The notes under the pieces are model-generated. The model was not told the origin of the DNA, did not search any database, and was given only the letters and a program-made list of their open reading frames with translations. From IMG/VR virus record IMGVR_UViG_3300020059_000001, positions 14,679 to 78,678 of that record: DNA of 64,000 nucleotides. One strand, 5' to 3'. The position numbers and the translations under genes were made by a program. The stretch is from a virus. Lineage: Duplodnaviria; Heunggongvirae; Uroviricota; Caudoviricetes. Positions 1 through 64,000 of this stretch are shown piece after piece; within the stretch, counting starts at the first letter, position 1; every line of letters starts with the position of its first letter.

Positions 1-5
1 GCTAC

Positions 6-461
6 TCATAGCCCGGCCAGATCTCGGCGGATCTGCCAGGCCCGGTGCAAGTTAGCGCCGGCCCACGCCGCATACACCAGACCACCGGCCAATGCGCGCA
101 ATCCGGCGTAACTGAACGCGGCCATGCAAAACAGCAGGATCGCGCCCGCCCCTATCAGCATGCTGGCCTGCTCCAGGCTCAACCCGAACTCGACCCGGTA
201 GTGTTGCCACACAATCCCAGTAATGCCGAGCAGTCCAGATAGCAGCAACGCCGCCGACCAGATCCGGATTTGCCACAGTGGGAGAGTCGCGGCCAGTGAC
301 GCGGCCGGGGGAGTACCAGCCACGTAGGCGCCGCCGGTAAGAACTGACACGCCGAGCAGGAACAGCTCATGGGAACGGAGCCGGCCGGCCACATACAACG
401 TCAGGGCAGCCCGCGGCTCATCCGGCTGGGGCTGGGGCTGTTTCTTCTTCTCTACGGGCAT
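6..461 (-). CDS. hypothetical membrane protein (3-4 TM helices); ORF extends to 638 but N-terminal 59 codons look like non-coding translation, ATG at 459-461 preferred
   Basis: ORF 6..638 minus; hydrophobic helices LTLYVAGRL..LLGVSVLTGGAYVAG.. etc; internal ATG with GAGGTGG upstream. Confidence 0.4.
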   Translation of the reverse strand: MPVEKKKQPQPQPDEPRAALTLYVAGRLRSHELFLLGVSVLTGGAYVAGTPPAASLAATLPLWQIRIWSAALLLSGLLGITGIVWQHYRVEFGLSLEQASMLIGAGAILLFCMAAFSYAGLRALAGGLVYAAWAGANLHRAWQIRRDLAGL

Positions 462-468
462 ATGGCGT

Positions 469-756
469 CTAGACCACCTCACGGGGTGGCTCCGGTGGTT
501 CACGGCGGGCGCGGACGGTGCCGCCGCGGTGGCCACGGGATCGGGTCTGCCGGGTCGACGCCTCGACGTCGAAGAGGTCACTCCATCGGTAGAGCGGACG
601 ATCTTGCCGGTCGTGGCCGGCGACAGGTAGTAGGCCACGGTTGCGCCACATGCAGATGACGGCGTAGGACGTCTTCAGTAGCCGGACGGCTTCGTAGCCG
701 GTGACGAGGACTTTCTCGCGGGGGTCGCCGGAGTCCACGGGGGGCAAGATTTTCAC
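469..756 (-). CDS. small HTH protein (MerR/excisionase-like helix-turn-helix)
   Basis: ORF 469..756; motif LVTGYEAVRLLKTSYAVICMWRNRGLLP resembles HTH_17; stop abuts start of downstream membrane gene. Confidence 0.35.
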   Translation of the reverse strand: MKILPPVDSGDPREKVLVTGYEAVRLLKTSYAVICMWRNRGLLPVAGHDRQDRPLYRWSDLFDVEASTRQTRSRGHRGGTVRARREPPEPPREVV

Positions 757-1265
757 CCCCGCAGATACCCGGGCCTGATTCAGGACAGACTGATGCCCAA
801 GCTTCCAGTTAACGTGATCATGAGGCTGGCGTCAAGCGCCACGGCATCGCTGGTCAGGCCATATTCCGGTGGTTGTGCCCCTCAGTCAACCAAGATCATT
901 AACTCTGGAAAGTTGATCAATTAATTTTTGGTCCAACCGGACACTTCAATCCGATCCTAAAAAATCTTGTACGCGCGACCCGAAACTCGCTGGCGCACGT
1001 AACACGGATGTGGCATGGTTGCACACATAGCACAGGTTGATGTGCCGGACCGAGGAGCGAAACCGTGATCACGTGGCCAGCCACGCAAAACCCGCACCAG
1101 CGGGTGCTGTTGCCTGGACTACCCACCGCGGCCATCAGCTCCGACTACCCGGAATCCAAGCGCCAGCACAACCCGAAGTGGCGAACGTAGACGCAGAAAC
1201 CACGCGTGAACGCCGCCATCCAACCGAGGATCAGGCGGCGTTTCTCATAGGACCTACAACTCCAT

Positions 1266-1338
1266 ACGGGCGTGGCGCAACTGGAAGCGCAGCGGATTCC
1301 AAACCCGCCGGTTGCAGGTTCGAGCCCTGTCGCCCGTG
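1266..1338 (+). tRNA. tRNA-Trp (anticodon CCA)
   Basis: acceptor ACGGGCG/CGCCCGT, D-stem GCGC/GCGC, anticodon loop TTCCAAA, T-loop TTCGAGC. Confidence 0.6.
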
Positions 1339-1447
1339 CGTAACACGAACGGCACCCCTAATGCGGGGTCGCACACGGCAACACTTGAGAATTCCACAGT
1401 GGAATGGCAATAGCTGGAGGACTCAGGGTTCAACTGGGCCCTCCGGA

Positions 1448-1520
1448 CGGAAGCGACCGGCACGGTGACCGGGCCTCGTTTGGGACGAGGACGCACGGGG
1501 TTCGATTCCCCGGCTTCCGA
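1448..1520 (+). tRNA. tRNA-Pro (anticodon TGG)
   Basis: acceptor CGGAAGC/GCTTCCG, anticodon stem CCTCG/CGAGG loop TTTGGGA, T-arm CGGGG-TTCGATT-CCCCG. Confidence 0.75.
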
Positions 1521-1651
1521 CGATGCCGGCAGTACCAGTGATCGGGCACATACCCAAAAGCAGGTCGTAACCGTCGGCATTTCCACCAGGGTGCCAGCGA
1601 TGGCATGTCTGGACGGTTCACCGTTGGGGCCTAGCCAGCCTCACCCCCCAT

Positions 1652-1724
1652 GTCCTTCAAGCTCAGAAGGCAGAGCGCCGGTGTGAAGTACCGGAGGTTC
1701 TCCGTTCGATCCGGAGGAGGGACA
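1652..1724 (+). tRNA. tRNA-Phe (anticodon GAA)
   Basis: acceptor GTCCTTC/GAGGGAC (one G-U), D-stem GCTC/GAGC, anticodon stem CCGGT/ACCGG loop GTGAAGT, T-loop TTCGATC. Confidence 0.65.
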
Positions 1725-1796
1725 CGTTGGCGACGAGGGCATCGGTTATCCGCCTACCGTCGGGAAGATTTCCCATCCCTCGTCGCCAGCACGTAA

Positions 1797-1868
1797 GGCC
1801 CGCTCGACCACGGGTTAGGTCAGCTCCCTCTCCAGGAGCAGGACGGGGTTCGAGTCCCCGGCGGGCTA
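1797..1868 (+). tRNA. tRNA-Glu (anticodon CTC), anticodon-loop assignment tentative (C37)
   Basis: acceptor GGCCCGC/GCGGGCT, D-stem GACC/GGTC, anticodon stem GCTCC/GGAGC loop CTCTCCA, T-arm CGGGG-TTCGAGT-CCCCG. Confidence 0.5.
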
Positions 1869-1892
1869 CAACGACACCTAGTCGTAGTTTGT

Positions 1893-1963
1893 GTGGCGCT
1901 AGCTCAACAGTAGAGCGCTGGTCTTCCAAACCAGCGATCGGGGTTCAATTCCCCGGCGCCGCT
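1893..1963 (+). tRNA. tRNA-Gly (anticodon TCC)
   Basis: acceptor GTGGCGC/GCGCCGC, anticodon stem CTGGT/ACCAG loop CTTCCAA, T-arm CGGGG-TTCAATT-CCCCG. Confidence 0.7.
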
Positions 1964-1968
1964 CTCAA

Positions 1969-2041
1969 TCGGGAATTGAGTAATAAGGTAGCTCACGATA
2001 CTTTGGATATCGTAGTCCAGGTTCGAGCCCTGGTTCCCGAG
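1969..2041 (+). tRNA. tRNA-Gln (anticodon TTG)
   Basis: acceptor TCGGGAA/TTCCCGA, anticodon stem CGATA/TATCG loop CTTTGGA, T-arm CCAGG-TTCGAGC-CCTGG. Confidence 0.7.
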
Positions 2042-2203
2042 CGTTGAGGTAGGTCAGCCGGTCGTGGGGGTCGCTCCCTCAATCCGGGATCCGGTGACGG
2101 ACACCAGGCAGGCCGATAAGGAACGTCGTGAGACCGATCGATACTAGTTGTTTGATCGGGTAGCGGCGTAAATGCAGCGAATGCGCTACGCCTACCTCGC
2201 ATT

Positions 2204-2277
2204 GCCCCGGTCGCTCAATTGGTAGAAGCACCGCCCTTAAAGAGCGGTCAGTGCGGGTTCGAGTCCCGTCTGGGGCA
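2204..2277 (+). tRNA. tRNA with anticodon TAA (nominally Leu/UUA-reading) but class I fold with a 5-nt variable loop
   Basis: acceptor GCCCCGG/CTGGGGC, anticodon stem CCGCC/AGCGG (4 bp + C·A) loop CTTAAAG, variable TCAGT, T-arm GCGGG-TTCGAGT-CCCGT, discriminator A. Confidence 0.5.
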
Positions 2278-2416
2278 CGCAGTTCCGGCTCGGGCGCCCT
2301 GGTGATGTACACACCCCCGAGTCGGGTAACGGAGAGGAACACCTCAGGTCTGGCAGCGATCAAGGGCTCAAGCCGGCGCCTCCCATGGAAAGGTCCCTGG
2401 TGTTCCCCTCCACCCC

Positions 2417-2492
2417 GCCCCGGTAGCCCAACTGGCAGATAGGCACCGCTTTCAAGTAGCGGACAGTGTCGGTTCGAATCCGACCCGGGGCA
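2417..2492 (+). tRNA. tRNA with anticodon CAA (nominally Leu/UUG-reading) but class I fold with a short variable loop
   Basis: acceptor GCCCCGG/CCGGGGC, anticodon stem CCGCT/AGCGG loop TTCAAGT, variable ACAGT, T-arm GTCGG-TTCGAAT-CCGAC. Confidence 0.5.
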
Positions 2493-2496
2493 CTGC

Positions 2497-2569
2497 GCCT
2501 TCGAAGCTCATCAGGTTGAGCGTCGCCTCGGTAAGGCGAAGGCAGTCGGTTCGAATCCGACCGAAGGCT
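2497..2569 (+). tRNA. tRNA-Thr (anticodon GGT), C33 in loop
   Basis: acceptor GCCTTCG/CGAAGGC, D-stem GCTC/GAGC, anticodon stem TCGCC/GGCGA loop TCGGTAA, T-arm GTCGG-TTCGAAT-CCGAC. Confidence 0.6.
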
Positions 2570-2575
2570 CTCGTT

Positions 2576-2649
2576 GCAGATGTAGCTCAGCTGGTCTAGA
2601 GCGCGACGTTGCAACGTCGAGGTCGCCGGTTCGATCCCGGTCATCTGCT
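2576..2649 (+). tRNA. tRNA-Cys (anticodon GCA)
   Basis: acceptor GCAGATG/CATCTGC, anticodon stem CGACG/CGTCG loop TTGCAAC, T-arm GCCGG-TTCGATC-CCGGT. Confidence 0.7.
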
Positions 2650-2687
2650 CCATTCCGATCGTCGCCGTCGAAGGGAGGGTGATCCTG

Positions 2688-3152
2688 ATGGTTGATGGCA
2701 GTGTTCTTGTTCTTAACGCTGACCTTGGGCCGTTGCACCGGGTCAGCCTCCGACATGCGATCAAGATGTTGTTCCGGGAGGTTGCCGAGGTTCATGAGGC
2801 AGCCGAGGAGGAACACATACCCTGCTTCGGCCCGTGGGTTAAGCCGAAAATTATTCGTCTGGTTCGGTACGTGGTGCCGAGGTGGCGGTGGACTGAGGGC
2901 CCTGGCTGGTCGAGGCCTGGTGTGATGGCCCGTGATGGTCGCCGGTGCGGCTACTGCGGTGGCCACGCCAGCACCGTTGACCATATTGTGCCGCGGTCGC
3001 GGGGTGGGCTGAACAGCTGGCCGAACACGGTTGCGAGTTGTGATCGTTGCAATCAGCGTAAGGGTGACAGGGTACCGGCCGAGGCTGGGATGCCGTTGCT
3101 GATCACGCCGACGGTTGTCACCTGGGCCTCACTGCGACAATCACCGAGTTAG
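2688..3152 (+). CDS. HNH endonuclease
   Basis: ORF 2679..3152; RBS AAGGGAGG 9 nt upstream of ATG 2688; motifs CGYCGG..DHIVPRSRGG..N..CDRCNQRK. Confidence 0.8.
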   Translation: MVDGSVLVLNADLGPLHRVSLRHAIKMLFREVAEVHEAAEEEHIPCFGPWVKPKIIRLVRYVVPRWRWTEGPGWSRPGVMARDGRRCGYCGGHASTVDHIVPRSRGGLNSWPNTVASCDRCNQRKGDRVPAEAGMPLLITPTVVTWASLRQSPS

Positions 3153-3180
3153 GGTGGTATCAATCCGTCGAGAGACGGAG

Positions 3181-3420
3181 GGCAGCGGAGGGGTTGGCAA
3201 GGCGTGGCTGGGCCTGCGAAGGCATGGCGTGGCACGGCAAGGCCAGGCAGCAGTGGCGGGGCGTGGCTCGGCAAGGCGGCAACGGCTCGGCAGGGCAGGG
3301 CAGGGTATGGCAAGGCATGGCTTGGCAGCAGCGGCGTGGTAGGCCTGGGCTGGGCATGCTAGGGCAAGGCAGCCACGGCGAGCCGTGGCGGGGCCGGGCA
3401 TGGTAAGGCAAGGCGCGGCG
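3181..3420 (+). repeat. pentanucleotide-periodic GGCNN tract (about 48 units, imperfect); G-rich on plus strand
   Basis: printed 10-mers resolve into 5-mers: ggcaa ggcgt ggctg ggcct .. caggg caggg caggg ..; a similar tract occurs at 58621-58835. Confidence 0.8.
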
Positions 3421-3430
3421 CATCTGAGCC

Positions 3431-3462
3431 GGCCGGCGGGGTCCTCCGTTCCCCCGCCGGCC
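3431..3462 (+). terminator. GC-rich hairpin with 11-bp stem (GGCCGGCGGGG/CCCCGCCGGCC), terminator-like structure between repeat tract and tRNA-Gln
   Basis: perfect inverted repeat read directly; no clear U-tract. Confidence 0.35.
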
Positions 3463-3469
3463 ACCCCAT

Positions 3470-3543
3470 TCGGGACTGGTGTAATTCCGGCAGCACGACA
3501 GGTTCTGGCCCTGTTAGTGGAGGTTCGAGTCCTCCGTCCCGAG
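3470..3543 (+). tRNA. tRNA-Gln (anticodon CTG)
   Basis: acceptor TCGGGAC/GTCCCGA, anticodon stem ACAGG/CCTGT loop TTCTGGC, T-arm GGAGG-TTCGAGT-CCTCC. Confidence 0.7.
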
Positions 3544-3549
3544 CTTCCT

Positions 3550-3622
3550 GCCCTCGTGGCCCAATGGCAGAGGCAACGGTCTGAGGGGCCGTACGGTGCC
3601 GGTTCGAATCCGGCCGAGGGCA
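3550..3622 (+). tRNA. tRNA with anticodon GAG (nominally Leu/CUC-reading) but class I fold, 73 nt
   Basis: acceptor GCCCTCG/CGAGGGC, anticodon stem ACGGT/GCCGT loop CTGAGGG (G37), variable ACGGT, T-arm GCCGG-TTCGAAT-CCGGC, discriminator A. Confidence 0.5.
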
Positions 3623-3882
3623 CGACCACATCCCCAAAGGGCGGCTTGATGGATGCCAAAACTCAAATCCATCGTTGAATGAGAACCAGAAGGAAGCCGG
3701 TCCAGAAAAAACCGAGCTGCAAGGAGCATTCGTGTAGTAGGCCACGCAGCACCGCGGAAGGGTTTTGTGTAGCCCACCGCAATCCGGCCGAACGACATCA
3801 CGATCTGAAAGCTCTCCGTCAGTAACGGTTGAAGAAAGCGGGACGGGCGGGCCGCTAACCAAAATCGTCCGTCCCGTACCAT

Positions 3883-3956
3883 GCCGACGTAGCTCACTAG
3901 GCTAGAGCGCTGTTCTTGTAAATCAGAGGTAATCGGTTCGAATCCGATCGTCGGCT
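3883..3956 (+). tRNA. tRNA-Thr (anticodon TGT)
   Basis: acceptor GCCGACG/CGTCGGC, D-stem GCTC/GAGC, anticodon loop CTTGTAA, T-arm ATCGG-TTCGAAT-CCGAT. Confidence 0.65.
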
Positions 3957-3987
3957 CTCTCTACTACTTTGAAACGGGAGGACAAGG

Positions 3988-4176
3988 GTGGGTACGAAGT
4001 CATTGTCGTGGCGGAAGAGTAGCTTCAGCTCGGACACGGCGAACTGTGTCGAGTTCGCGCCGGCCGGCGAACTGGTAGGGGTTCGGGATTCGAAGGACCC
4101 GGACGGGCCGGCGTTGTGGTTCGCCCCGGATGTTTGGCAGGCGTTCGTGGACACGGTCCGCAACGACGAGCTGTAA
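3988..4176 (+). CDS. DUF397 domain protein
   Basis: GTG start with GGGAGGA RBS; motif SWRKSSFS...NCVEFA...VGVRDSKDPDGPAL.F....W.AF typical of Streptomyces DUF397. Confidence 0.75.
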   Translation: MGTKSLSWRKSSFSSDTANCVEFAPAGELVGVRDSKDPDGPALWFAPDVWQAFVDTVRNDEL

Positions 4177-4280
4177 AAGCGGGGAACGAAAGGCTTCGGC
4201 GGAGAAGTCAGGTCGTTTCCTTCCAAATCCCTGTCGGTGGGTGGAGTACCACGGTGGACACTCCGTGCTACCCGGTTGAT

Positions 4281-4313
4281 GCCATCCAGGACTCCGCCGC
4301 CGTCCTGGATGGC
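4281..4313 (+). terminator. hairpin with 12-bp perfect stem GCCATCCAGGAC/GTCCTGGATGGC (terminator-like; no U tract)
   Basis: inverted repeat read directly downstream of DUF397 gene. Confidence 0.4.
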
Positions 4314-4380
4314 TATAGGTGCCGGGGTGAACCGAATGCTCGCGGACGGAGCAACCACTTTGCCGTCGCGGCGAGCGCCC

Positions 4381-4454
4381 GCCAGCGCAGCACTGAAGGT
4401 ATGTGCGCCCGTCTCGTAAACGGGAGGTAGACGGTTCGATCCCGTCCGTTGGCT
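4381..4454 (+). tRNA. tRNA-Thr (anticodon CGT)
   Basis: acceptor GCCAGCG/CGTTGGC, D-stem GCAC/GTGC, anticodon stem CCCGT/ACGGG loop CTCGTAA, T-arm GACGG-TTCGATC-CCGTC. Confidence 0.7.
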
Positions 4455-4458
4455 CCGA

Positions 4459-4531
4459 GGGCTCTTAGCTCATCTGGTAGAGCGCCTGTTTTGCAAGCAG
4501 GAGGTGGTCCGTTCGAGTCGGACAGGGTCCA
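4459..4531 (+). tRNA. tRNA-Ala (anticodon TGC) with G3:U70
   Basis: acceptor GGGCTCT/AGGGTCC incl. G3·U70 identity pair, anticodon stem CCTGT/GCAGG loop TTTGCAA, T-arm GTCCG-TTCGAGT-CGGAC. Confidence 0.75.
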
Positions 4532-4532
4532 C

Positions 4533-4615
4533 GCCCGAGTGGTGGAATTTGGCAGACACGCCAGTCTTAGGAACTGGTTCTTTCGGGAGTGCAGGTTCGA
4601 GGCCTGTCTCGGGCA
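4533..4615 (+). tRNA. tRNA-Leu (anticodon TAG), canonical class II with long variable arm
   Basis: acceptor GCCCGAG/CTCGGGC, anticodon stem CCAGT/ACTGG loop CTTAGGA, long variable arm TTCTTTCGGGAGT, T-arm GCAGG-TTCGAGG-CCTGT. Confidence 0.7.
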
Positions 4616-4632
4616 CGGTATTACCCGCTCAT

Positions 4633-4707
4633 GCCCTGTCGGTCCAGTTGGGAGTGGACGCCGCCCTGTCAAGGCGGAGATCGCCGGTTCAAATCCGGTA
4701 CGGGGCG
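4633..4707 (+). tRNA. tRNA-Asp (anticodon GTC)
   Basis: acceptor GCCCTGT/ACGGGGC, D-stem GTCC/GGAC, anticodon stem CCGCC/GGCGG loop CTGTCAA, T-loop TTCAAAT, discriminator G. Confidence 0.75.
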
Positions 4708-4722
4708 CGCGCAGTTGCAATT

Positions 4723-4818
4723 GGAGAGATGGCATGAGTCTGGTTGATGGCGCCGCACTGCTAATGCGGTCTACGGGGTTTTCTCCTCGTAGCGCGGGTT
4801 CGAATCCCGCTCTCTCCT
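4723..4818 (+). tRNA. tRNA-Ser (anticodon GCT), class II, D-arm slightly long
   Basis: acceptor GGAGAGA/TCTCTCC, anticodon stem CCGCA/TGCGG loop CTGCTAA, long variable arm, T-arm GCGGG-TTCGAAT-CCCGC. Confidence 0.6.
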
Positions 4819-4822
4819 CAAT

Positions 4823-4897
4823 GGGGTCGTAGCTCAGTAGGTGATGAGCGCCGAGCTGATAACTCGGAGGTCGGTGGTTCGATTCCATCCGGCCCCA
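4823..4897 (+). tRNA. tRNA-Ile (anticodon GAT)
   Basis: acceptor GGGGTCG/CGGCCCC, anticodon stem CCGAG/CTCGG loop CTGATAA, T-arm GGTGG-TTCGATT-CCATC. Confidence 0.7.
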
Positions 4898-5018
4898 CTT
4901 TCCGGCCGGGACGCGTACCGCGAAAGGGAAACCGGAGTTGGTTTGGCTGACCAGCTCCTGGCGGCGCCCACATAGGCCAGCCCGCACGCCGCACCGGAAG
5001 CGGCGAGGCGGGCACCAT

Positions 5019-5091
5019 GCCCCCATAGCTCAGCGGATAGAGCACAAGATTACGAATCTTGGAGTCGGGAGTTCGAATCTCTCTGGGGGTG
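5019..5091 (+). tRNA. tRNA-Arg (anticodon ACG)
   Basis: acceptor GCCCCCA/TGGGGGT, anticodon stem CAAGA/TCTTG loop TTACGAA, T-arm GGGAG-TTCGAAT-CTCTC. Confidence 0.7.
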
Positions 5092-5192
5092 CGGGACCAG
5101 TAGGAGGCTTAGCGGCGGTCGCAGCAGAGGTTGCCCATCCGGTCCGCGAGTTTGGTTGCGCTCGACGGAGCTGGAAGCATGTCGAGTAGTAA

Positions 5193-5266
5193 CGGGCGTT
5201 AGCTCAGTTTGGCAGAGCGCTGTCTTCGGGAGGCAGAGGCCGCGCGTTCGAGTCGCGCACGCCCGA
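5193..5266 (+). tRNA. tRNA-Pro (anticodon CGG)
   Basis: acceptor CGGGCGT/ACGCCCG, anticodon stem CTGTC/GGCAG loop TTCGGGA, T-arm GCGCG-TTCGAGT-CGCGC. Confidence 0.7.
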
Positions 5267-5314
5267 CGTGAAGGTCTACATAGCAATCCCCGAGGCCTAC
5301 GACGGCATCACCGA

Positions 5315-5569
5315 TTAGTTAGCACACTTAGGGTACACCGAATCCTCAGGGCAGTTATCCCACACCTGCCGACTCACCGTGATATTTCTAGGTCCGTTGT
5401 CGGTCCTAATGGTCAGCCGAAAGGTCACCCCTGCATGTAGCCGGGACTGCACTATGCCTTCTACCTTGTCGTTCTGACTACCTCCGCCGCCAGCACACGC
5501 GAAGAACACCCCTGCGATCAGGGCACTACATGTCCAGGTCGCCATCGACAACTTCTTCGACGTCCTCAT
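5315..5569 (-). CDS. small lipoprotein/secreted protein embedded in tRNA array
   Basis: MRTSKKLSMATWTCSALIAGVFFAC|AGGGGSQ: signal peptide + lipobox-like Cys; ORF 5315..5608, internal ATG 5567-5569 preferred. Confidence 0.4.
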   Translation of the reverse strand: MRTSKKLSMATWTCSALIAGVFFACAGGGGSQNDKVEGIVQSRLHAGVTFRLTIRTDNGPRNITVSRQVWDNCPEDSVYPKCAN

Positions 5570-5611
5570 GTGCAGGGATCGTAATGCCCGGTGGGGGCGC
5601 TGGCACAAACT

Positions 5612-5700
5612 GGAAGCGTAAGCCGAGAGAGGACTACCGGCTGCCGTCTTGAAAACGGTTAGGGCTAACCCCCGTGCGAGTTCGAGCCTCGCCGCTTCCG
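5612..5700 (+). tRNA. tRNA-Ser (anticodon TGA), class II
   Basis: acceptor GGAAGCG/CGCTTCC, anticodon stem GCCGT/ACGGT loop CTTGAAA, long variable arm TAGGGCTAACCCCC, T-arm GCGAG-TTCGAGC-CTCGC. Confidence 0.65.
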
Positions 5701-5708
5701 CGTGATAC

Positions 5709-5783
5709 GCGCCGCTAGCTCAGTCTGGTCAGAGCAGGAGATTCTTACTCTTCGGGTCTCGGGTTCGAATCCCGGGCGGCGCA
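5709..5783 (+). tRNA. tRNA-Lys (anticodon CTT)
   Basis: acceptor GCGCCGC/GCGGCGC, anticodon stem GGAGA/TCTTC loop TTCTTAC, T-arm TCGGG-TTCGAAT-CCCGG. Confidence 0.7.
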
Positions 5784-5791
5784 CGCACTAA

Positions 5792-5865
5792 CCCCCGGTG
5801 GTCCAACTGGAGAGGGCAGCGTCCTTCTAAGGCGCGAGATGTCGGTTCGAATCCGACCCGGGGAA
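5792..5865 (+). tRNA. tRNA-Arg (anticodon TCT); 5' end uncertain (C1·A72 mismatch)
   Basis: anticodon stem GCGTC/GGCGC loop CTTCTAA, T-arm GTCGG-TTCGAAT-CCGAC, acceptor CCCCCGG/CCGGGGA. Confidence 0.55.
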
Positions 5866-5866
5866 C

Positions 5867-6205
5867 ATGGCTACCAACGAATACATGCGTGAGTACCAAC
5901 GTCAACGCTATCACGCGCGACGCGCGGAAGGCATGCGCCTTCTAGGTGGAGTATGTATTGACTGCGGAGTTTCAAAGAACCTTGAATTCGACCACAGAGT
6001 GCGAGAAGAGAAGACTCTCGAAATGGGCGAGGCCCTATGGAAGGTAAGTCGAGCAAGGTTTCTAAGCGAATTAGCTAAGTGCGACCTTCGATGTAAGCCG
6101 TGTCATATAACACGAACACTGTCGAGGGCGGATGGATGTGGCAACGGCGTATGGCGATGTCCATGCGGAAACCTGTCGGTCAATCAAACGACAGTTACAA
6201 CGTGA
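5867..6205 (+). CDS. HNH-type homing endonuclease-like protein (lower-GC insert within tRNA array)
   Basis: ORF 5867..6205; motif CIDCGVSKNLEFDHRV....C..CH; local GC clearly lower than surroundings. Confidence 0.6.
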   Translation: MATNEYMREYQRQRYHARRAEGMRLLGGVCIDCGVSKNLEFDHRVREEKTLEMGEALWKVSRARFLSELAKCDLRCKPCHITRTLSRADGCGNGVWRCPCGNLSVNQTTVTT

Positions 6206-6233
6206 GTATCTGCGGACTTATCGGGCCCGCAAA

Positions 6234-6305
6234 GCCCTCGAAGCTTAATGGAGAAGCATCGTCCTCCTAAGACGAAGATTCCGGGTTCGACTCCCGGCGG
6301 GGGCA
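6234..6305 (+). tRNA. tRNA-Arg (anticodon CCT)
   Basis: acceptor GCCCTCG/CGGGGGC, D-stem GCTT/AAGC, anticodon stem TCGTC/GACGA loop CTCCTAA, T-arm CCGGG-TTCGACT-CCCGG. Confidence 0.7.
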
Positions 6306-6309
6306 CGGG

Positions 6310-6382
6310 GCGCCGTTAGCTCAATTGGCAGAGCTGCGCACCTTTAATGCGAGGGTTCAGGGTTCAAGTCCCTGGCGGCGCA
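6310..6382 (+). tRNA. tRNA-Lys (anticodon TTT), tentative (4-bp anticodon stem, C33)
   Basis: acceptor GCGCCGT/GCGGCGC, anticodon loop CCTTTAA flanked by CGCA/TGCG, T-arm CAGGG-TTCAAGT-CCCTG. Confidence 0.5.
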
Positions 6383-6485
6383 CGCACCGGTTTTGCTAGT
6401 TTCCGAGTAGGTTCGTAAAGTTAAGTGCGGCACTCCAATGGTCGAGCCTATGCCTAAAAAACTAGCGCCCCAATTTTCAACACAA

Positions 6486-6557
6486 GCCCCGGTAGCTCAG
6501 CGGTGGAGCGTCGGTTCGACACACCGGAGGTCCCTGGTTCAAATCCAGGTCGGGGCA
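6486..6557 (+). tRNA. tRNA-Val (anticodon GAC), tentative (C33)
   Basis: acceptor GCCCCGG/TCGGGGC, anticodon stem TCGGT/ACCGG loop TCGACAC, T-arm CCTGG-TTCAAAT-CCAGG. Confidence 0.5.
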
Positions 6558-6646
6558 CACGGCGAGGAGGCGAACGCGTCGTCTCCGGACCTAGTTGTGC
6601 GGCCGGTTCGATTCCCTTCGCCCTGGTGGGGACCGCACAGCGCACG
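6557..6646 (+). other. structured spacer with T-loop-like GGTTCGATTCC and nested GC stems; possible degenerate tRNA pseudogene
   Basis: GTGCGG...CCGCAC and TCCC..GGGA stems around CCGGTTCGATTCCC; no consistent cloverleaf could be built. Confidence 0.2.
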
Positions 6647-6718
6647 GAGCCGTCGACTAGCGGTCCAGGTCGCTGCCCTTTCAAGGCAGTTGCGCGGGTT
6701 CGAATCCCGTCGGCTCTA
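6646..6718 (+). tRNA. tRNA-Glu (anticodon TTC)
   Basis: acceptor GGAGCCG/CGGCTCT, D-stem CGAC/GTCG, anticodon stem CTGCC/GGCAG loop CTTTCAA, T-arm GCGGG-TTCGAAT-CCCGT. Confidence 0.65.
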
Positions 6719-6723
6719 CTCAT

Positions 6724-6794
6724 TCCCTCATAGCTCAAAGGCAGAGCGGCCGGCTGTTAACCGGCTGATCTTGGTTCGATTCCAGGTGAGGGAG
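6724..6794 (+). tRNA. tRNA-Asn (anticodon GTT)
   Basis: acceptor TCCCTCA/TGAGGGA, anticodon stem GCCGG/CCGGC loop CTGTTAA, T-arm CTTGG-TTCGATT-CCAGG. Confidence 0.7.
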
Positions 6795-6798
6795 CAAG

Positions 6799-6873
6799 GC
6801 GTTACGGTCCGTCCGGTCGGCGGAGCCTGTCTTATAAACAGGTGTTGTTCCGGTTCGACTCCGGCGTGGCGCA
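6799..6873 (+). tRNA. tRNA-Ile (anticodon TAT, AUA-reading), tentative
   Basis: acceptor GCGTTAC/GTGGCGC (two G-U), D-stem TCCG/CGGA, anticodon stem CCTGT/ACAGG loop CTTATAA, T-loop TTCGACT. Confidence 0.5.
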
Positions 6874-6878
6874 CGCAA

Positions 6879-6951
6879 GCCCGTGTAGCTGAATTGGTCC
6901 AGCTCCTTTCCTACAAAAAGGTGTATACAGGTTCGAGTCCTGTCGCGGGTA
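6879..6951 (+). tRNA. tRNA-Val (anticodon TAC), C33
   Basis: acceptor GCCCGTG/CGCGGGT, D-stem GCTG/CAGC, anticodon stem CCTTT/AAAGG loop CCTACAA, T-arm ACAGG-TTCGAGT-CCTGT. Confidence 0.55.
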
Positions 6952-6963
6952 CGTTAGTTCATG

Positions 6964-7037
6964 GTGGCTGTAGCTCAGTTGGTTAGAGCGCCGGGTTGTG
7001 GCCCCGGAGATCGGCGGTTCGAGTCCGCTCAGTCACA
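6964..7037 (+). tRNA. tRNA-His (anticodon GTG) with extra 5' G(-1) at 6963
   Basis: acceptor GTGGCTG/CAGTCAC, anticodon stem CCGGG/CCCGG loop TTGTGGC, T-arm GGCGG-TTCGAGT-CCGCT. Confidence 0.7.
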
Positions 7038-7041
7038 CCAT

Positions 7042-7124
7042 GCCTGTCGTGAGCGGTGGGGTCGCTCAGCGGATTGTAACTCCGCCGCCTTCGGGCATTC
7101 TCGGTTCGAGTCCGGGGACAGGTA
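7042..7124 (+). tRNA. tRNA-Tyr (anticodon GTA), long variable arm
   Basis: acceptor GCCTGTC/GACAGGT, D-stem GAGC/GCTC, anticodon stem GCGGA/TCCGC loop TTGTAAC, variable arm CGCCTTCGGGCAT, T-loop TTCGAGT. Confidence 0.7.
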
Positions 7125-7220
7125 CGGCGCGGCTCTGACGGGGTCGTAGGACGGTGGGTTGGCTAGCACCTGCTCCGTATGTTCTGAAGAGGCGGTGTGC
7201 ACCTGCCTCCCGTCGCCTAT

Positions 7221-7293
7221 GCCCTCGTAGCTCAGTGGATAGAGCACCAGAATCCGGATCTGGGTGTCGGAGGTTCGATTCCTCTCGTGGGCG
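7221..7293 (+). tRNA. tRNA-Arg (anticodon CCG); one acceptor mismatch
   Basis: acceptor GCCCTCG/CGTGGGC, anticodon stem CCAGA/TCTGG loop ATCCGGA, T-arm GGAGG-TTCGATT-CCTCT. Confidence 0.6.
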
Positions 7294-7382
7294 CATGGAT
7301 GCTATCTGGAAGGAGCTGGCCATGTGTTAGGTGGTGTAATTCCTGCACAGGGTGTGTGGGTAGCCCATTGGGGTTACCGGGA

Positions 7383-7805
7383 ATGTCTAGGACGGATAAG
7401 ACTGATCCGTGGTGGGTTGGTCGGTGGTGGAAGCCGGTGCATGGTTTGCATTGCCCGGAGTATATGCCGCGGCGTAGGTGGCAGCGGGTGGATCGGTATG
7501 TGGAGTGTGATCTGCCGGTGGAGCCGCCGCGGCGGCCTCGGATGGATCGGCGGTGGCCGCGCCCTGGCGCAAAGGCTGGGTGTGTGTGGTGGCCAGTGAG
7601 CCCGTCGTACTACACGGTCAGGGGTCGGAAGTTGTTTGGCCGGGGCCGGCATGTCAGGTTTGCGGCGAACTTGCAGGAGCGTGGCGCACGGGCGGCGTGG
7701 CGGGCTGCGGCGGTGACTTTACGTGCTGTGCGGGGGGATGATGTCGACGATGTGGTTGTGCCTGATCCGCGGCATCGACGTTGTGCCCTGTGGGAGTGGG
7801 ACTGA
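7383..7805 (+). CDS. hypothetical Trp/Arg-rich protein (140 aa)
   Basis: internal ATG of ORF 7197..7805 lying after the last tRNA; high GC3; MSRTDKTDPWWVGRWWKP... Confidence 0.4.
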   Translation: MSRTDKTDPWWVGRWWKPVHGLHCPEYMPRRRWQRVDRYVECDLPVEPPRRPRMDRRWPRPGAKAGCVWWPVSPSYYTVRGRKLFGRGRHVRFAANLQERGARAAWRAAAVTLRAVRGDDVDDVVVPDPRHRRCALWEWD

Positions 7806-7815
7806 ATAGGTGGTT

Positions 7816-7888
7816 GGCCGTATGCCTGAGTGGTTGAGGGACGCGTTTGCAAAACGTGGTTACGCCGGTTCGAGTCCGGCTGCGGCCT
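7816..7888 (+). tRNA. tRNA-Cys (anticodon GCA), second copy, solitary
   Basis: acceptor GGCCGTA/TGCGGCC, anticodon stem CGCGT/ACGTG loop TTGCAAA, T-arm GCCGG-TTCGAGT-CCGGC. Confidence 0.6.
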
Positions 7889-7935
7889 CTCGACCAGCCC
7901 GGTACCCGTCGGCGTAGCCAGGATCGTGGGATTGC

Positions 7936-8277
7936 TCAGGCATCCAAAACATTGTCGGCCCTTAACGCTGACCTGATCTGCCGGGCAGCCTGCTCCTCAC
8001 GGGTTTCCCAGTGCCAGTCGGGTAGTAGCCGCCAGCCGGTAGGACAGAGCCCGGCCCTGTCAACACGTCTGACGAAGCACGGAATGCATACGATCCCGCC
8101 CGGGTCGTTGGAACCGACCTCGGGGAACGCCATGACCTCGTTCCATAACACGTTGTCGGTGAACCAGATGATGTTTTTGGTGGTGTCGCAGTCCCGGCAC
8201 GGTCCGTCGCCTCGTAGGTGTTCGGGAACCTTACCCACGGTGGTTGCCGGGCCTCTGTCGCCAGGTGTCTGAATCAC
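7936..8277 (-). CDS. hypothetical protein (Cys-rich)
   Basis: ORF 7936..8277 minus, part of co-oriented minus-strand gene chain. Confidence 0.35.
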   Translation of the reverse strand: MIQTPGDRGPATTVGKVPEHLRGDGPCRDCDTTKNIIWFTDNVLWNEVMAFPEVGSNDPGGIVCIPCFVRRVDRAGLCPTGWRLLPDWHWETREEQAARQIRSALRADNVLDA

Positions 8278-8500
8278 GGCAGCTGGCGAAGTGTGATTTG
8301 CGTAGTGACGTCAGCCCGAACCGTTGGGTGGTCGTCAGTACCCGGGCTAGTGGAGTTGTGCCTTCGCCGCGGTGCTCCAGTCGGATATTACCGTCGGGCA
8401 CTGGTTCCGCGTCTACCGGCATTGGCCGGGCCCTGGTCGTCACTGCCCAGATCACCTTCGCCTGACATGACCGGCACTCATCGACGACGAACTCGGTCAC
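8231..8500 (-). CDS. hypothetical small zinc-ribbon-like protein
   Basis: ORF 8231..8500; CRSC...C motif; stop/start overlap with neighbours. Confidence 0.35.
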   Translation of the reverse strand: MTEFVVDECRSCQAKVIWAVTTRARPMPVDAEPVPDGNIRLEHRGEGTTPLARVLTTTQRFGLTSLRKSHFASCRDSDTWRQRPGNHRG

Positions 8501-8856
8501 ACTGTCACCGCCTCACGTTGCGGCACCGACCACAGCACCCGCAGGCCCACCGCTGACGCCACGGTCAGTTCCAACCGTGCCCCGTGCGACGATTCCCAAC
8601 CGGGCAACATGAGGATCGCGTCGCAGTCCAGTAGTGCAGCCAGGTCGTTGCGCAGGTAGCACCCCCATGCGTGACCAGATCCGGTACCGCCGTCACCGGT
8701 CGCGTTGGGACAGGCGCAGCCGGGGTACGGCGGCACGTCGTCCGGGTCGACGGGCGTGTGACCCTCAGCGGCGAGGCTGACGGCGGCGGCGGCGAACGCC
8801 GCGCGGGCCACCTCCAGCGGCAGGCCGGTGATCGCACCCGAAATATAGACCTTCAC
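8497..8856 (-). CDS. DUF4406 (nucleoside 2-deoxyribosyltransferase-like) protein
   Basis: VKVYISGAITGLPLEVARAAF...G..PVDP..V motif; GTG start at 8856 with AAGGAGG RBS 10 nt upstream. Confidence 0.6.
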   Translation of the reverse strand: MKVYISGAITGLPLEVARAAFAAAAVSLAAEGHTPVDPDDVPPYPGCACPNATGDGGTGSGHAWGCYLRNDLAALLDCDAILMLPGWESSHGARLELTVASAVGLRVLWSVPQREAVTV

Positions 8857-9176
8857 TCGGTGGTCGCCTCCTTTTCCCGCTGGCCACGGTTTTCGCGTCC
8901 TTCCGTGGTTTGTATCCATGACGTGTCAGCTGGGGGCTTGGCCGGCGTTTCGGCGACTAGGTCGGCCCGGGTGCGGTGCAGGTACATGCAGTTGGTCACC
9001 AGGAGGCTTTCCGTAACATGGTTGGTCGCGTCTTTGATTTCGACTGAGCCGGTGCAGGTGCCGTCACCGTTCGGAAGTATCTGAAGCAGCGCGGTAACAC
9101 CGGTGAGTTCCATGAACTTTACGGTGCCGGCAACTGTGTAGCAGGCGGTGACTGTCCATTCGTCGGGTTTCGTCAT
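8853..9176 (-). CDS. hypothetical protein
   Basis: ATG 9174-9176 overlaps upstream stop (ATGA); MTKPDEWTVTACYTVAGTVKF... Confidence 0.45.
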   Translation of the reverse strand: MTKPDEWTVTACYTVAGTVKFMELTGVTALLQILPNGDGTCTGSVEIKDATNHVTESLLVTNCMYLHRTRADLVAETPAKPPADTSWIQTTEGRENRGQREKEATTE

Positions 9177-10015
9177 GCCGCTTCCTTGATGATGGTGTGC
9201 CATTCGCACCAGCCGCAGCGGGGCATGGCGGTGCCTTTGAGTCGGTACATTTGGTGCCGGTTGCAGGTTTCGCAGGCTGTGCCGCGGAGGTAGACGAGGC
9301 TGGTGGCGGACAGCCGTACCCAGCGGTCGAACTCGTCGAGGGTGAGGAGTACGGGGCAGTTGCCGCACTCGACGAACTTGCCTCCGGCGTGGTGGTAAAG
9401 CTCCTGATGGTCACAGCTTAAGCAGGAGACGCCTTCTTTCAGGTCGACGTCGGGGCCGGCTAGGCCGAGGTGGGCGCGGAGCGCGTTGTGGAGATGCCGG
9501 ATGTCGTCGGCGAGGTCGGTGATCGGTTCGAAGGTGTCGCAGGCGTCGTCGATGCGGACTGTCAGCCAGTTGGCGAGCTGGTCGACGGTGAGGGTGGGGA
9601 GACGTTCGCCTTTGCTGCGGTGGCGGCGGAGGTCACGAACCCAGGTGTCAAGAATTGTCAACACCGCGTGCTCGCCGACCTGGTCGCCGTACTCGTCGTG
9701 CACGCAGCCGTAGCGGGGGTTCGAGGTCAGGTCGATGACGTTCACTGACGTTGGGGCTGGTCGTTCCCGGGAACCTGAAACCCGTGGTGCGCCTGTCTTT
9801 GACGCAACCGAGGCGGCCGGTAGCAGCTCGGCGACCGGGTCTGTTCCGGCCCGGTGTGGTGCGGCGTCGGGTACCGGTTCGCGGATCAGTAGCTCGGCGA
9901 CGTAGCTGGGTAGTTCGGACAGCATGCCGGCCAGCCAGCTTCGGCAGCCGTCACAGACGAGGCCGCGGCGTGGGATCCGGTTACGGCCCGGTGGACACGT
10001 CACGCAGTAGGTCAT
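9173..10015 (-). CDS. hypothetical zinc-finger protein (N- and C-terminal CxxC pairs)
   Basis: ATG 10013-10015 preceded by AAGGAGG; CVTCPPGRN...CDGC and CLSCDHQ...ECGNC. Confidence 0.5.
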   Translation of the reverse strand: MTYCVTCPPGRNRIPRRGLVCDGCRSWLAGMLSELPSYVAELLIREPVPDAAPHRAGTDPVAELLPAASVASKTGAPRVSGSRERPAPTSVNVIDLTSNPRYGCVHDEYGDQVGEHAVLTILDTWVRDLRRHRSKGERLPTLTVDQLANWLTVRIDDACDTFEPITDLADDIRHLHNALRAHLGLAGPDVDLKEGVSCLSCDHQELYHHAGGKFVECGNCPVLLTLDEFDRWVRLSATSLVYLRGTACETCNRHQMYRLKGTAMPRCGWCEWHTIIKEAA

Positions 10016-10251
10016 GTCCCTATCGTCGCCTCCTTGTGGACGGGCCAAACCACGCACCGGGTGTAGGCGTTGCTGTCCAGGATCTGGTGGTAGAACTCGC
10101 CGTCGAACAGTAGTACCTCGGCCGGTGGGTCCATTGCCGGGATCTCCACCGTAGCGACCCGATGCCCAGGCCGACCATATAGATGGACATGCTCGAATGT
10201 TAGGGCCACACCACGTTCCTGATTCCGGCTGCTTGGATCAATCGGGCGCAT
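10012..10251 (-). CDS. hypothetical protein
   Basis: ORF 10012..10356 minus; ATG 10251 with AAGGAA upstream; overlaps dCMP deaminase 3' end in another frame. Confidence 0.3.
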   Translation of the reverse strand: MRPIDPSSRNQERGVALTFEHVHLYGRPGHRVATVEIPAMDPPAEVLLFDGEFYHQILDSNAYTRCVVWPVHKEATIGT

Positions 10252-10592
10252 GTATCGCATGGTTCCTTGGTGACGTACATCGTGGTGTCCCATAGTCGGA
10301 TGCCGAGCTTTGCGGCGGAGGCGATAACAGCGGCTTCCGCGTGGATGGCAATACACTTCCCGGGGCCGGATTCGGTGGATGTTTTAGCTGGCACCGTATC
10401 GTAGTCGGCGAGGCCTCGTGGGCAGCCGCCGTCCAGGCAGCTCGGTCCGTCGGAAAGTATCCGATTGCATCCGGTCAACAGAATGTTGTCACGGTCGGCG
10501 ATGACTGCGCCGACTTTTGACCGTCGACATTTGGCGGTGGCAGCGACTGCGTGTGCACAGTCCCGAAAGAGCCAGTTGTTGTCGTCGTTCAT
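10200..10592 (-). CDS. dCMP/cytidine deaminase family zinc-dependent deaminase
   Basis: HAEAAVIA...PCDTCARLI (H-A-E...PC..C zinc-binding signature). Confidence 0.75.
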   Translation of the reverse strand: MNDDNNWLFRDCAHAVAATAKCRRSKVGAVIADRDNILLTGCNRILSDGPSCLDGGCPRGLADYDTVPAKTSTESGPGKCIAIHAEAAVIASAAKLGIRLWDTTMYVTKEPCDTCARLIQAAGIRNVVWP

Positions 10593-10798
10593 CGCTCCCC
10601 GATCCCCGCGACAGAATACATGGCCCGGATGCTGGCTCCAGAACTGAACAATCTGGTAAAGAACTCGCCGAACCCCTCAGCTGCGCCGAGCAGGACAGTC
10701 CCAATACCTTTCGTCACGTTCGCGGCGACGGTCGGGCTAGTTACCACGAAGAAGATCACGAACACGATGAATGCCCACATGGCAATCTTCTTCATCAT
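10589..10798 (-). CDS. small membrane protein (N-terminal TM helix)
   Basis: GGAGGAG RBS then tandem ATGs; MMKKIAMWAFIVFVIFFVVTSP...; stop overlaps deaminase start. Confidence 0.5.
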   Translation of the reverse strand: MMKKIAMWAFIVFVIFFVVTSPTVAANVTKGIGTVLLGAAEGFGEFFTRLFSSGASIRAMYSVAGIGER

Positions 10799-11358
10799 TT
10801 CTCCTCCACCCCCCACGCCGTCGCCGCTCGGCGCCGAGCCTTATACCGCCCCTCAGCCGACCTCTGGCATGTCCGGCACCGACGACAATTCCGTCGGTGG
10901 TCGTACAGAACATTGTCTCCAACAAGCTCGTGCCCATATTTACAATGAGTCCGAAGTACCCCATGGAGACCACGACGTACGTTCTCTTGAAGCTCAACAG
11001 GCTCTAGATCGTCTGGGTTGACACACAGCAATACTCGACACAAGTGGTCAAGCACAAGCCCCTCCGGGATGGGGCCACGGATAAGCTCCCAACACACCCG
11101 ATGGGCAAGCCTAGTACCACTCGCAGTCAACCTCTTTCGAGTAACGATCTGGCCATACCCGTTGGGTAAAACAGGACCGGTCCATAGCCAGTGACCACCC
11201 ACGGCACATTTGTCAACTCTCGACCAGAATGAGTCAAGAGTTGACGTGCGAGTCACGGTTACCGGATTACCGGTCCGCCGGTATCGTGCATAGTGCATGC
11301 CACAGTATCCGCTGGCATGACATGGCCGATCGCAATCTATGAGTGCGCAAACAATCAA
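10795..11358 (-). CDS. HNH homing endonuclease (HNH_3-like)
   Basis: GYGQI..AHRVCWELIRGPIPEGLVLDHLCR...CVNPDDLE; similar to the ORF at 56093..56635. Confidence 0.7.
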   Translation of the reverse strand: MIVCALIDCDRPCHASGYCGMHYARYRRTGNPVTVTRTSTLDSFWSRVDKCAVGGHWLWTGPVLPNGYGQIVTRKRLTASGTRLAHRVCWELIRGPIPEGLVLDHLCRVLLCVNPDDLEPVELQENVRRGLHGVLRTHCKYGHELVGDNVLYDHRRNCRRCRTCQRSAEGRYKARRRAATAWGVEEK

Positions 11359-11711
11359 CGCTCCACCACCCCCACGGCTCCATACATACCCATCACCGAC
11401 TTGTTGATCGATTGCATGGCGCGTAGTTCCGCTTCGAGGGCTTTGGCTTGCCGGTCAGCGTACCGGTAGGCGGCGTCAGCGACGTCGCGTGCCTGCCGTA
11501 GCCGGGCGGTGGCAAGTTCGGCGTGGTATTTGCGTTCATGCTGCGGACCGGTGGCGCCGAGGTAGGCGCTGGCGTAGGCCAAGTCGTATTGGTGGTCGGC
11601 GGTCAGGAATCCGCGGTAGCGTTCGTCGCAGACCGAAACACCTTTCGCTATCCGGTCCGAGATGGTGCGGATATTGTTTTCGACGTCGACTGGGTTGAGC
11701 GAGACGGTCAC
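11355..11711 (-). CDS. hypothetical coiled-coil protein
   Basis: GTG 11709-11711 with AAGGAA 7 nt upstream; GTGA overlap with downstream gene. Confidence 0.4.
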   Translation of the reverse strand: MTVSLNPVDVENNIRTISDRIAKGVSVCDERYRGFLTADHQYDLAYASAYLGATGPQHERKYHAELATARLRQARDVADAAYRYADRQAKALEAELRAMQSINKSVMGMYGAVGVVER

Positions 11712-11896
11712 ATCGGTTCCTTGAGCTGTGTCACATATTCGTGGCAGCAGCGGCAAGGAGCGGGGCCCATGTCGGGCCATTGCAGGCTGGGGGTGGTGCA
11801 GTCTTCGCCGCAGCCTTCGCATATCCACCGGCCAGGGTGGAAAGGCGGACCGTCGTAGACGTGTGGGGCGGCCTCAACTCTCTGCCTAATTATCAT
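11708..11896 (-). CDS. small zinc-ribbon protein
   Basis: ATGA start/stop overlap at 11893-11896; CEGCGEDC...CRCCHEY. Confidence 0.45.
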   Translation of the reverse strand: MIIRQRVEAAPHVYDGPPFHPGRWICEGCGEDCTTPSLQWPDMGPAPCRCCHEYVTQLKEPM

Positions 11897-12576
11897 AGCT
11901 GCACCTGTTGTTTGAGCCACTGTTCGTAGCGTTCACCGGGGGATAGGGCGTCTGTGGCGGGTTGGCGGCGTGGGAAGCCGCCGAGGATGCGCCGGTAGAC
12001 GGGTTGGGATGGGGCGGAGTGGCGGTAGCCGTGGCGGCGGAGCCGGAACACGATGGCGCCTTTGGTTACCCCCACGGCGTCGGCGAGCCGGCGGGCTGGG
12101 ACACCTCGGTCGTATAGGTCGGCCAGTACTGCTGTGTAGGCTTCGCTGACGCCGCGGGCCGGGTCGTCGAGTGGGGTGATGCCGTTGACGGTGCGGGCTG
12201 TGTCGGACATGTGGCGTAGCCAGGCGGCCATGCCGTCGGTGATGTCTGGTTGCACCGGTCCTGGTGGTGGCTCGGCGAAACGGGGCGGGTCTGGGATGTC
12301 CGGCAGGTCGTCAACGGGGAGAGGGTTGGTCCCGGTGGCGGTGACTCGTTGCCGGACCCGTTCCCGGGTTACGCCGAGCGGCTCAGCGAGCGATGTTGAC
12401 GTCCAGCCCTTCCTGTTCGCCTCGGCGAGGGTCGCGTTCAGCAAGGCGTAGTTGGGGTCTTTCCGGAGCCGGCCGGTAACGTACAGGCCGACCAGCAGGT
12501 CGGCGAAATCCGTTGGTATCCGCTGGTTGACAATTCTAATTTGGCCAGGTACCGGCTTCCATGGCATTACCGGCAC
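11893..12576 (-). CDS. DNA-binding protein with two sigma-70 region-4-like HTH motifs
   Basis: GGGAGG RBS 9 nt upstream; TSLAEPLGVTRERVRQRV and RLADAVGVTKGAIVFRLRRHGY. Confidence 0.55.
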   Translation of the reverse strand: MPVMPWKPVPGQIRIVNQRIPTDFADLLVGLYVTGRLRKDPNYALLNATLAEANRKGWTSTSLAEPLGVTRERVRQRVTATGTNPLPVDDLPDIPDPPRFAEPPPGPVQPDITDGMAAWLRHMSDTARTVNGITPLDDPARGVSEAYTAVLADLYDRGVPARRLADAVGVTKGAIVFRLRRHGYRHSAPSQPVYRRILGGFPRRQPATDALSPGERYEQWLKQQVQL

Positions 12577-12808
12577 CTCCCGTTCCGCATCTACGGATGC
12601 CTCATTCCGACGGGCAGCGGAGCAATTACCGACGCTTTCTTTCGCATCAGGTTCGGGCCATGACAGGTATTACCCCTCATTGGGGATTTCCCTTACGGGT
12701 AGAAGCGGTGGTGGACGCGGATGACAATGCCGAGACGGGTCGTATCGACACTGCCCGGTCCGTTTCCGTTAGTGCTGGGACCATTGGCGTTGGCACCTTT
12801 AGACCGCC

Positions 12809-13369
12809 TCACAACATGATCCTTTCTATCGGTTTGCCGAGTTGTTCTATTCTTTCAGCGGTCCACCCGCTGCCATAGGATTTTGATGTCGAGCTGCGGA
12901 TACATAAGCCGCGGGTGGCGTCTTGGGCTATCTTCTCGTCGCGTTCCCGGTAGCCGCCGGGGCCGTGGAAACGGTGGCTGATGACGACGAGGTCGAGGGC
13001 TTCGGCGATGTCTTCGCCGAGGCGGTCGATGCCGACAGCGTGGCCGGAGACGACGGCGTCGAGGCGGGGTCCGTCATGACCGTAGCCAAGCCGGGCTTCG
13101 ATGATTTCCTGGGCTTTGATGAGACCGTATGGGACACCGTCCCAGTGGCGGCTACCGACGACGGCGAGGATGTCGTAGACGACCCGGCCGCGGATCGGGC
13201 CCTGCCCGGTAGTGCAAGAGAACCCGTTCGTGACAGGGCTAATCACACCGTGGAGGCCAAACCCGCATTGCCGTTCCGCTGCTACCCAGCCAAGCTCGTC
13301 GACTTCCCGCCACGGCCGGCTGCCGTAACGCAGGAAGTAGCGCGGTGGCGTAGTGACCGCAGCAGTCAT
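12809..13369 (-). CDS. DprA/SLOG-like Rossmann-fold protein (putative DNA-processing/recombination mediator)
   Basis: VVSGHAVGIDRLGEDIAEALDLVV resembles DprA GxxxGxD/GID motif; ATGA overlap with upstream gene at 13366-13369. Confidence 0.45.
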   Translation of the reverse strand: MTAAVTTPPRYFLRYGSRPWREVDELGWVAAERQCGFGLHGVISPVTNGFSCTTGQGPIRGRVVYDILAVVGSRHWDGVPYGLIKAQEIIEARLGYGHDGPRLDAVVSGHAVGIDRLGEDIAEALDLVVISHRFHGPGGYRERDEKIAQDATRGLCIRSSTSKSYGSGWTAERIEQLGKPIERIML

Positions 13370-13671
13370 TGGGGTTTACCGCTCATTTGGTAGCGGACGG
13401 TGGGGGTGGAGTCGGGGTCAGCAACGGTGACGTCGACCTGGCCGACGGGGCCGCCGGTGAGGTTCGGGTCACCGGCTCGGGTGGCCATGCACCAGCCCGG
13501 TTCGTCGCCGACGAGTTCGTCGAGGATGTGCCACAGTTCGGCGCGGGCCAGGCGGGCCATGTAGAGGATGTCGGTAACCGGTTCGACGGGGGTCAGTACC
13601 CAGTGTTTGCGGGTGCCGGGTAGGGGCGGGTTGGCTGGTGCTGCTTCCCAGTAGGTGTAGGTGGTGTTCAC
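13366..13671 (-). CDS. hypothetical protein
   Basis: GTG 13669-13671 with AAGGATGA RBS; GTGA overlap with upstream gene. Confidence 0.45.
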   Translation of the reverse strand: MNTTYTYWEAAPANPPLPGTRKHWVLTPVEPVTDILYMARLARAELWHILDELVGDEPGWCMATRAGDPNLTGGPVGQVDVTVADPDSTPTVRYQMSGKPQ

Positions 13672-13895
13672 CAGACGTCATCCTTGTTGGTGCCGAAGTC
13701 CGGGTCGTAGAAGTAGCGGTAGGCCAGGTCGGCCTTGGTTCGGGTGAACCCTCGGGTGGGGCACGGTGCTGGTGGTCCTACCGGTCGGCGGCACCAGTGG
13801 CAGCGACCGCGGACGTCGATCTGGTGCCAGCCGATCGCCTGGGGGCATTGGTCTAGATCCGCCAACATGCTCACATGTGCGATCCTAGCCAACAC
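13668..13895 (-). CDS. hypothetical small Cys-rich protein
   Basis: ORF 13668..13895; CPQ...CHWCRRP; start uncertain. Confidence 0.3.
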   Translation of the reverse strand: MLARIAHVSMLADLDQCPQAIGWHQIDVRGRCHWCRRPVGPPAPCPTRGFTRTKADLAYRYFYDPDFGTNKDDVW

Positions 13896-13921
13896 ATGGG
13901 ATTATCAGCAACCTGTGGATC

Positions 13922-14125
13922 TCACAGACTTTGCCATGGCCCGTACCAACGGCCAGCCTGCCGCTGGACCCGCTCATACTCGGCCAGGTCAACATCAGCC
14001 AGCAGCGCCGTCTGCATCAACCCCGTACGCGTGAACATCCACCGGTGCTCCAGCCAGGCACGGGTCTCCACCCCGGCCGGAACAGCCGCCTCCGTAGCAC
14101 ACAGCGGGCAGGGCCGGGCCTTCAA
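13922..14125 (-). CDS. hypothetical protein
   Basis: ORF 13922..14125; CPLCA motif; ATGA overlap with upstream gene. Confidence 0.35.
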   Translation of the reverse strand: MKARPCPLCATEAAVPAGVETRAWLEHRWMFTRTGLMQTALLADVDLAEYERVQRQAGRWYGPWQSL

Positions 14126-14460
14126 GACTCCGTCACCTCCGACAACCGGACCACCGCCTGCGTCAACGCCCGCAGCTCGACCGCCAACGACCTCGACTCG
14201 GCGATCGACGACTCCAACAACCGGATCGCCACCGCCAGGCCATAGGTGTTGGCCCGGCTCTCCGCGAACCGCAGGTTCGAGGCAGCCATCCTGTAGTCCA
14301 GGTCGTCGAGCATCTTCAACTCCGCCAGAAACCCCGGACCGAACTCGTCATAATAGGCTTCCGAAATTTCATAAATGTTCCGTTCGTAGCGGTTCGATCG
14401 CCGGAACCAGTACGACCAGCCATGCATCGGCGTCGGCCAACTCATTGGATCATGGACCAT
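14122..14460 (-). CDS. hypothetical protein
   Basis: ORF 14122..14460 minus in gene chain; start uncertain. Confidence 0.35.
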   Translation of the reverse strand: MVHDPMSWPTPMHGWSYWFRRSNRYERNIYEISEAYYDEFGPGFLAELKMLDDLDYRMAASNLRFAESRANTYGLAVAIRLLESSIAESRSLAVELRALTQAVVRLSEVTES

Positions 14461-14620
14461 GAGTCACCCGCAGGTGCAGTGCCAGGTACCACATGGCATC
14501 AGACCATCCGTTCATGTACTCCTCGGCGCGACGGCAACGCCCGCAATACACCCACCACCGCCAGCCAGTAGCCGCCGGTTCCGTGTAGATACGATGCTTC
14601 ACCCGCTACCCCAGTCAGAA

Positions 14621-14672
14621 GGGACGGGCCGAAGGTAACCACCATTGTTCGGCCCGTCCCGCTTTCTGTCCG
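14621..14672. terminator. rho-independent terminator-like hairpin (13-bp stem GGGACGGGCCGAA/TTCGGCCCGTCCC) followed by T-rich tract
   Basis: inverted repeat then GCTTTCTGTCCGTTCC; lies downstream of minus-strand DUF397 pair. Confidence 0.5.
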
Positions 14673-14682
14673 TTCCTATCTA

Positions 14683-14892
14683 TCAGAGATCGAACTCGCC
14701 GGCCTTCGCTCCGGCAGTAAATGCCTCCCACTCGGACTCGGTAAAGTTGAGCACCGGCCCGGTGGTGTTCTTACTGTCCCGTACCTGAATTCCACCGGCA
14801 GTAACGGCAACCTCGACGCAGTTACCCTGCCCACCGGAACGACTCGACTTCCGGAAGACTACTGGCTTGTTGCCACTTCCACTCTTATTCAT
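14683..14892 (-). CDS. DUF397 domain protein
   Basis: AGGATGA RBS; FRKSSRSG..GNCVEVA.....VRDSKN..GPVL.F...EW.AF. Confidence 0.7.
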   Translation of the reverse strand: MNKSGSGNKPVVFRKSSRSGGQGNCVEVAVTAGGIQVRDSKNTTGPVLNFTESEWEAFTAGAKAGEFDL

Positions 14893-14896
14893 TACT

Positions 14897-15136
14897 TCAT
14901 CCTAACAGGCTGAACTCGTCGTCTTTAATTCCGGCAATGAATGCGGTCCACTCCTGGCGGGGGAAAACGAGCACCGGACCGGCGGTGTTCTTCGAATCTC
15001 GCATCCGTACTTCGTCGCAAGTGCAGCTGGCCACCTCGACGCAGTCACCGCCCGAGCATTTGCTGCTACGAGTGGGCTTGTGGTAGGCAACCTCAACGCA
15101 AGTGCCCTGACGACAGAAGCTACTCTTTTGATACAT
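14897..15136 (-). CDS. DUF397 domain protein with duplicated CVEVA core
   Basis: AAGGAAG RBS; SSFCRQGTCVEVA...GGDCVEVAS...MRDSKNTAGPVLVF...EW.AF. Confidence 0.7.
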   Translation of the reverse strand: MYQKSSFCRQGTCVEVAYHKPTRSSKCSGGDCVEVASCTCDEVRMRDSKNTAGPVLVFPRQEWTAFIAGIKDDEFSLLG

Positions 15137-15142
15137 TGCGGT

Positions 15143-15685
15143 TTACTTCCTTTTGGATTTAGTTACGTCATCGACGGAAAGTAAGTAGTCGTAGACGAGT
15201 TTGTTCCACCGGGCATCTTCCAGGGCGTGATGTTGGCCTTTAGCCTGCGCCGGGTAACGCGGATTCCCGAGCCGTACCAGTTCCTGTTTCAGATCGTTGG
15301 TGTACCACGGGATACGGTCGGATGAGCCCAGTGGCCCGAACAGTTGCGTCAAGACCACATGGTCATGGGCCGCGTAGTAGGCCCACAACTCCGGCTTCGG
15401 AGTCGCCTTGATGAACGCCTCCACCTCATCGGCAAGGGTTACCTTCGACACCACACACGGATCCTGGAAGTCAACCATCCGACGCCGCGAATGCCAGTCC
15501 TCGTTGTCGTGGGGTAGCTGCGCTACGACGTTGTCCATCAACCACTGGTAGCGACGGATCCGGCCCCACGGCGCGTCCGCGTTGACCAGATACAACTCCC
15601 GGCCGTCGTCAGCGACCATCCCGATCGAAATCAAATCAATCCGAACACCATCGTCGAGGAATTCCGTGTCGAAAAAAACTCTCAC
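15143..15685 (-). CDS. DEDDh 3'-5' exonuclease (DnaQ/RNase T-like)
   Basis: Exo I FFDTEF, Exo III H.ALEDA; GTG start with GGGAG upstream. Confidence 0.65.
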   Translation of the reverse strand: MRVFFDTEFLDDGVRIDLISIGMVADDGRELYLVNADAPWGRIRRYQWLMDNVVAQLPHDNEDWHSRRRMVDFQDPCVVSKVTLADEVEAFIKATPKPELWAYYAAHDHVVLTQLFGPLGSSDRIPWYTNDLKQELVRLGNPRYPAQAKGQHHALEDARWNKLVYDYLLSVDDVTKSKRK

Positions 15686-15699
15686 CGAGCAGCTCCCAG

Positions 15700-16900
15700 G
15701 AAGCCCTCGGCTTTAGCCGCGGGGAGGAATGGGAGTGCATTGAATGATTGTGTCAATGCTAAACTTGAAGGGTGCTGGTGACGGAGATGCTGAAACTTGC
15801 GCCGTCGCCTGACCAGGTAACGGCGCTTGAAGCGACCATGCGCGCCTGCAACGAGGCCGCGAACCGGGTGGCCGAGGTCGCTTTCGAACACCGAACCGCC
15901 AACAAGATTGCCTTGCAAAAGATCGTGTACGCCGGCCTGCGCACTGACTTCGGCCTCAGTTCCCAGATGGCCGTCCGCGCTATCGCCAAAGCCTGCGAAG
16001 CGTACAAGCGGGACAAGACCATCCGGCCCACGTTCCGGGCGGACGGCGCCGTGCAGTACGACCAGCGCATCCTGACCTGGAAAGGCCGCGACGCCGTATC
16101 CATCCTGACCCTGACCGGCCGAATCCTGGTTCCGGTCGTATACCAGGGCAGGTGGACGAAGGTCCCTGGCACCGTCGTGCGTGGACAGGCGGACCTGATC
16201 ATGCGTGACAGCAAGTGGTACCTGGCCGTGGTCATCGACGTACCCGAACCCCCGGGCGGCGGAGAGCCGGTCGGCTGGCTTGGCGTCGATCTCGGCGTGG
16301 TCAACCTCGCCACCGACTCCGACGGCGTCACCCACACTGGCAAGGCCGTCCGGGCGGTCCGTCGCCGCAACTTGGACCTGCGCCGACGGTTGCAGGCCAA
16401 GGGCACCAAGTCCGCGAAGCGGCTGCTCAAGCAGCGCCGTCACAAAGAGGCCCGCTACGCACGGGACGTCAACCACTGCATCTCCAAGAAGCTCGTCGGT
16501 GTAGCCAAAGGCACCGGACGTGGGATCAAGCTCGAAGACCTGAGCGGGATCCGCGACCGGATGACGGTCAAGAAGGCTCAGCGCGCCGACCTGCACTCCT
16601 GGGCATTCCATCGACTCCGCACGTTCGTCGGATACAAGGCGGCTCTCGCCGGTGTCCCTGTGGTGCTGGTGGACCCGCGTAACACGTCGCGGGAATGCTC
16701 CCGATGCGGGCACATCGACAAGCGGAACCGTCCCACTCGGAATAAGTTCCGCTGCATTAGCTGCACCCACGCTGAGGGCGCCGATACCAACGCTGCGCGG
16801 AACATCTCGCGCAGGGCTGCCGTCATGCAGCCGCACGCAGCGTAACCCTGCCTGCCAGGTAGGACTTGCGGTCTGCAAGCCCCCGGATTCATCCGTGGGA
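15700..16900 (+). mobile_element. IS200/IS605-family TnpB-only (IS1341-like) insertion, ends approximate
   Basis: single TnpB ORF with no TnpA partner; inserted between divergent exonuclease gene and MazG block; 3' hairpin CTTGC-GGTCT-GCAAG after stop. Confidence 0.5.
15772..16845 (+). CDS. tnpB: TnpB (IS605 OrfB family RuvC-like, RNA-guided nuclease family)
   Basis: 357 aa; C-terminal zinc ribbon CSRCG...CISC; RuvC-like motifs VGVDLG, DTNAARNI; antisense ORF 15682..16905 judged spurious. Confidence 0.8.
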   Translation: MLVTEMLKLAPSPDQVTALEATMRACNEAANRVAEVAFEHRTANKIALQKIVYAGLRTDFGLSSQMAVRAIAKACEAYKRDKTIRPTFRADGAVQYDQRILTWKGRDAVSILTLTGRILVPVVYQGRWTKVPGTVVRGQADLIMRDSKWYLAVVIDVPEPPGGGEPVGWLGVDLGVVNLATDSDGVTHTGKAVRAVRRRNLDLRRRLQAKGTKSAKRLLKQRRHKEARYARDVNHCISKKLVGVAKGTGRGIKLEDLSGIRDRMTVKKAQRADLHSWAFHRLRTFVGYKAALAGVPVVLVDPRNTSRECSRCGHIDKRNRPTRNKFRCISCTHAEGADTNAARNISRRAAVMQPHAA

Positions 16901-16901
16901 A

Positions 16902-17174
16902 TCATGACTGAACCACCTGTGGCGCTTTCTCTGAAAGCCTGCCGTAAGCGGCTACGAACTCGGCGCGGGCAAACGCCTTAGCTACCGGTGCCATCACCGC
17001 CGACGGATATTGTTTGGCTTCGGCCCGGATGTCGCCGGCAGCAGCCCCACGGCCGGCCTGCAACGCCGCCACCCCAAGCGCAACCGCCCGCTGATAATCC
17101 TGCTCATCGGCGAACACCAGCTCCTGCTCAACTGCCAGGAACTTCACCAACGCCGTCATCTGCTCATCGTTCAC
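16902..17174 (-). CDS. hypothetical protein
   Basis: ORF 16902..17174; stop overlaps start of MazG-like gene. Confidence 0.35.
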   Translation of the reverse strand: MNDEQMTALVKFLAVEQELVFADEQDYQRAVALGVAALQAGRGAAAGDIRAEAKQYPSAVMAPVAKAFARAEFVAAYGRLSEKAPQVVQS

Positions 17175-17518
17175 GACGCATCAATCCGGCCCTGGGTTTT
17201 GACGCACCAGTTGTGGATGGCCTTCGCCGGGTCGAGGTCGAGGAGGTACATGGCTGTTATCGACGACGCCACGGTGTCGGCTAGTTCGTCGCCGACCGTA
17301 GCTACGTCACAGACCGGCTTGTAAGGGCTCAGCCCCATGGTGTTGATGATGGCCTCGGCTGCTTCGCCGGCTTCCTCCGCCACCTTCAACACCTGGGCGA
17401 GCTGCCTGATCTCACTGTTCGGACCGGTCGTCGCCTCCAACCAGACCAGCACATTCTGCACCGTCGCCGCGAACTCGTCGAGATCAAACATCATCCCCAC
17501 TAACCGGATCCCCTTCAT
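17171..17518 (-). CDS. MazG-like nucleotide pyrophosphohydrolase
   Basis: LKVAEEAGEAAEAIIN EExxE-type motif typical of phage MazG. Confidence 0.55.
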   Translation of the reverse strand: MKGIRLVGMMFDLDEFAATVQNVLVWLEATTGPNSEIRQLAQVLKVAEEAGEAAEAIINTMGLSPYKPVCDVATVGDELADTVASSITAMYLLDLDPAKAIHNWCVKTQGRIDAS

Positions 17519-17549
17519 GGCGATTGAGATTGTTGAGGGCGTCGAGGGC

Positions 17550-19130
17550 CTGCGGCCAGCTATCCGATTCGTTGACTGCTGTCAGTTCGGGGTCCTGTCC
17601 GACGCTGACCCTGACCGGCACCGACGTCGAAGACATCCTGTCCTGTCGTCGCTGCGCAACTGCGACAGGCCAACAACTGTCGGGGCAGTTCCTGACCGCG
17701 GTCCCACCTTACGGTGGGACGGTCCCGGTCTGACCGGCGGATGCCGTGCCGGGTTGACGTTTCACAGCCACCTGCCCGCGAACGCGGGTCTTCTGGTCGG
17801 CTCCACGTCCTGCCACCGGGCCACCCCCGGCAGTGTCGTACTCGGCCGCGAGTGCGGCCAGGTTTCGTGCGGCGTTGAGGTCCCGGTCCAGGACCAGGCC
17901 GCACCCTTCACAGTGGTATTCGCGCTCGGACAGGGCCAGTTTGGTTTTCACCGTGCCGCAACCCGAGCATGTTTTCGATGACGGGTACCAGCGATCGACC
18001 ACGAGTAGTCGTCCGCCACGCCATTCGGTCTTGTATGTCAGTTGCCGGCGGATCTCGGCAAACCCGGCGTCGGCGATGTGCCGGGCCAGCCTGTGGTTGG
18101 CGAGCATGCCGGTGACGTTGAGATCCTCGACCACGACGGTTCCGTGTTCACGGGTCAGGCGAGTAGTGAGTTTGTGTAGCCCGTCACGGCGTAGGTTCGC
18201 TACCCGGGCGTGTGCCTGGCTGAGTCGTGCGGATGCGCGGTGCCATCGGTTCGACGGGCGCTGGCCGGTACGCCGGTCCGGGCCGGTCTTACGCGACAGT
18301 GCCCGACCAAGTCCGCGAAGACGGCGCTGGGCATTGCTCAGGTGGCGCGGGTTGGGCACCAACTCGCCGGTCGAGAGCACCGCGAGGTGTTTGATGCCGA
18401 CGTCGATACCCACCGCACTGCCCGGTCGGGCCGGTGTCCGTATGGCCCGTTCGACTTCGACGTTGTACGAAACGTGCCAGCGTCCACCATCTCGGCGCAC
18501 CGTCGCGGACAGGATTCGGGCGGTGCCGTTGTCGAGACGCCGAGCAAGTTTGCGGGCGGATTCGTGCAGTTTGAAACGGCCCACCCGGGGCAGCACGACA
18601 TGCGTACGGTCCGGCTCGACCCTGATTGCGCCGCTGCCGGCCGTAAACCGAACACTGGGTGTGGTGCGGCGCCGCGACTTGAACCGAGGAAACCCGACCG
18701 CCCGCCCTTTCCGCTTACCTTTACGGGAGTCCGACCAGTTCTTCAGCGCGCGGGCGAGCTGGTCGAGGCCGGTGTTGAACGCTTCCTTCGAACACTCGCT
18801 CCACCAGGGGGCAACGGTGTTCTTGACGGCGTTCCAGTCCTTGCGCATCGAGTACCCCGACCACGACAGGTTCGGCGTCAGGTCGTCCCCGGCGATCCCG
18901 TAGGTGATTTCGGCGGCCCGTTGGTCCATGACCGCCTTTACCCTGGCCAAGCCCCAGTTGAACGCCACCCGCGCAGCTCCGGCGTGCGACCGCACGGCGC
19001 GCTCCTGCATCGGGGTCAGGTCTAGGGCGAAACGGTATGCCTGGTACGTTTTCACCGTCGCCTCCATACGTCAGAGCTGGCCGACTCAGGGCGGCCGAGT
19101 AGCACCAGCGACACATGCCGACCGGAACCG
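17550..19130 (-). mobile_element. second IS200/IS605-family TnpB element, opposite orientation; ends approximate
   Basis: TnpB ORF 17709..19067 with HTH N-terminus; structured 3' region 17640-17708 (CCTGTCG...CGACAGG); left end overlaps 3' end of gene 19052..19507. Confidence 0.5.
17709..19067 (-). CDS. tnpB: TnpB (IS605 OrfB family, with N-terminal HTH domain)
   Basis: 452 aa; YQAYRFALDLT N-term, zinc ribbon CSGCG...CEGCG, DLNAARNL. Confidence 0.8.
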   Translation of the reverse strand: MEATVKTYQAYRFALDLTPMQERAVRSHAGAARVAFNWGLARVKAVMDQRAAEITYGIAGDDLTPNLSWSGYSMRKDWNAVKNTVAPWWSECSKEAFNTGLDQLARALKNWSDSRKGKRKGRAVGFPRFKSRRRTTPSVRFTAGSGAIRVEPDRTHVVLPRVGRFKLHESARKLARRLDNGTARILSATVRRDGGRWHVSYNVEVERAIRTPARPGSAVGIDVGIKHLAVLSTGELVPNPRHLSNAQRRLRGLGRALSRKTGPDRRTGQRPSNRWHRASARLSQAHARVANLRRDGLHKLTTRLTREHGTVVVEDLNVTGMLANHRLARHIADAGFAEIRRQLTYKTEWRGGRLLVVDRWYPSSKTCSGCGTVKTKLALSEREYHCEGCGLVLDRDLNAARNLAALAAEYDTAGGGPVAGRGADQKTRVRGQVAVKRQPGTASAGQTGTVPP

Positions 19131-19507
19131 ATTGGCTGAAACGAATGGATTTCCCCGCGGCGGCATCGCCATGGCCTCAACGGCCGGCGCACATATTCCA
19201 CCACCGCCTGAACGATCTTGCCCCCTGTTACAACTAGCTCGTACCGACGACCGTCACCGCGGTCCGGGTAGCAGTCGACCCGTTCCAGACCGGCCTCCAT
19301 AAACGCGTTGACACTGTCCGGCGGGACCTCCATGTAGCGCCGGTCGGTGAAACGGCCCCACAGCGGGACCGACAGGAAGTTCCAGCGGTGGTTGTGGGCG
19401 TCCTCGATGGTGTCGGTGTGCCAGATGTGCAGCCGGGCCCGGTAGCCGAACACGCTCAACAGGTTGACCTTGGTGTAGCCCAACGGATGCTTTTCGATCA
19501 GCTTCAC
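19052..19507 (-). CDS. hypothetical His-cluster (cupin-like?) protein; C-terminus probably altered by TnpB insertion
   Basis: LHIWHTDTIEDAHNHRWNF motif; ORF runs 15 nt into TnpB start region. Confidence 0.4.
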   Translation of the reverse strand: MKLIEKHPLGYTKVNLLSVFGYRARLHIWHTDTIEDAHNHRWNFLSVPLWGRFTDRRYMEVPPDSVNAFMEAGLERVDCYPDRGDGRRYELVVTGGKIVQAVVEYVRRPLRPWRCRRGEIHSFQPIGSGRHVSLVLLGRPESASSDVWRRR

Positions 19508-19746
19508 TGCTTCGCCTCCCGATCAACTGCACCCGGCAACCGGTAGTGCCACCGGCCGCAGCCAGAGCATCGTGGTGTGGCTGGCGGCTGGTCCTCAAGC
19601 TGCCCACCGGTGCCGATCCGGCCGGTGGCCTGCACGACCAGGACCGTGCCGGCGCAGTCCACGCAGTCGGCCGTCGTCATCGGACCGTGCAGGGTTTCGC
19701 GGAACCGGTAGCCGTCGTCGAACTCGTGCCAGTCACCAATGGCCAT
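19504..19746 (-). CDS. small zinc-finger protein
   Basis: CVDCAG...CSGCGRWH; ATGA-type overlap with downstream gene. Confidence 0.4.
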   Translation of the reverse strand: MAIGDWHEFDDGYRFRETLHGPMTTADCVDCAGTVLVVQATGRIGTGGQLEDQPPATPRCSGCGRWHYRLPGAVDREAKQ

Positions 19747-19811
19747 CGATTCCTCACGATCCTATGTATAGCACAGCATGCCGTGCATGTCACAGGAAAG
19801 CAAGGGTTTGA

Positions 19812-20057
19812 TCACAGCTCCGGGTCGAGCACCACGTGAACAGCCGGACCGACCCGCGTAACTACATGCTCGAAGGCTGACTGGAGGTGATCGGGACAGG
19901 CGTAACGGGACGTCGCCAGCAGCCTGTAGTGATCAGCAACTACGTCGAAGTCGTTGTACTGGCTGCCGACCGTCAGTGCCACCCACGACTCATCAGCCAA
20001 ATGATCAACATGGACCCGACGGGTAGCCGGCTCACCGCAATAATCACAAAGGATCAT
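19812..20057 (-). CDS. hypothetical small protein (CDYCG zinc ribbon)
   Basis: ORF 19812..20057. Confidence 0.35.
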   Translation of the reverse strand: MILCDYCGEPATRRVHVDHLADESWVALTVGSQYNDFDVVADHYRLLATSRYACPDHLQSAFEHVVTRVGPAVHVVLDPEL

Positions 20058-20155
20058 GATCGCCTCTGATCATAAGAAATTCCCGTCATCCTATGAATAC
20101 CACAGCTTACCGCAGGATCCACGGGGTAACGGGAATTGATCTTAGAAAGAGTCGA

Positions 20156-20668
20156 TCAAGCCGCCGGCCTGAACGCCACAACCCCCGCAGCCCCGTCCCC
20201 CGGCGGACCGAACACATCGTCGAAGTGGCGAGGAAGATCCACTCCGAAGGACACGTACGAACCGGTAATGTCACCGACCGAGTCCAGCCGGCAATAGCGC
20301 ATCACGTCGTCCACGGTGGCGACGCCGAGGTTACTGAAGACGTAGTAAAACGGGATCTCTGGATTGTGGGCAGTCCAGCGGCGGTGGGCAGCGATGGCAT
20401 CCCGAGAAATCCGGTACCGATCATCGTCATCGCCACGCATATTCGTCTTGGCATCAACAGCAAAGAGGCCCCGACCCCAGGCAACGAAGAAATCGGGATG
20501 CCAACGCTCGTCAGATTTGGTCCTACTGAGTAGTCGACGAACCTGGTCGGATAGAACGCGTTGACCATAGGGGTCAACGATGCCGCCACGACGGCGGAAT
20601 TCGTCCTGGAGGCGGTCGTCGTTACCGTCACCGTGGTTTTTACGGTCAGGAAAGTCGTAGACTGGCAT
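20156..20668 (-). CDS. hypothetical protein
   Basis: ORF 20156..20668, ATG at 20668, codon usage consistent. Confidence 0.45.
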   Translation of the reverse strand: MPVYDFPDRKNHGDGNDDRLQDEFRRRGGIVDPYGQRVLSDQVRRLLSRTKSDERWHPDFFVAWGRGLFAVDAKTNMRGDDDDRYRISRDAIAAHRRWTAHNPEIPFYYVFSNLGVATVDDVMRYCRLDSVGDITGSYVSFGVDLPRHFDDVFGPPGDGAAGVVAFRPAA

Positions 20669-20695
20669 CAGATCTCCTCAAGATCCTGTTTTGAG

Positions 20696-20719
20696 CCGGT
20701 CAGGCTGGCACCTGACCGG
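20696..20719 (+). terminator. hairpin CCGGTCAGG-CTGGCA-CCTGACCGG followed by T-rich tract on plus strand
   Basis: 9-bp stem then TTCTACAATTTGTCATCGATTTC; sits between AT-rich island gene and next gene. Confidence 0.4.
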
Positions 20720-20731
20720 TTCTACAATTTG

Positions 20732-21469
20732 TCATCGATTTCTCTTCCTGAGATAGGCCAATACTGATGGCGTATCACAAACCCATGGCCCAACAGATCC
20801 CGGTCGTCGAGCCCTGATGCTTCCTTCATATGCGAGACGCTGTACTGTCCGCAACGGACAGCCGACGACAAGTGCAGCGTCTCGTGCAGAAACCAATGGC
20901 TGTTGTGCCAATCTCCACCTGCCTAAAGTCTTGATGTCTTCCAAAAAGACTAAATCCTGAGGATCAACCTGATAATTACGCATCATTATGTTAACCAGGT
21001 GGATCGTACGACGAGCCAAAGAGGCGGGCCCGCATAGATACCGAACCGCATATTGTTCGACTGTCAAAATTGTCGGGTCAGGACCTAAAGGCCTACTCCA
21101 TTCAAATCCACTACAACCACATCCTTCATTCCGCCCCCATACAGGTTGCCCCTCCCTCCAACCTGGAATAGAGTCTCGACATCGGTCTGGATCAGAGCCA
21201 GAAATATCCAAAGCGCAATAGCCAGCTAGCAATGGCAATTGATCAAGCCGCTGATGGCGCCATCGGTGATGACCACATGCACAATAACCTTTATACTCTT
21301 CAATCCACCCGTGTAAGCACCACCTAGCCTCACCTTCGTAATTCCACAGCCAATCGAACAAATCAACCAGCTTGTTCCAGTCGCTAACAAAACCCGACAC
21401 GCCATAAACTTTAGACGGGATTACCTTGCCAACCATAACTTCTGGCGTCATATCACTCTGACCAGCCAA
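20732..21469 (-). CDS. hypothetical protein with C-terminal excisionase/MerR-like HTH, in an AT-rich (~48% GC) island
   Basis: LVVGCPLRTVQRLAYEGSIRARRPGSVGPWVC HTH; region 20780-21470 compositionally atypical. Confidence 0.5.
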   Translation of the reverse strand: MAGQSDMTPEVMVGKVIPSKVYGVSGFVSDWNKLVDLFDWLWNYEGEARWCLHGWIEEYKGYCACGHHRWRHQRLDQLPLLAGYCALDISGSDPDRCRDSIPGWREGQPVWGRNEGCGCSGFEWSRPLGPDPTILTVEQYAVRYLCGPASLARRTIHLVNIMMRNYQVDPQDLVFLEDIKTLGRWRLAQQPLVSARDAALVVGCPLRTVQRLAYEGSIRARRPGSVGPWVCDTPSVLAYLRKRNR

Positions 21470-21551
21470 AATGCTTGATTAAACCAGCTCTACGGCCACC
21501 GGCATCTCGGGCATCGCGGGGCCCAAGCCGGGTGTGGAAACCGCAGGTTTC

Positions 21552-22970
21552 TTACCGATCCGGTACGTCGATGTCGACGATGCGGCTGCGGGATAGTTGG
21601 GCGGCGCAGGTCACGGTGTCGAGGGGGCCGTTGCGATGCTTAGCGATCATCAGGTCGACTTCGCCGGCTCGTTGGTGTTCGGAGTCGTAGTAATCGGGGC
21701 GGTGCAGCAGAATTACGATATCGGCGTCTTGTTCTACGGAGCCGGATTCGCGTAGGTCGGATAGTTGTGGGCGTTTGTCGGTCCGCTGTTCTGGGCCGCG
21801 GTTGAGTTGGGCGGCGGCGACGATGGGTACGTCGAGTTGGCCGGCGAGGAGTTTGAGTCCGCGGGATATTTCGCCGACTTCGGTGGCCCGGTTTTCTGGT
21901 CGGGTGTCTCGTCGCCCGGATGTGGCGGTCATCAATTGAAGATAGTCAATGATGAGTAGTTCGAGGCCGTGGCGTTGCTGGGTACGTCGGGCAGTGGTAC
22001 GTACCGATGCCAGGTCGGAGCTTCGGGTGTCGTCAACGTAGAACGGCGCCGCCCGGATGGTTTCGGCTTTCGAACGCAGCCGGCCACGTTCTAAGTCGGT
22101 CAGTCCGCCCCTCAGGATCCGGGTCAGTTCGATATCGCTTTCCGCGGACAGGATTCGGCACATCGTCTCGTGGTTGGACATCTCCAGGCTGACCATGAAC
22201 GTCGGGATGTTGCGGCGCATCGCAGCAGCCCTGGCGAACCCGGTGACGAGTACCGACTTCCCGAGCCCGGGCCGGCCGGCGACGATGACGAGCTGGCCGC
22301 CTTTGAGGCCGCCGAGGACGTCGTCGAGGGCACCGATGCCGGTGGACAGGCCGCGGGGCTTGTCGTCGTCGAAGACGTCGCCCAGGGTGCCGTCGAGGAG
22401 GTCGGCGTACGAGGCCACCGGGTTGTGGGCCTGCGGCACGGTGGCCTCGTGGACGGCTCGTTGGGCACCGTCGATGACGTCGCCGATGTCACGGGTCAGG
22501 TCGGTCGAGTACTGGTCGAGCCGGATGGCGGTTTCTCGGATCCGGCGGCGGGTGGCGTAATCAGCAACAATTCGGGCGTAGTAGCCGGCGTGCGCTGTGG
22601 TCGGCACAGCGGCCAGAACGCCGTGGAGGTAACCTGCCCCACCAACCCGGCCCAAACTCCCGTCTACGGCAAGCTCACGGGCCACAGTGATGGCATCTAC
22701 GGGACGGTCACGGGCCAGCAGGCTCGTGATGCAGGTGAAGATCGTCGCGTGCCGGTGATCATAGAAATCGCCGGACGTGATGATGTCTGCGATCTCGTCA
22801 GCGATGACGGGGGCCATCAACAGCGCACCGACGACGGCCTGTTCGGCGGCGAAGTCAGCGAGCTGACGGTGCGGTTCGTCGGGAATGGCGTACGAGACAA
22901 GATCTTCAACGACGGCGGTCACGGGTACGGCAGTCCCTTCGCTAGCGCATCGGCGCGGCACAGGCCGCAT
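21552..22970 (-). CDS. dnaB: DnaB-family replicative DNA helicase
   Basis: Walker A GRPGLGKS, Walker B LLIIDYLQL, AEQAVVGALLM N-terminal DnaB signature; ORF 21552..23159, ATG 22968-22970 preferred. Confidence 0.85.
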   Translation of the reverse strand: MRPVPRRCASEGTAVPVTAVVEDLVSYAIPDEPHRQLADFAAEQAVVGALLMAPVIADEIADIITSGDFYDHRHATIFTCITSLLARDRPVDAITVARELAVDGSLGRVGGAGYLHGVLAAVPTTAHAGYYARIVADYATRRRIRETAIRLDQYSTDLTRDIGDVIDGAQRAVHEATVPQAHNPVASYADLLDGTLGDVFDDDKPRGLSTGIGALDDVLGGLKGGQLVIVAGRPGLGKSVLVTGFARAAAMRRNIPTFMVSLEMSNHETMCRILSAESDIELTRILRGGLTDLERGRLRSKAETIRAAPFYVDDTRSSDLASVRTTARRTQQRHGLELLIIDYLQLMTATSGRRDTRPENRATEVGEISRGLKLLAGQLDVPIVAAAQLNRGPEQRTDKRPQLSDLRESGSVEQDADIVILLHRPDYYDSEHQRAGEVDLMIAKHRNGPLDTVTCAAQLSRSRIVDIDVPDR

Positions 22971-23956
22971 TTGCCCTTGCGTCGACCCCGGTGCTGCGGG
23001 CACTGCTCGTCGAGCGGGACGGCGACGGGCGCAGTCGACGATGCCGGCGTGGACCGGGATCCGCGTTCGGCTTCGGCGGCGAGCCGGAGTTGGTCGTACT
23101 TGTCGCGCAGTTTCGGCATCGACAGGATGTTGCCCCGCCAGAATTCGTTGCCCTGGCACCAGTCGATGGCTCGCATGATCTGGTCCACGGTGTGCTTGTC
23201 ACGGTCGATCATGAGTCGGGCAGCATCCCGCCAACCCTTGTTGATCGTGGGACGTTTCGAGCCGTTGCCCTCAACGCGATCAGCGAGGTGTCGGCAGACC
23301 TGTTCGACGTCGTGTCGCGGATCTCCGATCGGCGACGTCTTTTGGGTATGGGAGTGGGAAGGCATCTCCGTAGGAGATGCCCGGCGCGCGGGTGCGCGCG
23401 AGCCATCGTTTGCCATCGGTTTGCCATCGGCGTCATAGCAAGGCTCTGGCAAACCGATGGCAACGTCATGGCAAACCGATGGCAAGTTGCCATCCGGTAA
23501 TGGCAACTTGCCATCGACACTGTCCGTCTTGTTCGTTTGTTCCTGTTTTCTGACGTGACCAGCCCAGCGCTTCTCGGCACCACGTTTACCGGCCTCGGAC
23601 CGCTTGTCGCGCACTTCGCCGGTCGGCAGGTAAGCATCGAAGTCGTGGATGACCCAACCGCCGTCGTCCGTTTCGTCCCACAATTTCACTTTCACCAAGA
23701 GCATGGCGGCATCGCGCGCGGATGGCCCGAGATAGCGACGCGGTAGCCCCGATGGCAATTTGCCATGCACTTGATCACGCCGACGAGTATTCCGATGTGC
23801 CCACGTAAGACACAGGATCCATAACCCGACGGCGGTAGCACCGCCATCCTCATCCAGTAGAGCCAGAATTTTCGGGTGGTCGTCGAGGCCGTCGTCGAGG
23901 CGTGCCCACCCCACGTCAGGCGTCCATTGCCATACATACCGGCGGGGTACGTGCAC
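22919..23956 (-). CDS. replication initiator (lambda O-like) with origin iterons inside its coding sequence; N-terminal start uncertain (ORF extends to 24175)
   Basis: C-terminal WCQGNEFWRGNILSMPKLRDKYDQL replisome-organizer-like; iterons 23405-23518 translate as DGKLPLPDGNLPSV within the ORF. Confidence 0.55.
   Translation of the reverse strand: MHVPRRYVWQWTPDVGWARLDDGLDDHPKILALLDEDGGATAVGLWILCLTWAHRNTRRRDQVHGKLPSGLPRRYLGPSARDAAMLLVKVKLWDETDDGGWVIHDFDAYLPTGEVRDKRSEAGKRGAEKRWAGHVRKQEQTNKTDSVDGKLPLPDGNLPSVCHDVAIGLPEPCYDADGKPMANDGSRAPARRASPTEMPSHSHTQKTSPIGDPRHDVEQVCRHLADRVEGNGSKRPTINKGWRDAARLMIDRDKHTVDQIMRAIDWCQGNEFWRGNILSMPKLRDKYDQLRLAAEAERGSRSTPASSTAPVAVPLDEQCPQHRGRRKGKCGLCRADALAKGLPYP
23361..23560. 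promoter_or_regulatory. putative origin of replication: palindromes, 4+ iterons (TTGCCATCGG / TGGCAAACCGATGGCAA), then T-rich stretch
   Basis: GGCATCTCC-GTA-GGAGATGCC palindrome; GTTTGCCATCG x2; TGGCAAACCGATGGCAA x2; GTTGCCAT-CCGGTAA-TGGCAAC; TTGTTCGTTTGTTCCTGTTTTCTGA. Confidence 0.55.
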
Positions 23957-24179
23957 TCCGTAGAAGGCCCGTAGAATGCATGTATGACCCCTTCCCCGTT
24001 GGACGCTTAAGCCCTCGACCCCCGTGCGAGGCCACGCCCGGCCGGGAAGGGGTCTAGGCCGGGGCTGGGGCGTTCCCCAGGCGCCCGCCCCGGCCGACCC
24101 GTACTTCAGTGACCGTGGGGGTCTGGATGACCATCCGGCCCAGCATGCCACGGCCCAGGAACACGTGGGAAGCACGGAT

Positions 24180-24383
24180 TCACGTGGAATATTTCTGGGC
24201 CTGGGTGGCGAGTTGACCGATCCGGGCCGGGCTTAACCCGACCCTGGACGCAACATCGACGTGGGTCCGTCCGACCAGTAACCGCCCCAGGCTGGCGAGC
24301 CTTATCTTCGTCAGCGCGGCAAGCACGTTCTGGGTACGTTCGATTTCGTCGGTCACGTGACGGAACAGTTCCTCCTCCGTCAC
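24180..24383 (-). CDS. small HTH DNA-binding protein (sigma-70 region 4-like)
   Basis: LVGRTHVDVASRVGLSPARIGQLATQA. Confidence 0.5.
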   Translation of the reverse strand: MTEEELFRHVTDEIERTQNVLAALTKIRLASLGRLLVGRTHVDVASRVGLSPARIGQLATQAQKYST

Positions 24384-25276
24384 GACGTGGACCCTTCACC
24401 CCGCCGGCCGCGGAGAGCCTCAAGATCAGTCGGCGGGAACGCCTTGATCACGTCCTCCCAGTCACCGAAGATCGGCACCTGGTACTTGCAGGACAACGCA
24501 TGCCCCAGCTCGTAGTAGGCCGCCACCGCCTGCCCGCACATCCTCTCCACGACCCGGGTCCCAATGAGATCACTGGGCAGCATCCACGGCCAAAGCGACG
24601 ACGGCTTGGATGGCTTGAACACCTTCTCGGTTACCTGCCTCGGTTCCGGTCGGGGTACATGCAGGGCGACGATCCGGGCATGCCGGGCCCGCCAACCATC
24701 CGGGCCGATCTCGACCCGTCCCCAACCGTCGACAACCCCCATTACCTTCGGCAAACCCCAACCGACCCAGACACACGATGGACAGACGCACGGACCGGCT
24801 GGTCGGCCTGTCCGGTGGAACGTGCGTGGGTTGTGGAGTGCGTAGTAGCCGCAGGAGCAGCCCTTCGCTGGTACCGGGGCACCTGCTGGATGTTCCGGAT
24901 CTTCGCCCTCCCTAAGCGCGTACTTACTCATCTCGACCAGATGTTGCCGCGTGCATTCCGCCGCCGGCAGATCGCCTGGCAACCATCTGGTTGTCGCAGT
25001 GATTCCTGCGAGGTGGACGTCGGGTGGGGGGTACTGGTATCGCTCGTAGCCGTCGTCGCCCTCCGGTGTCCGACCGGAGATGGCCCCGTGGGGCCAGACG
25101 ATCTGCCATGTCCGGTAGCCGCGCAGGCGGCCGGGTACGAGTGTGACTGTTTCTCCGCCGTACGGGTCCGGTACCGCCGGGGATGTCGGTTGCGGCACCC
25201 CCGGCGACGGAGCCCATCCAGCCGGAATGTACCCGCCCTTATTGTACGGATTGTATCCGCCCGGATGGATTCCCAT
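24380..25276 (-). CDS. hypothetical protein (Pro/Gly-rich N-terminus, Cys cluster)
   Basis: ORF 24380..25276; ATGA overlap with downstream HTH gene. Confidence 0.45.
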   Translation of the reverse strand: MGIHPGGYNPYNKGGYIPAGWAPSPGVPQPTSPAVPDPYGGETVTLVPGRLRGYRTWQIVWPHGAISGRTPEGDDGYERYQYPPPDVHLAGITATTRWLPGDLPAAECTRQHLVEMSKYALREGEDPEHPAGAPVPAKGCSCGYYALHNPRTFHRTGRPAGPCVCPSCVWVGWGLPKVMGVVDGWGRVEIGPDGWRARHARIVALHVPRPEPRQVTEKVFKPSKPSSLWPWMLPSDLIGTRVVERMCGQAVAAYYELGHALSCKYQVPIFGDWEDVIKAFPPTDLEALRGRRGEGSTS

Positions 25277-25390
25277 CTATGCCGGTTCCAGTTGGCGTTC
25301 CGGCGCCTCGACCGGCTCGGTCAAAGGCTCCTCGACCGGCTCGTCGAGCGGCTCGAACTCGTAGGTTTCAGTGTCCTCACCGATGTTCAT
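25277..25390 (-). CDS. small acidic peptide (37 aa, MNIGEDTETYEFEPLDEPVEEPLTEPVEAPERQLEPA)
   Basis: not in ORF track (<60 aa); strong AGGAGGA RBS 5 nt upstream of ATG 25388-25390; stop TAG 25277-25279. Confidence 0.4.
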   Translation of the reverse strand: MNIGEDTETYEFEPLDEPVEEPLTEPVEAPERQLEPA

Positions 25391-25700
25391 GACTTTCCTC
25401 CTGTTTCGGAGTCGATCGACGGCGCTGGATTTCATTGCGCCATGCGGCAGTAAGTTCTTCCCCGTCCCACCGGTAGCCGAAGTCGGCGTCGGCGTAGAAT
25501 CCGAACCGGACCTGCCGGTTGAGAACCACCAACGAAAACGGCAAGAGGTAGTAGTCCCCGGCCAGCTGACCCCAGATGCAGTTCCGTGCTGAGTTCATGT
25601 CGAGCTGGGCTCGGTCTACCTGGCCAGCCCAACCCGGCCGGTGCCGATCCAACCAGCGGGCACCACGACGAACCCGCGCCTGCGCACTAACCTCGAACAT
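25377..25700 (-). CDS. hypothetical protein
   Basis: ORF 25377..25700. Confidence 0.35.
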   Translation of the reverse strand: MFEVSAQARVRRGARWLDRHRPGWAGQVDRAQLDMNSARNCIWGQLAGDYYLLPFSLVVLNRQVRFGFYADADFGYRWDGEELTAAWRNEIQRRRSTPKQEESHEHR

Positions 25701-26992
25701 CAGGCATCCACCAATTCCGTCTCGGCGGGCTGCTCGACGTCGACCGGCGGCGGCAGGAAGATGGTCGGCATCTTCGACCCGCGCTGGACAACCAAGTGTT
25801 CGCCGTCGTAGTCGCCTTCCACGAAGGCGTTCCAGCCCTTGACGATCAGCGCGAACAGCTCGGCCGGCGCCAGCCTGCGGTTAGCGGTCGGCTGGCGGGC
25901 CATCTGCCGACGCAACTGGTAGATCGGGCTAGCGGCCCGGTCTTCACCGACCACACCCTCCACCAACTGGTCAGCGAACTGAATCACCCGCGGGTCGTCC
26001 GGCGGCATCTTGTGCCGGATCAGGTACATCGCAGCGATGGGTGCGCTGATCGCTCCGCCGATTTCGCGGCGCAGCCGGTACGCCCACTTCAACGCCCATT
26101 CCAGATCTTCCTGGTCGAGCCGGTCAGCCACGTCGGCGATGAGGTCGTTGGTGACCCGCTGCCGGGAGTGGTCGAGCGTTGCCCTGCCCCACACCTCGAA
26201 CAGGTAGACCAGCCGGATCGCCGACGACACCGGATTCGAGTCCTTGAACCCGAGCATCCGTAGCACCTGCCCAGCGGTCCGCTTGCGGTTTCCGTCGATA
26301 ACGGGGAAGTTCCGCGGGTCCATGCCGACCGACACCATCAGTTCGGCGGCGACGCCGGAGTTGGCGATGGCGGTGAGCCGGGTCTGTCCGTCCTGCAACC
26401 GGCCGGTGGTATCGAATGCCACTCCCTGGTGGGTGTAAAGCCACCGTCCGGTGTGAAGCACACCTTCCCAGACGGCCACGTCCAGGAACGACATGGACCG
26501 GTTTTCCCACGGCGTCTTATCGGTTGGCGCGTTACGAACCAGCATGGCTTTGGCCATGTCTGGGGTAACCAGCACTCGGGTGTAGGTTGTCGGTGTCGAG
26601 TGCTCGGCGAGTATTTCTTCGATAGCCACTGTGGACGGGCCGTAGGGGCCGGCGGCCTTGGTCAGTAGCTTTGATCGGGTTGCCGCCAGACTGAGGCGGC
26701 GTTCGTTCGTGGCCTGGCCGGCGGCCAGCTTGGCGGCCTTGTTGTTTTTCTCTTGTTCCGCCACTGCTGCTTCGGCCTCGACGAAGCCTCGCCGGTTGAG
26801 TTCGCCCATCAGGTTTCGTTCCCACCGGAAGTCCGATGGGGTCAGGTGTACTGGTACCGGGTAGCCGTCCGGGCATACGATCTTGTATGAGCCGTTGTCG
26901 ACTTGTTCGACACTCCACTCACCAGGGAAGGCGTTCGCAACCTTTCGCGCTCTGCCTATGATCTTCAGTACGTCGGCCTGTCTCGAAGCCAT
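25700..26992 (-). CDS. ParB-like nuclease domain protein
   Basis: DGQTRLTAIANSG resembles ParB/Srx DGxHR motif; 430 aa. Confidence 0.5.
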   Translation of the reverse strand: MASRQADVLKIIGRARKVANAFPGEWSVEQVDNGSYKIVCPDGYPVPVHLTPSDFRWERNLMGELNRRGFVEAEAAVAEQEKNNKAAKLAAGQATNERRLSLAATRSKLLTKAAGPYGPSTVAIEEILAEHSTPTTYTRVLVTPDMAKAMLVRNAPTDKTPWENRSMSFLDVAVWEGVLHTGRWLYTHQGVAFDTTGRLQDGQTRLTAIANSGVAAELMVSVGMDPRNFPVIDGNRKRTAGQVLRMLGFKDSNPVSSAIRLVYLFEVWGRATLDHSRQRVTNDLIADVADRLDQEDLEWALKWAYRLRREIGGAISAPIAAMYLIRHKMPPDDPRVIQFADQLVEGVVGEDRAASPIYQLRRQMARQPTANRRLAPAELFALIVKGWNAFVEGDYDGEHLVVQRGSKMPTIFLPPPVDVEQPAETELVDA

Positions 26993-27465
26993 TATTTACT
27001 ACCTTTCCGAGCTACCGGCTGGGTAAATTCCCACAGTCCGACACCCCGCATCTTGATTTCCTTCGTACTGTCTCTTCCAGTCGCACCGGCTATGGGTGTG
27101 CCGTGGCTCAACACGACCACCAGGTCCGTGCCGAGGTCGACCATCCGGTCGACGTTGCGGGCTTTCGCTGTTGGGCAGTAGTCCCCGTGGGGACCGCCTG
27201 AGCGGCGGTGGCCGCTGGTAGCGCAGTCTGGTCCGCACTTCGTTGGATCGAATTCGTGGACCTCAACCTGCCAGCCCAGGCTGTGGGCGGTTGCCGCAGC
27301 GAACCGGGCAGCACCATCGGTCATGTCGCAGACCAAGGTGTAAGGCGGCCGGTACACCTGCATGATCCGGTTGAACGCAGCCACGGTCAGGGCACGGCTC
27401 GTCCACAGCTTAGAACCGAACAGCACGATCCTACGCCCGTTGTCGTCGTTCTTACTCACTGTCAT
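26992..27465 (-). CDS. DUF2493/SLOG-family Rossmann-fold protein
   Basis: IVLFGS...VCDMTDGAARFAAATAHSLGWQVEVHEF pattern; one-nt overlap with downstream start. Confidence 0.4.
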   Translation of the reverse strand: MTVSKNDDNGRRIVLFGSKLWTSRALTVAAFNRIMQVYRPPYTLVCDMTDGAARFAAATAHSLGWQVEVHEFDPTKCGPDCATSGHRRSGGPHGDYCPTAKARNVDRMVDLGTDLVVVLSHGTPIAGATGRDSTKEIKMRGVGLWEFTQPVARKGSK

Positions 27466-27805
27466 CTGTCACTTCATCTCTCGAAACTTGTGATTGCTTT
27501 GTGGTACCTCGGGCCACGTAGAACCGTGCCCGCACCTCATCGGACGCCTCAGCTAGCAGCCAGTCCCGTTCCACCGCAACCTGTTGTGGAGCAAGTAGAC
27601 CCTGCCTGAAACCCTCCGCGACTGCGTGGCCCATCAGCCGAACTCCGAGTTTCCGGTACAACGTTTGCGCTGCGCTCTTGATGGTGTTCAGCGACAGGTG
27701 AAGTTCCGCGGCGAGCTGCACGTAGGTTTTCCCGTCCGCGAAACCACGGAGCAGCGTCATCTCTTTATCCGTCAGCGGCGCCACGGTTACCCCCGTTCCG
27801 ACCAT
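27452..27805 (-). CDS. LuxR-family (GerE-type HTH) transcriptional regulator
   Basis: LTDKEMTLLRGFADGKTYVQLAAELHLSLNTIKSAAQTLYRKLGV. Confidence 0.65.
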   Translation of the reverse strand: MVGTGVTVAPLTDKEMTLLRGFADGKTYVQLAAELHLSLNTIKSAAQTLYRKLGVRLMGHAVAEGFRQGLLAPQQVAVERDWLLAEASDEVRARFYVARGTTKQSQVSRDEVTDDSE

Positions 27806-28005
27806 ATGTAACGGCGGACGGTTTCGATTTCGACGACCAGCTCGGGGTGTCGGGTTTCTAATTCTAGGAGTGATTGGCCGGCCCTGCGTAGCTTCGCCGC
27901 GGCGTCGACGTAGGACGCGCCGACCTGTTCTAGCTGCTGTTCCAGGCGGGCATTGTCGGCGATGGCATCATCAAGGGCCTGTTCAATAACTGGCATCGTA
28001 TTCAT
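27787..28005 (-). CDS. hypothetical coiled-coil protein
   Basis: ORF 27787..28005. Confidence 0.35.
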   Translation of the reverse strand: MNTMPVIEQALDDAIADNARLEQQLEQVGASYVDAAAKLRRAGQSLLELETRHPELVVEIETVRRYIWSERG

Positions 28006-28430
28006 ACAACATCTTCTCTTTCCTCAAATCTGGTCCACGTCCCGTCCATGTTCAAATACACCGGTAGCGGATCATGGAATGTGGTCACCGGTACGTCCGC
28101 GGCCGGCGCGTCGCCGCTGCGCCACAACCACCCGATCCGCCACGCCTCAAGCGGTTGCTGGTTAGAACACCAATCGTTGTGATACGTGCAAGCCACGAGC
28201 AGGTTCACCGGCGTATTGATCCACTCGATGGCCGGTGACTTCGACCCGACCCCGCCGGCCTTACGCTCATACCGGTGATGAATACAGGTACCCGGCAGCC
28301 CACACTCACTGAACTCGCAGCGATGCTCCGCCCGGCGGTAAACCAGGTGACGTACCCACAGACTCGGACCGGTGCGCTTCAGCGGCTTACGTTCCGACTG
28401 AGTCCGCCGCAGCCACTTACGACGCTCCAT
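28002..28430 (-). CDS. HNH endonuclease
   Basis: RAEHRCEFSECG....IHHRYERKAGG...N...LLVACTYHNDW. Confidence 0.65.
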   Translation of the reverse strand: MERRKWLRRTQSERKPLKRTGPSLWVRHLVYRRAEHRCEFSECGLPGTCIHHRYERKAGGVGSKSPAIEWINTPVNLLVACTYHNDWCSNQQPLEAWRIGWLWRSGDAPAADVPVTTFHDPLPVYLNMDGTWTRFEEREDVV

Positions 28431-28674
28431 AACCCGCCTCGACCATCATCGCCAGCGTCCTGATCGGATGCCGGAACCAACCCCGACGATCAACCCGAAG
28501 GTGGACAATGCGTTGTTCGTCCCACCCGTCGTCGAGCCGGAACACGTTACACATCGGGCCATGTGCCTCGATGGCGCACGACAACATCCTGACAATGGAC
28601 ATCCATTCACCCTCGGCGAATACCTGCGTACCCTCGCCGACCAATATGAGGAAATCGAACGTCGGTGCAGCCAT
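28417..28674 (-). CDS. hypothetical protein (internal ATG of ORF 28417..28878)
   Basis: MAAPTFDFLILVGEGTQVF...; upstream part of ORF looks non-coding. Confidence 0.3.
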   Translation of the reverse strand: MAAPTFDFLILVGEGTQVFAEGEWMSIVRMLSCAIEAHGPMCNVFRLDDGWDEQRIVHLRVDRRGWFRHPIRTLAMMVEAGYGAS

Positions 28675-28786
28675 CGTTTCGGACGTCCACGGCTGCACCG
28701 ACGTCCGGGACCGGCAGGACATCAGCTCACGGCCAGCAGGACGAGTACCACGAGGACAACCACGACGGCGATCCACATCCCCCGGG

Positions 28787-29521
28787 TCACGACGATGCCT
28801 CCTCCTCATCGGCGTCGCGGTGCTTGCCGGCGTACTGGTCTGCCTTGCCCGCGGCGGTAGCCTCCTGGTCGACGACACCAGGGGTAGTTGTCACTACCGC
28901 GACCGTTTCGCCGACCGACGAACCGGTGGCATAGCTCCGCGTCGCGCTGGCCATTCCGCGGTAGAGGGCCCTGGTGCCACCGCTGTCCTGCCGGGTCGAC
29001 GACGAAAACTTGCCAAGCCCGATCTTGTCGGCCTCAGCCCAGGCGGACGGGCCGGCGCCCATGTACATGAACCCCCACCGGTCGGTCTGTTCCCGATCCT
29101 CGATCAGTTTGCGGACCTGGTCCTTGGAGAAGTCGCGGCTGGAGTTCTCCAAACCGTCGGTTTGGATGACGACCAGAGCCCGCTCGTTCTTACCGAGCGT
29201 GCCGTGCTTGGACTGGAACCCGCCGAGGGTATGGCCGATGGCGTCGTAGAGCGCGGTCGAACCCCGCGGGTAGTAGTTGGTTTCGGTCAGCTCCGGCACC
29301 TCGGCCAGCGACGCGTCGACCACCAGCGGAATGAATTCGGTGTCGAACAACGTGATGGTCATCCGGTAGTAGTTGCCGTCGTTTTTCAGGTTGGCGATAT
29401 AGCCGTTGAGGCCACCGCGGACGTCGTTAGCCAACGCGAACATCGACCCGGACATGTCAACGACCATCAGGACATGCGTCACCGCGACAGCAGTACCCTT
29501 TGTGGTGTTCTTCTTCGTCAC
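28787..29521 (-). CDS. von Willebrand factor type A (vWA) domain protein
   Basis: MIDAS VVDMSGSM, TALYDAI, VVIQTDGLEN; antisense ORF 28508..29689 rejected. Confidence 0.7.
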   Translation of the reverse strand: MTKKNTTKGTAVAVTHVLMVVDMSGSMFALANDVRGGLNGYIANLKNDGNYYRMTITLFDTEFIPLVVDASLAEVPELTETNYYPRGSTALYDAIGHTLGGFQSKHGTLGKNERALVVIQTDGLENSSRDFSKDQVRKLIEDREQTDRWGFMYMGAGPSAWAEADKIGLGKFSSSTRQDSGGTRALYRGMASATRSYATGSSVGETVAVVTTTPGVVDQEATAAGKADQYAGKHRDADEEEASS

Positions 29522-31170
29522 TTCGGCTGCTCCAGTTTCTCTATCTTCTTCGTTATCTCGCGCGCCAACGCGGTGTACTGCGAATCGTTGAGCTTCCCGT
29601 CGGTTCGGGTAGTCCAGGCCCGGCTACCGATACCCCGAGCGGCCTCCACTGTTTCGGCCTCTCGGATTTCCTTGAGGAAGCTGTCGTAGCGGACCACTGA
29701 CTCCCGGAACGCAGCCGACGGCTGACCGCCAGACTGCGTTGGCACCGCCGGATCGGGGGCTTGCTGCTCCGCTGACCGGGCCGGCCTAGGCATGTGTAGC
29801 GACGCCCGCGTCTGCGCGTCATCGTCGATCGGGGTTTCCTTACGCCACAGGTCCAGTGCAACACCGAACCGCATCGCAGCATTCCTCAAGCTGTTGTTAA
29901 CAACCAGACCATTCGCGATGTACTCATGGACCTCCTCAACGCTGAGGTTCCAAACCGGCGCGTTGCCTGCGTCCAGCACGGCCACGACACGCGGGCCTAC
30001 AGTAGATGCCCCACGACTTAGTGGTCGTGAACGCAGCTCCGCATTCCACGCAGTTCCGCTCCGTAGGCGGTTTCGCTGTACTGGGCCGCGGTTTGACGAG
30101 ACCGGCTGCGCGACGCGCAGCTTCCTTGCATCGGGCACTACACCATCGGATATTCCGAGAATATTTGGTAGAACCGAAATCGACTCCGCAGCGATTGCAC
30201 CGGTATATGCGAGGCTTACGTTCGCCGTAATGGTGACGGGCGTGTTCGGCCGGAGAGATAGCCACGAGGTTGATGGGCTCATTGTTGTCTGGGTTGTGGT
30301 CACGGTGATGGATGTGCCATCCGCGACGGATAGGGCCATGCACGCTGGCGTAGATGTCGCGATGGAGCATCGTGCGTGGCGCGGTTGTTGCCATGAAGTA
30401 GACGCGCCGATGCCAGTCTGGATGCGTGGGAAGCCGGCGGTAGGTACGCCCGTTCCACGACACATCTTCGGCGTCGGGGCTTTTGCGGTACCCGGCCATG
30501 CGTACAGCATATCTCCATTACGGAGCATTCCCACGGATACCGTTCCCCGGTCGGTCGGCACCCTATGTCGCGGTGTAGCGACAAGAATCCGACCGTCATC
30601 GCTGAGTACAGCAACTACCGGAGCGGCCTCCGCCGACAGCCAATGGTCGGTGACCCGTCGCCATCCGTAACGAGTCAGTACCTGCTGACCGACATGGACA
30701 GTTTCAATCGGTTGCCAACCATCGCGGGTCAGAATCGGAGTACCGGTGACTAAACAGTCACCAATTATCTCTTTCATCGCGTCGCCGCCGTGTTTCTCAC
30801 CGGCATGGCCATAACCGAGCCGGGTCACACCGGCAACGGTGAGCCGGATCCACATCCCGCCGTTGCGGTCCAACGCCGGTAGACCCTGCGGGTCGAGCGC
30901 CAACGGTTCCCACGACCAGCCAGGGTCTACGTCGAGCAGCCGGTCGGTGACGTCGGCGTGGCCCACATAGTCAAGATGCATGTGAGCAGTACTGATCCAG
31001 TTACCGCAGTCGGAGCAGCGTGCCTTGGCGTGCCGGTCGCATACCCGGGACCGGGAGTCCCGGCAGTCCCCGCAGGTAACGCGGGGCAGCTTCCCGAGCC
31101 GTTCCGGCGGAAACGGCTCCCGCAGCGCCTTCATGACATGTGTCATGGTCGGCGGATCCTGATCGGTCAT
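29518..31170 (-). CDS. Rad52-family single-strand annealing protein interrupted by an intein (exteins about aa 1-138 and 427-550)
   Basis: extein junction AMKEIIGD|intein|SLRNAAMRFGVALDLW reconstitutes Rad52 A.K.A..D...NA..RFG motif; GYGHAGEKHG loop. Confidence 0.6.
   Translation of the reverse strand: MTDQDPPTMTHVMKALREPFPPERLGKLPRVTCGDCRDSRSRVCDRHAKARCSDCGNWISTAHMHLDYVGHADVTDRLLDVDPGWSWEPLALDPQGLPALDRNGGMWIRLTVAGVTRLGYGHAGEKHGGDAMKEIIGDCLVTGTPILTRDGWQPIETVHVGQQVLTRYGWRRVTDHWLSAEAAPVVAVLSDDGRILVATPRHRVPTDRGTVSVGMLRNGDMLYAWPGTAKAPTPKMCRGTGVPTAGFPRIQTGIGASTSWQQPRHARCSIATSTPACMALSVADGTSITVTTTQTTMSPSTSWLSLRPNTPVTITANVSLAYTGAIAAESISVLPNILGISDGVVPDARKLRVAQPVSSNRGPVQRNRLRSGTAWNAELRSRPLSRGASTVGPRVVAVLDAGNAPVWNLSVEEVHEYIANGLVVNNSLRNAAMRFGVALDLWRKETPIDDDAQTRASLHMPRPARSAEQQAPDPAVPTQSGGQPSAAFRESVVRYDSFLKEIREAETVEAARGIGSRAWTTRTDGKLNDSQYTALAREITKKIEKLEQPK
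29893..30756 (-). other. intein (Hint domain): block A CLVTGTPI, block B GRILVATPRHRVPT, blocks F/G VWNLSVEEVHEYIANGLVVNN|S
   Basis: all splicing blocks in the Rad52 frame; 288-aa intein; central about 185 codons in that frame are Ser/Thr-rich low complexity. Confidence 0.6.
29936..30499 (-). CDS. HNH endonuclease ORF nested inside the intein, same strand but a different reading frame
   Basis: HIHHRDHNPDNNEPINLVAISPAEHARHH plus two C-terminal CxxC pairs; (31170-30499) mod 3 = 2 so not in the intein frame. Confidence 0.6.
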   Translation of the reverse strand: MAGYRKSPDAEDVSWNGRTYRRLPTHPDWHRRVYFMATTAPRTMLHRDIYASVHGPIRRGWHIHHRDHNPDNNEPINLVAISPAEHARHHYGERKPRIYRCNRCGVDFGSTKYSRNIRWCSARCKEAARRAAGLVKPRPSTAKPPTERNCVECGAAFTTTKSWGIYCRPACRGRAGRRQRAGLEPQR

Positions 31171-31186
31171 CGATGCGTAGTCCTCT

Positions 31187-31492
31187 TTATTCGTTGTTAG
31201 TGTTGAGATGGAATGCGCGTTCTCGTGCCGTTTCGCAGGCGTGCAGGAACTGCTCCGACCAGTCCGGGCTCAGGTCCGGGAACTCCGCCACCAACTGTTC
31301 GTCGAGTAGCATCTGACCCGGTGTTACCAAACCGACAGCCACCCGGGTTCTGCCGTCGTGGTGGGCAGTCCGGATCATCCACGATGCATGTTCCCGTCGG
31401 CGCCGTCGGTGGCGCATCCGCCACAACTCCCCCACCGACCAGACCACGAACAACAAGGCGACTGCCACAAGCAACAGGACAAGAACGCGCAT
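31187..31492 (-). CDS. small membrane protein (N-terminal TM helix)
   Basis: MRVLVLLLVAVALLFVVWSV... Confidence 0.4.
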   Translation of the reverse strand: MRVLVLLLVAVALLFVVWSVGELWRMRHRRRRREHASWMIRTAHHDGRTRVAVGLVTPGQMLLDEQLVAEFPDLSPDWSEQFLHACETARERAFHLNTNNE

Positions 31493-31501
31493 TCCACCTA
31501 C

Positions 31502-32497
31502 CTACTTCGCCAACGGCACCGACGTACTGGCACCTGGGGCGTACACCGACACGTTCGGCGGGATGGCCCTCATGATGTCGATCTGCGCGCAGGCCGGGCA
31601 GGACGCATACCCCTCCTGGCGTCTCCTGTTAGCGTCCGCCTCGGCCTGGGCAACCGCCACCTTCGCCTGCGCGCCGGTGATGTCGGCGAAACTGGCCTGT
31701 GCCCTATCAACCGACGCCTGCACATTCGCCGGCAACGTCACCCGGGACAGGTTGAATTGAATGTTTTCGAAGAATTCGCCGCCGAGTTTTCCGGTCAGGT
31801 CGGTCTTCAGCGACGTGTTCACCGCTTCTTGAACACGGGCAATGTTGGTGTTGTTGGCTTTGCCGGCGTCGGCCGCGACTGGAGCCGGGGTACCAGTCGC
31901 CTGGTTCTGCACCAGGGCGCACGATGACAGCAGCTCGACGCATCGGAACCCGCCGACCTGGATCCGCATGTCGTTGTCGATGACCGGACGGACAACCGCG
32001 TCGAGGTACGTGGACCAGCCGTCGTCGCCATCCCAGACATCCCTTAGCTTCCCGTCGAGCCCACGGAACTGACGGGTGCCGAACTTGTCGTCGAACCGTT
32101 TCATGGCAGCGTTGTCGAGGTTGAGGGTGAAGTAGATGGTGCCTTCGATACCCAGGTCGACGCCGTCGCTGGACGGGACGTGGAGTACGTCTACGCCGGT
32201 CCGATCACCGCGGCCGGTGTCGGCAGTAATCGTGTAGTGCCGTTGCTGCGCCGGGTATTTGTGGGTATGTGACCAGAAGCCGGTCCAGGTCAGGCTGGAT
32301 GCGGGTTGGATGACCTGCCGTACCTTGTTGTTGTCGAACATGCCGCCGTTGCGGATGACGGCGATCTCACCGCCGCTGGTCTTGTCGAAGCCAGTGAACA
32401 CACCGACCAAGGTAGCGATTATCAGGATGGCAGCGGCAATGAACGCGGCAACAATCGCTCCGTCGCCGGCATCGCCGCTACTGGATGATCTGGACAT
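31502..32497 (-). CDS. SPFH/band-7 (stomatin/prohibitin-like) domain membrane protein
   Basis: N-terminal TM AIVAAFIAAAILIIATLVGVF then IAVIRNGG... band-7 region. Confidence 0.55.
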   Translation of the reverse strand: MSRSSSSGDAGDGAIVAAFIAAAILIIATLVGVFTGFDKTSGGEIAVIRNGGMFDNNKVRQVIQPASSLTWTGFWSHTHKYPAQQRHYTITADTGRGDRTGVDVLHVPSSDGVDLGIEGTIYFTLNLDNAAMKRFDDKFGTRQFRGLDGKLRDVWDGDDGWSTYLDAVVRPVIDNDMRIQVGGFRCVELLSSCALVQNQATGTPAPVAADAGKANNTNIARVQEAVNTSLKTDLTGKLGGEFFENIQFNLSRVTLPANVQASVDRAQASFADITGAQAKVAVAQAEADANRRRQEGYASCPACAQIDIMRAIPPNVSVYAPGASTSVPLAK

Positions 32498-32575
32498 CTA
32501 TGTTGCCTTTCCGACCTACTGAGGAGGGATGACTGGGGGGTAGATAAAGCCCATGGCAATGAGACCGCTACCTAT

Positions 32576-33346
32576 TCACTTAAGGACACCGGCCTTCTTC
32601 GCCCTGACGAACCAACCATCCCACCCGTCGGCCAACGCCACCGCGAACGTCGAATCCGAACAGGTCAACAGATCCAGGCCGGGGTTCTTCCGGTCAGGCT
32701 TGGTGTCCACGTTGTCCAGCAGCCGGTTCGAATCCGGCAGCTTGTCCAGCTCCTGGAGGTAGGGGACCGGGCGGATGGCAAGGAACTTGAGGAACACCGG
32801 GTAGCGGGCCAGGTCGCACACCACCTCGGTGGCCGCGGACCCGGTGTCCGGGTTGCCGTCGGTAACAACGGCACAGTAGAGCGGCGTATCGATGACCTTA
32901 GCCATCGCCCGCACCACGTTGAGCGCAGCCGCGAGGTCCGTAGTGGCCATCCTCTCGGCCTTCCAGATTTCCCGGTTGACGATGTCGCGGTAGTTGTTGA
33001 CGGTGGCGTTGACGACCGGCCAGGCCTGACTGTCAAACGGAAGCACTGGGACGGTGCCGTCGTCGTCGACCTGCAACGCAAACCCGAGGACACGTTCAAC
33101 GAACTGCTGGACCTTGCCGCTGGCGTAGTCCGGGTGCATCGAACGGGAGTGGGTAAGAACGAGCACAACTCCGGCGCGGATACCAGTCAAGCCGCGGTCA
33201 TCCAACGCGACACCGGCGTGATCAGCCCGCTTTACCAGCTCCACGTGGCCAGCAGCGCGGAGCTTGCTCAAATTGATCGCAGGCCCGGTGCCCTTCTGCA
33301 CGCTGACCGTACGCGCCGGCCCGGCGGTGCCGTTCTTACCGAACAC
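32576..33346 (-). CDS. vWA-like domain protein (TerF/TerY-associated vWA type)
   Basis: VVLVLTHSRSM MIDAS-like, LYCAVVTDGNPD; second vWA protein in the module. Confidence 0.5.
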   Translation of the reverse strand: MFGKNGTAGPARTVSVQKGTGPAINLSKLRAAGHVELVKRADHAGVALDDRGLTGIRAGVVLVLTHSRSMHPDYASGKVQQFVERVLGFALQVDDDGTVPVLPFDSQAWPVVNATVNNYRDIVNREIWKAERMATTDLAAALNVVRAMAKVIDTPLYCAVVTDGNPDTGSAATEVVCDLARYPVFLKFLAIRPVPYLQELDKLPDSNRLLDNVDTKPDRKNPGLDLLTCSDSTFAVALADGWDGWFVRAKKAGVLK

Positions 33347-33364
33347 GCGGTTCCTTTCCGGAAA

Positions 33365-34234
33365 TCAGGCGTAGAGTCCGCGGTGAATGGGGGTGCCGCG
33401 GAGGATGGGTACACCGACGCCGTTGTTCGGTTTGTTGTCCGTGGTTGTGCCGGCGGCCAGTTCAGCGACGACGCCTTCGAATGCGGCGTTGACGACATCC
33501 TGGATCTGATCCAGGATGTAGATCATTCCGAGGCCGCCGCTGGCGATGCGGTACCGCAGCCGGGCCGTCACCGGCTCCGCCTCCGTGGCACCCTCGAAGA
33601 TCGGCAGTCCCAGTTCGAACGTGTCCGGGATGGTGAGCTTGCCGCTATTACCCGCTGACGCGTCGATCTGCTCAACCCACTCCAGCTGCCGCTGCCCCGA
33701 CTTCAACATGTTCGACGACTTGAACGTCGCCTTCGTCGTGGCATGGAACGTTTGCGCCAACTCCAACAGCTCGGCTGCCGCCGGCACCCGGATGTCGGCC
33801 CGGTGGTCCTCGATGAACTCGGCGAACTCCACCTGGGAATGCCTGTAGTTAGACCGGTGCTGCCAGGCGGCGAACTGTTCACTGTGCTGGAGTTGCAGCA
33901 CCACGTGGTGGTCACCGAACCGGGGACCAATCGCCTCGTGGGCATTGAGGACACCGGTTATGAGCAGCTTGGACCGGTCGGCGTACACCTCCGAGTCGAG
34001 GTCGGAATGCTTGTTCCAGTAGGCCAGGAACGAGGCGCTGTCCCGCACGACGACCATGCCGCGCTTACGGCGCGGCGTCGGCAGGTACTTGTCGTCGGTC
34101 AGGTCGACGGTCTGGATAGCGCCGCCGTGGGCGTGGAAGACGTAGATTTTGCCGGGTTCTACCTCTTCGGCGGCAGCGGCGTCGCTGCCGAGCTGGGCAA
34201 TGGCAGAGACAGCGTCCGGGTTGGGGATGCTCAC
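33365..34234 (-). CDS. hypothetical protein (possibly DUF2303-like)
   Basis: ORF 33365..34234, 289 aa. Confidence 0.4.
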   Translation of the reverse strand: MSIPNPDAVSAIAQLGSDAAAAEEVEPGKIYVFHAHGGAIQTVDLTDDKYLPTPRRKRGMVVVRDSASFLAYWNKHSDLDSEVYADRSKLLITGVLNAHEAIGPRFGDHHVVLQLQHSEQFAAWQHRSNYRHSQVEFAEFIEDHRADIRVPAAAELLELAQTFHATTKATFKSSNMLKSGQRQLEWVEQIDASAGNSGKLTIPDTFELGLPIFEGATEAEPVTARLRYRIASGGLGMIYILDQIQDVVNAAFEGVVAELAAGTTTDNKPNNGVGVPILRGTPIHRGLYA

Positions 34235-34587
34235 GCGGTTTCCTTCGCGCCTGCGACCCGTAGTGGCAGGGTCGGCTGGTTGGGGTCGTCACGGGTGAGG
34301 TTGCCGGCAACGTCGTGGAAGAACACAGCGCTGGGCGCGTCGCCGGCCGGGGCCTTCAGCACGCTCACTGCGGTGACGACAAGGTTTGACGTGTTGCCGG
34401 GTTTGATCGGCGCCACCGTCAAGGTGAGCTGGATGGTGCCTTTCCGTCCGGTTTCGGTCACCGCCGCGGTGAGCTGCCGCAGCTCATCGGAAACCTTGGC
34501 GTGTGCAGCACCTTTCGCGATTTCCTGCAATGTTGCAGAAAAAGGCTTTACCTGCTGCATGTCGTTGGGCTGGATTTTCTCGGCCAC
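34231..34587 (-). CDS. hypothetical protein
   Basis: ORF 34231..34587; stop overlaps downstream start. Confidence 0.4.
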   Translation of the reverse strand: MAEKIQPNDMQQVKPFSATLQEIAKGAAHAKVSDELRQLTAAVTETGRKGTIQLTLTVAPIKPGNTSNLVVTAVSVLKAPAGDAPSAVFFHDVAGNLTRDDPNQPTLPLRVAGAKETA

Positions 34588-34606
34588 TACCTGACCCCCT
34601 TTTTTC

Positions 34607-34779
34607 TACAGTCGGCCGGCGGCGGCTAGTTTGCCTAACCGCTGCCAGCGTCGGTGGATCGCTTCCAGCTCGAATGGTTTGTAGTCGCGGGCGTACTGAG
34701 GCTGCGACGACCAGGCCTTGAGCATCTGGTCGTAGGTCATGCCTACATAGTTGATTTTGCCGTCACCGTTGCTGGCCAT
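34607..34779 (-). CDS. small protein (57 aa, MASNGDGKINYVGMTYDQMLKAW...)
   Basis: below ORF-track length; AAGGAG RBS 7 nt upstream of ATG 34777-34779. Confidence 0.45.
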
Positions 34780-35165
34780 CTCTGCGGCTCCTTACCGGAT
34801 TGTTTCTCAACCTCGGCCCTGATTTGTGATCTGGTTTGTCGGCAGATTAGCCAGGCTGCCCGGTAGCGGGTGGCGCGGCGTTCGTCGTCGTCGTGGGCCC
34901 GCCGGGCCGCGGCTAGTTCTTTCCTCAGCTGATCGATTTCGTCGGATGCTGCGGTGAGGGCGGTGTTCATCTTGAATCGGTCTTCGACCGCTTTGAGCAG
35001 GTTCGTTTCGAGGGCGGCGATCCGGTTACGGTCGTCGTTACGGGCGTTGATGAGTCGACCGATCCGGCGGGTCTGCATCCGGAACATGCGCCAGCCGAGT
35101 TCGGCGTCGGAGTGGAGCCTGCGCACACCAGGGTCGATGATTGCTATCAGTCGGCGACGGATCAT
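34743..35165 (-). CDS. hypothetical coiled-coil protein
   Basis: internal ATG of ORF 34743..35207 with GAGGAG RBS; ATGA overlap with upstream gene. Confidence 0.4.
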   Translation of the reverse strand: MIRRRLIAIIDPGVRRLHSDAELGWRMFRMQTRRIGRLINARNDDRNRIAALETNLLKAVEDRFKMNTALTAASDEIDQLRKELAAARRAHDDDERRATRYRAAWLICRQTRSQIRAEVEKQSGKEPQRWPATVTAKSTM

Positions 35166-35167
35166 GG

Positions 35168-35446
35168 CTACTCCACTCCTCTCATTTCGTCGGCTACGTG
35201 TTCCCAAAATTCGTCGTCCGGATCGTCGGCTACTGCCTCGGCATAAGCCATTACGTCTTCGTCTTCTTCTTCGTCGTCGGGTCGGATAAAGTCAAAGACG
35301 GTCATGACGAGGTTGTGTCCGCCAAGTATGAGTATCAGTAGAATTGACAGCAGTGTTGAGATGGCTTGTGTTGCGAAGAGGTGGCTCAACAGCCAGTGCA
35401 TGTTTAGGTAGATTCCGTTAGTGGAAGCAACTATGGCAGAAGGCAC
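35168..35446 (-). CDS. membrane protein with acidic C-terminal tail
   Basis: TM segment AISTLLSILLILILGG; C-term DDEEEDEDVMAYAEAVADDPDDEFWE. Confidence 0.4.
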   Translation of the reverse strand: MPSAIVASTNGIYLNMHWLLSHLFATQAISTLLSILLILILGGHNLVMTVFDFIRPDDEEEDEDVMAYAEAVADDPDDEFWEHVADEMRGVE

Positions 35447-35640
35447 GTTGAAGCCAGGCGTGGACCTGGACGAGTGTTACCCAATGGCCTTGGTCGCCGG
35501 TCCAGGATTTACCGCAGCGGGTGTGCCATAGATCTTGTTCGACATCATGGGCAACACCGTCCTTGGAGAACAGGAAAACCGGATAGCTATTGGACAGCTG
35601 GTCGAGATGCAGTGGTAGCGCCGAAGAGGACGCCGGCATG

Positions 35641-35849
35641 TCAGAACGTCACCCTTCCCTGCTCGTCATACTGGGTGGGACCGCCAGTGTGGTCATGGTC
35701 GGGGGTTTCGGCCTTAAGGTCACGGACGCGTTTGGCCAGCCGCCGGTCGTCGCGTATAGCCAAGTAGAGACAGAAGTAGCAGCCAGCGGTAACGAGGAAC
35801 CCGACGGCGGCGACGAGGAACGCGACGGTACCGAGCAGCCATTTCATTA
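35641..35849 (-). CDS. small membrane protein (68 aa)
   Basis: MKWLLGTVAFLVAAVGFLVTAGCYFCLYLAI; ATGA overlap with upstream gene at 35847. Confidence 0.4.
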
Positions 35850-36191
35850 GGCGCCGACCAGGGCCATGCCGATGGTGGCGGCTTCGTCGGGGTGGGCGTC
35901 GGTGAGGAATACGAGGGCCATGGTTTCGATGGTGTGGGCGCCGTCGCGGACCATGTTCTCGATGCGGTCCATTTCGTTGTTCCAGGTGAGCCAGAACGCG
36001 GCGTCTGCGTCGGCTTCCCGGCTGGCGTTGTCCCAGTCGGGTGGGTCGGCGGCGGCGAAGTCCGCGGCCGGTGACCAGCCGGCGTGGGCACCTTCGTGTT
36101 CGGGTGGGGCGGCGACCATGCACCAACGTGACCAGGTCCATGCCTCTACAGCGAGGACTAGTCGAAGTATCCAGCGGAGGTAGCGGGTCAT
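35847..36191 (-). CDS. hypothetical protein
   Basis: internal ATG 36189-36191 with GGAGAA RBS; upstream part of ORF 35847..36479 is Arg/Pro-rich non-coding-looking. Confidence 0.4.
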   Translation of the reverse strand: MTRYLRWILRLVLAVEAWTWSRWCMVAAPPEHEGAHAGWSPAADFAAADPPDWDNASREADADAAFWLTWNNEMDRIENMVRDGAHTIETMALVFLTDAHPDEAATIGMALVGA

Positions 36192-36565
36192 GGTGTTCTC
36201 CGTTCCAGCGCCTCGGCGGCGGCCTGGAACAGGCGGACCGCGTCGTCGGTACCCCCGCAGTGGGTGGCGTTCCAGTCGAAGGCGTAGCGCAGGCCGGTGG
36301 TCGCCAGGACGTGCTCGTTGAGTACCTGGGTGGCCCGCCAGATCCGGGTACGTTGTTCGTCGCTGGGGATGAAGGTGGGGTCGACCGATGACGACGCGAT
36401 GCTGTAGATGGCCATCCGGAGGGCGCCGAAGATGCCGATCTGGCCGGTTCTGTGTTCGAGCCAGTGGACGGGTGCCCACCCGTATGTGGCTTGTTGGACA
36501 GCGGCGGCCTGGAGGTCGTCGATGGTTTGTCGGGTGGGCACGATCGGTGTGGTTATGCCTGTCAT
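36188..36565 (-). CDS. hypothetical protein
   Basis: ATG 36563-36565 with GGAGACG RBS. Confidence 0.4.
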   Translation of the reverse strand: MTGITTPIVPTRQTIDDLQAAAVQQATYGWAPVHWLEHRTGQIGIFGALRMAIYSIASSSVDPTFIPSDEQRTRIWRATQVLNEHVLATTGLRYAFDWNATHCGGTDDAVRLFQAAAEALERRTP

Positions 36566-36834
36566 GCGGCGTCTCCGGATGCGGCGGTTGGCCATCCGGT
36601 GGAGACGTCGGCGTACCGTGGGGCGTCGGGGTTGAACTCGCCGCGCTCGATGGCTTCGACGATCACGACGGGGATTCGAAACTCGCCGCTAGGCAACTTG
36701 ATCGCTCGATTTACCACGTCACCGACGTGGAGGACGAGTTTGCCGTCGCGACACCATGCCCGTACTGCGTCGCCGCTGGCGTTCAGTCGAAGCCCCACCT
36801 GCTTAACTGTGAGAAGCGTGGGGACCTGTGTCAT
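36562..36834 (-). CDS. excisionase-like HTH_17 DNA-binding protein (candidate Xis/Cro-like)
   Basis: LLTVKQVGLRLNASGDAVRAWCRDGKL; divergent from repressor-integrase operon. Confidence 0.5.
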   Translation of the reverse strand: MTQVPTLLTVKQVGLRLNASGDAVRAWCRDGKLVLHVGDVVNRAIKLPSGEFRIPVVIVEAIERGEFNPDAPRYADVSTGWPTAASGDAA

Positions 36835-36945
36835 GTGGGCAAAGCTAGCTCAACGTGTGGACCTGCGTCAACCACAGGTTGCATTGAGATCCACAGATCG
36901 TCCTGCGGATCTTGTAATTCGTGTCGTTTCACGTATCCTGTGGAT
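36835..36945. promoter_or_regulatory. divergent promoter/operator region with repeated CCACAGG / CCTGTGG half-sites
   Basis: CCACAGG 36873, ATCCACAG 36889, CCTGTGGAT 36937; AGATC-N9-GATCT. Confidence 0.45.
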
Positions 36946-37506
36946 ATGACCGTGACACCTGGGGAACGCGTAACCATCGGATGGGTACCCGACGACAACA
37001 CCGTCGGCGCCCGACTCATCCTCATCCGACAACGCAAAGGCTGGACAAACCTCTCCTACGCCGCCAAGGCCTGCGACGTCGCACCCGAGACCTGGCGGGC
37101 CTGGGAGAACAACACGAACAAGAACCCGCGCAACTACGAGGCGATCGTCGCGAAGATCGCCCGCAAGTCCGGCTGCGACGCCGGCTGGCTCTACGCCGGC
37201 CCGGAACTCACCGGCAAGATCGACCTAGACAAGCTCGAAGACACCCTCAGACGGGGTCTGAGCGGCCCAACGGCGCTAGCCCTCGCCCTACGTCCCGGTA
37301 CCGATGTGGGCTCGCTTCAAGATACCGGTGGGTATCAAAACAACGCTGATCGGTCATCGACAAATCAGACAACCGATTACATAGGCCGACGTCTCGACGA
37401 AGTCACCCGCCCAGGTGGCCGACCCCAGACGAGTCAGACCTCACTGACCGGCCCGAAACCCGACCGGCCACCCAAGTTGCGCGGCACCACCACCAGGCAA
37501 GGCTGA
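36946..37506 (+). CDS. XRE-family HTH protein (candidate phage repressor)
   Basis: ARLILIRQRKGWTNLSYAAKACDVAPETWRAWENN; immediately upstream of integrase. Confidence 0.55.
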   Translation: MTVTPGERVTIGWVPDDNTVGARLILIRQRKGWTNLSYAAKACDVAPETWRAWENNTNKNPRNYEAIVAKIARKSGCDAGWLYAGPELTGKIDLDKLEDTLRRGLSGPTALALALRPGTDVGSLQDTGGYQNNADRSSTNQTTDYIGRRLDEVTRPGGRPQTSQTSLTGPKPDRPPKLRGTTTRQG

Positions 37507-37510
37507 AATT

Positions 37511-38515
37511 ATGCGGACCGACAGCCCGAACATGGACATGATCGAAACCCATCGAACCTGGATGAGTCTCGGTTTCTCCGACAACACAGTCCGCGACGCA
37601 TGCGAACTGCTATATCGGATGGACCGAGATCTGATCGCCATGCAAGCCGCGGTGAACGAACCCTCCGGTGGTCTAGCCACCGCGCTAGGCGACGAACTCG
37701 TAGCCTGGCTCGCCAAGCCCCGACACTGGGAAACACACCCACTTCCTGGCAGCCGCCCGCGCCGACGCACTTCGGCGAAACAGTGGAGCAATCAGACCCG
37801 GGCAACCTACCGTCAAATCGTCGTACGGTTTTACCGGTGGGCAGAGCGCAATGGATGGATAGACCACGACCCGTCGATCGATCTGATTTCGCCGAAAATA
37901 TACGAGCCGGTACCGAAACCGGCTACCGACGCACAGGTCAGGCTCATCGAGACCACCGCGGTCGACCCACACTGGTTGCACCTACTCCTCGCCGCATACC
38001 AAGGATTCCGGCCCAGTGACGTGGCGAACGCCGAACGGAAGCATTTCGCGTTGGGTACCTGCGAGGTTGACGGCATTCTGGTGGAGATGCCGACGGTTAC
38101 AGTCCGCGGCAAAGGCAACAAGCCGGCAATTCTGCCCTGTGACCAGTTGATCTGGAAGGCAGTAAAGGACTTACCGGCGGGTCCGATCGCTCGGCGCCCA
38201 AGGGGCGGCAGACACCGTACCGGATTAGTCACCGCACAGGACGTTACCAACGACACCACTTACTACCTACATCATAAACTGCGCATGGATATCACCATGC
38301 GCAGCCTACGAGCCTGGTACGCAACCACAATGTTGGATCTCTATAAGAATCCGCGAGTTGTGCAGGAGTTAATGCGGCACAGTTCGTTGAACACGTTGCA
38401 ACGTTACGCCGCGGTCGGCACGGCCCGACAACGAGCAGCACTGCTTACTCTGCCTCATTTCGGCGGCCGTAGCGTAACCGCCGAGGACGCTGAACAGACA
38501 GAGGACCGGGGTTGA
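37511..38515 (+). CDS. int: tyrosine recombinase / phage integrase
   Basis: catalytic motifs LRAWYATTM, ELMRHSSLNTLQRY (R..H..R...Y); N-terminal SAM-like arm. Confidence 0.8.
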   Translation: MRTDSPNMDMIETHRTWMSLGFSDNTVRDACELLYRMDRDLIAMQAAVNEPSGGLATALGDELVAWLAKPRHWETHPLPGSRPRRRTSAKQWSNQTRATYRQIVVRFYRWAERNGWIDHDPSIDLISPKIYEPVPKPATDAQVRLIETTAVDPHWLHLLLAAYQGFRPSDVANAERKHFALGTCEVDGILVEMPTVTVRGKGNKPAILPCDQLIWKAVKDLPAGPIARRPRGGRHRTGLVTAQDVTNDTTYYLHHKLRMDITMRSLRAWYATTMLDLYKNPRVVQELMRHSSLNTLQRYAAVGTARQRAALLTLPHFGGRSVTAEDAEQTEDRG

Positions 38516-38759
38516 CGGGCAGTTCCTGGCTAATGATCTCCAGGTAGCCGTCGAGTACGTCTCTTCGGGAGGTGGCCACGATCCGGTCGGCTTGGCCGGT
38601 CTGCACCATCTGGATCGCTCCGATGATCCGTCTCGTGGCGGCGACCACCCTGTACCCGTGACGTTGGCAGTAGCGCAGCAACGTGTCGATGTCGTCTAAC
38701 GTGAACCGTTCGTTGAGCAGGGCAACTGCTCGTTTCTGTGGGCTGGGCACGGTAGGCAC
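38445..38759 (-). CDS. hypothetical protein (weak resemblance to resolvase N-terminal domain; possibly a gene fragment)
   Basis: ORF 38445..38759; QADRIVATSRRDVLDGY. Confidence 0.25.
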   Translation of the reverse strand: MPTVPSPQKRAVALLNERFTLDDIDTLLRYCQRHGYRVVAATRRIIGAIQMVQTGQADRIVATSRRDVLDGYLEIISQELPVNPGPLSVQRPRRLRYGRRNEAE

Positions 38760-38867
38760 GCTCCCGTCGTGATCGACGCACGAACTTCCCCAGTACCAGC
38801 GGATACAACTGGTCTAACGCAGCAGGGTAGTGAAACGTAACGTTGTGGCGAGATCACTCAAACGGAT

Positions 38868-38886
38868 GGACTTGTAGGACTTGTAG
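38868..38886 (+). repeat. tandem direct repeat GGACTTGTAG-GACTTGTAG
   Basis: read directly; 350 bp downstream of int; candidate arm-type site. Confidence 0.4.
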
Positions 38887-38902
38887 CGATCGATTCGGGT
38901 CC

Positions 38903-38978
38903 GGGGGTACAGTAAAAGACGGTGCGACGCGCGTCGAGGCTGATCGACTGCGCGTCGCACCGTCTTTTACGGGGGTAT
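38903..38978. repeat. 21-bp perfect inverted repeat (GTAAAAGACGGTGCGACGCGC ... GCGCGTCGCACCGTCTTTTAC) flanked by direct GGGGGTA repeats
   Basis: arms 38912-38932 and 38950-38970, loop itself pairs GTCGA/TCGAC; on minus strand the hairpin is followed by TCTTTTAC (terminator for gene 38988..39362). Confidence 0.6.
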
Positions 38979-38987
38979 GACGGACCG

Positions 38988-39362
38988 TCAGGCCAGTTCG
39001 TGCAGCTCCCAGCCACCGTTGGCCGGCACCAGCTCGTACTGCTTCGCGGCATCCAGTTCCACCGTCCGCGCATTGCGCAGCGGCAGCTGGTCGGTGTACT
39101 GGCCGACGGTCGCCAGCCGGTAGGTGTGGCCGGACGACCAGTGCGAGCAGGTCACGACCCAGCCGATCTCGTCGCGGACCAGCGTGTAGGTGCAGTTGGG
39201 TTGCATCCAGCGAACCCAGACGCCGTCGTTCTGGAGGTAGACGCCGTCGGGCTGGTGGCTGACCACGGTGCCTTCGCCGTGACCGGTGAGCCGGGCCGTG
39301 CCGTTGATGCGGAGTTCACCGAGGATCGTCGGGGACGGTTTCGTTGGTGTGAGTGTCTTCAT
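38988..39362 (-). CDS. hypothetical protein
   Basis: AAAGGA RBS 7 nt before ATG 39360-39362. Confidence 0.45.
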   Translation of the reverse strand: MKTLTPTKPSPTILGELRINGTARLTGHGEGTVVSHQPDGVYLQNDGVWVRWMQPNCTYTLVRDEIGWVVTCSHWSSGHTYRLATVGQYTDQLPLRNARTVELDAAKQYELVPANGGWELHELA

Positions 39363-40143
39363 GATCTTGTCCTTTCATGACGTACTCGATCTCGTGCCGG
39401 TCCTGCGGAAGGATGAAAATCGTCAGCCGCAGCGCAGTGCCGTCAGCACCGTAGGACCGGCGGATGACCTCGGCGACCTGGACACCACGGGGGATCCGTA
39501 GCAGTTGAGCCTCGTCCCGGGACGGCGCACGGGCCCGAACTCGATCTTTGGTAACGATCCACGGTCGGCCAAGTTCCTCGAAGACCCGGTACACGCCAGG
39601 CAGGACGTCACCTGGCATTTCGATCGCAGTGCCCTTCACGATGCTGAGCGGGTAGTAGGAGTCCGCGGTGTGGTAGGCCTCGCCATCGACGTAGCGGATT
39701 CGGCGACGTACCACGACCGGGTCGGCCGGGTTCAACCCGATCCAGTCGGCTGCCTTTCCGCGGGCGAGGGCCCGTTCGACCCGGATCCGTTCGGTGGGTA
39801 CGCGGCCTTGCTCGCGGATGCTTTGGCTCCACACGTCGGACGGTGACAGGTCGGTGCGGGCGTTGCGTTCGTCGTGGCTGGCGATCCACAGCAGGGGGCG
39901 TGCTGAGAAGACGACGTGCCCTTTGCCGGTGATCGATGTGATGAGTCCTTCGGCGGTGAGGTCGGCGATGGCGCGGCGGATGGTTGTTCGGGCGACGCCG
40001 TATTGGTCGACGAGGGCGGCTTCGGATGGCAGGAGTGCCCCGGCGGGGAGGTCTTGACTGAGGATCTTGTCGCGTAGATCGGCGGCGATGCGTTCGTAGA
40101 GTCGATCGCTGGTCAAGCTGGCCACCTCTCCATCTTCCGGCAC
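39316..40143 (-). CDS. GntR-family (HutC-type, UTRA effector domain) transcriptional regulator
   Basis: LYERIAADLRDKILSQDLPAGALLPSEAALVDQYGVARTTIRRAIADLTAEGLI wHTH; GTG start. Confidence 0.7.
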   Translation of the reverse strand: MPEDGEVASLTSDRLYERIAADLRDKILSQDLPAGALLPSEAALVDQYGVARTTIRRAIADLTAEGLITSITGKGHVVFSARPLLWIASHDERNARTDLSPSDVWSQSIREQGRVPTERIRVERALARGKAADWIGLNPADPVVVRRRIRYVDGEAYHTADSYYPLSIVKGTAIEMPGDVLPGVYRVFEELGRPWIVTKDRVRARAPSRDEAQLLRIPRGVQVAEVIRRSYGADGTALRLTIFILPQDRHEIEYVMKGQDHEDTHTNETVPDDPR

Positions 40144-40232
40144 CTGTACCTACCTGTCCAGACAGGTGACTGGGGGGTTGTGAGGGTACAGGGTGCCAGC
40201 GTACCCTCGCCTGTAGCTCCTGTACCTACAGG
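40141..40232. promoter_or_regulatory. operator-like palindromes upstream of gntR: CACCTGT..ACAGGTG and CCTGTA..TACAGG
   Basis: ACCTGTCC-AG-ACAGGT (40153-40168); CTGTACCTACAG perfect palindrome (40220-40231). Confidence 0.45.
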
Positions 40233-40355
40233 AAGGGCGGAGTCCCACAGACCGACGTGGTGGCCGGCGCCAAACTACGCCGAACGCTCCCAGTAGGCCG
40301 CGTCAAGACCTGGCCATCACGTCCCTTCCAACCAGGATTACGAGGGACCCGGCGG

Positions 40356-40604
40356 ATGACTCCAACAGCGACCCTGCCAGCAGCCGACACAGCGCATACC
40401 GTCGCGGAAGAAATCGTCACGGCACTTACCTGCGCCCGCAGCGTCGGCCTGCGCGTTCATGTGAAAGACATGATCAGAGTCGTCTGTCCGGACTGCGACA
40501 CCGCCCTAGTCTTCTCGTGCAACCATTGGCAACCCACCGGCGCGGCCCGGCTCATTGGCCTATTCTCAATGACTCACCCCACCGACAGCAGGCGGACCCG
40601 ATGA
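40356..40604 (+). CDS. hypothetical Cys-rich protein
   Basis: GAGGGA RBS 8 nt upstream of ATG 40356; CPDCD...SCNHW. Confidence 0.4.
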   Translation: MTPTATLPAADTAHTVAEEIVTALTCARSVGLRVHVKDMIRVVCPDCDTALVFSCNHWQPTGAARLIGLFSMTHPTDSRRTR

Positions 40605-40870
40605 CGGAAATACGGCCCCGACGCAGCTGCGGATCCATCCTCCACAAAATCCAGGAATGGGAACACCCGGATCGGCCTTACGTTCGCGACATCTACGATG
40701 CGCTGGAACGAGGCTTTACGATCGATACGGATATGGAATTCGGGGCGTACCGTACCGCACTCATCAGTTGCGATCTTCTCGACGACCGCGTCTTGAACAA
40801 AATTCTTGAGTCGCTGGCCGACCAGGCTCATGCGTGGTTGGCCGCCAAGGGACTCTCCGTACCGGGTTGA
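40601..40870 (+). CDS. hypothetical protein
   Basis: ATGA overlap with upstream gene. Confidence 0.4.
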   Translation: MTEIRPRRSCGSILHKIQEWEHPDRPYVRDIYDALERGFTIDTDMEFGAYRTALISCDLLDDRVLNKILESLADQAHAWLAAKGLSVPG

Positions 40871-40896
40871 GCCGACTAGGATCGGTTCCCCGCCGC

Positions 40897-40954
40897 GGTG
40901 GCCTCCGGAACGGGTCTTCAGGAACCCGATCCGGAGGCCACCACCTCTTTTAGG
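40897..40954 (+). terminator. rho-independent terminator: 13-bp stem GGTGGCCTCCGGA/TCCGGAGGCCACC with structured loop, then CTCTTTT
   Basis: read directly downstream of + operon 40356-40870. Confidence 0.6.
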
Positions 40955-40956
40955 CT

Positions 40957-41010
40957 GGTAGGTGGGTAGTCCCTGAGGATCGAGGGGACCTCAGGGACTA
41001 CCCACCTACC
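40957..41010. terminator. second hairpin, 22-bp perfect stem GGTAGGTGGGTAGTCCCTGAGG/CCTCAGGGACTACCCACCTACC
   Basis: arms 40957-40978 and 40989-41010; followed by GTCATGTTTGTTG. Confidence 0.5.
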
Positions 41011-41217
41011 GTCATGTTTGTTGATGCGCCCAGCGGGCAATCGTCGGATGCCCGGTTCTGCGGGTGTGGTCTTCCGAATCGGTCAGCGGATCCGTCTGGT
41101 ACGACGGCTGCCACGCCCAGTCACAAGAGCAGCATTCCGCGAATGTCGAGGGCAACTGTTCCGGGTCGGGTTCTGACTCGGAACGAGGGCGACGTCCTCG
41201 ACGAGACGGCACAGTTC

Positions 41218-41775
41218 TTAGGCCTTGACGACCCGGCGGCGGCGTACCCGACTGACGACAATCCCGGCCAGGCCGACCGCGACCAGCGCCCCGCCGGTGG
41301 CGGCGAGCTTGCCGCTACCAGACCCGGTCACCGGCAGTGTGTTACCCACCACGCCAACCGGCGACATCGACGGGGCCGCTGAGGCCGGCGCAGAGCCAGA
41401 GGGTGATGCCGATGCGGATGCGGACGGCGACTTCGACGACGACGGCGACGGCGACGGCAACGGGCTGTGGATCAGCGGGTAGCAGATCGGAATCAGCTTC
41501 CGGTTCTTGTCCAATTCCAGCACCGGAAGTGCCGAGCTACTTGCAGACGCGCTCGGGCACGGTTCGGTGGGTACCCACCGCCAGCCATCGTGGTTCTGGC
41601 ACTGGTACATCCGGCCGGCCGGTCCCAGTCGTACCGCCAGATGTTGGACGGCAGTGCAATAGGCGCCCGGTGTTACCGGGATTACCGGGGCTGTCGCGGA
41701 GGCCGGTGCGGCCACCGCTAACAGCCCTGCGAACAGGACAACCAGCGGTGCCATGATCTTAACGATCCGGGTCAC
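41218..41775 (-). CDS. secreted LPXTG-type sortase-anchored surface protein
   Basis: signal peptide MTRIVKIMAPLVVLFAGLLAVAAPASA; Ser/Pro-rich linker; LPVTG + hydrophobic segment + RVRRRR tail. Confidence 0.65.
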   Translation of the reverse strand: MTRIVKIMAPLVVLFAGLLAVAAPASATAPVIPVTPGAYCTAVQHLAVRLGPAGRMYQCQNHDGWRWVPTEPCPSASASSSALPVLELDKNRKLIPICYPLIHSPLPSPSPSSSKSPSASASASPSGSAPASAAPSMSPVGVVGNTLPVTGSGSGKLAATGGALVAVGLAGIVVSRVRRRRVVKA

Positions 41776-41816
41776 TTACTATTCCTCTCCGAACGGAAAA
41801 TGGGGGTACTGCTCAG

Positions 41817-42218
41817 CTAGCGTCGTTCGACCCAGGCCCTGTACTGGATCCAGGTCAGACCCAAATATGCGTGCAGGGTATTGCGGGCAGCCGGATGGTC
41901 GTCGGGTAGGTCATGCCATTCGGCGATCATCCTGTCCCGGCGTCGGTCTTCGGCGACCTGGTACGCCGGCTTGTGGCCAGGTTTCCAGGTCAGTTCGGGC
42001 GGGATCGCTGCCCGTGCCGTCGAGTGCGGCCCGTCGGCGTGGAAGCCGTCCGGTTCGCCGCAGGTAGGGCAGCCGCCCATGACGTCGATGAACGCCACCG
42101 GGGTATCCGGTTGGGCCGGGACAATCGCGCTCGCGGTCTGACGGACCGCGGTAGCGAGCTGGGTACGCAGCTCCCGGGCGCGATCGTGAGTTTCGGTGGC
42201 GAACCCGGTAGCGGTCAC
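41817..42218 (-). CDS. hypothetical protein
   Basis: ORF 41817..42218; CPTCGEPDG. Confidence 0.35.
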   Translation of the reverse strand: MTATGFATETHDRARELRTQLATAVRQTASAIVPAQPDTPVAFIDVMGGCPTCGEPDGFHADGPHSTARAAIPPELTWKPGHKPAYQVAEDRRRDRMIAEWHDLPDDHPAARNTLHAYLGLTWIQYRAWVERR

Positions 42219-42835
42219 ACCGACACCGGCTCTGACATGTCCGGGGATTCGTCCACCTTAGTGAACCGACCTGCGCCGCTGCGGTTGACTGGGGTTCCGA
42301 CGAAGTGTTCCAACGCGGCCGGGGGGATGAACCAGCCCAGCTTCTTGAGTCGCATGATGGTTTGGTCGACGGCGGACCGACCCCGGCCGGCGGTTGGTAG
42401 TCCGCCGAGGATGTTGTCGGCGACGGCTTGTGCCCCGTCGGTGGCGATGAAGTACGGCACCAGGTTGTGGAGCACGATGGCGGCGCCGACTCCGGAGATC
42501 GACCAGATGGCCTGTTCGGGAATTTCGGCGGACAGAACATGGACGTGTGGTTCCGGGCAGTGCATGGTGCAGCCGCGGCGGTCGGTGTACTGGATTGTCT
42601 TCGCGTCCTGCGGAAGGATCGCGGTGCCGGTCAGTTCACTGAGGCGGGTCGCGATTGTGACGTGCGCGGTGCGGACCTGAAGAATGAGCTGGTTCGTTTT
42701 ACGGTTCGGGTCGTTGGTGAACCGGATCTTACCCCGCGTTTCTACGACACCGGCAACGTACGCTTTCTGTTCCCTGGTGATTCGGCCAATAATCCTAACG
42801 CCACCGTCGGTCATGCTGCCTTCCCGTTCTCCCAA
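42215..42835 (-). CDS. hypothetical protein
   Basis: ORF 42215..42835; stop/start overlap with downstream gene; antisense ORF 41913..42680 rejected. Confidence 0.4.
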   Translation of the reverse strand: MGEREGSMTDGGVRIIGRITREQKAYVAGVVETRGKIRFTNDPNRKTNQLILQVRTAHVTIATRLSELTGTAILPQDAKTIQYTDRRGCTMHCPEPHVHVLSAEIPEQAIWSISGVGAAIVLHNLVPYFIATDGAQAVADNILGGLPTAGRGRSAVDQTIMRLKKLGWFIPPAALEHFVGTPVNRSGAGRFTKVDESPDMSEPVSV

Positions 42836-43055
42836 CTTTGGCGGGCCGGGGAAGATACCCTTCTTCCCCGGCCCTTCATCAAAGGATGTCGGTTTACAAG
42901 ACCAGTCCTTAGTCGGCCGTCATTCGCGAGCACCTGCGCCATTTAAGGAACGGGATTAGCTTGAATGTCACCATGAACTGCCATTGTTCGACAGCGCCAT
43001 GAGCGGCGGGCAACGCGAAAGCTTCATGGGCATCGTTGCCCCAATGGCATTGCCC

Positions 43056-43250
43056 GCCTAGAGGCGCCGGCTGGATTCGAACCAGCATCTGGTGGACGGT
43101 TTCCCTTCCGTTCGATCAGGTGGTCAACGGCAATCTTAGGCTTGGGGCGGAAGCTTCGACTTGAAGACCAGGCTGCCTCTGCCAATTGGGCTACCGAGGC
43201 ATGGAACCTCGGGCGGGATTCGAACCACGCACTGGGGCCGGAGTTGTCAA
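43056..43250 (-). other. two tRNA-like T-arm motifs (GGTTCGAATCC) on minus strand without closable acceptor stems; possible tRNA 3' remnants or attP-associated tRNA fragments
   Basis: minus-strand GCTGG-TTCGAAT-CCAGC-CGGCGCC (plus 43062-43085) and GTGG-TTCGAAT-CCCGCC (plus 43208-43228); no complementary 5' acceptor found. Confidence 0.3.
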
Positions 43251-43302
43251 CTTAAGCTTCACCTTCAGCTTGTGCCCAGCCCCTTTCGGGGCGTCCTACC
43301 GG

Positions 43303-44040
43303 CTACTCCGCAAGCAGGTAACCGAAAACTTTGTCGCCGTACTTGACGTCCACGATGTCGGCGGAGTTAGCCTCCTCGCGGGCGAACGTGACGGCGGTCT
43401 TGAGTTTCGCGACGCGTTCCTTCAGTTGGTTGACGCGGCTGACGGGCAGCGCACCGGAGAACTTCTGCAAGTACCAGCGGCCGACCGGGCTTTCCTCGGT
43501 GTACACCTCGACCTGGGCCGGGTGTTTGTCGGTCGCGTCGGCCTTGACGTGGTTGCGGTAGATCTTCTTGGTGGCTACCGTCCAGGTCGGTTCGGTGACC
43601 TGGAGCATCCGGTTCGTGTCAAAGTGGAAGTCCTGGGTCGGGTCGAGCGTCGGTAGCTTCCCGAGGATGGTGGCGACGCTTGTCAGCATCTTTTCCATGT
43701 CGAGGAGTTGTGACACCGGGACTGCTTCGAGGATTGTCTGGCCGTCGACCTTGACGTCGGCTTTCGCGAGGGTGTTAGCGGTGGCCTTGGTGGCGGTGAG
43801 GTCCATCAGCCGGCCCATCGTCTGGCTCAGCTGCCTGAGGACATCTTCGCCGGACACCTGGACGATGTTGCTCTCCGCCGGCCGCTGCTGGGCTTCGTCC
43901 TCAGTGAACGGCTGGTACGTCTTCGCGAACCCGTTCCAGAGGGCTGTCTTCTGGACCAGGTGGTAGATCCTTGTTATCTCGCTTTCGAGGTTGGACTTGG
44001 CGCCCTTCTCGATTGCGATGATCTGGTTGAGTTTCGTCAA
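43303..44040 (-). CDS. hypothetical phage protein (245 aa)
   Basis: ORF 43303..44040, ATG start. Confidence 0.45.
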   Translation of the reverse strand: MTKLNQIIAIEKGAKSNLESEITRIYHLVQKTALWNGFAKTYQPFTEDEAQQRPAESNIVQVSGEDVLRQLSQTMGRLMDLTATKATANTLAKADVKVDGQTILEAVPVSQLLDMEKMLTSVATILGKLPTLDPTQDFHFDTNRMLQVTEPTWTVATKKIYRNHVKADATDKHPAQVEVYTEESPVGRWYLQKFSGALPVSRVNQLKERVAKLKTAVTFAREEANSADIVDVKYGDKVFGYLLAE

Positions 44041-44244
44041 GACCTGTCTCTTTTCGTGACTGCCTGTGGGGGTGGCTTGGGCCTCAGGGGAGCGGCTCCG
44101 CGCCAGCGCGGACCGGCCGGTAGCGCTGGGGAGCCGCTCCCGCCTTGAGGGGGATGGGCTTGGGATCTCACGGGTTCATGTGACATCCACGGGATCGTAC
44201 GTTAGTCCCAGGTTCAGCAAGATCACAATGCGGAGACAGAAAAA

Positions 44245-44284
44245 GACCGGTCTGGTTCCCCAGGGAGGGGGAACCAGACCGGTC
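44245..44284 (-). terminator. rho-independent terminator (15-bp stem GACCGGTCTGGTTCC/GGAACCAGACCGGTC; U-run TTTTTCTG on minus strand)
   Basis: read directly; downstream of minus-strand membrane-protein gene. Confidence 0.6.
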
Positions 44285-44433
44285 AGACCAGGATGGACTA
44301 GAGCTTTTTGTGACGTTCGAGGTACGACTTCGTTGCCTGATAGACAGGTCTCGCGCTAACCGCGGCAGCGACCGCCGCGGCGGCGATGCCCAGATACTTC
44401 AACGCCCGCTTCATGCCCCACTCCAATCCGGGG

Positions 44434-44877
44434 TCACCCTACCGACGACCGCGGCGGGAACGGAGGAGGCGGCGTGGCCGGTGGTGGCACCAGCGTTGGC
44501 CGCAGCGGCTGCTCCGCCGCCAACGTGGCAGACGTCTTCGCAGCCTCCACGAGCTGTACCACCTTCGCCGGGCTGTACACGTGGCTACGTGCCCACGCGG
44601 CAAGGACGATCGGCGCTATCACGCTGACTACGGCGATGATGGCCGCCCGCTGATCGTTGGAGATCGGCACCCCGAACGCGACGACCGCGTCCAGGATCAG
44701 GGTAGCGACGGTGACGACGAGTGCCCGGTTGAACAACGGCTCAGTGAGCCATTCCGGGTAACGGCTTGACCGCTGAACGTGATGCCCAAAATGACGGAAC
44801 TCGCCCAGAAGTACCCGGATGCAACGAAACGACGCAGAACCCCGATATGAAGGTGGTCCTTCCGAGATCAACTTCAT
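44434..44877 (-). CDS. membrane protein fragment (2 TM helices); likely 3' part of a gene split by the IS5-family insertion
   Basis: TM ALVVTVATLILDAVVAFGV and AAIIAVVSVIAPIVLAAWA; N-terminal residues read through IS end. Confidence 0.4.
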   Translation of the reverse strand: MKLISEGPPSYRGSASFRCIRVLLGEFRHFGHHVQRSSRYPEWLTEPLFNRALVVTVATLILDAVVAFGVPISNDQRAAIIAVVSVIAPIVLAAWARSHVYSPAKVVQLVEAAKTSATLAAEQPLRPTLVPPPATPPPPFPPRSSVG

Positions 44878-44879
44878 AG

Positions 44880-45720
44880 GGGTCCTGCGTCAGCCATGAG
44901 TGTCACATACACCGCCACGCTCAGCGTGCGCGAGGAGACCGTACTGTCCCTGTCCGGCCTACTGCACGCCGAGCGACTACGTCGAGGTACCCGCCGCAAC
45001 CGCCGCGCCCTGGGCTGTTTCAAGCAGGCGATCCTGGTCATCCGCTGGTTCCTGGACGGCACCAGGGTCAAGCAGTTGGCCATGGACAACGGCATCGGCA
45101 AGTCCACCGCCTACCAGTATCTGTGCGAGGGCATCGCCGTACTCGCGGCACGAGCCCCGAAGCTGGAATCCGCGCTGCTGGCCGCGAAAATGGCCGGCTA
45201 CTCCCATATCAACATCGATGGAACACTGATCGAGACCGACCGCTGCCGCACACCCGGCCCCACCCCCGGCGTCGATCTATGGTGGTCGGGAAAACACAAC
45301 AACCACGGCGGCAACATCCAGGTCATCACCGCGCCCGACGGCTGGCCGCTGTGGACCTCCGCGGTCCGTCCGGGCCGAGAACACGACACCACCGCCGTGC
45401 GTACCCACGCAGAGATCCTTCCCCTGCTCGCCACCATCGCCGACGATCTCCGCAGCCTGGGTGACCTGGGCTACGAGGGCGAGTCCGCCACCATCACCGT
45501 GGCGTTCAAGAAGCCCAAGGACGGCGAGTTGACCGACATCCAGCAAGCCTTCAACACCGCCCACAACGGGCTACGCGCTATCGGCGAACGCGGCAACTCC
45601 TTGCTGAAGACCACTTTCAAGGCGTTGCGCAACGTCAGCCTCTGCCCCTGGAAGATCGGCGACATCGTCGCCGCAGCGCTCGTCCTGCTGCACATCGAAC
45701 ACGGCCGCACAACCTGACTA
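44880..45720 (+). mobile_element. IS5-family (DDE_Tnp_4 type) insertion; ends not resolved
   Basis: single transposase ORF flanked by two halves of a membrane-protein gene. Confidence 0.5.
44896..45717 (+). CDS. IS5/IS1182-like DDE transposase (DDE_Tnp_4 with N-terminal HTH)
   Basis: 273 aa; HINIDGTLIETDR, DLGYEGE DDE region; only + strand gene in this block. Confidence 0.7.
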   Translation: MSVTYTATLSVREETVLSLSGLLHAERLRRGTRRNRRALGCFKQAILVIRWFLDGTRVKQLAMDNGIGKSTAYQYLCEGIAVLAARAPKLESALLAAKMAGYSHINIDGTLIETDRCRTPGPTPGVDLWWSGKHNNHGGNIQVITAPDGWPLWTSAVRPGREHDTTAVRTHAEILPLLATIADDLRSLGDLGYEGESATITVAFKKPKDGELTDIQQAFNTAHNGLRAIGERGNSLLKTTFKALRNVSLCPWKIGDIVAAALVLLHIEHGRTT

Positions 45721-46011
45721 CTCAACGCCACAAGCCGTTACCCGGAAAGGCTCAGTGGGATGGTCAACATTGGGATCAAGCGGACTCGTCACGACTGCCT
45801 CCCTGTCATAACGCGATCGGAAATGACTCGGCAGCCAGGCGATCAAGATCCCGATGGCCGCCATGGTGATCCCCTTCGGGATGTTGTCGGCGATCAGATC
45901 TGTCCACGGCACCGTGTTCGACGACTGGTCCCAGGCGGCCCAGCACTCCATGCCAATCGCAGTCACCGTAATGGTAAGGAAGCTACCGATCCATAAACCG
46001 CGTTTCATCAC
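45718..46011 (-). CDS. membrane protein fragment (2 TM), 5' part of gene disrupted by IS insertion
   Basis: MMKRGLWIGSFLTITVTAIGM...ITMAAIGILIAWL; stop falls at IS boundary. Confidence 0.4.
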   Translation of the reverse strand: MMKRGLWIGSFLTITVTAIGMECWAAWDQSSNTVPWTDLIADNIPKGITMAAIGILIAWLPSHFRSRYDREAVVTSPLDPNVDHPTEPFRVTACGVE

Positions 46012-46322
46012 TAAACCCGCTCTGGCCAGTGCCAGGTGCCGCCACGGCGATCGACCTCGTCCTGTGGACTGCGGTTGAAGAACAGGCCCGCAGGATTCAT
46101 CACCACCAAATCGACAACGACAGCGTCGCTATCCCACATCTCGACGCGAGCACCATCGCCCACCGGCAGTAACGCACCCTCGGGAACGCCGGCCACGATC
46201 GCCGCGCGACACGTCGAGGAGTACTCACCTCCCGGTGTGCCGTAACTAACGTAGTGAACAATTCGGCCTACGGACGGTTTTTGGTCCGACATCTGTCCCG
46301 GTCGTGTTTCAGGGAGTGCCAC
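46011..46322 (-). CDS. hypothetical protein
   Basis: ORF 46011..46322. Confidence 0.3.
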   Translation of the reverse strand: MALPETRPGQMSDQKPSVGRIVHYVSYGTPGGEYSSTCRAAIVAGVPEGALLPVGDGARVEMWDSDAVVVDLVVMNPAGLFFNRSPQDEVDRRGGTWHWPERV

Positions 46323-46461
46323 GCCAGCCCGTCCATGGTCGGAAGTCGAACAGCAAATGCAAGGCGATGAACACGAAGCCGAGGACTGTCAGGTCAATCG
46401 AACCCAAGCTGACGTGGAACAAGGCCAGGATGAAACAGATCAACGCAACGAGTGCGAACAT
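46309..46461 (-). CDS. small hydrophobic holin-like membrane protein (50 aa)
   Basis: not in ORF track; GGAGGCG RBS 5 nt upstream of ATG 46459-46461; MFALVALICFILALFHVSLGSIDLTVLGFVFIALHLLF; immediately downstream of endolysin. Confidence 0.5.
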   Translation of the reverse strand: MFALVALICFILALFHVSLGSIDLTVLGFVFIALHLLFDFRPWTGWRGTP

Positions 46462-46476
46462 TTCTGCGCCTCCAGG

Positions 46477-47445
46477 CTAGGCTTCGGTGCCTTGACGCAA
46501 CGCGAGTTTGACGTCGGCGACAACCGCGGCGTGGTCGGCGGCGGTCAGACCGTTGGCGTTCGACGCGATCAGCGCATTGGTTATCTTTGTGCCCAACGCA
46601 TCGACGTCGACACCGCCCTGCCGGAGCACGTCCAGGTCAGCCTGTAACGCTCCGATGGCGGTGTGCATGTCGCGGAGCTTCTTGACGAACCACCAGCCGG
46701 CGCCGTCGGCGTCTGCCCAGCCGGTCTTGTCACCGGTGCGGAGTACGGTGTTGATGTCGGCAGCAGCAACGTCGGCTGAGAACGGGAAGTTTTTGGGCTG
46801 GCCTAGCCCACTCCAGTCGGACATTGTGGGTCCTCCCTGCGTTAGGGCCTTGTACTGGTCGAGGGTGCCTTTGTAGGCGTTGAAGTCGCTGGTGCCGCCG
46901 CCGTAGGGCAACTTGTCGGTGTACTGCCACTGGACTACCGGCACGCCGCCGTAGCCGGCCCAGCCAGGGCCGGTGTCGGAGTAGGCGGTGTAGTTGCTGG
47001 AAACTAGACCCAGTCCAGTAGCGGTTAACGGTCGCAGGTCGGGCGAGCCCATGTTGTTTTGCCAATACCAGTGTGGCAGATAGGCCAGGTTGCAGTTGCC
47101 GCCGAGGCGGCGCAGCTCGATGGCGAAACCGGTGATGTCAGCAACTGCCAGTGCCCCGTTGTAGCCGGTGTTCCCGGCGGTGTCTTCGGCGTCGATCATG
47201 ACCGGGGTATGGCCGACCGCGGCGAAGCAGAACTGGGCCTGCGCCGCAGCGTTTCCGTGGTTCAGCCAGTGGTAGGCGGTGAAATAGGCACCGACGCGGG
47301 CTGCCTGATCCCGAAACTTGGCGTAACCACTATCGATGAGTCGGGTACCGTGGGTAGCTTTAGCGATAACCACCGCGGTATTCGGTTCGATGGTTACTCC
47401 ACGATCAATGTCGTAATGACTGACATCAGGGAAGAAGATTGGCAT
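46477..47445 (-). CDS. endolysin, glycoside hydrolase family 25 (lysozyme) catalytic domain plus C-terminal domain
   Basis: FFPDVSHYDIDRG...AVVIAKATHGTRLIDSGY GH25 signature; ORF 46477..47517, ATG 47445 preferred. Confidence 0.7.
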   Translation of the reverse strand: MPIFFPDVSHYDIDRGVTIEPNTAVVIAKATHGTRLIDSGYAKFRDQAARVGAYFTAYHWLNHGNAAAQAQFCFAAVGHTPVMIDAEDTAGNTGYNGALAVADITGFAIELRRLGGNCNLAYLPHWYWQNNMGSPDLRPLTATGLGLVSSNYTAYSDTGPGWAGYGGVPVVQWQYTDKLPYGGGTSDFNAYKGTLDQYKALTQGGPTMSDWSGLGQPKNFPFSADVAAADINTVLRTGDKTGWADADGAGWWFVKKLRDMHTAIGALQADLDVLRQGGVDVDALGTKITNALIASNANGLTAADHAAVVADVKLALRQGTEA

Positions 47446-47807
47446 TACGACCCCACATCCGCTCCAGCGTGAATGGTGAACAGCTTCACGGTGCCGAATA
47501 CCAATACCTGCGCCCATGTCCTGAACGTGGGGGCAGGGTCGCCGGGTTGCGCCCAGCCGCCGGCCAGCCGCCGCAGCACTATGCCGTTAGGGTTAGCGGC
47601 GTTATAGACAACGACGCATTCCCACAGTGCCGGTTCCGGCTGTGGCGGCGGCGCTAACTCGGTAAGTTGAGAGTCGTCGAGACGGACCCTTGCCACCAAC
47701 GGTGTCGTGATCCGCACGTCGCGGAGCGTCCCGTTGACCGCAGACACGACACCTTGCAGGCTACCGAGGACCACCGGAAGTTGTACTTGGGAGTTGATGC
47801 CGGTCAC
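47445..47807 (-). CDS. hypothetical tail-module protein
   Basis: GTG 47805-47807 with GGAGGTGA RBS; GTGA overlap with upstream minor tail gene. Confidence 0.4.
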   Translation of the reverse strand: MTGINSQVQLPVVLGSLQGVVSAVNGTLRDVRITTPLVARVRLDDSQLTELAPPPQPEPALWECVVVYNAANPNGIVLRRLAGGWAQPGDPAPTFRTWAQVLVFGTVKLFTIHAGADVGS

Positions 47808-47811
47808 GGGG

Positions 47812-49464
47812 TCACCTCCGGCGGATCGGCGGCTTACGGGCCAACTCGGCAAGCGCACGGACGGTGGTCTGCGGGTACGCGTCCAGTTCTAGATCCGCCG
47901 ATGCGGACGAGGCCTGGTACGAAACCGCCTTGACCCGGAACACGGTGGATCCGTCCCGGCCGGACGGATTCAGACTGTCCACGTTGGCTTGCACACCACG
48001 TACCCGGATCAATCTGCCGGGTTTGATTTCCCATGGCATGACCATGCGGCCGGTGACGAAGTCGATGATTGGTCGGGCCACGGTTAACGTGCCAGCGTTG
48101 GGTGGGTACAGGTGGTCGGCGAGGAACTGGTCACCGACCTGGGTCGCGTTCGCGGTGGAACCTATGTTGTCGCCGAGGTCGATTGGCCATTCCCGGGTCA
48201 GGCCGGCCGCGGTCAGCCGCGGCACACTCTGGGTACGTTGCAGGTTTTTGATGTTGCCGCTGGTGGTCTGGTACCGCACCCGGACCGCGTTGTATAGCTC
48301 TACAGCGGAGCCCGGGGATACGAACCCGTCGGCGATTCCTGCCTCGTAGCCGACGGTTGTTGGCCAGGCGACCCACTCGAACCTGTTCAAGCCAGCGGAG
48401 TTGGCTTCCCATGCAGCCCAGTAGAACGCGGCTTCGAGGACCATCAGGTCTTCGAAGACCTTCTTCGGGGACACACCGTCGTAGTAGGCAAGTTGGTCGA
48501 TGGCGTACGAGTTCGCGGCGATACTCGCCCCGGCACCGTCGTAGAGGGGAAGGAACCGGCCAAGTAGGTCGGCAACGACCTGGTCGGCGGTGACGGTACC
48601 TAGCGTGTACCCGCTGGTGATCTCCGCGCCGGCTTTGGTGAGGAGCAGTGTCCGGACATACCAGTCGTCGAACTCGAACCAGCACAGGTCGTCTGGCACA
48701 ACGTTGCCGCTGGCGCCGTCGTGACGGGCCCTGAACGTGACGCAGTTGTTTCCGTTGACGATGTTGCCGCCGTCGGTGGTTAGTTTCCCGACCAGGATCA
48801 CGCCGCCGGTAGAGGCGGTCGCGTCGTCGGCGACGACCTTTGTACCACTGGGGCCGGTCTTTGTGATGATCTGAATTTTCCAGGCGGTGTCGACGAATCC
48901 GACGTCGGAGTCGACCCGGACCCGGGCAACCTTCTGGCCGGCGAAGAAGATCTGCTGGTAGAGGTTGTCGGCGACGTCGGTCGCACCGGGTACGTCGGTT
49001 CCGCGGGGCACGTTTGCCATCAGACCCCCGCCGGGGTCCATGTCATCGTTGGTCACTTGCCAATTGACGTAATTTTTGTTGATGGAGCTGGGTTTGAACG
49101 AGGTGCTTTGCCGGTCGACGACGATGTAGGGGCGGGTAATGTCTTCGGCGTGTGCTGATGGGCCTATCGCAGCGACGGCCCAGATTTCTCCGTCGCCGGC
49201 CGTGCGGCCGAGGTCTTCTACCCGGCCTTCGGCGACGACCTGACCGTTGCGTCGGTCGATGACTGAGACGGTGGAGTAGTAGTCCAGTTCGTCGCGTTGC
49301 AGTCGCAGTGGTGCGTCGAGTTGGAACTGCACGTTGGCGAATCCGCCCGGCGCCACCGACCGGAAGGAAAGGTCTCGTAGGTCTCCGGTGACGATCCGGT
49401 CGGCGCGGATTGTCCGCAGCCGAACAGCGAGGGGGATGGGGATACTCACGGTGCCCCCTCGCAC
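47812..49464 (-). CDS. minor tail protein (Tal/baseplate-hub position)
   Basis: 550 aa, second ORF downstream of tape measure. Confidence 0.5.
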   Translation of the reverse strand: MRGGTVSIPIPLAVRLRTIRADRIVTGDLRDLSFRSVAPGGFANVQFQLDAPLRLQRDELDYYSTVSVIDRRNGQVVAEGRVEDLGRTAGDGEIWAVAAIGPSAHAEDITRPYIVVDRQSTSFKPSSINKNYVNWQVTNDDMDPGGGLMANVPRGTDVPGATDVADNLYQQIFFAGQKVARVRVDSDVGFVDTAWKIQIITKTGPSGTKVVADDATASTGGVILVGKLTTDGGNIVNGNNCVTFRARHDGASGNVVPDDLCWFEFDDWYVRTLLLTKAGAEITSGYTLGTVTADQVVADLLGRFLPLYDGAGASIAANSYAIDQLAYYDGVSPKKVFEDLMVLEAAFYWAAWEANSAGLNRFEWVAWPTTVGYEAGIADGFVSPGSAVELYNAVRVRYQTTSGNIKNLQRTQSVPRLTAAGLTREWPIDLGDNIGSTANATQVGDQFLADHLYPPNAGTLTVARPIIDFVTGRMVMPWEIKPGRLIRVRGVQANVDSLNPSGRDGSTVFRVKAVSYQASSASADLELDAYPQTTVRALAELARKPPIRRR

Positions 49465-49480
49465 ATCCAGAAACAGACCG

Positions 49481-50881
49481 TCAGGTTGTAGATGGTCTTA
49501 TGTATAAATATCTCGGGAAGTAGCTCAAGGTGATGTCGGTGGTGTTGGTGATCGCGTCCGATGCGCCGCTCGTCGACCCGACGTCGCGGATGAACACAAT
49601 CCGGTTGGTGACGTTCGGGGTCAGCATCGGGAACCCGGGACCTGCCAGCTCGTTCGCGCCGACGTTGTTCACACTGTCGGTGGCGTCAAGGATGTAGGCC
49701 ATTTCGTTGATGCCGTCGAGGACCGCCTCGAAGGTGGCATCATTGATTGAGGTCCACTTGACCAGACAAAACGCGTCATCCGCCGGGACATACAAGAAGA
49801 AGTCGAAGTCCAACGTCGTCGTACCCGACGACCGGGCCGCCCAGACCTCCACGGTCTGGCCACCGACGACCTGTTCCACATTGGAGTATCCGTCGTAGAC
49901 CGGGTCGGGTGCAGACGGCATGGGGATGAACTGGGGTGCCGGGGTCAGGTCAACGAAACGGAACAATGTCGACGCCGGCAGCGTCACCTGGTCGTTGGTG
50001 TACGTGGCGCTGTTCCATTTCACCTGGACCAACACCGGGTCACCGGAGACGGACTTCTTGATCCTGGCGTACAGCTTGTAGGTTCCGCGGAGGTTCGCGT
50101 CGTCAGTCGGCGCGGGGAGAGTCAGCCGGAGACTGTTCGTCGCGGTGGAAAACGTACACCTGGAGAAGTTGTTACCCGAACCCGAGTAGGTGGCGTCGTT
50201 CGCCTGCGTCGTTGTGTTTGTGCCCTGGGTGCAGCTTTCCGCCTGGACAAGGAACGGCATCGACGATGGTGTCCCCCTACGCCGGACCGCGAACAAGGAC
50301 TGACGCTTCGTGGCGTCGAACACCTTGTCCGCGGCCATCCGTAGCACTACCGGGGTCTCTACGTCTCCCTTAATACCGGTTACATCCCAGAAGCAACCGT
50401 TAGCCGACGCTGGGTTGTTAGCCACCGTCACCGGGGCCAGTGTTTGTTTTATGCCGTACGCGAAAGGTTCAGCGAGAATGTCCACTGTCGCTTCACGTAG
50501 CGTCGGCAAAATCTCCACCACCGACGAAATGTCGGAGCGCAGCGTCCGGAAAAACACCGGGTTGGTCAGGGAGTCGGCCTGCCACATGAGGATGTTGTTC
50601 GGCCGGTTCAGTTCCCGTGCAAGGACCTGGATCTGGGTAGCCTGCTGGTCCTCGGTGATCGTCGGCTGTAGTTGCAGCAGTAGCCGCACCGTTCGGTTGT
50701 CGTAGGCACTGGCTGGGATGCGTGCCCCGTCGGCGAGTAGCGTTTGGGCTATCGCACGACGCAGCGGCGGCGGCGAAAACCCGCTGCTGTTGAGGGTCCG
50801 CCACACCAGCCCGTCGTTTAGATTCAACCGCTGCACCGGGGTAGCAGAGATCGAATCGACAAACTGGACGATGTGTACCAC
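49481..50881 (-). CDS. minor tail protein (distal tail protein position)
   Basis: 466 aa, immediately downstream of tape measure stop. Confidence 0.5.
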   Translation of the reverse strand: MVHIVQFVDSISATPVQRLNLNDGLVWRTLNSSGFSPPPLRRAIAQTLLADGARIPASAYDNRTVRLLLQLQPTITEDQQATQIQVLARELNRPNNILMWQADSLTNPVFFRTLRSDISSVVEILPTLREATVDILAEPFAYGIKQTLAPVTVANNPASANGCFWDVTGIKGDVETPVVLRMAADKVFDATKRQSLFAVRRRGTPSSMPFLVQAESCTQGTNTTTQANDATYSGSGNNFSRCTFSTATNSLRLTLPAPTDDANLRGTYKLYARIKKSVSGDPVLVQVKWNSATYTNDQVTLPASTLFRFVDLTPAPQFIPMPSAPDPVYDGYSNVEQVVGGQTVEVWAARSSGTTTLDFDFFLYVPADDAFCLVKWTSINDATFEAVLDGINEMAYILDATDSVNNVGANELAGPGFPMLTPNVTNRIVFIRDVGSTSGASDAITNTTDITLSYFPRYLYIRPSTT

Positions 50882-53800
50882 TTAACCGCCCCTCGCGACC
50901 AGATCGGCAGTCCGGGCAAGAACCTGGTCGTTGGCTCCGATACGGCCGTCGACATATCCGGCGAGGGTTTGCCCGCCGCCGGTGTCGAAGATGACCCGGC
51001 CGACCAGTCGCATCGGTTTGTCATTGCCGGGTGTAACTCGTTCGGATTGTCCGGTGGAGTTGACGGCGAGGGTTACGCCGGGGCGTAGCCATCCGCCGTT
51101 GTCGAAGTGGCCGACGTGGGCGAAGCGGTGGATGTCTGTTACGCCGCCACCGACGCGGACGCCTACCCCGCCGGTGGATTCGAACGGCAAACCACCCAGC
51201 AGGCCGGCGGTGTGGCCCACGGATGTGCCACCCGGACCGGGTTCGCCGGGGTTGGTCCAGCCGGCGGACAATGCACCGCCGACACCGCCCAACGGGAAGT
51301 AAGGCGCCTCATTGAATGTGCTGAATGTGTGACTATACGGGCTCCGCTTGTGCAGCACATTCCATACAGCACTGACGATGCCCGAACAGTCATAGCCACC
51401 CGGTCCGGCGCTAGCCCACACATACGGTTTGCCGACCTGTGCTTTCAGAAACGCCAGTGCCGGGCCGCCACCGAACTTGGCCTCCAACTGCGCCATCGTG
51501 TACGGCATCTTCGTGCCCGACACGTTGACCGGGAACGGCCACACCTGGCCACCGCCAGCAAAAGCGATGCCCTGCGATCCGTCACCGGGGTATTGGACCT
51601 TCGGTGACCGATTGTGCAGCACTGTCTTGCGTAGCCACTCGATCGCGGCGTGCCCACCAGCGGCCTGTACCTCTTCCGCGGTCCACACGTGTTCCCCGGC
51701 GGAAAGCCAGTAAGATGCTGCACCCGGCCCCGCTGCCCGGATACTGTCCGACGTGCCGGTGCCAGGTCCGATGATGGGCCCGCCCTGCACGAACCGGGCA
51801 GCGAACGGAACCTGCGAATTGAATACCGATGACTGGCCGGCGATAGCGCTGGCAGCTGCCGCGGTGGACACGTTGTTGTCGAGCGCGTACTGCGCAACCT
51901 TGAGGACCCGGAGCTGGTTGAGGACCGCATCGACGCCGGTAGCGACAATGTTGGTTTCTACCTTGCCGGGGGTAGACCCATACTCCGCGTTGAGGCCGTG
52001 GACTTCACCGGTCGTCAGGCCAGCCTTGTGGCCGGCGTCCTCGATCAGCCGACCGTTTTCGTCGTGCTTACGACCGGCGTCTTCGGCGGACATGCCAGCT
52101 GCGATGTTCGCGAAGTACAAGTCGTTGTTCTTGAGGATGAGATCCTCGACGGCCTTCCGGTTTTTGATACCGGCTGTCTCGTTGATGCTCAGCGAGTTGG
52201 AGCCCTTGTCGAGCTGAGCGGCTAGGGTGTTCAAACCCAGGTTGAACTCCTGGGTGGCGTTGGTGACGTCGATCTGCGGCTGGTACAGCGCTGTCCACGC
52301 CTGCTTGAGGAGATCCGCTTTCTGGCTGGCGGACAGTTCCGAGTCCGCGATGGACCAGAACACGTCGGTCAGGGCGTGGACCTTGTCCTTCAATGGTTCA
52401 GCGACGGCACCAATGTCAGTAAGGACCGCCTTGTACAGGCCGGCCCGTTGGGTTGCCGTCAGCTGGACACCGGAGAACGCGTCGACCATTCCGACCAGCG
52501 CGGAAACGGTGTCAGCGGCCGGACCTGCGGTAGCCGCGATCCCGTTGATGGTTGCCGTGAACGCATCCGTCTTCTGGGCAGCCGTCGCAGTCTTGGACTG
52601 CAACACCTCCAACAGAGCCGTCAGCTGGCCGAACAACGCCGCCTGGTGCTCATGACCAGCAGCGTTGGCACCCAGCGACTTTGTGTACAGGTCGGTGGCC
52701 TCGGTGGCCCGGTTCTGCATCCGGGTAACCGTGTCGAATTGGCCGATCAGCTTATCGACCTTGCTGATCTCGTCGGTGATGCCTCTAACCTTCGCGGCCT
52801 TGGCGGCGATGCTGACCTGATCGGTAGCCGTTACCCGTTCCGCGGCAGTTCTTGCCCCGAGCAGTTGCGCCCGGTAGTCCATCAACGAGCCCTTGACGCT
52901 GTCGACGGCGGTCTTCTGCCCACTCAACGCGTTCGCGACGTCCGACGCAGACACCCCGTACTTGTCCGCGCTGATGATGAGGTCTTGGAGTGTCTTGTTC
53001 TGCCGGATCAGGTCTTCGGTGTTGTCTTCGCCTTTCGCCCGTGCTGCGGCTACCGCTTCACCGAAGTCGAAGTAGGCCTGGGTTGCCGCTTCGGCTGCCT
53101 GCTTCTGTTCGCCCATCCGGATCGCGAGCAGACCGAGACCAATCGTTGCCGCGGTGATAGCTAGACCCCACGGGCCGCCCAACGAGCCCATCAGACCGCT
53201 TACCCCGGCGCGCATACGACTCGTCGACGCCGCAGCTGTTTCCGCGGAGAACCCGAACCGCTGTGTCGACGCAGCGGCCCCGTCCGCGCCGGCCTTGAAC
53301 GCCGTCCACTTCGCGCCTAGCTCAGCTACCGCTGTATGAATGGCGGTGAAGCCCTTAGCCAGCAGCGGCAGGACGCCGCCGATAGCAAGCAGGACCAGCA
53401 GGGTCGCCTGGACTGGGCCCGGCAACATGGTGAACGCCTTAGCGATCGCGTCGACCGCCGTAGCGAGCAGGTTAAGTGCGTTGAACAGCACCCGGGCAGC
53501 CTGCAACGTACCCGGTGACGCCAGGATCGTGAACAGCGCATCCGCTAGCTTTGCCAGTGCGTTGAGGAGTTCCTGCACGCCGAGGGTGGTCGTCTTGAAC
53601 AAGGTGTCAAGCTGGCCGGTGTTCTTCGCCGTGTCGATGAATGCGGTGAAACGGGCGCCGAGCTTGCCCAGGATGTCGAGGAGGTTGACCAGGAACGGTG
53701 ATGCGACATGCGAAATGTCGAGGAACGCGTTTGACCAGTTCCTCAATATTGGCAGGACGTGGTCGAGTTGGGTACGGACGTCGTTGAGCAGGAACGCGAA

Positions 53801-54490
53801 CCGGTTGACGGTTTCGGTGTTGGCCAACCAGTCCGCGGTGCCGGCGGCGATGTTACCGATTGACCGGCCGATCTGCGGCAGCTCCACGTTGAGCATCGGC
53901 AGGATCGTGGTGCCGAGCTGGCCGAGCTTACCGACGATCGGCGCGAACGTCTCCTGCTGGACCGCGTCTTGCAGATGTCCCCATTCGGACCGGACACCCT
54001 GCACTTCGTGGACGAACGCTTGAGCTGACGGCGCCAACGTATCCATCGACTTGGCGATCTTGTCGACGTCGTTGCTGCTCAATCCCTTGAACGCGTCACC
54101 AAGACCTTTGACCGCTAGCCCGGTGGTGCCGGCGGCAACACCTGCCAGCGCAATCGCACCGGGTACCGCCAACAGCAGACCGAGGGCGGGGGCAACGATG
54201 GCCGGCAGGTTGGTGAGCAGCGCGGTGATAGCAAGGACTTGGCCGCGGGTACGGCTATACGTGTGCTGGTTGGCGGTCTCGTTACCTTCGGTCTTTTTGC
54301 GGACCGTATCGGACTTGTTGCCGACGTTCTCGACGTCGTCGCCGAGCTTTTTTACTTCACCGTCGGTCTTTGAAACACCAGCAGATCCGCTGTCACCAAA
54401 GTTTTTGGTGGCCGTCTGCGCTTCCCGGAGTTTCGCCAGATAGCCAGCGACGTCAAGTTCGAGCTTGACACTGACGACACGATCAGCCAC
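50882..54490 (-). CDS. tape measure protein with C-terminal NlpC/P60 peptidase domain
   Basis: 1202 aa, long Ala-rich coiled-coil/TM core; GKPYVWASAGPGGYDCSGIVSAVW...H NlpC/P60 Cys-His. Confidence 0.8.
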   Translation of the reverse strand: MADRVVSVKLELDVAGYLAKLREAQTATKNFGDSGSAGVSKTDGEVKKLGDDVENVGNKSDTVRKKTEGNETANQHTYSRTRGQVLAITALLTNLPAIVAPALGLLLAVPGAIALAGVAAGTTGLAVKGLGDAFKGLSSNDVDKIAKSMDTLAPSAQAFVHEVQGVRSEWGHLQDAVQQETFAPIVGKLGQLGTTILPMLNVELPQIGRSIGNIAAGTADWLANTETVNRFAFLLNDVRTQLDHVLPILRNWSNAFLDISHVASPFLVNLLDILGKLGARFTAFIDTAKNTGQLDTLFKTTTLGVQELLNALAKLADALFTILASPGTLQAARVLFNALNLLATAVDAIAKAFTMLPGPVQATLLVLLAIGGVLPLLAKGFTAIHTAVAELGAKWTAFKAGADGAAASTQRFGFSAETAAASTSRMRAGVSGLMGSLGGPWGLAITAATIGLGLLAIRMGEQKQAAEAATQAYFDFGEAVAAARAKGEDNTEDLIRQNKTLQDLIISADKYGVSASDVANALSGQKTAVDSVKGSLMDYRAQLLGARTAAERVTATDQVSIAAKAAKVRGITDEISKVDKLIGQFDTVTRMQNRATEATDLYTKSLGANAAGHEHQAALFGQLTALLEVLQSKTATAAQKTDAFTATINGIAATAGPAADTVSALVGMVDAFSGVQLTATQRAGLYKAVLTDIGAVAEPLKDKVHALTDVFWSIADSELSASQKADLLKQAWTALYQPQIDVTNATQEFNLGLNTLAAQLDKGSNSLSINETAGIKNRKAVEDLILKNNDLYFANIAAGMSAEDAGRKHDENGRLIEDAGHKAGLTTGEVHGLNAEYGSTPGKVETNIVATGVDAVLNQLRVLKVAQYALDNNVSTAAAASAIAGQSSVFNSQVPFAARFVQGGPIIGPGTGTSDSIRAAGPGAASYWLSAGEHVWTAEEVQAAGGHAAIEWLRKTVLHNRSPKVQYPGDGSQGIAFAGGGQVWPFPVNVSGTKMPYTMAQLEAKFGGGPALAFLKAQVGKPYVWASAGPGGYDCSGIVSAVWNVLHKRSPYSHTFSTFNEAPYFPLGGVGGALSAGWTNPGEPGPGGTSVGHTAGLLGGLPFESTGGVGVRVGGGVTDIHRFAHVGHFDNGGWLRPGVTLAVNSTGQSERVTPGNDKPMRLVGRVIFDTGGGQTLAGYVDGRIGANDQVLARTADLVARGG

Positions 54491-54510
54491 GGCCTACACC
54501 TCCGCGAGGG

Positions 54511-55523
54511 TTACAGTTGGAGGTCTGGCATGGTCGTAGCCGCCGGTTTCGTTTTCAGGTCGGCCCGCCACCGCAACGTGTGCATGTGCTTTTCGTCATC
54601 GGCCTGACCGTCGCCGTAAATTGCCAACACCTTGCATTTAGCGCATGGGGTTGGCGGGTCGACGACGTAGTCCTCGGGCTCGTAGACGAGGGTTTCCGGT
54701 AGCCAGCCGCCGCAGCCGCTACAGGTCATTCGCTCGCAGCGGACCAGCGCCAATATTTTGGCCCGTTCGTCGTCGTCCCATTCCACTTCGGATGTGGCGA
54801 CCGATCGGATCAGCCGACCGTCAGCGTCGTAGAAGTAGTCGGTAACGACGGTGGGTTCCCAGCCGCCGAACCGCTTCATGGAAACGCCGAGAGCGCGGGC
54901 CGCCTCTACGCGCTCGCGGAGATCTGGCGCAACATGGTAGCGAGCACTGAGAAAGGGACGCTGGTGTCCTTGTTGTTACTCAGTCCGATTGCCCCGTCCG
55001 CAAGCATGCCGAACTGGGACTTCGACAGTACCGCTTCCTGGCAAGTGCAGTTTTCGTTGTCGGTGTCGGTGTCGAACTTGCAGTCACCCGGATGTACATC
55101 GCGTCGACCAAGAAGCTGATCCCAGTCCCCGCTGTCCAACTGCGGCTCTACCACCGAGGCCCGGACAACCGCCGGCAGGAACGTAGCCAGGTTGACCCGG
55201 GCCTTCTGTGGATCCTCCGGTGGATGCGCCGTTTCCAGCTGATCCCACCGCCGCCACGGCAACTCCCGTAACCGGAAGTTGAAGGTGTGTTCGGTCTGCT
55301 TATCCTTCAGGTCGGCGATCTGGGCATCGAGGTCGTCGGTGTTCGGCGGCCCGGCCAACGACTCCGGATGGTTAGCAAGCCGTTCCAGCTTCTGCTGTTC
55401 CAGCTCCGTCACCGCCTGCGCCAGATCGCCGCGTAGACAGATCGGCACCACAACCTCGGCGGACTTCGCCTCTTTGATCGCCGACTTGATGTTCAACTTC
55501 CGTGGCTTAGACGTTGCTGCCAC
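54511..55523 (-). CDS. tail assembly chaperone G and GT (−1 programmed frameshift fusion); G alone = 54906..55523
   Basis: slippery heptamer C_CCT_TTC at 54951-54957 (minus strand) in frame; −1 frame open from there through ORF 54511..54879; position just upstream of TMP. Confidence 0.6.
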
Positions 55524-55608
55524 TGATTTCCTTCTTTCCGTTGACCCCTGTGGGATGGCCGGGACGGGACAGATCCAGGACCAACCAAACCTGCCCCGCC
55601 GTTCGGGT

Positions 55609-56226
55609 TTACGGAATTACCGCCGTCAATGACGGCAGGCTCTGTACCTTTGTTGGCACTTCGTAACGGGTAACGGTGTTGGACTGTGGTGCTAGTCGAC
55701 GTCGCTGACCGAGGATGACGGGATAAACCTCGACCGCCTGCGCCGACGTCCAGGCAGTGGTTTCAGCAATGTCTCGACGGATAACCACATATCCGGCGGT
55801 GCCGCGGGTCAGAGTGGTGAACGTCGTGTCACCGGTGAGCTGCTTCTTCAGCCGCAGCATGGTGCCCTTGAAGCTGTCCCGACCAATGGTCAGGGTGTCG
55901 AAGGTAGAGGCAAGGCTGGTGTTATCGACGTCAGCAGTGTCTGGTTCGAATCCGACGAGCCCATCAGCAGTGAGTAGCGATTGAAGCAGAATGCCGGCGT
56001 TGAGTTCGGTCGTGGTAGGAGCGGCGATGTTGGCAATGGTCGGTACCCAGGAAACCCTGGTTTGCCCATCAACCGGGATATCCGCCAAGATGTCACCTCT
56101 GTCCGTTTCGGGCGCCGGCAGCGCGGCGAAGTTGATAACGCTTATTTGCTGCGTCACGGCAAATACGACAAGAGCGTCGGCCACGACCATCGACATAGGT
56201 GTTAACCACATCGAATGGATGACCAT
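55609..56226 (-). CDS. major tail protein (positional call)
   Basis: 205 aa, Thr/Ala-rich, directly upstream of chaperone pair; start ambiguous (M1/M6/M11/M13). Confidence 0.45.
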   Translation of the reverse strand: MVIHSMWLTPMSMVVADALVVFAVTQQISVINFAALPAPETDRGDILADIPVDGQTRVSWVPTIANIAAPTTTELNAGILLQSLLTADGLVGFEPDTADVDNTSLASTFDTLTIGRDSFKGTMLRLKKQLTGDTTFTTLTRGTAGYVVIRRDIAETTAWTSAQAVEVYPVILGQRRRLAPQSNTVTRYEVPTKVQSLPSLTAVIP

Positions 56227-56635
56227 GCTTGCAGTGCGTTTTTACTGCGTTCTTTGCGATGAAGTTGCTGCTACGGAGCAGATTGACGCGTTGTGTTACC
56301 GGTTCTAAATGCCATGGATTAACACAGATTGGATTCCTGCACAGGTGGTCAAGTTTGAGACCGGCAGGAATGTCTGCTCGCAGGAATTCGTAGGCCCAAC
56401 GATGCGCTAGTAGCGTCTGTTTATTGGTGCAGAACTTGCCGTAGCCGTCGCCCACGGTGCCAGCGGTCCAGATCCAGCAGTCGCCGGCCTGGCTTACGTG
56501 GGCAAAGAAGAGGTCTTCTGGGGTTAGGTCGTGAATGGTTCCGCGACGGCGCCATCGTCTGTAATGCGCTTGGCACCAGCCTTGTTCTCTGACCACGATC
56601 GGTCGCGGGCACCCCGGGACGAAACACTCGGCCAA
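56093..56635 (-). CDS. HNH homing endonuclease (HNH_3-like) inserted between head-tail and tail genes
   Basis: GDGYGKF...AHRWAYEFLRADIPAGLKLDHLCRNPICVNPWHLE; paralog of 10795..11358. Confidence 0.65.
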   Translation of the reverse strand: MAECFVPGCPRPIVVREQGWCQAHYRRWRRRGTIHDLTPEDLFFAHVSQAGDCWIWTAGTVGDGYGKFCTNKQTLLAHRWAYEFLRADIPAGLKLDHLCRNPICVNPWHLEPVTQRVNLLRSSNFIAKNAVKTHCKHGHPFDVVNTYVDGRGRRSCRICRDAANKRYQLRRAAGARNGQR

Positions 56636-56638
56636 GAT

Positions 56639-56905
56639 CTATTCCTCGGCAGCCTGTCCACGCTTACGACGGCCAGAGCGAGTGGTGGATTCTTGGTCCT
56701 GTTCGCCGTTTTCGCTGCCGGCCTCTGCTGTCGATTCATCCGCCGACTTATCGGTCGGCTCATCGACTACCGGGTCCTTGGTAAGGTCTGGTTCCGGTGC
56801 CGGATCGGTATCGACCCAACCGTGGCCATGCCAGTATTCGAGGGATTCAATGGAGAATTGGGCCTTGCCGCCAGTCTCCGGATTTTCCAGCCACACATGC
56901 GTCAC
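56639..56905 (-). CDS. hypothetical acidic protein
   Basis: ORF 56639..56905. Confidence 0.35.
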   Translation of the reverse strand: MTHVWLENPETGGKAQFSIESLEYWHGHGWVDTDPAPEPDLTKDPVVDEPTDKSADESTAEAGSENGEQDQESTTRSGRRKRGQAAEE

Positions 56906-56911
56906 GGCAAT

Positions 56912-57259
56912 TCACCCCAGTGGATACAATTTGTAAGTTGTAGTGGTGGTGTTCGAATGCGTAATGGTGACCAGACCGGTACTGATATTCGGCAACGACG
57001 GGTCGATGTAGAAGATTTTGTTGGTAGAAGCCGAAACGGTTAGCGGGTAAGTGCCGCCGGCCAGTAGGTTGCCGGCGGGAGTACCACCGGCGTCGGTAAC
57101 GGCGATGGTGTCGGTGCTCCCTGCGCCGTTGATGATTTCCAGGTAGGCGCCGCGGGATCCGAGTTGCGTCTGACTGATGGTGTCCGAGGCAGTGCAGGCA
57201 GTACCGGTAGTGGTGAGCACTCCGGCTGTCGTTGGGATGATTGACGTCATGGCCGCCAT
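56912..57259 (-). CDS. hypothetical Thr/Gly-rich structural protein
   Basis: ORF 56912..57259. Confidence 0.35.
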   Translation of the reverse strand: MAAMTSIIPTTAGVLTTTGTACTASDTISQTQLGSRGAYLEIINGAGSTDTIAVTDAGGTPAGNLLAGGTYPLTVSASTNKIFYIDPSLPNISTGLVTITHSNTTTTTYKLYPLG

Positions 57260-57362
57260 CGGCGTCCTCCTTCAGTGGATTCCGCCCGATTTGGGTGGCG
57301 GATAGTGATCGTTTGTGCGCAGGGAGTACTCTTGTGACATAGAAAGGGATCAGTGATCAGCC

Positions 57363-57791
57363 ATGAGGAAGTCGTTCATCTACGCACTAGCGGCAGCGGC
57401 AGCCCTGACGCTCATCGGCGTCATCGGCCTGGCCATCAAGGGCAGCCGAACCAACGACACGTTCCGGATCGTCGGATCCGTAACCAGCGCCTGCCAGGGC
57501 CCATTCGCCGATGACACCGCTGTCGCGGCCGGTGCCACTGTCCACGTCCTCGCTGGAGCCAGCAGGGACAAAGACGTGGAAGTCAGCTCCGCTACCCTGC
57601 TGGGCCTCAACAACAGCCCCGACAGCGTCGTCTGCAAGTTCGTGTTCATCGCCGACAAGGTCCCGGCCGGAGAGAACGAGTACGTGGTCATGATCGGTGG
57701 CTACCGGTTCATCCCGAAAACCGAAACCGAGGCACGTGCTGGGCTCAGCCTGAGCGTGGCCGACTTACCGACCTGGTCAGCCGGGAACTGA
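57363..57791 (+). CDS. moron: membrane-anchored/secreted protein on opposite strand within structural module
   Basis: MRKSFIYALAAAAALTLIGVIGLAIKG N-terminal anchor; AT-rich upstream CTTGTGACATAGAAAGGG. Confidence 0.45.
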   Translation: MRKSFIYALAAAAALTLIGVIGLAIKGSRTNDTFRIVGSVTSACQGPFADDTAVAAGATVHVLAGASRDKDVEVSSATLLGLNNSPDSVVCKFVFIADKVPAGENEYVVMIGGYRFIPKTETEARAGLSLSVADLPTWSAGN

Positions 57792-58184
57792 CTCCAGCCG
57801 GTACGACTCAATCGCATCGATGATCAGGATTCCGGTGGTTTCGTCTGGGGTCATGACCGCGCCGGATTCGTTGCGGATAGGGAAGCAGGCTCGGCCGGCC
57901 ACTACCGGAACAGCGTCGAGGAGCACTGACCGGACCGCGGTGGCCACTACATCCGCAGCTGTTGCGGACCCTCCGGCGCAGTGACAGATGATCCTGAGCT
58001 GCGCCCGGTTCGATGTGCTCCTCAGATCTTCACTGTCCGGGTAGGACAGTGTTGTAAAGATCCTTACGTAGGGTGGGAGGACGCCGGCTGGGATCGCATC
58101 GTCGAAGACGTCGATCGGATCTGGTAGTGCACCAGGTGCCCGTAGTAGAGCGAGGACGGCAACCCGATGTGGATCAACGCTCAA
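57777..58184 (-). CDS. head-tail connector-type protein (positional)
   Basis: 135 aa, in run of four small genes upstream of major tail protein. Confidence 0.35.
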   Translation of the reverse strand: MSVDPHRVAVLALLRAPGALPDPIDVFDDAIPAGVLPPYVRIFTTLSYPDSEDLRSTSNRAQLRIICHCAGGSATAADVVATAVRSVLLDAVPVVAGRACFPIRNESGAVMTPDETTGILIIDAIESYRLESVPG

Positions 58185-58585
58185 TTGATCAGACTCCAGA
58201 GGAGCTGTTCGCCGAGTCGTTCACACGCACGACTGAACGCCTTCTCTTCGCCGTCGGCGGCCCGGTTGCCATCGAGGTGTGGCGAGTCCTGGTTGATCGA
58301 GCCGTATTCGAATCCGCGGCCCATGCCGCCCTGTGGCATCGCCGCGTCCGGTCCGGCTACGGCGACCCAGCCCATACCGGTCCACGTGGGACCGTCGTAG
58401 CCGATCGACTTGGGGTAATGCCTGCCGTGCGGCAGGGCCGTCTCCTCCGCGTTGCGTCGCCACTGTCGGACGATGCGCCGGGTTGACTCCGCCACGATGT
58501 CTTTGGAGTCTGGACGGACCTGGCGGCTGACGGCAGCCAGGTCCCGGGCAAGATCCTTCACCTCGGACATATCGAAATGTGCCAC
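58181..58585 (-). CDS. head-tail connector/virion morphogenesis-type protein (positional)
   Basis: 134 aa; overlapping stop/start with neighbour. Confidence 0.35.
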   Translation of the reverse strand: MAHFDMSEVKDLARDLAAVSRQVRPDSKDIVAESTRRIVRQWRRNAEETALPHGRHYPKSIGYDGPTWTGMGWVAVAGPDAAMPQGGMGRGFEYGSINQDSPHLDGNRAADGEEKAFSRACERLGEQLLWSLIN

Positions 58586-58620
58586 TGAACCTCCCCGCGT
58601 TACAGTTTACGGTGGAGCCG

Positions 58621-58835
58621 CATCCATTGAGGTGTGGCAAGCGGATAGGTTCGGCATGGCAGGGCAGCAACGGCAAGGCCGGGCATGGCAGGGTAAGGCG
58701 CGGCGGGGCAAGGCGCGGCAGCATTGGCGAGGCGAGGTATGGCATGGCGAGGCAGGGCGCGGCACGGCAGCAGTGGCGGGGCTTGGCAGGGTAGGGCAAG
58801 GCCGGCCATGGCACGGCGCGGGCCGGCTAACGGGG
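58621..58835 (+). repeat. second pentanucleotide-periodic GGCNN tract (about 40 units)
   Basis: tcggc atggc agggc agcaa cggca aggcc gggca tggca ...; same strand polarity as the tract at 3181-3420; shares GGCACGGCA..CAGCAGTGGCGGGGC segment. Confidence 0.8.
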
Positions 58836-58878
58836 GTAAAGCAGATCTCGATCTGCTTTACCCCCACTCTGAATAGAG

Positions 58879-59286
58879 TCAGAGAATCTCGGTGCAGCCG
58901 ACGAATCGTTGAGTTGCATCGGACTTGATTGATGGATCCCGGACAGCGAAGGTGCGTCCGACCAGGTCCACGTCGTGGAGGGAACTGGTGATGGTAACGA
59001 CGTCCCCATCGCGGAGATCTTCACTGCCGACAACGGGGAGCTGGACACCGATCCTCGCTAGCCGTTCATACTGGCCGGCGATCATCCGTGGCTGGTCCAC
59101 GCTCTTACCGAGCGCCGACCAGGTCCGCACCCGACACTTACCGACATAAATCGTGAACTTAGTGGTAATCGTTACACCGTTGACCACCGATGTGGAAATA
59201 CCGGTCCGTCGTTCAATCGTGCAATGGTCGGTCATGCCCTTTTCGGCAGCAACCCTGCCGCGGGCAATAATACTTTCGCGTGACAC
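58879..59286 (-). CDS. head-tail adaptor-like protein (positional)
   Basis: 135 aa ORF 58879..59286. Confidence 0.35.
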   Translation of the reverse strand: MSRESIIARGRVAAEKGMTDHCTIERRTGISTSVVNGVTITTKFTIYVGKCRVRTWSALGKSVDQPRMIAGQYERLARIGVQLPVVGSEDLRDGDVVTITSSLHDVDLVGRTFAVRDPSIKSDATQRFVGCTEIL

Positions 59287-59294
59287 ACGGCCTC

Positions 59295-62243
59295 CTACGG
59301 TCTGGTAGTGGTACCGGTGTCCGGACGGGTTGTAGTAGTACGACCAGACGAACCATGTGACTGGTGTGGAATATCCCAGTTGCCGGTAACCCCGGTACCC
59401 GGTCGGGAGGTAACACCGGTATCTGGTCGGGGCGTAATACCGGTGTCTGGCCGTGGAGTAACGGTCGGCGGCGCAAGAACTGTCGGACCCAACGCTGCGG
59501 CGAGCACAACAGCGGCCTCGGCGTTGGCCTGCGTGGCGAGCGAAACGTTGTCGACGGTGACGCCGACCGTGGCAACCCCGGCGTTCGTGCTCGTACCGAG
59601 TACCACGGTCGAGTCAAGTGCTGCCACTGCTGGTGCGGCAACACCCGCTGATACGGCGACCACGACGGTCGGATCAAGCGCGGCAACACCAACAAGGGCT
59701 TCCGTAGGAAGTACGTTGCTGGATGTGGCAACCGTGGAGTCGCCAGCAGTGGCGGCGGCAACTGCCACGCCGGCACCGGCGGCAACCGCCGTCGAGGAAT
59801 CGGTTGCCGCAGCGTTGACCGCAGCAGCCTCCGCCGACCCGGCAACAGAAGCAGCCGAATCGGTGCCGGTGGCCGCCACCAACGCTTGATCAGCGTTGAC
59901 GGTGCCCGTCGTTGACGGGTCTTCCGCGACGACACCGACGGTGGCCACGTCGGCCGGGGCGTTGGTGGCGTTCGCGGTGGAGACCGTGGGGTCCAGCGCG
60001 GCTACACCGACAGGTGCCGCGTCTGGATTAGCTGTGGTCGGGTCGGTCGCGGTTACAGCGACGAGCGCCTGGTCGGCCTGGGCAGCAACCAGGTCGGTGG
60101 GATCTGATTGGGCCGTACCGACAGTGGCAACACCGGGTGCCGGCGCCACCGATGCGGTCGGATCGGATTGGGTAATTCCGACCGTGGCCACGTCGGCGTT
60201 GACGGTGACGGTCGTTGATGGGGTTTCCGCGGTGGCTGCAACCGTAGCGACGCCGACCGTGCCGGCCTGCGGATCGATAGCTGCTGTAGCAGCGATGGCG
60301 ACATCGGCCGATACGGCAACCGACGCGACCGGATCCGACTGGGCTACACCAACGACGGCGACGTCGGCGTTAACCGTGACGGCAGTCGACGGATCGGTTG
60401 CGGTGACGGCGACTTCAGCGGCGCCAGCTGGTGCGTTAGTACCGCCCGTTGTAGAAACGGTCGGGTCGAGCCCGGCCACACCGACAGGTGCCGCTTCGGC
60501 AGAAGCCGAGACTGAAGCCACCGGGTCGGTAGCCGTCGCCGCCACAACAGCCTGGTCGGCGCCAGCAGTAAGCGTTGTCGACGAGTCGGTAGCAGCTGCG
60601 CTGACCGTCGCAGCCTCAGCCGCCACGGAGACAGCTGCCACCGAGTCAGTTCCGGTGACGGCAACGAGCGCCTGGTCGGCTCCGACATCCGCCGCCGTAG
60701 TTGAGTCACCGGCCGTTACCGCAACCTCAGCAGCTCCAGCTGGGGCATTGGTGTTCCCGGCAGCCGGCGCCGGGTTGATCTCGATATACGTCCAGCCGAG
60801 GTTTGTGGACGTACCAGGGATGGTGACATTGAGATTATTTGTGACGGTGTTGACGTCGTCGGCCAACGAACGGCGCAGGAACCCGTACGAGATCGACGTA
60901 CCGACCGAACCCGATCCGTCGGCGAAACCAGCGACAGTACAACCGGTGCCGGCAGTCTCCGCGCCAAGGGTGTCCCAGTCACAGACGGAAATGAAGCCCT
61001 GCGCTCCGGTGGCCTGCGCTGTGTATCCCTGGATGATCAGCGACGCCGAGGACGTGTGGGACTTGCCGTGCGCACCAACTGGTGTCGTCGGATCCTGCCC
61101 GGTCAACACTGTCACCGACAGCGCGGATTGCTTGAAACTTGTTGCCACACCGGACGTTACGGTGACGGTCATCGCCGCGGACGAGACCACCGGCGCGGTC
61201 CAGATCGCGGTCTGACCCTCGGAGTTCGGCGCCCCATCGGCCCGGGACTGCCAGTCCGACAGCGTGTATGTCAGGTGCCCGCCGAGGTTGTCGGTGACCG
61301 TCGGCGTGCCGGGGTTGACGCCGCTGGCCGAGTTACCCGACCAGCGGACCAACAGCAGCGACCCAGTCGGCGGGGTGAAACTAGCGGTGGTGATGGTGGC
61401 CGTGGCGCCGACGTTGTTGGTCACGATCGTCGGGCTGGAGGCGTCGATGAACAGACCGGGCACGACGGCCGGCACGTCGGCGGTACCGAACCACGGCACC
61501 AACCGGCCGTTCGGGGCGAAAAAGCCCGGCGGGTAGTTGGCGATAAACGGTGGCGGGTCGAGGTAGCCGGGGTCGCCGACCAATGGCAGGATTTCCAGCC
61601 AGCACCAGGTCAAGTTTGTCGACGACCCGGGCAAGCTGACGTTGAGCGAGTTGGGCGCGCCGAGACCGTCGTCGTTGAAGGTCCGGGTGGCGAAACCGTA
61701 GCTGAACGCGGCGTTGACGTCCGCCGAGCCCTCAACCGTGCAGCCACTGCCGGCGGTCTGAGCACCTTTCATGTCCCAGTCGGCGGTAACCAGAGACCCC
61801 TGGCCACCGGTCGCCGACGCCGTGTACGACTGGGAAATCGACGACGCTGACGTGGACCCGTTCTTGCCGTGCGCACCGGTCGGGGTGGACGTGTCGGCGC
61901 CGGTCCACACCTCGACACACACAGCGCCGTCGCGGAAGTTCGCCGCATTGTTCGTAACACTGACCGTCATCGCGGCGCCGGTACCGACGACCGCCGACCA
62001 GATTGCGCACTGGCTTTCGATGGCCGCATTGTCGGCCCGGGAGCGCCAGTCCGACAGGGTGTAGACCAGGTGCACGCCAAGGCTGTCGGTGACCGTCGGC
62101 GCACCCGGGTTGGAACCCTGAACGCTATTACCGGAGAACTTGATGACCAGGACAGAGTTGTCCGGCGGCGTAAAAGTCGCGGTGGTGATCGTGCCGGAGC
62201 CGGTAACAATTGCGGGAGTCGAGCCGTCGATCGCCAACGCCAC
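59295..62243 (-). CDS. large structural protein: two tandem about 250-aa homologous N-terminal domains, then about 430 aa of Ala/Val/Thr/Asp-rich imperfect repeats, Pro/Thr-rich C-terminus
   Basis: repeated TFTPPDNSVLVIKFSGNSVQGSNPGAPTVTDSLGVHLVYTLSDWRSRAD / TASFTPPTGSLLLVRWSGNSASGVNPGTPTVTDNLGGHLTYTLSDWQSRAD; repeats like VAVTATDPSTAVTVNADVA. Confidence 0.5.
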   Translation of the reverse strand: MALAIDGSTPAIVTGSGTITTATFTPPDNSVLVIKFSGNSVQGSNPGAPTVTDSLGVHLVYTLSDWRSRADNAAIESQCAIWSAVVGTGAAMTVSVTNNAANFRDGAVCVEVWTGADTSTPTGAHGKNGSTSASSISQSYTASATGGQGSLVTADWDMKGAQTAGSGCTVEGSADVNAAFSYGFATRTFNDDGLGAPNSLNVSLPGSSTNLTWCWLEILPLVGDPGYLDPPPFIANYPPGFFAPNGRLVPWFGTADVPAVVPGLFIDASSPTIVTNNVGATATITTASFTPPTGSLLLVRWSGNSASGVNPGTPTVTDNLGGHLTYTLSDWQSRADGAPNSEGQTAIWTAPVVSSAAMTVTVTSGVATSFKQSALSVTVLTGQDPTTPVGAHGKSHTSSASLIIQGYTAQATGAQGFISVCDWDTLGAETAGTGCTVAGFADGSGSVGTSISYGFLRRSLADDVNTVTNNLNVTIPGTSTNLGWTYIEINPAPAAGNTNAPAGAAEVAVTAGDSTTAADVGADQALVAVTGTDSVAAVSVAAEAATVSAAATDSSTTLTAGADQAVVAATATDPVASVSASAEAAPVGVAGLDPTVSTTGGTNAPAGAAEVAVTATDPSTAVTVNADVAVVGVAQSDPVASVAVSADVAIAATAAIDPQAGTVGVATVAATAETPSTTVTVNADVATVGITQSDPTASVAPAPGVATVGTAQSDPTDLVAAQADQALVAVTATDPTTANPDAAPVGVAALDPTVSTANATNAPADVATVGVVAEDPSTTGTVNADQALVAATGTDSAASVAGSAEAAAVNAAATDSSTAVAAGAGVAVAAATAGDSTVATSSNVLPTEALVGVAALDPTVVVAVSAGVAAPAVAALDSTVVLGTSTNAGVATVGVTVDNVSLATQANAEAAVVLAAALGPTVLAPPTVTPRPDTGITPRPDTGVTSRPGTGVTGNWDIPHQSHGSSGRTTTTRPDTGTTTRP

Positions 62244-62262
62244 GGCTCAGCCCCCCGAGCGG

Positions 62263-62565
62263 CTAATGGAAGTTAGTGCCCGCCAAGTGTTTCGCGTCGA
62301 ACCAGAAATCGTTGGTGGAGCCTTGGGTAGCCAACGCCCGGGAAATGTCCGACAGTGACTTCATCGCACTGAAACTACTTCGGATGGTGGTTATTTCACC
62401 GCCGGCGTAGCCGAGGGCAGTCAACGTCGCATCGGGAAGGATGGTCGTGTCATCCAACAACACCTTGAACGCCACATTCGCGTTCAAGGCATCACGGGTA
62501 GCCACAATCAGGCCGCCCATCAAATTGTCCAAACCGGTCTTCGAAATTACGTAGCCAACGGCCAC
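62263..62565 (-). CDS. hypothetical structural protein
   Basis: ORF 62263..62565. Confidence 0.35.
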   Translation of the reverse strand: MAVGYVISKTGLDNLMGGLIVATRDALNANVAFKVLLDDTTILPDATLTALGYAGGEITTIRSSFSAMKSLSDISRALATQGSTNDFWFDAKHLAGTNFH

Positions 62566-62581
62566 CCGGGTACTCCCCTAA

Positions 62582-63124
62582 CTAGGTAACGAGCTTGACT
62601 GAAATGTCGTTGACAGTAAGGGTGTTCGACGCCGACGAGGTCCCCCACTGCGCGCCGACCGTAATGTTCTGGACGATCGTCGTATTAATTGTGACGGTAC
62701 GCGCGGCGAGGGTTTCCGGAATTGCCCGGACCTGGAACACGTTGATCGCCGTAGGTAGGTACAACCGGCCCTGTCCCTGGATAGACCCGGCCGTACCGAT
62801 CGATCGGACCACACCCCGGTAGTGCAGCTGCCACGGCCACGACGCAGCCGCCGTCGTTGTCGTAACCGCAGCCGACGCCGCGAGCGCCACACCCGCGACT
62901 CCACCGAAATAGAAGCCCAACAGCAGCGTCGGCGTACCCGTGTTCGAAAATGAACCCGAGGCATTCAGTTCCAATTCCGAACCTGCCTCCAGCATCATCG
63001 CCGGAAACTGAATCTGCGGAAGTGGAGTTACGTCGGTTAACGTAATGGAAGTGTTGTAAGCGGCCCCGTCCGCAACGTGCATCGGGGGAATGGGCGCAAC
63101 CCAATATTGCCGAATTGTTCCCAC
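62582..63124 (-). CDS. hypothetical structural protein (Thr/Ala/Gly-rich)
   Basis: ORF 62582..63124. Confidence 0.4.
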   Translation of the reverse strand: MGTIRQYWVAPIPPMHVADGAAYNTSITLTDVTPLPQIQFPAMMLEAGSELELNASGSFSNTGTPTLLLGFYFGGVAGVALAASAAVTTTTAAASWPWQLHYRGVVRSIGTAGSIQGQGRLYLPTAINVFQVRAIPETLAARTVTINTTIVQNITVGAQWGTSSASNTLTVNDISVKLVT

Positions 63125-63167
63125 CTCCTTCTAAATTGAGGGGGAAACGAAAACGACTATTGGAACG

Positions 63168-63872
63168 CTACATGGTGGATAGGTATTCGATAGCCCGCTT
63201 CAGGCGCATTGGGTCATCAGCAAACCGGCCAAGACCGTTGTTACAGTTATTGCAGAGCACACCACGAACGCGCCCCGTGACATGATCATGATCGACCTGT
63301 GGACCCTTCTTGCCCCAGTCGTCGGTTTCGCAGATCGCGCACACCTCGTGCTGCGCCAACAGCAACTCCAACTCGGCTTTCGTTAAGCCGTAGGCCTCGT
63401 GTCGACGGGCTCGGATCTTGCAATCATCTGAGCAGTAGATCGCTCGACCGCGACGAATATGCGGGATCGGCCCACCACAGCCCCGACACGGGGGCCGAGT
63501 GTTGATTTTTTGTGCTCGAACTTCAGCCGCCCTCTTCGCGTTGTGCCAGTCCTGCCCACAGTCCGGTGAGCAGAAACGAGCATCTATCCGCTTCTTACCG
63601 AACGCGGCACCGCACTGCTCACAGTTCAAAACTGGGTCGGAGTAGTGCACCTTGCGCGTACGTTCCCAATGCGCCCGTTCATTGCACGGCCGGGAACAAT
63701 ACCTGGCATTCCACTTCCTGGTGGCAAACGACTTACCGCACTGCTTGCAGATCCGAACTGGTGGCTCGGTAGGCAAGATGCCGTGATAGCTGGCCCGTTG
63801 GTAATGGCGGGAACAGAGCCCTCGCCCGAAGGCCACGCCTTCACAGTCCGGTTCAGTGCAGGTATTCCGCAT
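63168..63872 (-). CDS. endonuclease VII-family (Recombination endonuclease VII/HNH-like) protein with N-terminal tandem zinc fingers
   Basis: C-terminal CAICETDDWGKKGPQVDHDHVTGRVRGVLCNNCNNGLGRF; four CxxC...C units N-terminally. Confidence 0.65.
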   Translation of the reverse strand: MRNTCTEPDCEGVAFGRGLCSRHYQRASYHGILPTEPPVRICKQCGKSFATRKWNARYCSRPCNERAHWERTRKVHYSDPVLNCEQCGAAFGKKRIDARFCSPDCGQDWHNAKRAAEVRAQKINTRPPCRGCGGPIPHIRRGRAIYCSDDCKIRARRHEAYGLTKAELELLLAQHEVCAICETDDWGKKGPQVDHDHVTGRVRGVLCNNCNNGLGRFADDPMRLKRAIEYLSTM

Positions 63873-64000
63873 ACTCCAACGATAGCCTCATTGAAGTTCA
63901 AATACTACAGGGTACAATTAATAATGCCATTTGAGTGCCAGACCACCGTAAATACACCATTTGTGACGGATTGGGTGCCGCCGAAGTAGTGGAATGAAAT

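What the first reader, a model, noticed from the sequence alone, without database searches (positions are those of the whole stretch)
2204..3622. Three class-I-shaped tRNAs carrying leucine anticodons (TAA, CAA, GAG) alongside a canonical class-II tRNA-Leu(TAG)
The tRNAs at 2204-2277, 2417-2492 and 3550-3622 fold into complete 73-76 nt cloverleaves. Each has only a 5-nt variable loop, yet each carries an anticodon that would read the Leu codons UUA, UUG or CUC. Bacterial tRNA-Leu normally has a long variable arm, and the array's tRNA-Leu(TAG) at 4533-4615 does. These may be isoacceptors of another amino acid with unusual anticodons (recoding or mistranslation), atypical Leu acceptors, or decoys. 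TAA is the bldA-type anticodon, which is rare in high-GC hosts. No tRNA-Met (CAT) was found in the array, and several tRNAs carry C33.
Basis: seen in the sequence. Interest (0 to 1): 0.65.

Follow-up and report, generated by a model that had tools for sequence, protein, structure and literature searches.

The report
Short-armed leucine tRNAs, actinobacterial type
The three short leucine-anticodon tRNAs are real, but they are the "type I" leucine tRNA that actinobacteria and their phages normally carry, so they most likely insert leucine and do not signal recoding.

Summary
ARAGORN and Rfam both call complete 73-76 nt cloverleaves at 2204-2277 (UAA), 2417-2492 (CAA) and 3550-3622 (GAG). Each has a 5-nt variable loop. 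A class II tRNA-Leu(UAG) lies at 4533-4615.

The anomaly is explained by known biology. Fan et al. 2019 (PMC6614811) showed that Streptomyces coelicolor has a chromosomal type I tRNALeu(CAA) with a 5-nt variable loop, ACAGC, and that its single LeuRS leucylates it. My genome scan found this gene, mostly solitary, across Actinomycetota. The window's tRNAs share its acceptor stem, its Leu-type D-arm (3-bp stem, C13·A22, A14A15..GG.AGA), its ACAGT-like variable loop and A73.

A covariance model built only from those chromosomal genes ranks the three tRNAs first in the array: 90, 76 and 75 bits, against 58 for the next tRNA.

Short tRNA-Leu genes with CAA, UAA, GAG and UAG anticodons are already annotated in known phages of Mycobacterium and Streptomyces, and they are abundant in IMG/VR. 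Best reading: ordinary leucine acceptors charged by the host LeuRS, supplying UUA, UUG and CUC decoding for a 62% GC phage. Charging was not measured. Novelty: new members of a known kind. Interest is low to moderate.

The parts
2204..2277 (+). Type I tRNA-Leu(UAA). Acceptor GCCCCGG/CUGGGGC, D-arm GCU-CAAUUGGUAGA-AGC, variable loop UCAGU, A73, C31·A39 mismatch.
   Evidence: ARAGORN. Rfam 49.1 bits. Model R1 75.8 bits. 79% identity to Streptomyces chromosomal type I Leu(CAA).
2417..2492 (+). Type I tRNA-Leu(CAA). Variable loop ACAGU. G37 follows A36, which is unusual.
   Evidence: ARAGORN. Rfam 52.0 bits. Model R1 90.2 bits, the top hit. 84% identity to Streptomyces chromosomal type I Leu(CAA), with the same acceptor stem, D-arm, variable loop and T-arm.
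3550..3622 (+). Type I tRNA-Leu(GAG). Acceptor GCCCUCG/CGAGGGC, variable loop ACGGU.
   Evidence: ARAGORN. Rfam 55.6 bits. Model R1 75.0 bits. 89% identity to the Leu(gag) of the syntenic array in Plantactinospora solaniradicis (L351), with two compensatory T-stem pair changes. 82% identity to an unannotated tRNA in Thermobifida phage P318.
4533..4615 (+). Canonical class II tRNA-Leu(UAG) with a 13-nt variable region. It has the same Leu-type D-arm architecture (G13·A22).
   Evidence: ARAGORN. Rfam 48.8 bits. PWM best class Leu_long, 49.4 against 29.7 for the next class. D-arm motif.
1266..7889 (+). The tRNA array that holds them. ARAGORN tRNAs; one more class II Ser(UGA)-like gene lies at 5612-5700. 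The array is interrupted by HNH endonuclease ORFs.
   Evidence: The array is collinear with a 25-tRNA array in L351.

Best explanation
The three genes are genuine leucine tRNAs of the type I (short variable loop) kind. This kind is native to Actinomycetota and is common in phage tRNA arrays.

Shown here:
- They fold as cloverleaves.
- They carry the Leu-type D-arm, a 5-nt variable loop ending in U48, U8-A14, A15, G18G19 and A73.
- They are homologous to the chromosomal type I tRNALeu(CAA) of actinobacteria.

Shown by others: that chromosomal tRNA is leucylated by the single S. coelicolor LeuRS, and the same scaffold with a UAA anticodon can replace the bldA tRNA in vivo.

Inferred for this phage:
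- The array is transcribed during infection.
- The tRNAs are processed and given CCA by host enzymes, because the genes encode only C74.
- They are charged with leucine by the host LeuRS, which does not read the anticodon.
- They decode UUA, UUG and CUC/CUU in phage mRNAs, which use UUR codons far more than a high-GC actinomycete does.

The UAA and GAG versions most likely arose from the CAA-type scaffold by anticodon change.
For: - **Structure.** ARAGORN and Rfam call all three as tRNAs.
- **Literature.** PMC6614811 reports the S. coelicolor type I tRNALeu(CAA), with variable loop A44C45A46G47C48. Its kcat/Km with ScoLeuRS is 6.25 s-1 uM-1, against 14.2 for the type II bldA tRNA. A 5-nt loop length and U8-A14 matter for charging. 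The authors could not delete the gene. With its anticodon changed to UAA, the scaffold can replace the bldA tRNA.
- **Genome scan.** They hold 114 short tRNA-Leu(caa) genes, and 109 of the 120 loci contain that one tRNA alone. All 76 distinct sequences have C13·A22.
- **Similarity.** The window's tRNAs are 79-89% identical to these genes or to their array relatives.
- **Isotype-like model.** Model R1 was built from 59 solitary chromosomal genes. It scores the three tRNAs at 90.2, 75.8 and 75.0 bits. The next tRNA, Arg(cct), scores 58.0 and all others 52 or less.
- **D-arm motif.** The Leu-type D-arm occurs in 84% of short Leu and 77% of long Leu, but in 2.7% (34 of 1241) of other class I tRNAs. 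All four window Leu tRNAs have it.
- **Scaffold and anticodon are coupled.** A pattern that allowed Phe anticodons gave 134 of 134 IMG/VR hits with Leu anticodons. With the anticodon left free, 111 of 123 hits had Leu anticodons, spanning both the UUR and CUN boxes.
- **Known phages.** Short tRNA-Leu genes are already annotated in Bonray (gag 74 nt, caa 75 nt), Tomas (taa 75, tag 75), Alone3 (caa 74, tag 75), NootNoot (caa 77) and Archie (tag 75).
- **Stems.** Across 376 distinct short Leu tRNAs the stems stay 93-100% paired, with 3-6 pair types per position (G53-C61 is invariant and the 31-39 pair is looser, at 83%).
- **Codon use.** The phage ORFs use TTA at 3.2, TTG at 23.0 and CTC at 17.5 per 1000 codons.
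- **Identity rules (PMC9976931).** In E. coli neither the anticodon nor the long arm is a Leu identity element. A73, A15-U48, G18G19 and A20a are.
Against: - No aminoacylation or expression data exist for these genes.
- The host is unknown. It is inferred to be an actinomycete from tape-measure hits and from the syntenic array in Plantactinospora.
- Fan et al. report that E. coli LeuRS and one other Streptomyces LeuRS cannot charge the type I tRNA. Charging therefore depends on the host enzyme.
- My crude PWM isotype classifier (75% accurate) did not place them with class II Leu and gave near-ties among several classes. This shows a distinct scaffold rather than a different isotype.
- Leu(caa) has G37 after A36, and Leu(taa) has a C31·A39 mismatch. 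Both depart from the chromosomal consensus.
- The IMG/VR short-Leu sets were picked with patterns that fix part of the D-arm and A73, so those features are not independent in those sets. The chromosomal set and the long-Leu set are independent.
Confidence: 0.85

Rival explanations
1. They are leucine acceptors whose main selected value is to escape host tRNA-cleaving defences. On this reading the phage replaces class II tRNA-Leu with an armless scaffold and altered anticodon loops, so that host tRNases that deplete tRNA-Leu during infection cannot stop phage translation.
For: Published proposals hold that phage tRNA arrays counter VapC, PrrC, retron and PARIS tRNases through loop changes (PMC10264068; titles). 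[quoted passage not shown] The window's Leu(caa) loop UUCAAGU and Leu(taa) loop CUUAAAG differ from the chromosomal consensus CUCAAAC/UUCAAAA. Four other array tRNAs carry C33.
Against: The host's own chromosomal tRNALeu(CAA) already has the armless scaffold, so the scaffold does not set the phage apart from the host. No nuclease is known that targets the tRNA-Leu variable arm in these hosts. Nothing in the window links the tRNAs to a defence system. This reading adds to the best explanation rather than replacing it.
Confidence: 0.08
2. They are bodies of another isotype that carry Leu anticodons. Leu codons would then be deliberately mistranslated or recoded, as with the tRNAPro variants bearing non-proline anticodons reported in Streptomyces (recalled from memory, not checked here).
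For: The class I shape with a Leu anticodon is what first suggested this. The PWM classifier gave no clear Leu call. The acceptor stem GCCCCGG is shared with Val(gac) of the same array.
Against: No alternative isotype wins; the scores are near-ties among three or more classes. The D-arm is Leu-type, a form found in only 2.7% of non-Leu class I tRNAs. The chromosomal homologue is the UUG-reading isoacceptor in S. coelicolor, is leucylated, and could not be deleted (PMC6614811). The scaffold occurs with all six Leu anticodons, and a pattern that allowed Phe anticodons found none among 134 hits. Model R1 ranks them above every other tRNA. Most synthetases that accept A73 class I tRNAs need anticodon bases that are absent here (established identity rules, PMC9976931).
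Confidence: 0.03
3. They are decaying or non-functional tRNA gene copies, or tRNA-like decoys with no role in decoding.
For: The array does contain at least one damaged gene: 2576-2652 is a Gly(GCC) homologue with a one-base deletion in the anticodon. Leu(taa) has a mismatch at pair 31-39.
Against: All three have intact stems, a 7-nt anticodon loop with U33, a canonical T-loop and G18G19. Leu(gag) is conserved at 89% in the syntenic Plantactinospora array, with compensatory T-stem changes GCCGG/CCGGC versus GCGCG/CGCGC. A non-Watson-Crick 31-39 pair is a trait of the functional chromosomal family, where 23 of 76 distinct genes have A·C. The phage uses the codons concerned.
Confidence: 0.04

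Closest known systems
Type I tRNALeu(CAA) of Streptomyces coelicolor (Fan et al. 2019, NAR 47:6369, PMC6614811) and its homologues across Actinomycetota
   Same: 5-nt variable loop (ACAGC or ACAGT, against ACAGU, UCAGU and ACGGU here). U8-A14. A 3-bp D-stem with C13·A22. An A14A15..G18G19.AGA D-loop. A73 followed by C74. GC-rich acceptor stems beginning GCCC. 79-84% identity to Streptomyces chromosomal genes. 75-90 bits with a model built from the chromosomal genes.
   Different: The chromosomal genes are solitary and, in S. coelicolor, only CAA is type I. Here the scaffold sits in a phage array and also carries UAA and GAG. The anticodon loops differ: G37 in Leu(caa) where the chromosomal genes have A37.
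Short tRNA-Leu genes annotated in actinobacteriophages: Mycobacterium phage Bonray (Bixzunavirus), Streptomyces phages Tomas, Alone3 and NootNoot, Mycobacterium phage Archie
   Same: 74-77 nt, the same D-arm consensus GCCCAAYGGCAGAGGC, A73 and Leu anticodons including taa, gag, caa and tag. They often sit beside a class II tRNA-Leu in the same array.
   Different: Sequence identity is only 75-82%. The window's phage has no megablast match among 50,697 phage records, so these are new sequences in a new phage lineage.
bldA tRNALeu(UAA) of Streptomyces
   Same: The same anticodon and codon (UUA), which is rare in high-GC actinomycetes.
   Different: bldA is a class II tRNA with a 17-nt variable arm (PMC6614811). 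The window's UAA tRNA is type I and phage-borne.
Animal mitochondrial tRNALeu
   Same: A leucine tRNA with no long variable arm, with A73 and A14 as identity elements (PMC9976931).
   Different: Unrelated in sequence and structurally lax. S. coelicolor LeuRS does not charge human mt-tRNALeu(UUR) (PMC6614811).

Membership tests
Actinobacterial type I tRNALeu (ScotRNALeu(CAA) type) | Leucine anticodon (NAG or YAA) in a 7-nt loop with U33 | tested here: met
   UAA, CAA and GAG. The loops are CUUAAAG, UUCAAGU and CUGAGGG.
Actinobacterial type I tRNALeu (ScotRNALeu(CAA) type) | Variable loop of exactly 5 nt including nucleotide 48. Fan et al. found this length critical for charging. | tested here: met
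   UCAGU, ACAGU and ACGGU. The chromosomal genes have ACAGU (67) or ACAGC (9).
Actinobacterial type I tRNALeu (ScotRNALeu(CAA) type) | Leu-type D-arm: a 3-bp stem, unpaired C13·A22, U8-A14, A15, G18G19 | tested here: met
   All three carry the motif. So do 66 of 76 distinct chromosomal genes, and all 76 have C13·A22. Only 2.7% of other class I tRNAs carry it.
Actinobacterial type I tRNALeu (ScotRNALeu(CAA) type) | Sequence-and-structure homology to the chromosomal genes, scoring above other isotypes | tested here: met
   Model R1 gives 90.2, 75.8 and 75.0 bits, against 58.0 or less for the other 31 tRNAs. Identity is 79-84%.
Actinobacterial type I tRNALeu (ScotRNALeu(CAA) type) | Leucylation by the host LeuRS | not testable with these tools
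   Shown for the S. coelicolor gene only (PMC6614811). The host of this phage is unknown.
Canonical bacterial class II tRNALeu | Long variable arm (more than 10 nt, usually a stem-loop) | tested here: not met
   The three have 5-nt loops. Only 4533-4615 has a 13-nt variable region. The PWM does not place the three in the long-Leu class.
Mistranslating or anticodon-mismatched tRNAs | The body (identity elements) belongs to a different isotype from the anticodon | tested here: not met
   No alternative isotype stands out. The body matches the type I Leu family. The scaffold is coupled to Leu anticodons.

The most novel reading that the evidence does not exclude
Phages have taken the armless leucine scaffold, which S. 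coelicolor uses only for CAA, and spread it over all six Leu anticodons (and, in a few viral contigs, to stop-codon anticodons). It appears in viral contigs of 34-59% GC, so well beyond actinophages. Such a scaffold might be portable because LeuRS ignores the anticodon, and it might escape host control (bldA-type regulation of UUA decoding) or host tRNases. In this window that would mean the UAA and GAG tRNAs free the phage from the host's limited or regulated tRNA-Leu supply. I found no paper that describes this phage-wide pattern, but my searches covered open-access text only.
Probability: 0.2. Interest if true: 0.5.

Novelty: new member of a known kind. Interest (0 to 1): 0.27.

Why it matters
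For this window, the result removes a false lead. A class I shape with a Leu anticodon is not evidence of recoding when the host is an actinomycete. Annotation pipelines and readers who apply the rule that tRNA-Leu is always class II will keep flagging these genes.

Three modest points go beyond that:
- The type I tRNALeu(CAA) described for S. coelicolor appears widespread in Actinomycetota. The capped scan returned it from many genera, including Streptomyces, Mycobacterium, Micromonospora, Rhodococcus and Thermobifida.
- Phage arrays carry the same scaffold with other Leu anticodons, including the bldA-type UAA. That could uncouple phage translation from host control of UUA decoding.
- The scaffold is plentiful in viral contigs of low GC. 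Published work says E. coli LeuRS cannot charge the Streptomyces type I tRNA, so which enzyme charges these tRNAs in such hosts is an open question.

Tried and rejected
- **Megablast of the array against 50,697 phage records.** No match. The phage is new, so relatives had to be found tRNA by tRNA with blastn.
- **PWM isotype classifier.** I built it from 1,044 ARAGORN tRNAs; it was 75% accurate when each source was left out in turn. It did not assign the three tRNAs to the class II Leu class and gave near-ties among several classes. I read this as a distinct scaffold, not another isotype. A covariance model of independent chromosomal genes then resolved the question.
- **Literature searches for a description of armless tRNA-Leu in phages**. 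None found. One search was wasted by allowing a single-term match. The bacterial Schlafen paper, the phage-tRNA evasion paper and the M. avium tRNA-array paper do not mention it.
- **A misdrawn long variable arm.** Rejected: 73-76 nt leaves no room.
- **Phe identity for the UAA and CAA tRNAs** (two of the three Phe anticodon bases). Rejected: they differ from the array's own tRNA-Phe, they have the Leu D-arm, and the Phe-permissive scaffold pattern found no GAA anticodon among 134 hits.
- **Not used.** The protein-homology, structure-prediction and fold-search tools, because the finding concerns RNA genes.
Full report
**1. The observation**

ARAGORN finds 34 tRNA genes on the + strand between 1266 and 7889, and none elsewhere in the 64 kb. 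Among them are:
- tRNA-Leu(taa) at 2204-2278
- tRNA-Leu(caa) at 2417-2493
- tRNA-Leu(gag) at 3550-3623
- an 84-nt tRNA-Leu(tag) at 4533-4616

The ARAGORN structures show seven-pair acceptor stems, 7-nt anticodon loops with U33, canonical T-arms and A73. The variable loops are five bases long: TCAGT, ACAGT and ACGGT. The side remarks also hold. There is no CAT anticodon in the window. C33 occurs in four tRNAs (Thr-GGT, Lys-TTT, Val-GAC, Val-TAC), none of them Leu.

**2. Context**

The window is 62% GC. It encodes a DnaB helicase, a TnpB-type transposase and an HNH endonuclease inside the array. A 1202-aa protein has partial hits, all to tape-measure proteins of phages of Mycobacterium, Streptomyces, Gordonia, Rhodococcus and Thermobifida. 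Megablast of the array against 50,697 phage records finds nothing. This looks like a new siphovirus-like phage or prophage of an actinomycete.

**3. Relatives in known phages**

Sensitive blastn of each short tRNA finds annotated tRNA-Leu genes in known actinobacteriophages. The annotation tables show that these are also short:

| Phage | Short tRNA-Leu genes |
|---|---|
| Mycobacterium phage Bonray | gag 74 nt, caa 75 nt, beside an 86-nt Leu(cag) |
| Streptomyces phage NootNoot | caa 77 nt |
| Streptomyces phage Alone3 | caa 74 nt, tag 75 nt |
| Streptomyces phage Tomas | taa 75 nt, tag 75 nt |
| Mycobacterium phage Archie | tag 75 nt |

Thermobifida phage P318 has an unannotated copy that is 82% identical to the window's Leu(gag). 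These genes share the D-arm consensus GCC-CAAYGGCAGA-GGC and A73.

**4. The key paper**

Fan et al. 2019 (PMC6614811) report the following for Streptomyces coelicolor:
- It has four class II tRNALeu isoacceptors and one type I tRNALeu(CAA), with a 5-nt variable loop A44C45A46G47C48.
- Its single LeuRS leucylates both types. kcat/Km is 6.25 s-1 uM-1 for the type I tRNA and 14.2 for the bldA tRNA.
- A loop length of five (including nucleotide 48) and the U8-A14 pair matter for charging. Base identity in the loop does not.
- The authors' attempts to delete the gene failed.
- E. coli LeuRS does not charge it.

That last case is essentially the window's tRNA-Leu(UAA). The 2023 identity review (PMC9976931) states that in E. 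coli neither the anticodon nor the long arm is a leucine identity element. A73, the A15-U48 pair, G18G19 and A20a are. All of these are present in the three window tRNAs.

**5. Chromosomal homologues**

I scanned one genome per species with a pattern that fixed only the CAA loop, ACAGY, the T-loop and A73. It left the D-arm and acceptor stem free. Nearly every hit is from Actinomycetota: Streptomyces, Kitasatospora, Mycobacterium, Micromonospora, Rhodococcus, Nonomuraea, Salinispora, Thermobifida, Frankiaceae, Amycolatopsis and others.

ARAGORN short tRNA-Leu(caa) genes in these loci, and 109 of the 120 loci contain that one tRNA alone. So the type I tRNALeu(CAA) is found as a single chromosomal gene in many genera of the phylum, not only in S. 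coelicolor.

The window's Leu(caa) is 84% identical to the Streptomyces gene. The two share the acceptor stem GCCCCGG/CCGGGGC, the D-arm, the ACAGT loop and the T-arm, and differ mainly in the anticodon stem. Leu(taa) is 79% identical to Streptomyces genes. Leu(gag) has the acceptor stem found in the Mycobacterium and Rhodococcus genes.

**6. A syntenic array**

One genome hit, L351, is the first 8 kb of a 539-kb contig of Plantactinospora solaniradicis (Micromonosporaceae). It holds a 25-tRNA array in nearly the same order as the window: Trp, Pro..., Glu, Gly, Gln, Leu(caa)..., Gln, Leu(gag), Ala, Leu, Asp, Ser, Arg..., His, Arg, Cys. The collinearity includes the HNH gene.

Its Leu(gag) is 89% identical to the window's, and two T-stem pairs are changed on both sides (GCCGG/CCGGC versus GCGCG/CGCGC). 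This points to a Micromonosporaceae-like host and shows that the gene is maintained.

**7. An isotype-style test**

tRNAscan-SE is not available, so I made two substitutes.

- **PWM classifier.** It covers 57 structural positions (anticodon and variable region excluded) plus a D-loop-length term, was trained on 1,044 tRNAs, and was 75% accurate when each source was left out in turn. It places the window's class II Leu(tag) firmly in the long-Leu class, but gives near-ties among several classes for the three short ones. They are therefore not class II Leu with the arm removed, and no rival isotype emerges.
- **Covariance model R1.** It was built only from 59 solitary chromosomal type I Leu(CAA) genes. 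With filters off, it scores the three short tRNAs at 90.2, 75.8 and 75.0 bits. The next best array members are Arg(cct) at 58.0 and Arg(tct) at 52.1. All others score 46 or less, and the class II Leu(tag) scores 36. Only one of the three shares the model's anticodon, so the margin comes from the body.

**8. The Leu signature and its coupling to Leu anticodons**

I pooled 376 distinct short Leu, 73 long Leu and 1,241 other class I tRNAs from all fetched loci.

| Feature | Short Leu | Long Leu | Other class I |
|---|---|---|---|
| 13-22 forms a standard pair | 1% | 3% | 80% |
| Full D-arm motif (3-bp stem, N13·A22, loop starting AA) | 84% | 77% | 2.7% |

The long-Leu and chromosomal sets were not selected on the D-arm. 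All 76 distinct chromosomal genes have C13·A22. Most stem pairs in the short-Leu family are 93-100% paired, with four to six pair types each; G53-C61 is invariant and the 31-39 pair is looser, at 83%.

In IMG/VR, a scaffold pattern that allowed NAA and NAG anticodons (Leu or Phe) gave 134 hits. All carry Leu anticodons and none carries Phe. With the anticodon left free, 111 of 123 hits have Leu anticodons: TAA 43, CAA 39, TAG 24, GAG 2, AAG 2 and CAG 1. A body that travels with anticodons from both the UUR and CUN boxes, which share nothing but leucine, is best explained by leucine identity.

The IMG/VR loci range from 34% to 59% GC, so the scaffold is not confined to actinophages.

**9. Likely function**

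A crude gene call (52 ORFs, 9,673 codons) gives these codon frequencies per 1000 codons:

| TTA | TTG | CTC | CTA | CTG |
|---|---|---|---|---|
| 3.2 | 23.0 | 17.5 | 5.8 | 29.9 |

Fan et al. quote 145 UUA and 6,706 UUG codons for the whole S. coelicolor genome. By my own estimate of about 2.6 million codons, that is roughly 0.06 and 2.6 per 1000. The phage therefore uses UUR codons far more than a typical high-GC actinomycete, and a phage-borne supply of UAA and CAA readers makes sense. This step is inference. The host, expression and charging have not been observed. The genes encode C74 but not CCA, so maturation would need host enzymes.

**10. Rivals**

- **Mistranslation or recoding.** Disfavoured by sections 4-8.
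- **Pseudogenes or decoys.** Disfavoured by the intact structures, conservation with compensatory change, and use of the codons concerned.
- **Anti-defence role, as tRNase-resistant substitutes.** This is compatible with leucine acceptance, and the non-consensus anticodon loops hint at it. But the armless scaffold is the host's own, so the scaffold gives no disguise.

**11. Verdict**

The feature is real and more than chance. It consists of new sequences of a known kind, with an experimentally characterised chromosomal counterpart and many annotated phage counterparts. Interest is low to moderate. The residual interest lies in two things: the spread of the type I scaffold across all Leu anticodons in phages, which I could not find described in the searchable literature, and the phage-borne bldA-type UUA reader.

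Noticed in passing
window 2576-2652 (+): A tRNA with a 6-nt anticodon loop (TTGCAA), U73 and an encoded CCA; ARAGORN calls it tRNA-???. It aligns with the tRNA-Gly(GCC) in the same slot of the syntenic Plantactinospora array (87% mean column identity). It looks like Gly(GCC) that has lost one anticodon base, so it is either a dead gene or an odd decoder.
   Followed up: partly
window 5612-5700 (+): A 35th tRNA gene missed by ARAGORN and by the 12-kb Rfam run. It is class II-shaped, with anticodon loop CUUGAAA (Ser-UGA) and G73. It scores 36.3 bits with Rfam tRNA in a focused search and 20.5 bits with R1. It occupies the slot that Ser(tga) holds in L351.
   Followed up: partly
window 2497, 6310, 6486 and 6879 (tRNA start positions): C33 replaces the near-universal U33 in Thr(ggt), Lys(ttt), Val(gac) and Val(tac). 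In the pooled set, 73 of 1241 other class I phage-locus tRNAs have C33. This may relate to the proposals that phage tRNAs evade tRNases.
   Followed up: partly
window 6799-6874 (+) and the whole array: The array has no CAT anticodon at all, so no Met, fMet or lysidine-type Ile tRNA. It does have a tRNA-Ile(UAU) with an irregular fold (three spacer bases and a 4-bp T-stem). Ile(tat) also occurs in phage Tomas and in three MAG arrays. The phage ORFs contain 28 ATA codons.
   Followed up: no
window 1266-7889, 3' trailers: In all 34 ARAGORN tRNA genes, C follows the discriminator directly. Only two (2576-2652 and His 6964-7040) encode the full CCA.
   Followed up: no
window 3196-3372: A G-rich stretch with 5- and 10-nt periodic repeats (GGCAG, GGCAT, GGCAGGGCAT) lies between the HNH gene and tRNA-Gln(ctg). 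Its function is unknown.
   Followed up: partly
window 2679-3152 (+) and 5867-6205 (+): Two small ORFs interrupt the tRNA array. The first is an HNH endonuclease by Pfam (E = 4e-13) and is conserved at 65% DNA identity in L351. The second (112 aa, in a lower-GC stretch) shows a CxxC...DH...CxxCH pattern by eye and was not tested.
   Followed up: partly
window 17709-19067 (-): An IS605 OrfB / TnpB-type (Cas12f-like) transposase ORF inside the phage-like region (Pfam OrfB_IS605 at 1.5e-26 and TNB domain at 9e-24).
   Followed up: no
L351 1-8000 (Plantactinospora solaniradicis NZ_JBHSPR010000032.1): A 25-tRNA array collinear with the window's array sits at the start of a 539-kb bacterial contig. 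This suggests a related prophage and a Micromonosporaceae-type host. In that array Leu(caa), Leu(gag) and Leu(cag) are all short.
   Followed up: partly
L174 4155-4215 (+); L244 2921-2981 (-): IMG/VR contigs carry the type I Leu D-arm (GCCCAACGGCAGAGGC) and A73 with the stop-codon anticodons TTA (reads UAA) and TCA (reads UGA). These may be leucine-inserting suppressor tRNAs built on the anticodon-blind Leu scaffold.
   Followed up: no
L004 10920-10993 (Streptomyces phage Alone3): An annotated tRNA-Ser(gct) of only 74 nt with a weak D-arm, in the same genome as a normal 86-nt Ser(gct). An armless Ser tRNA is harder to explain than an armless Leu, because SerRS is known to rely on the long arm (established knowledge).
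   Followed up: no
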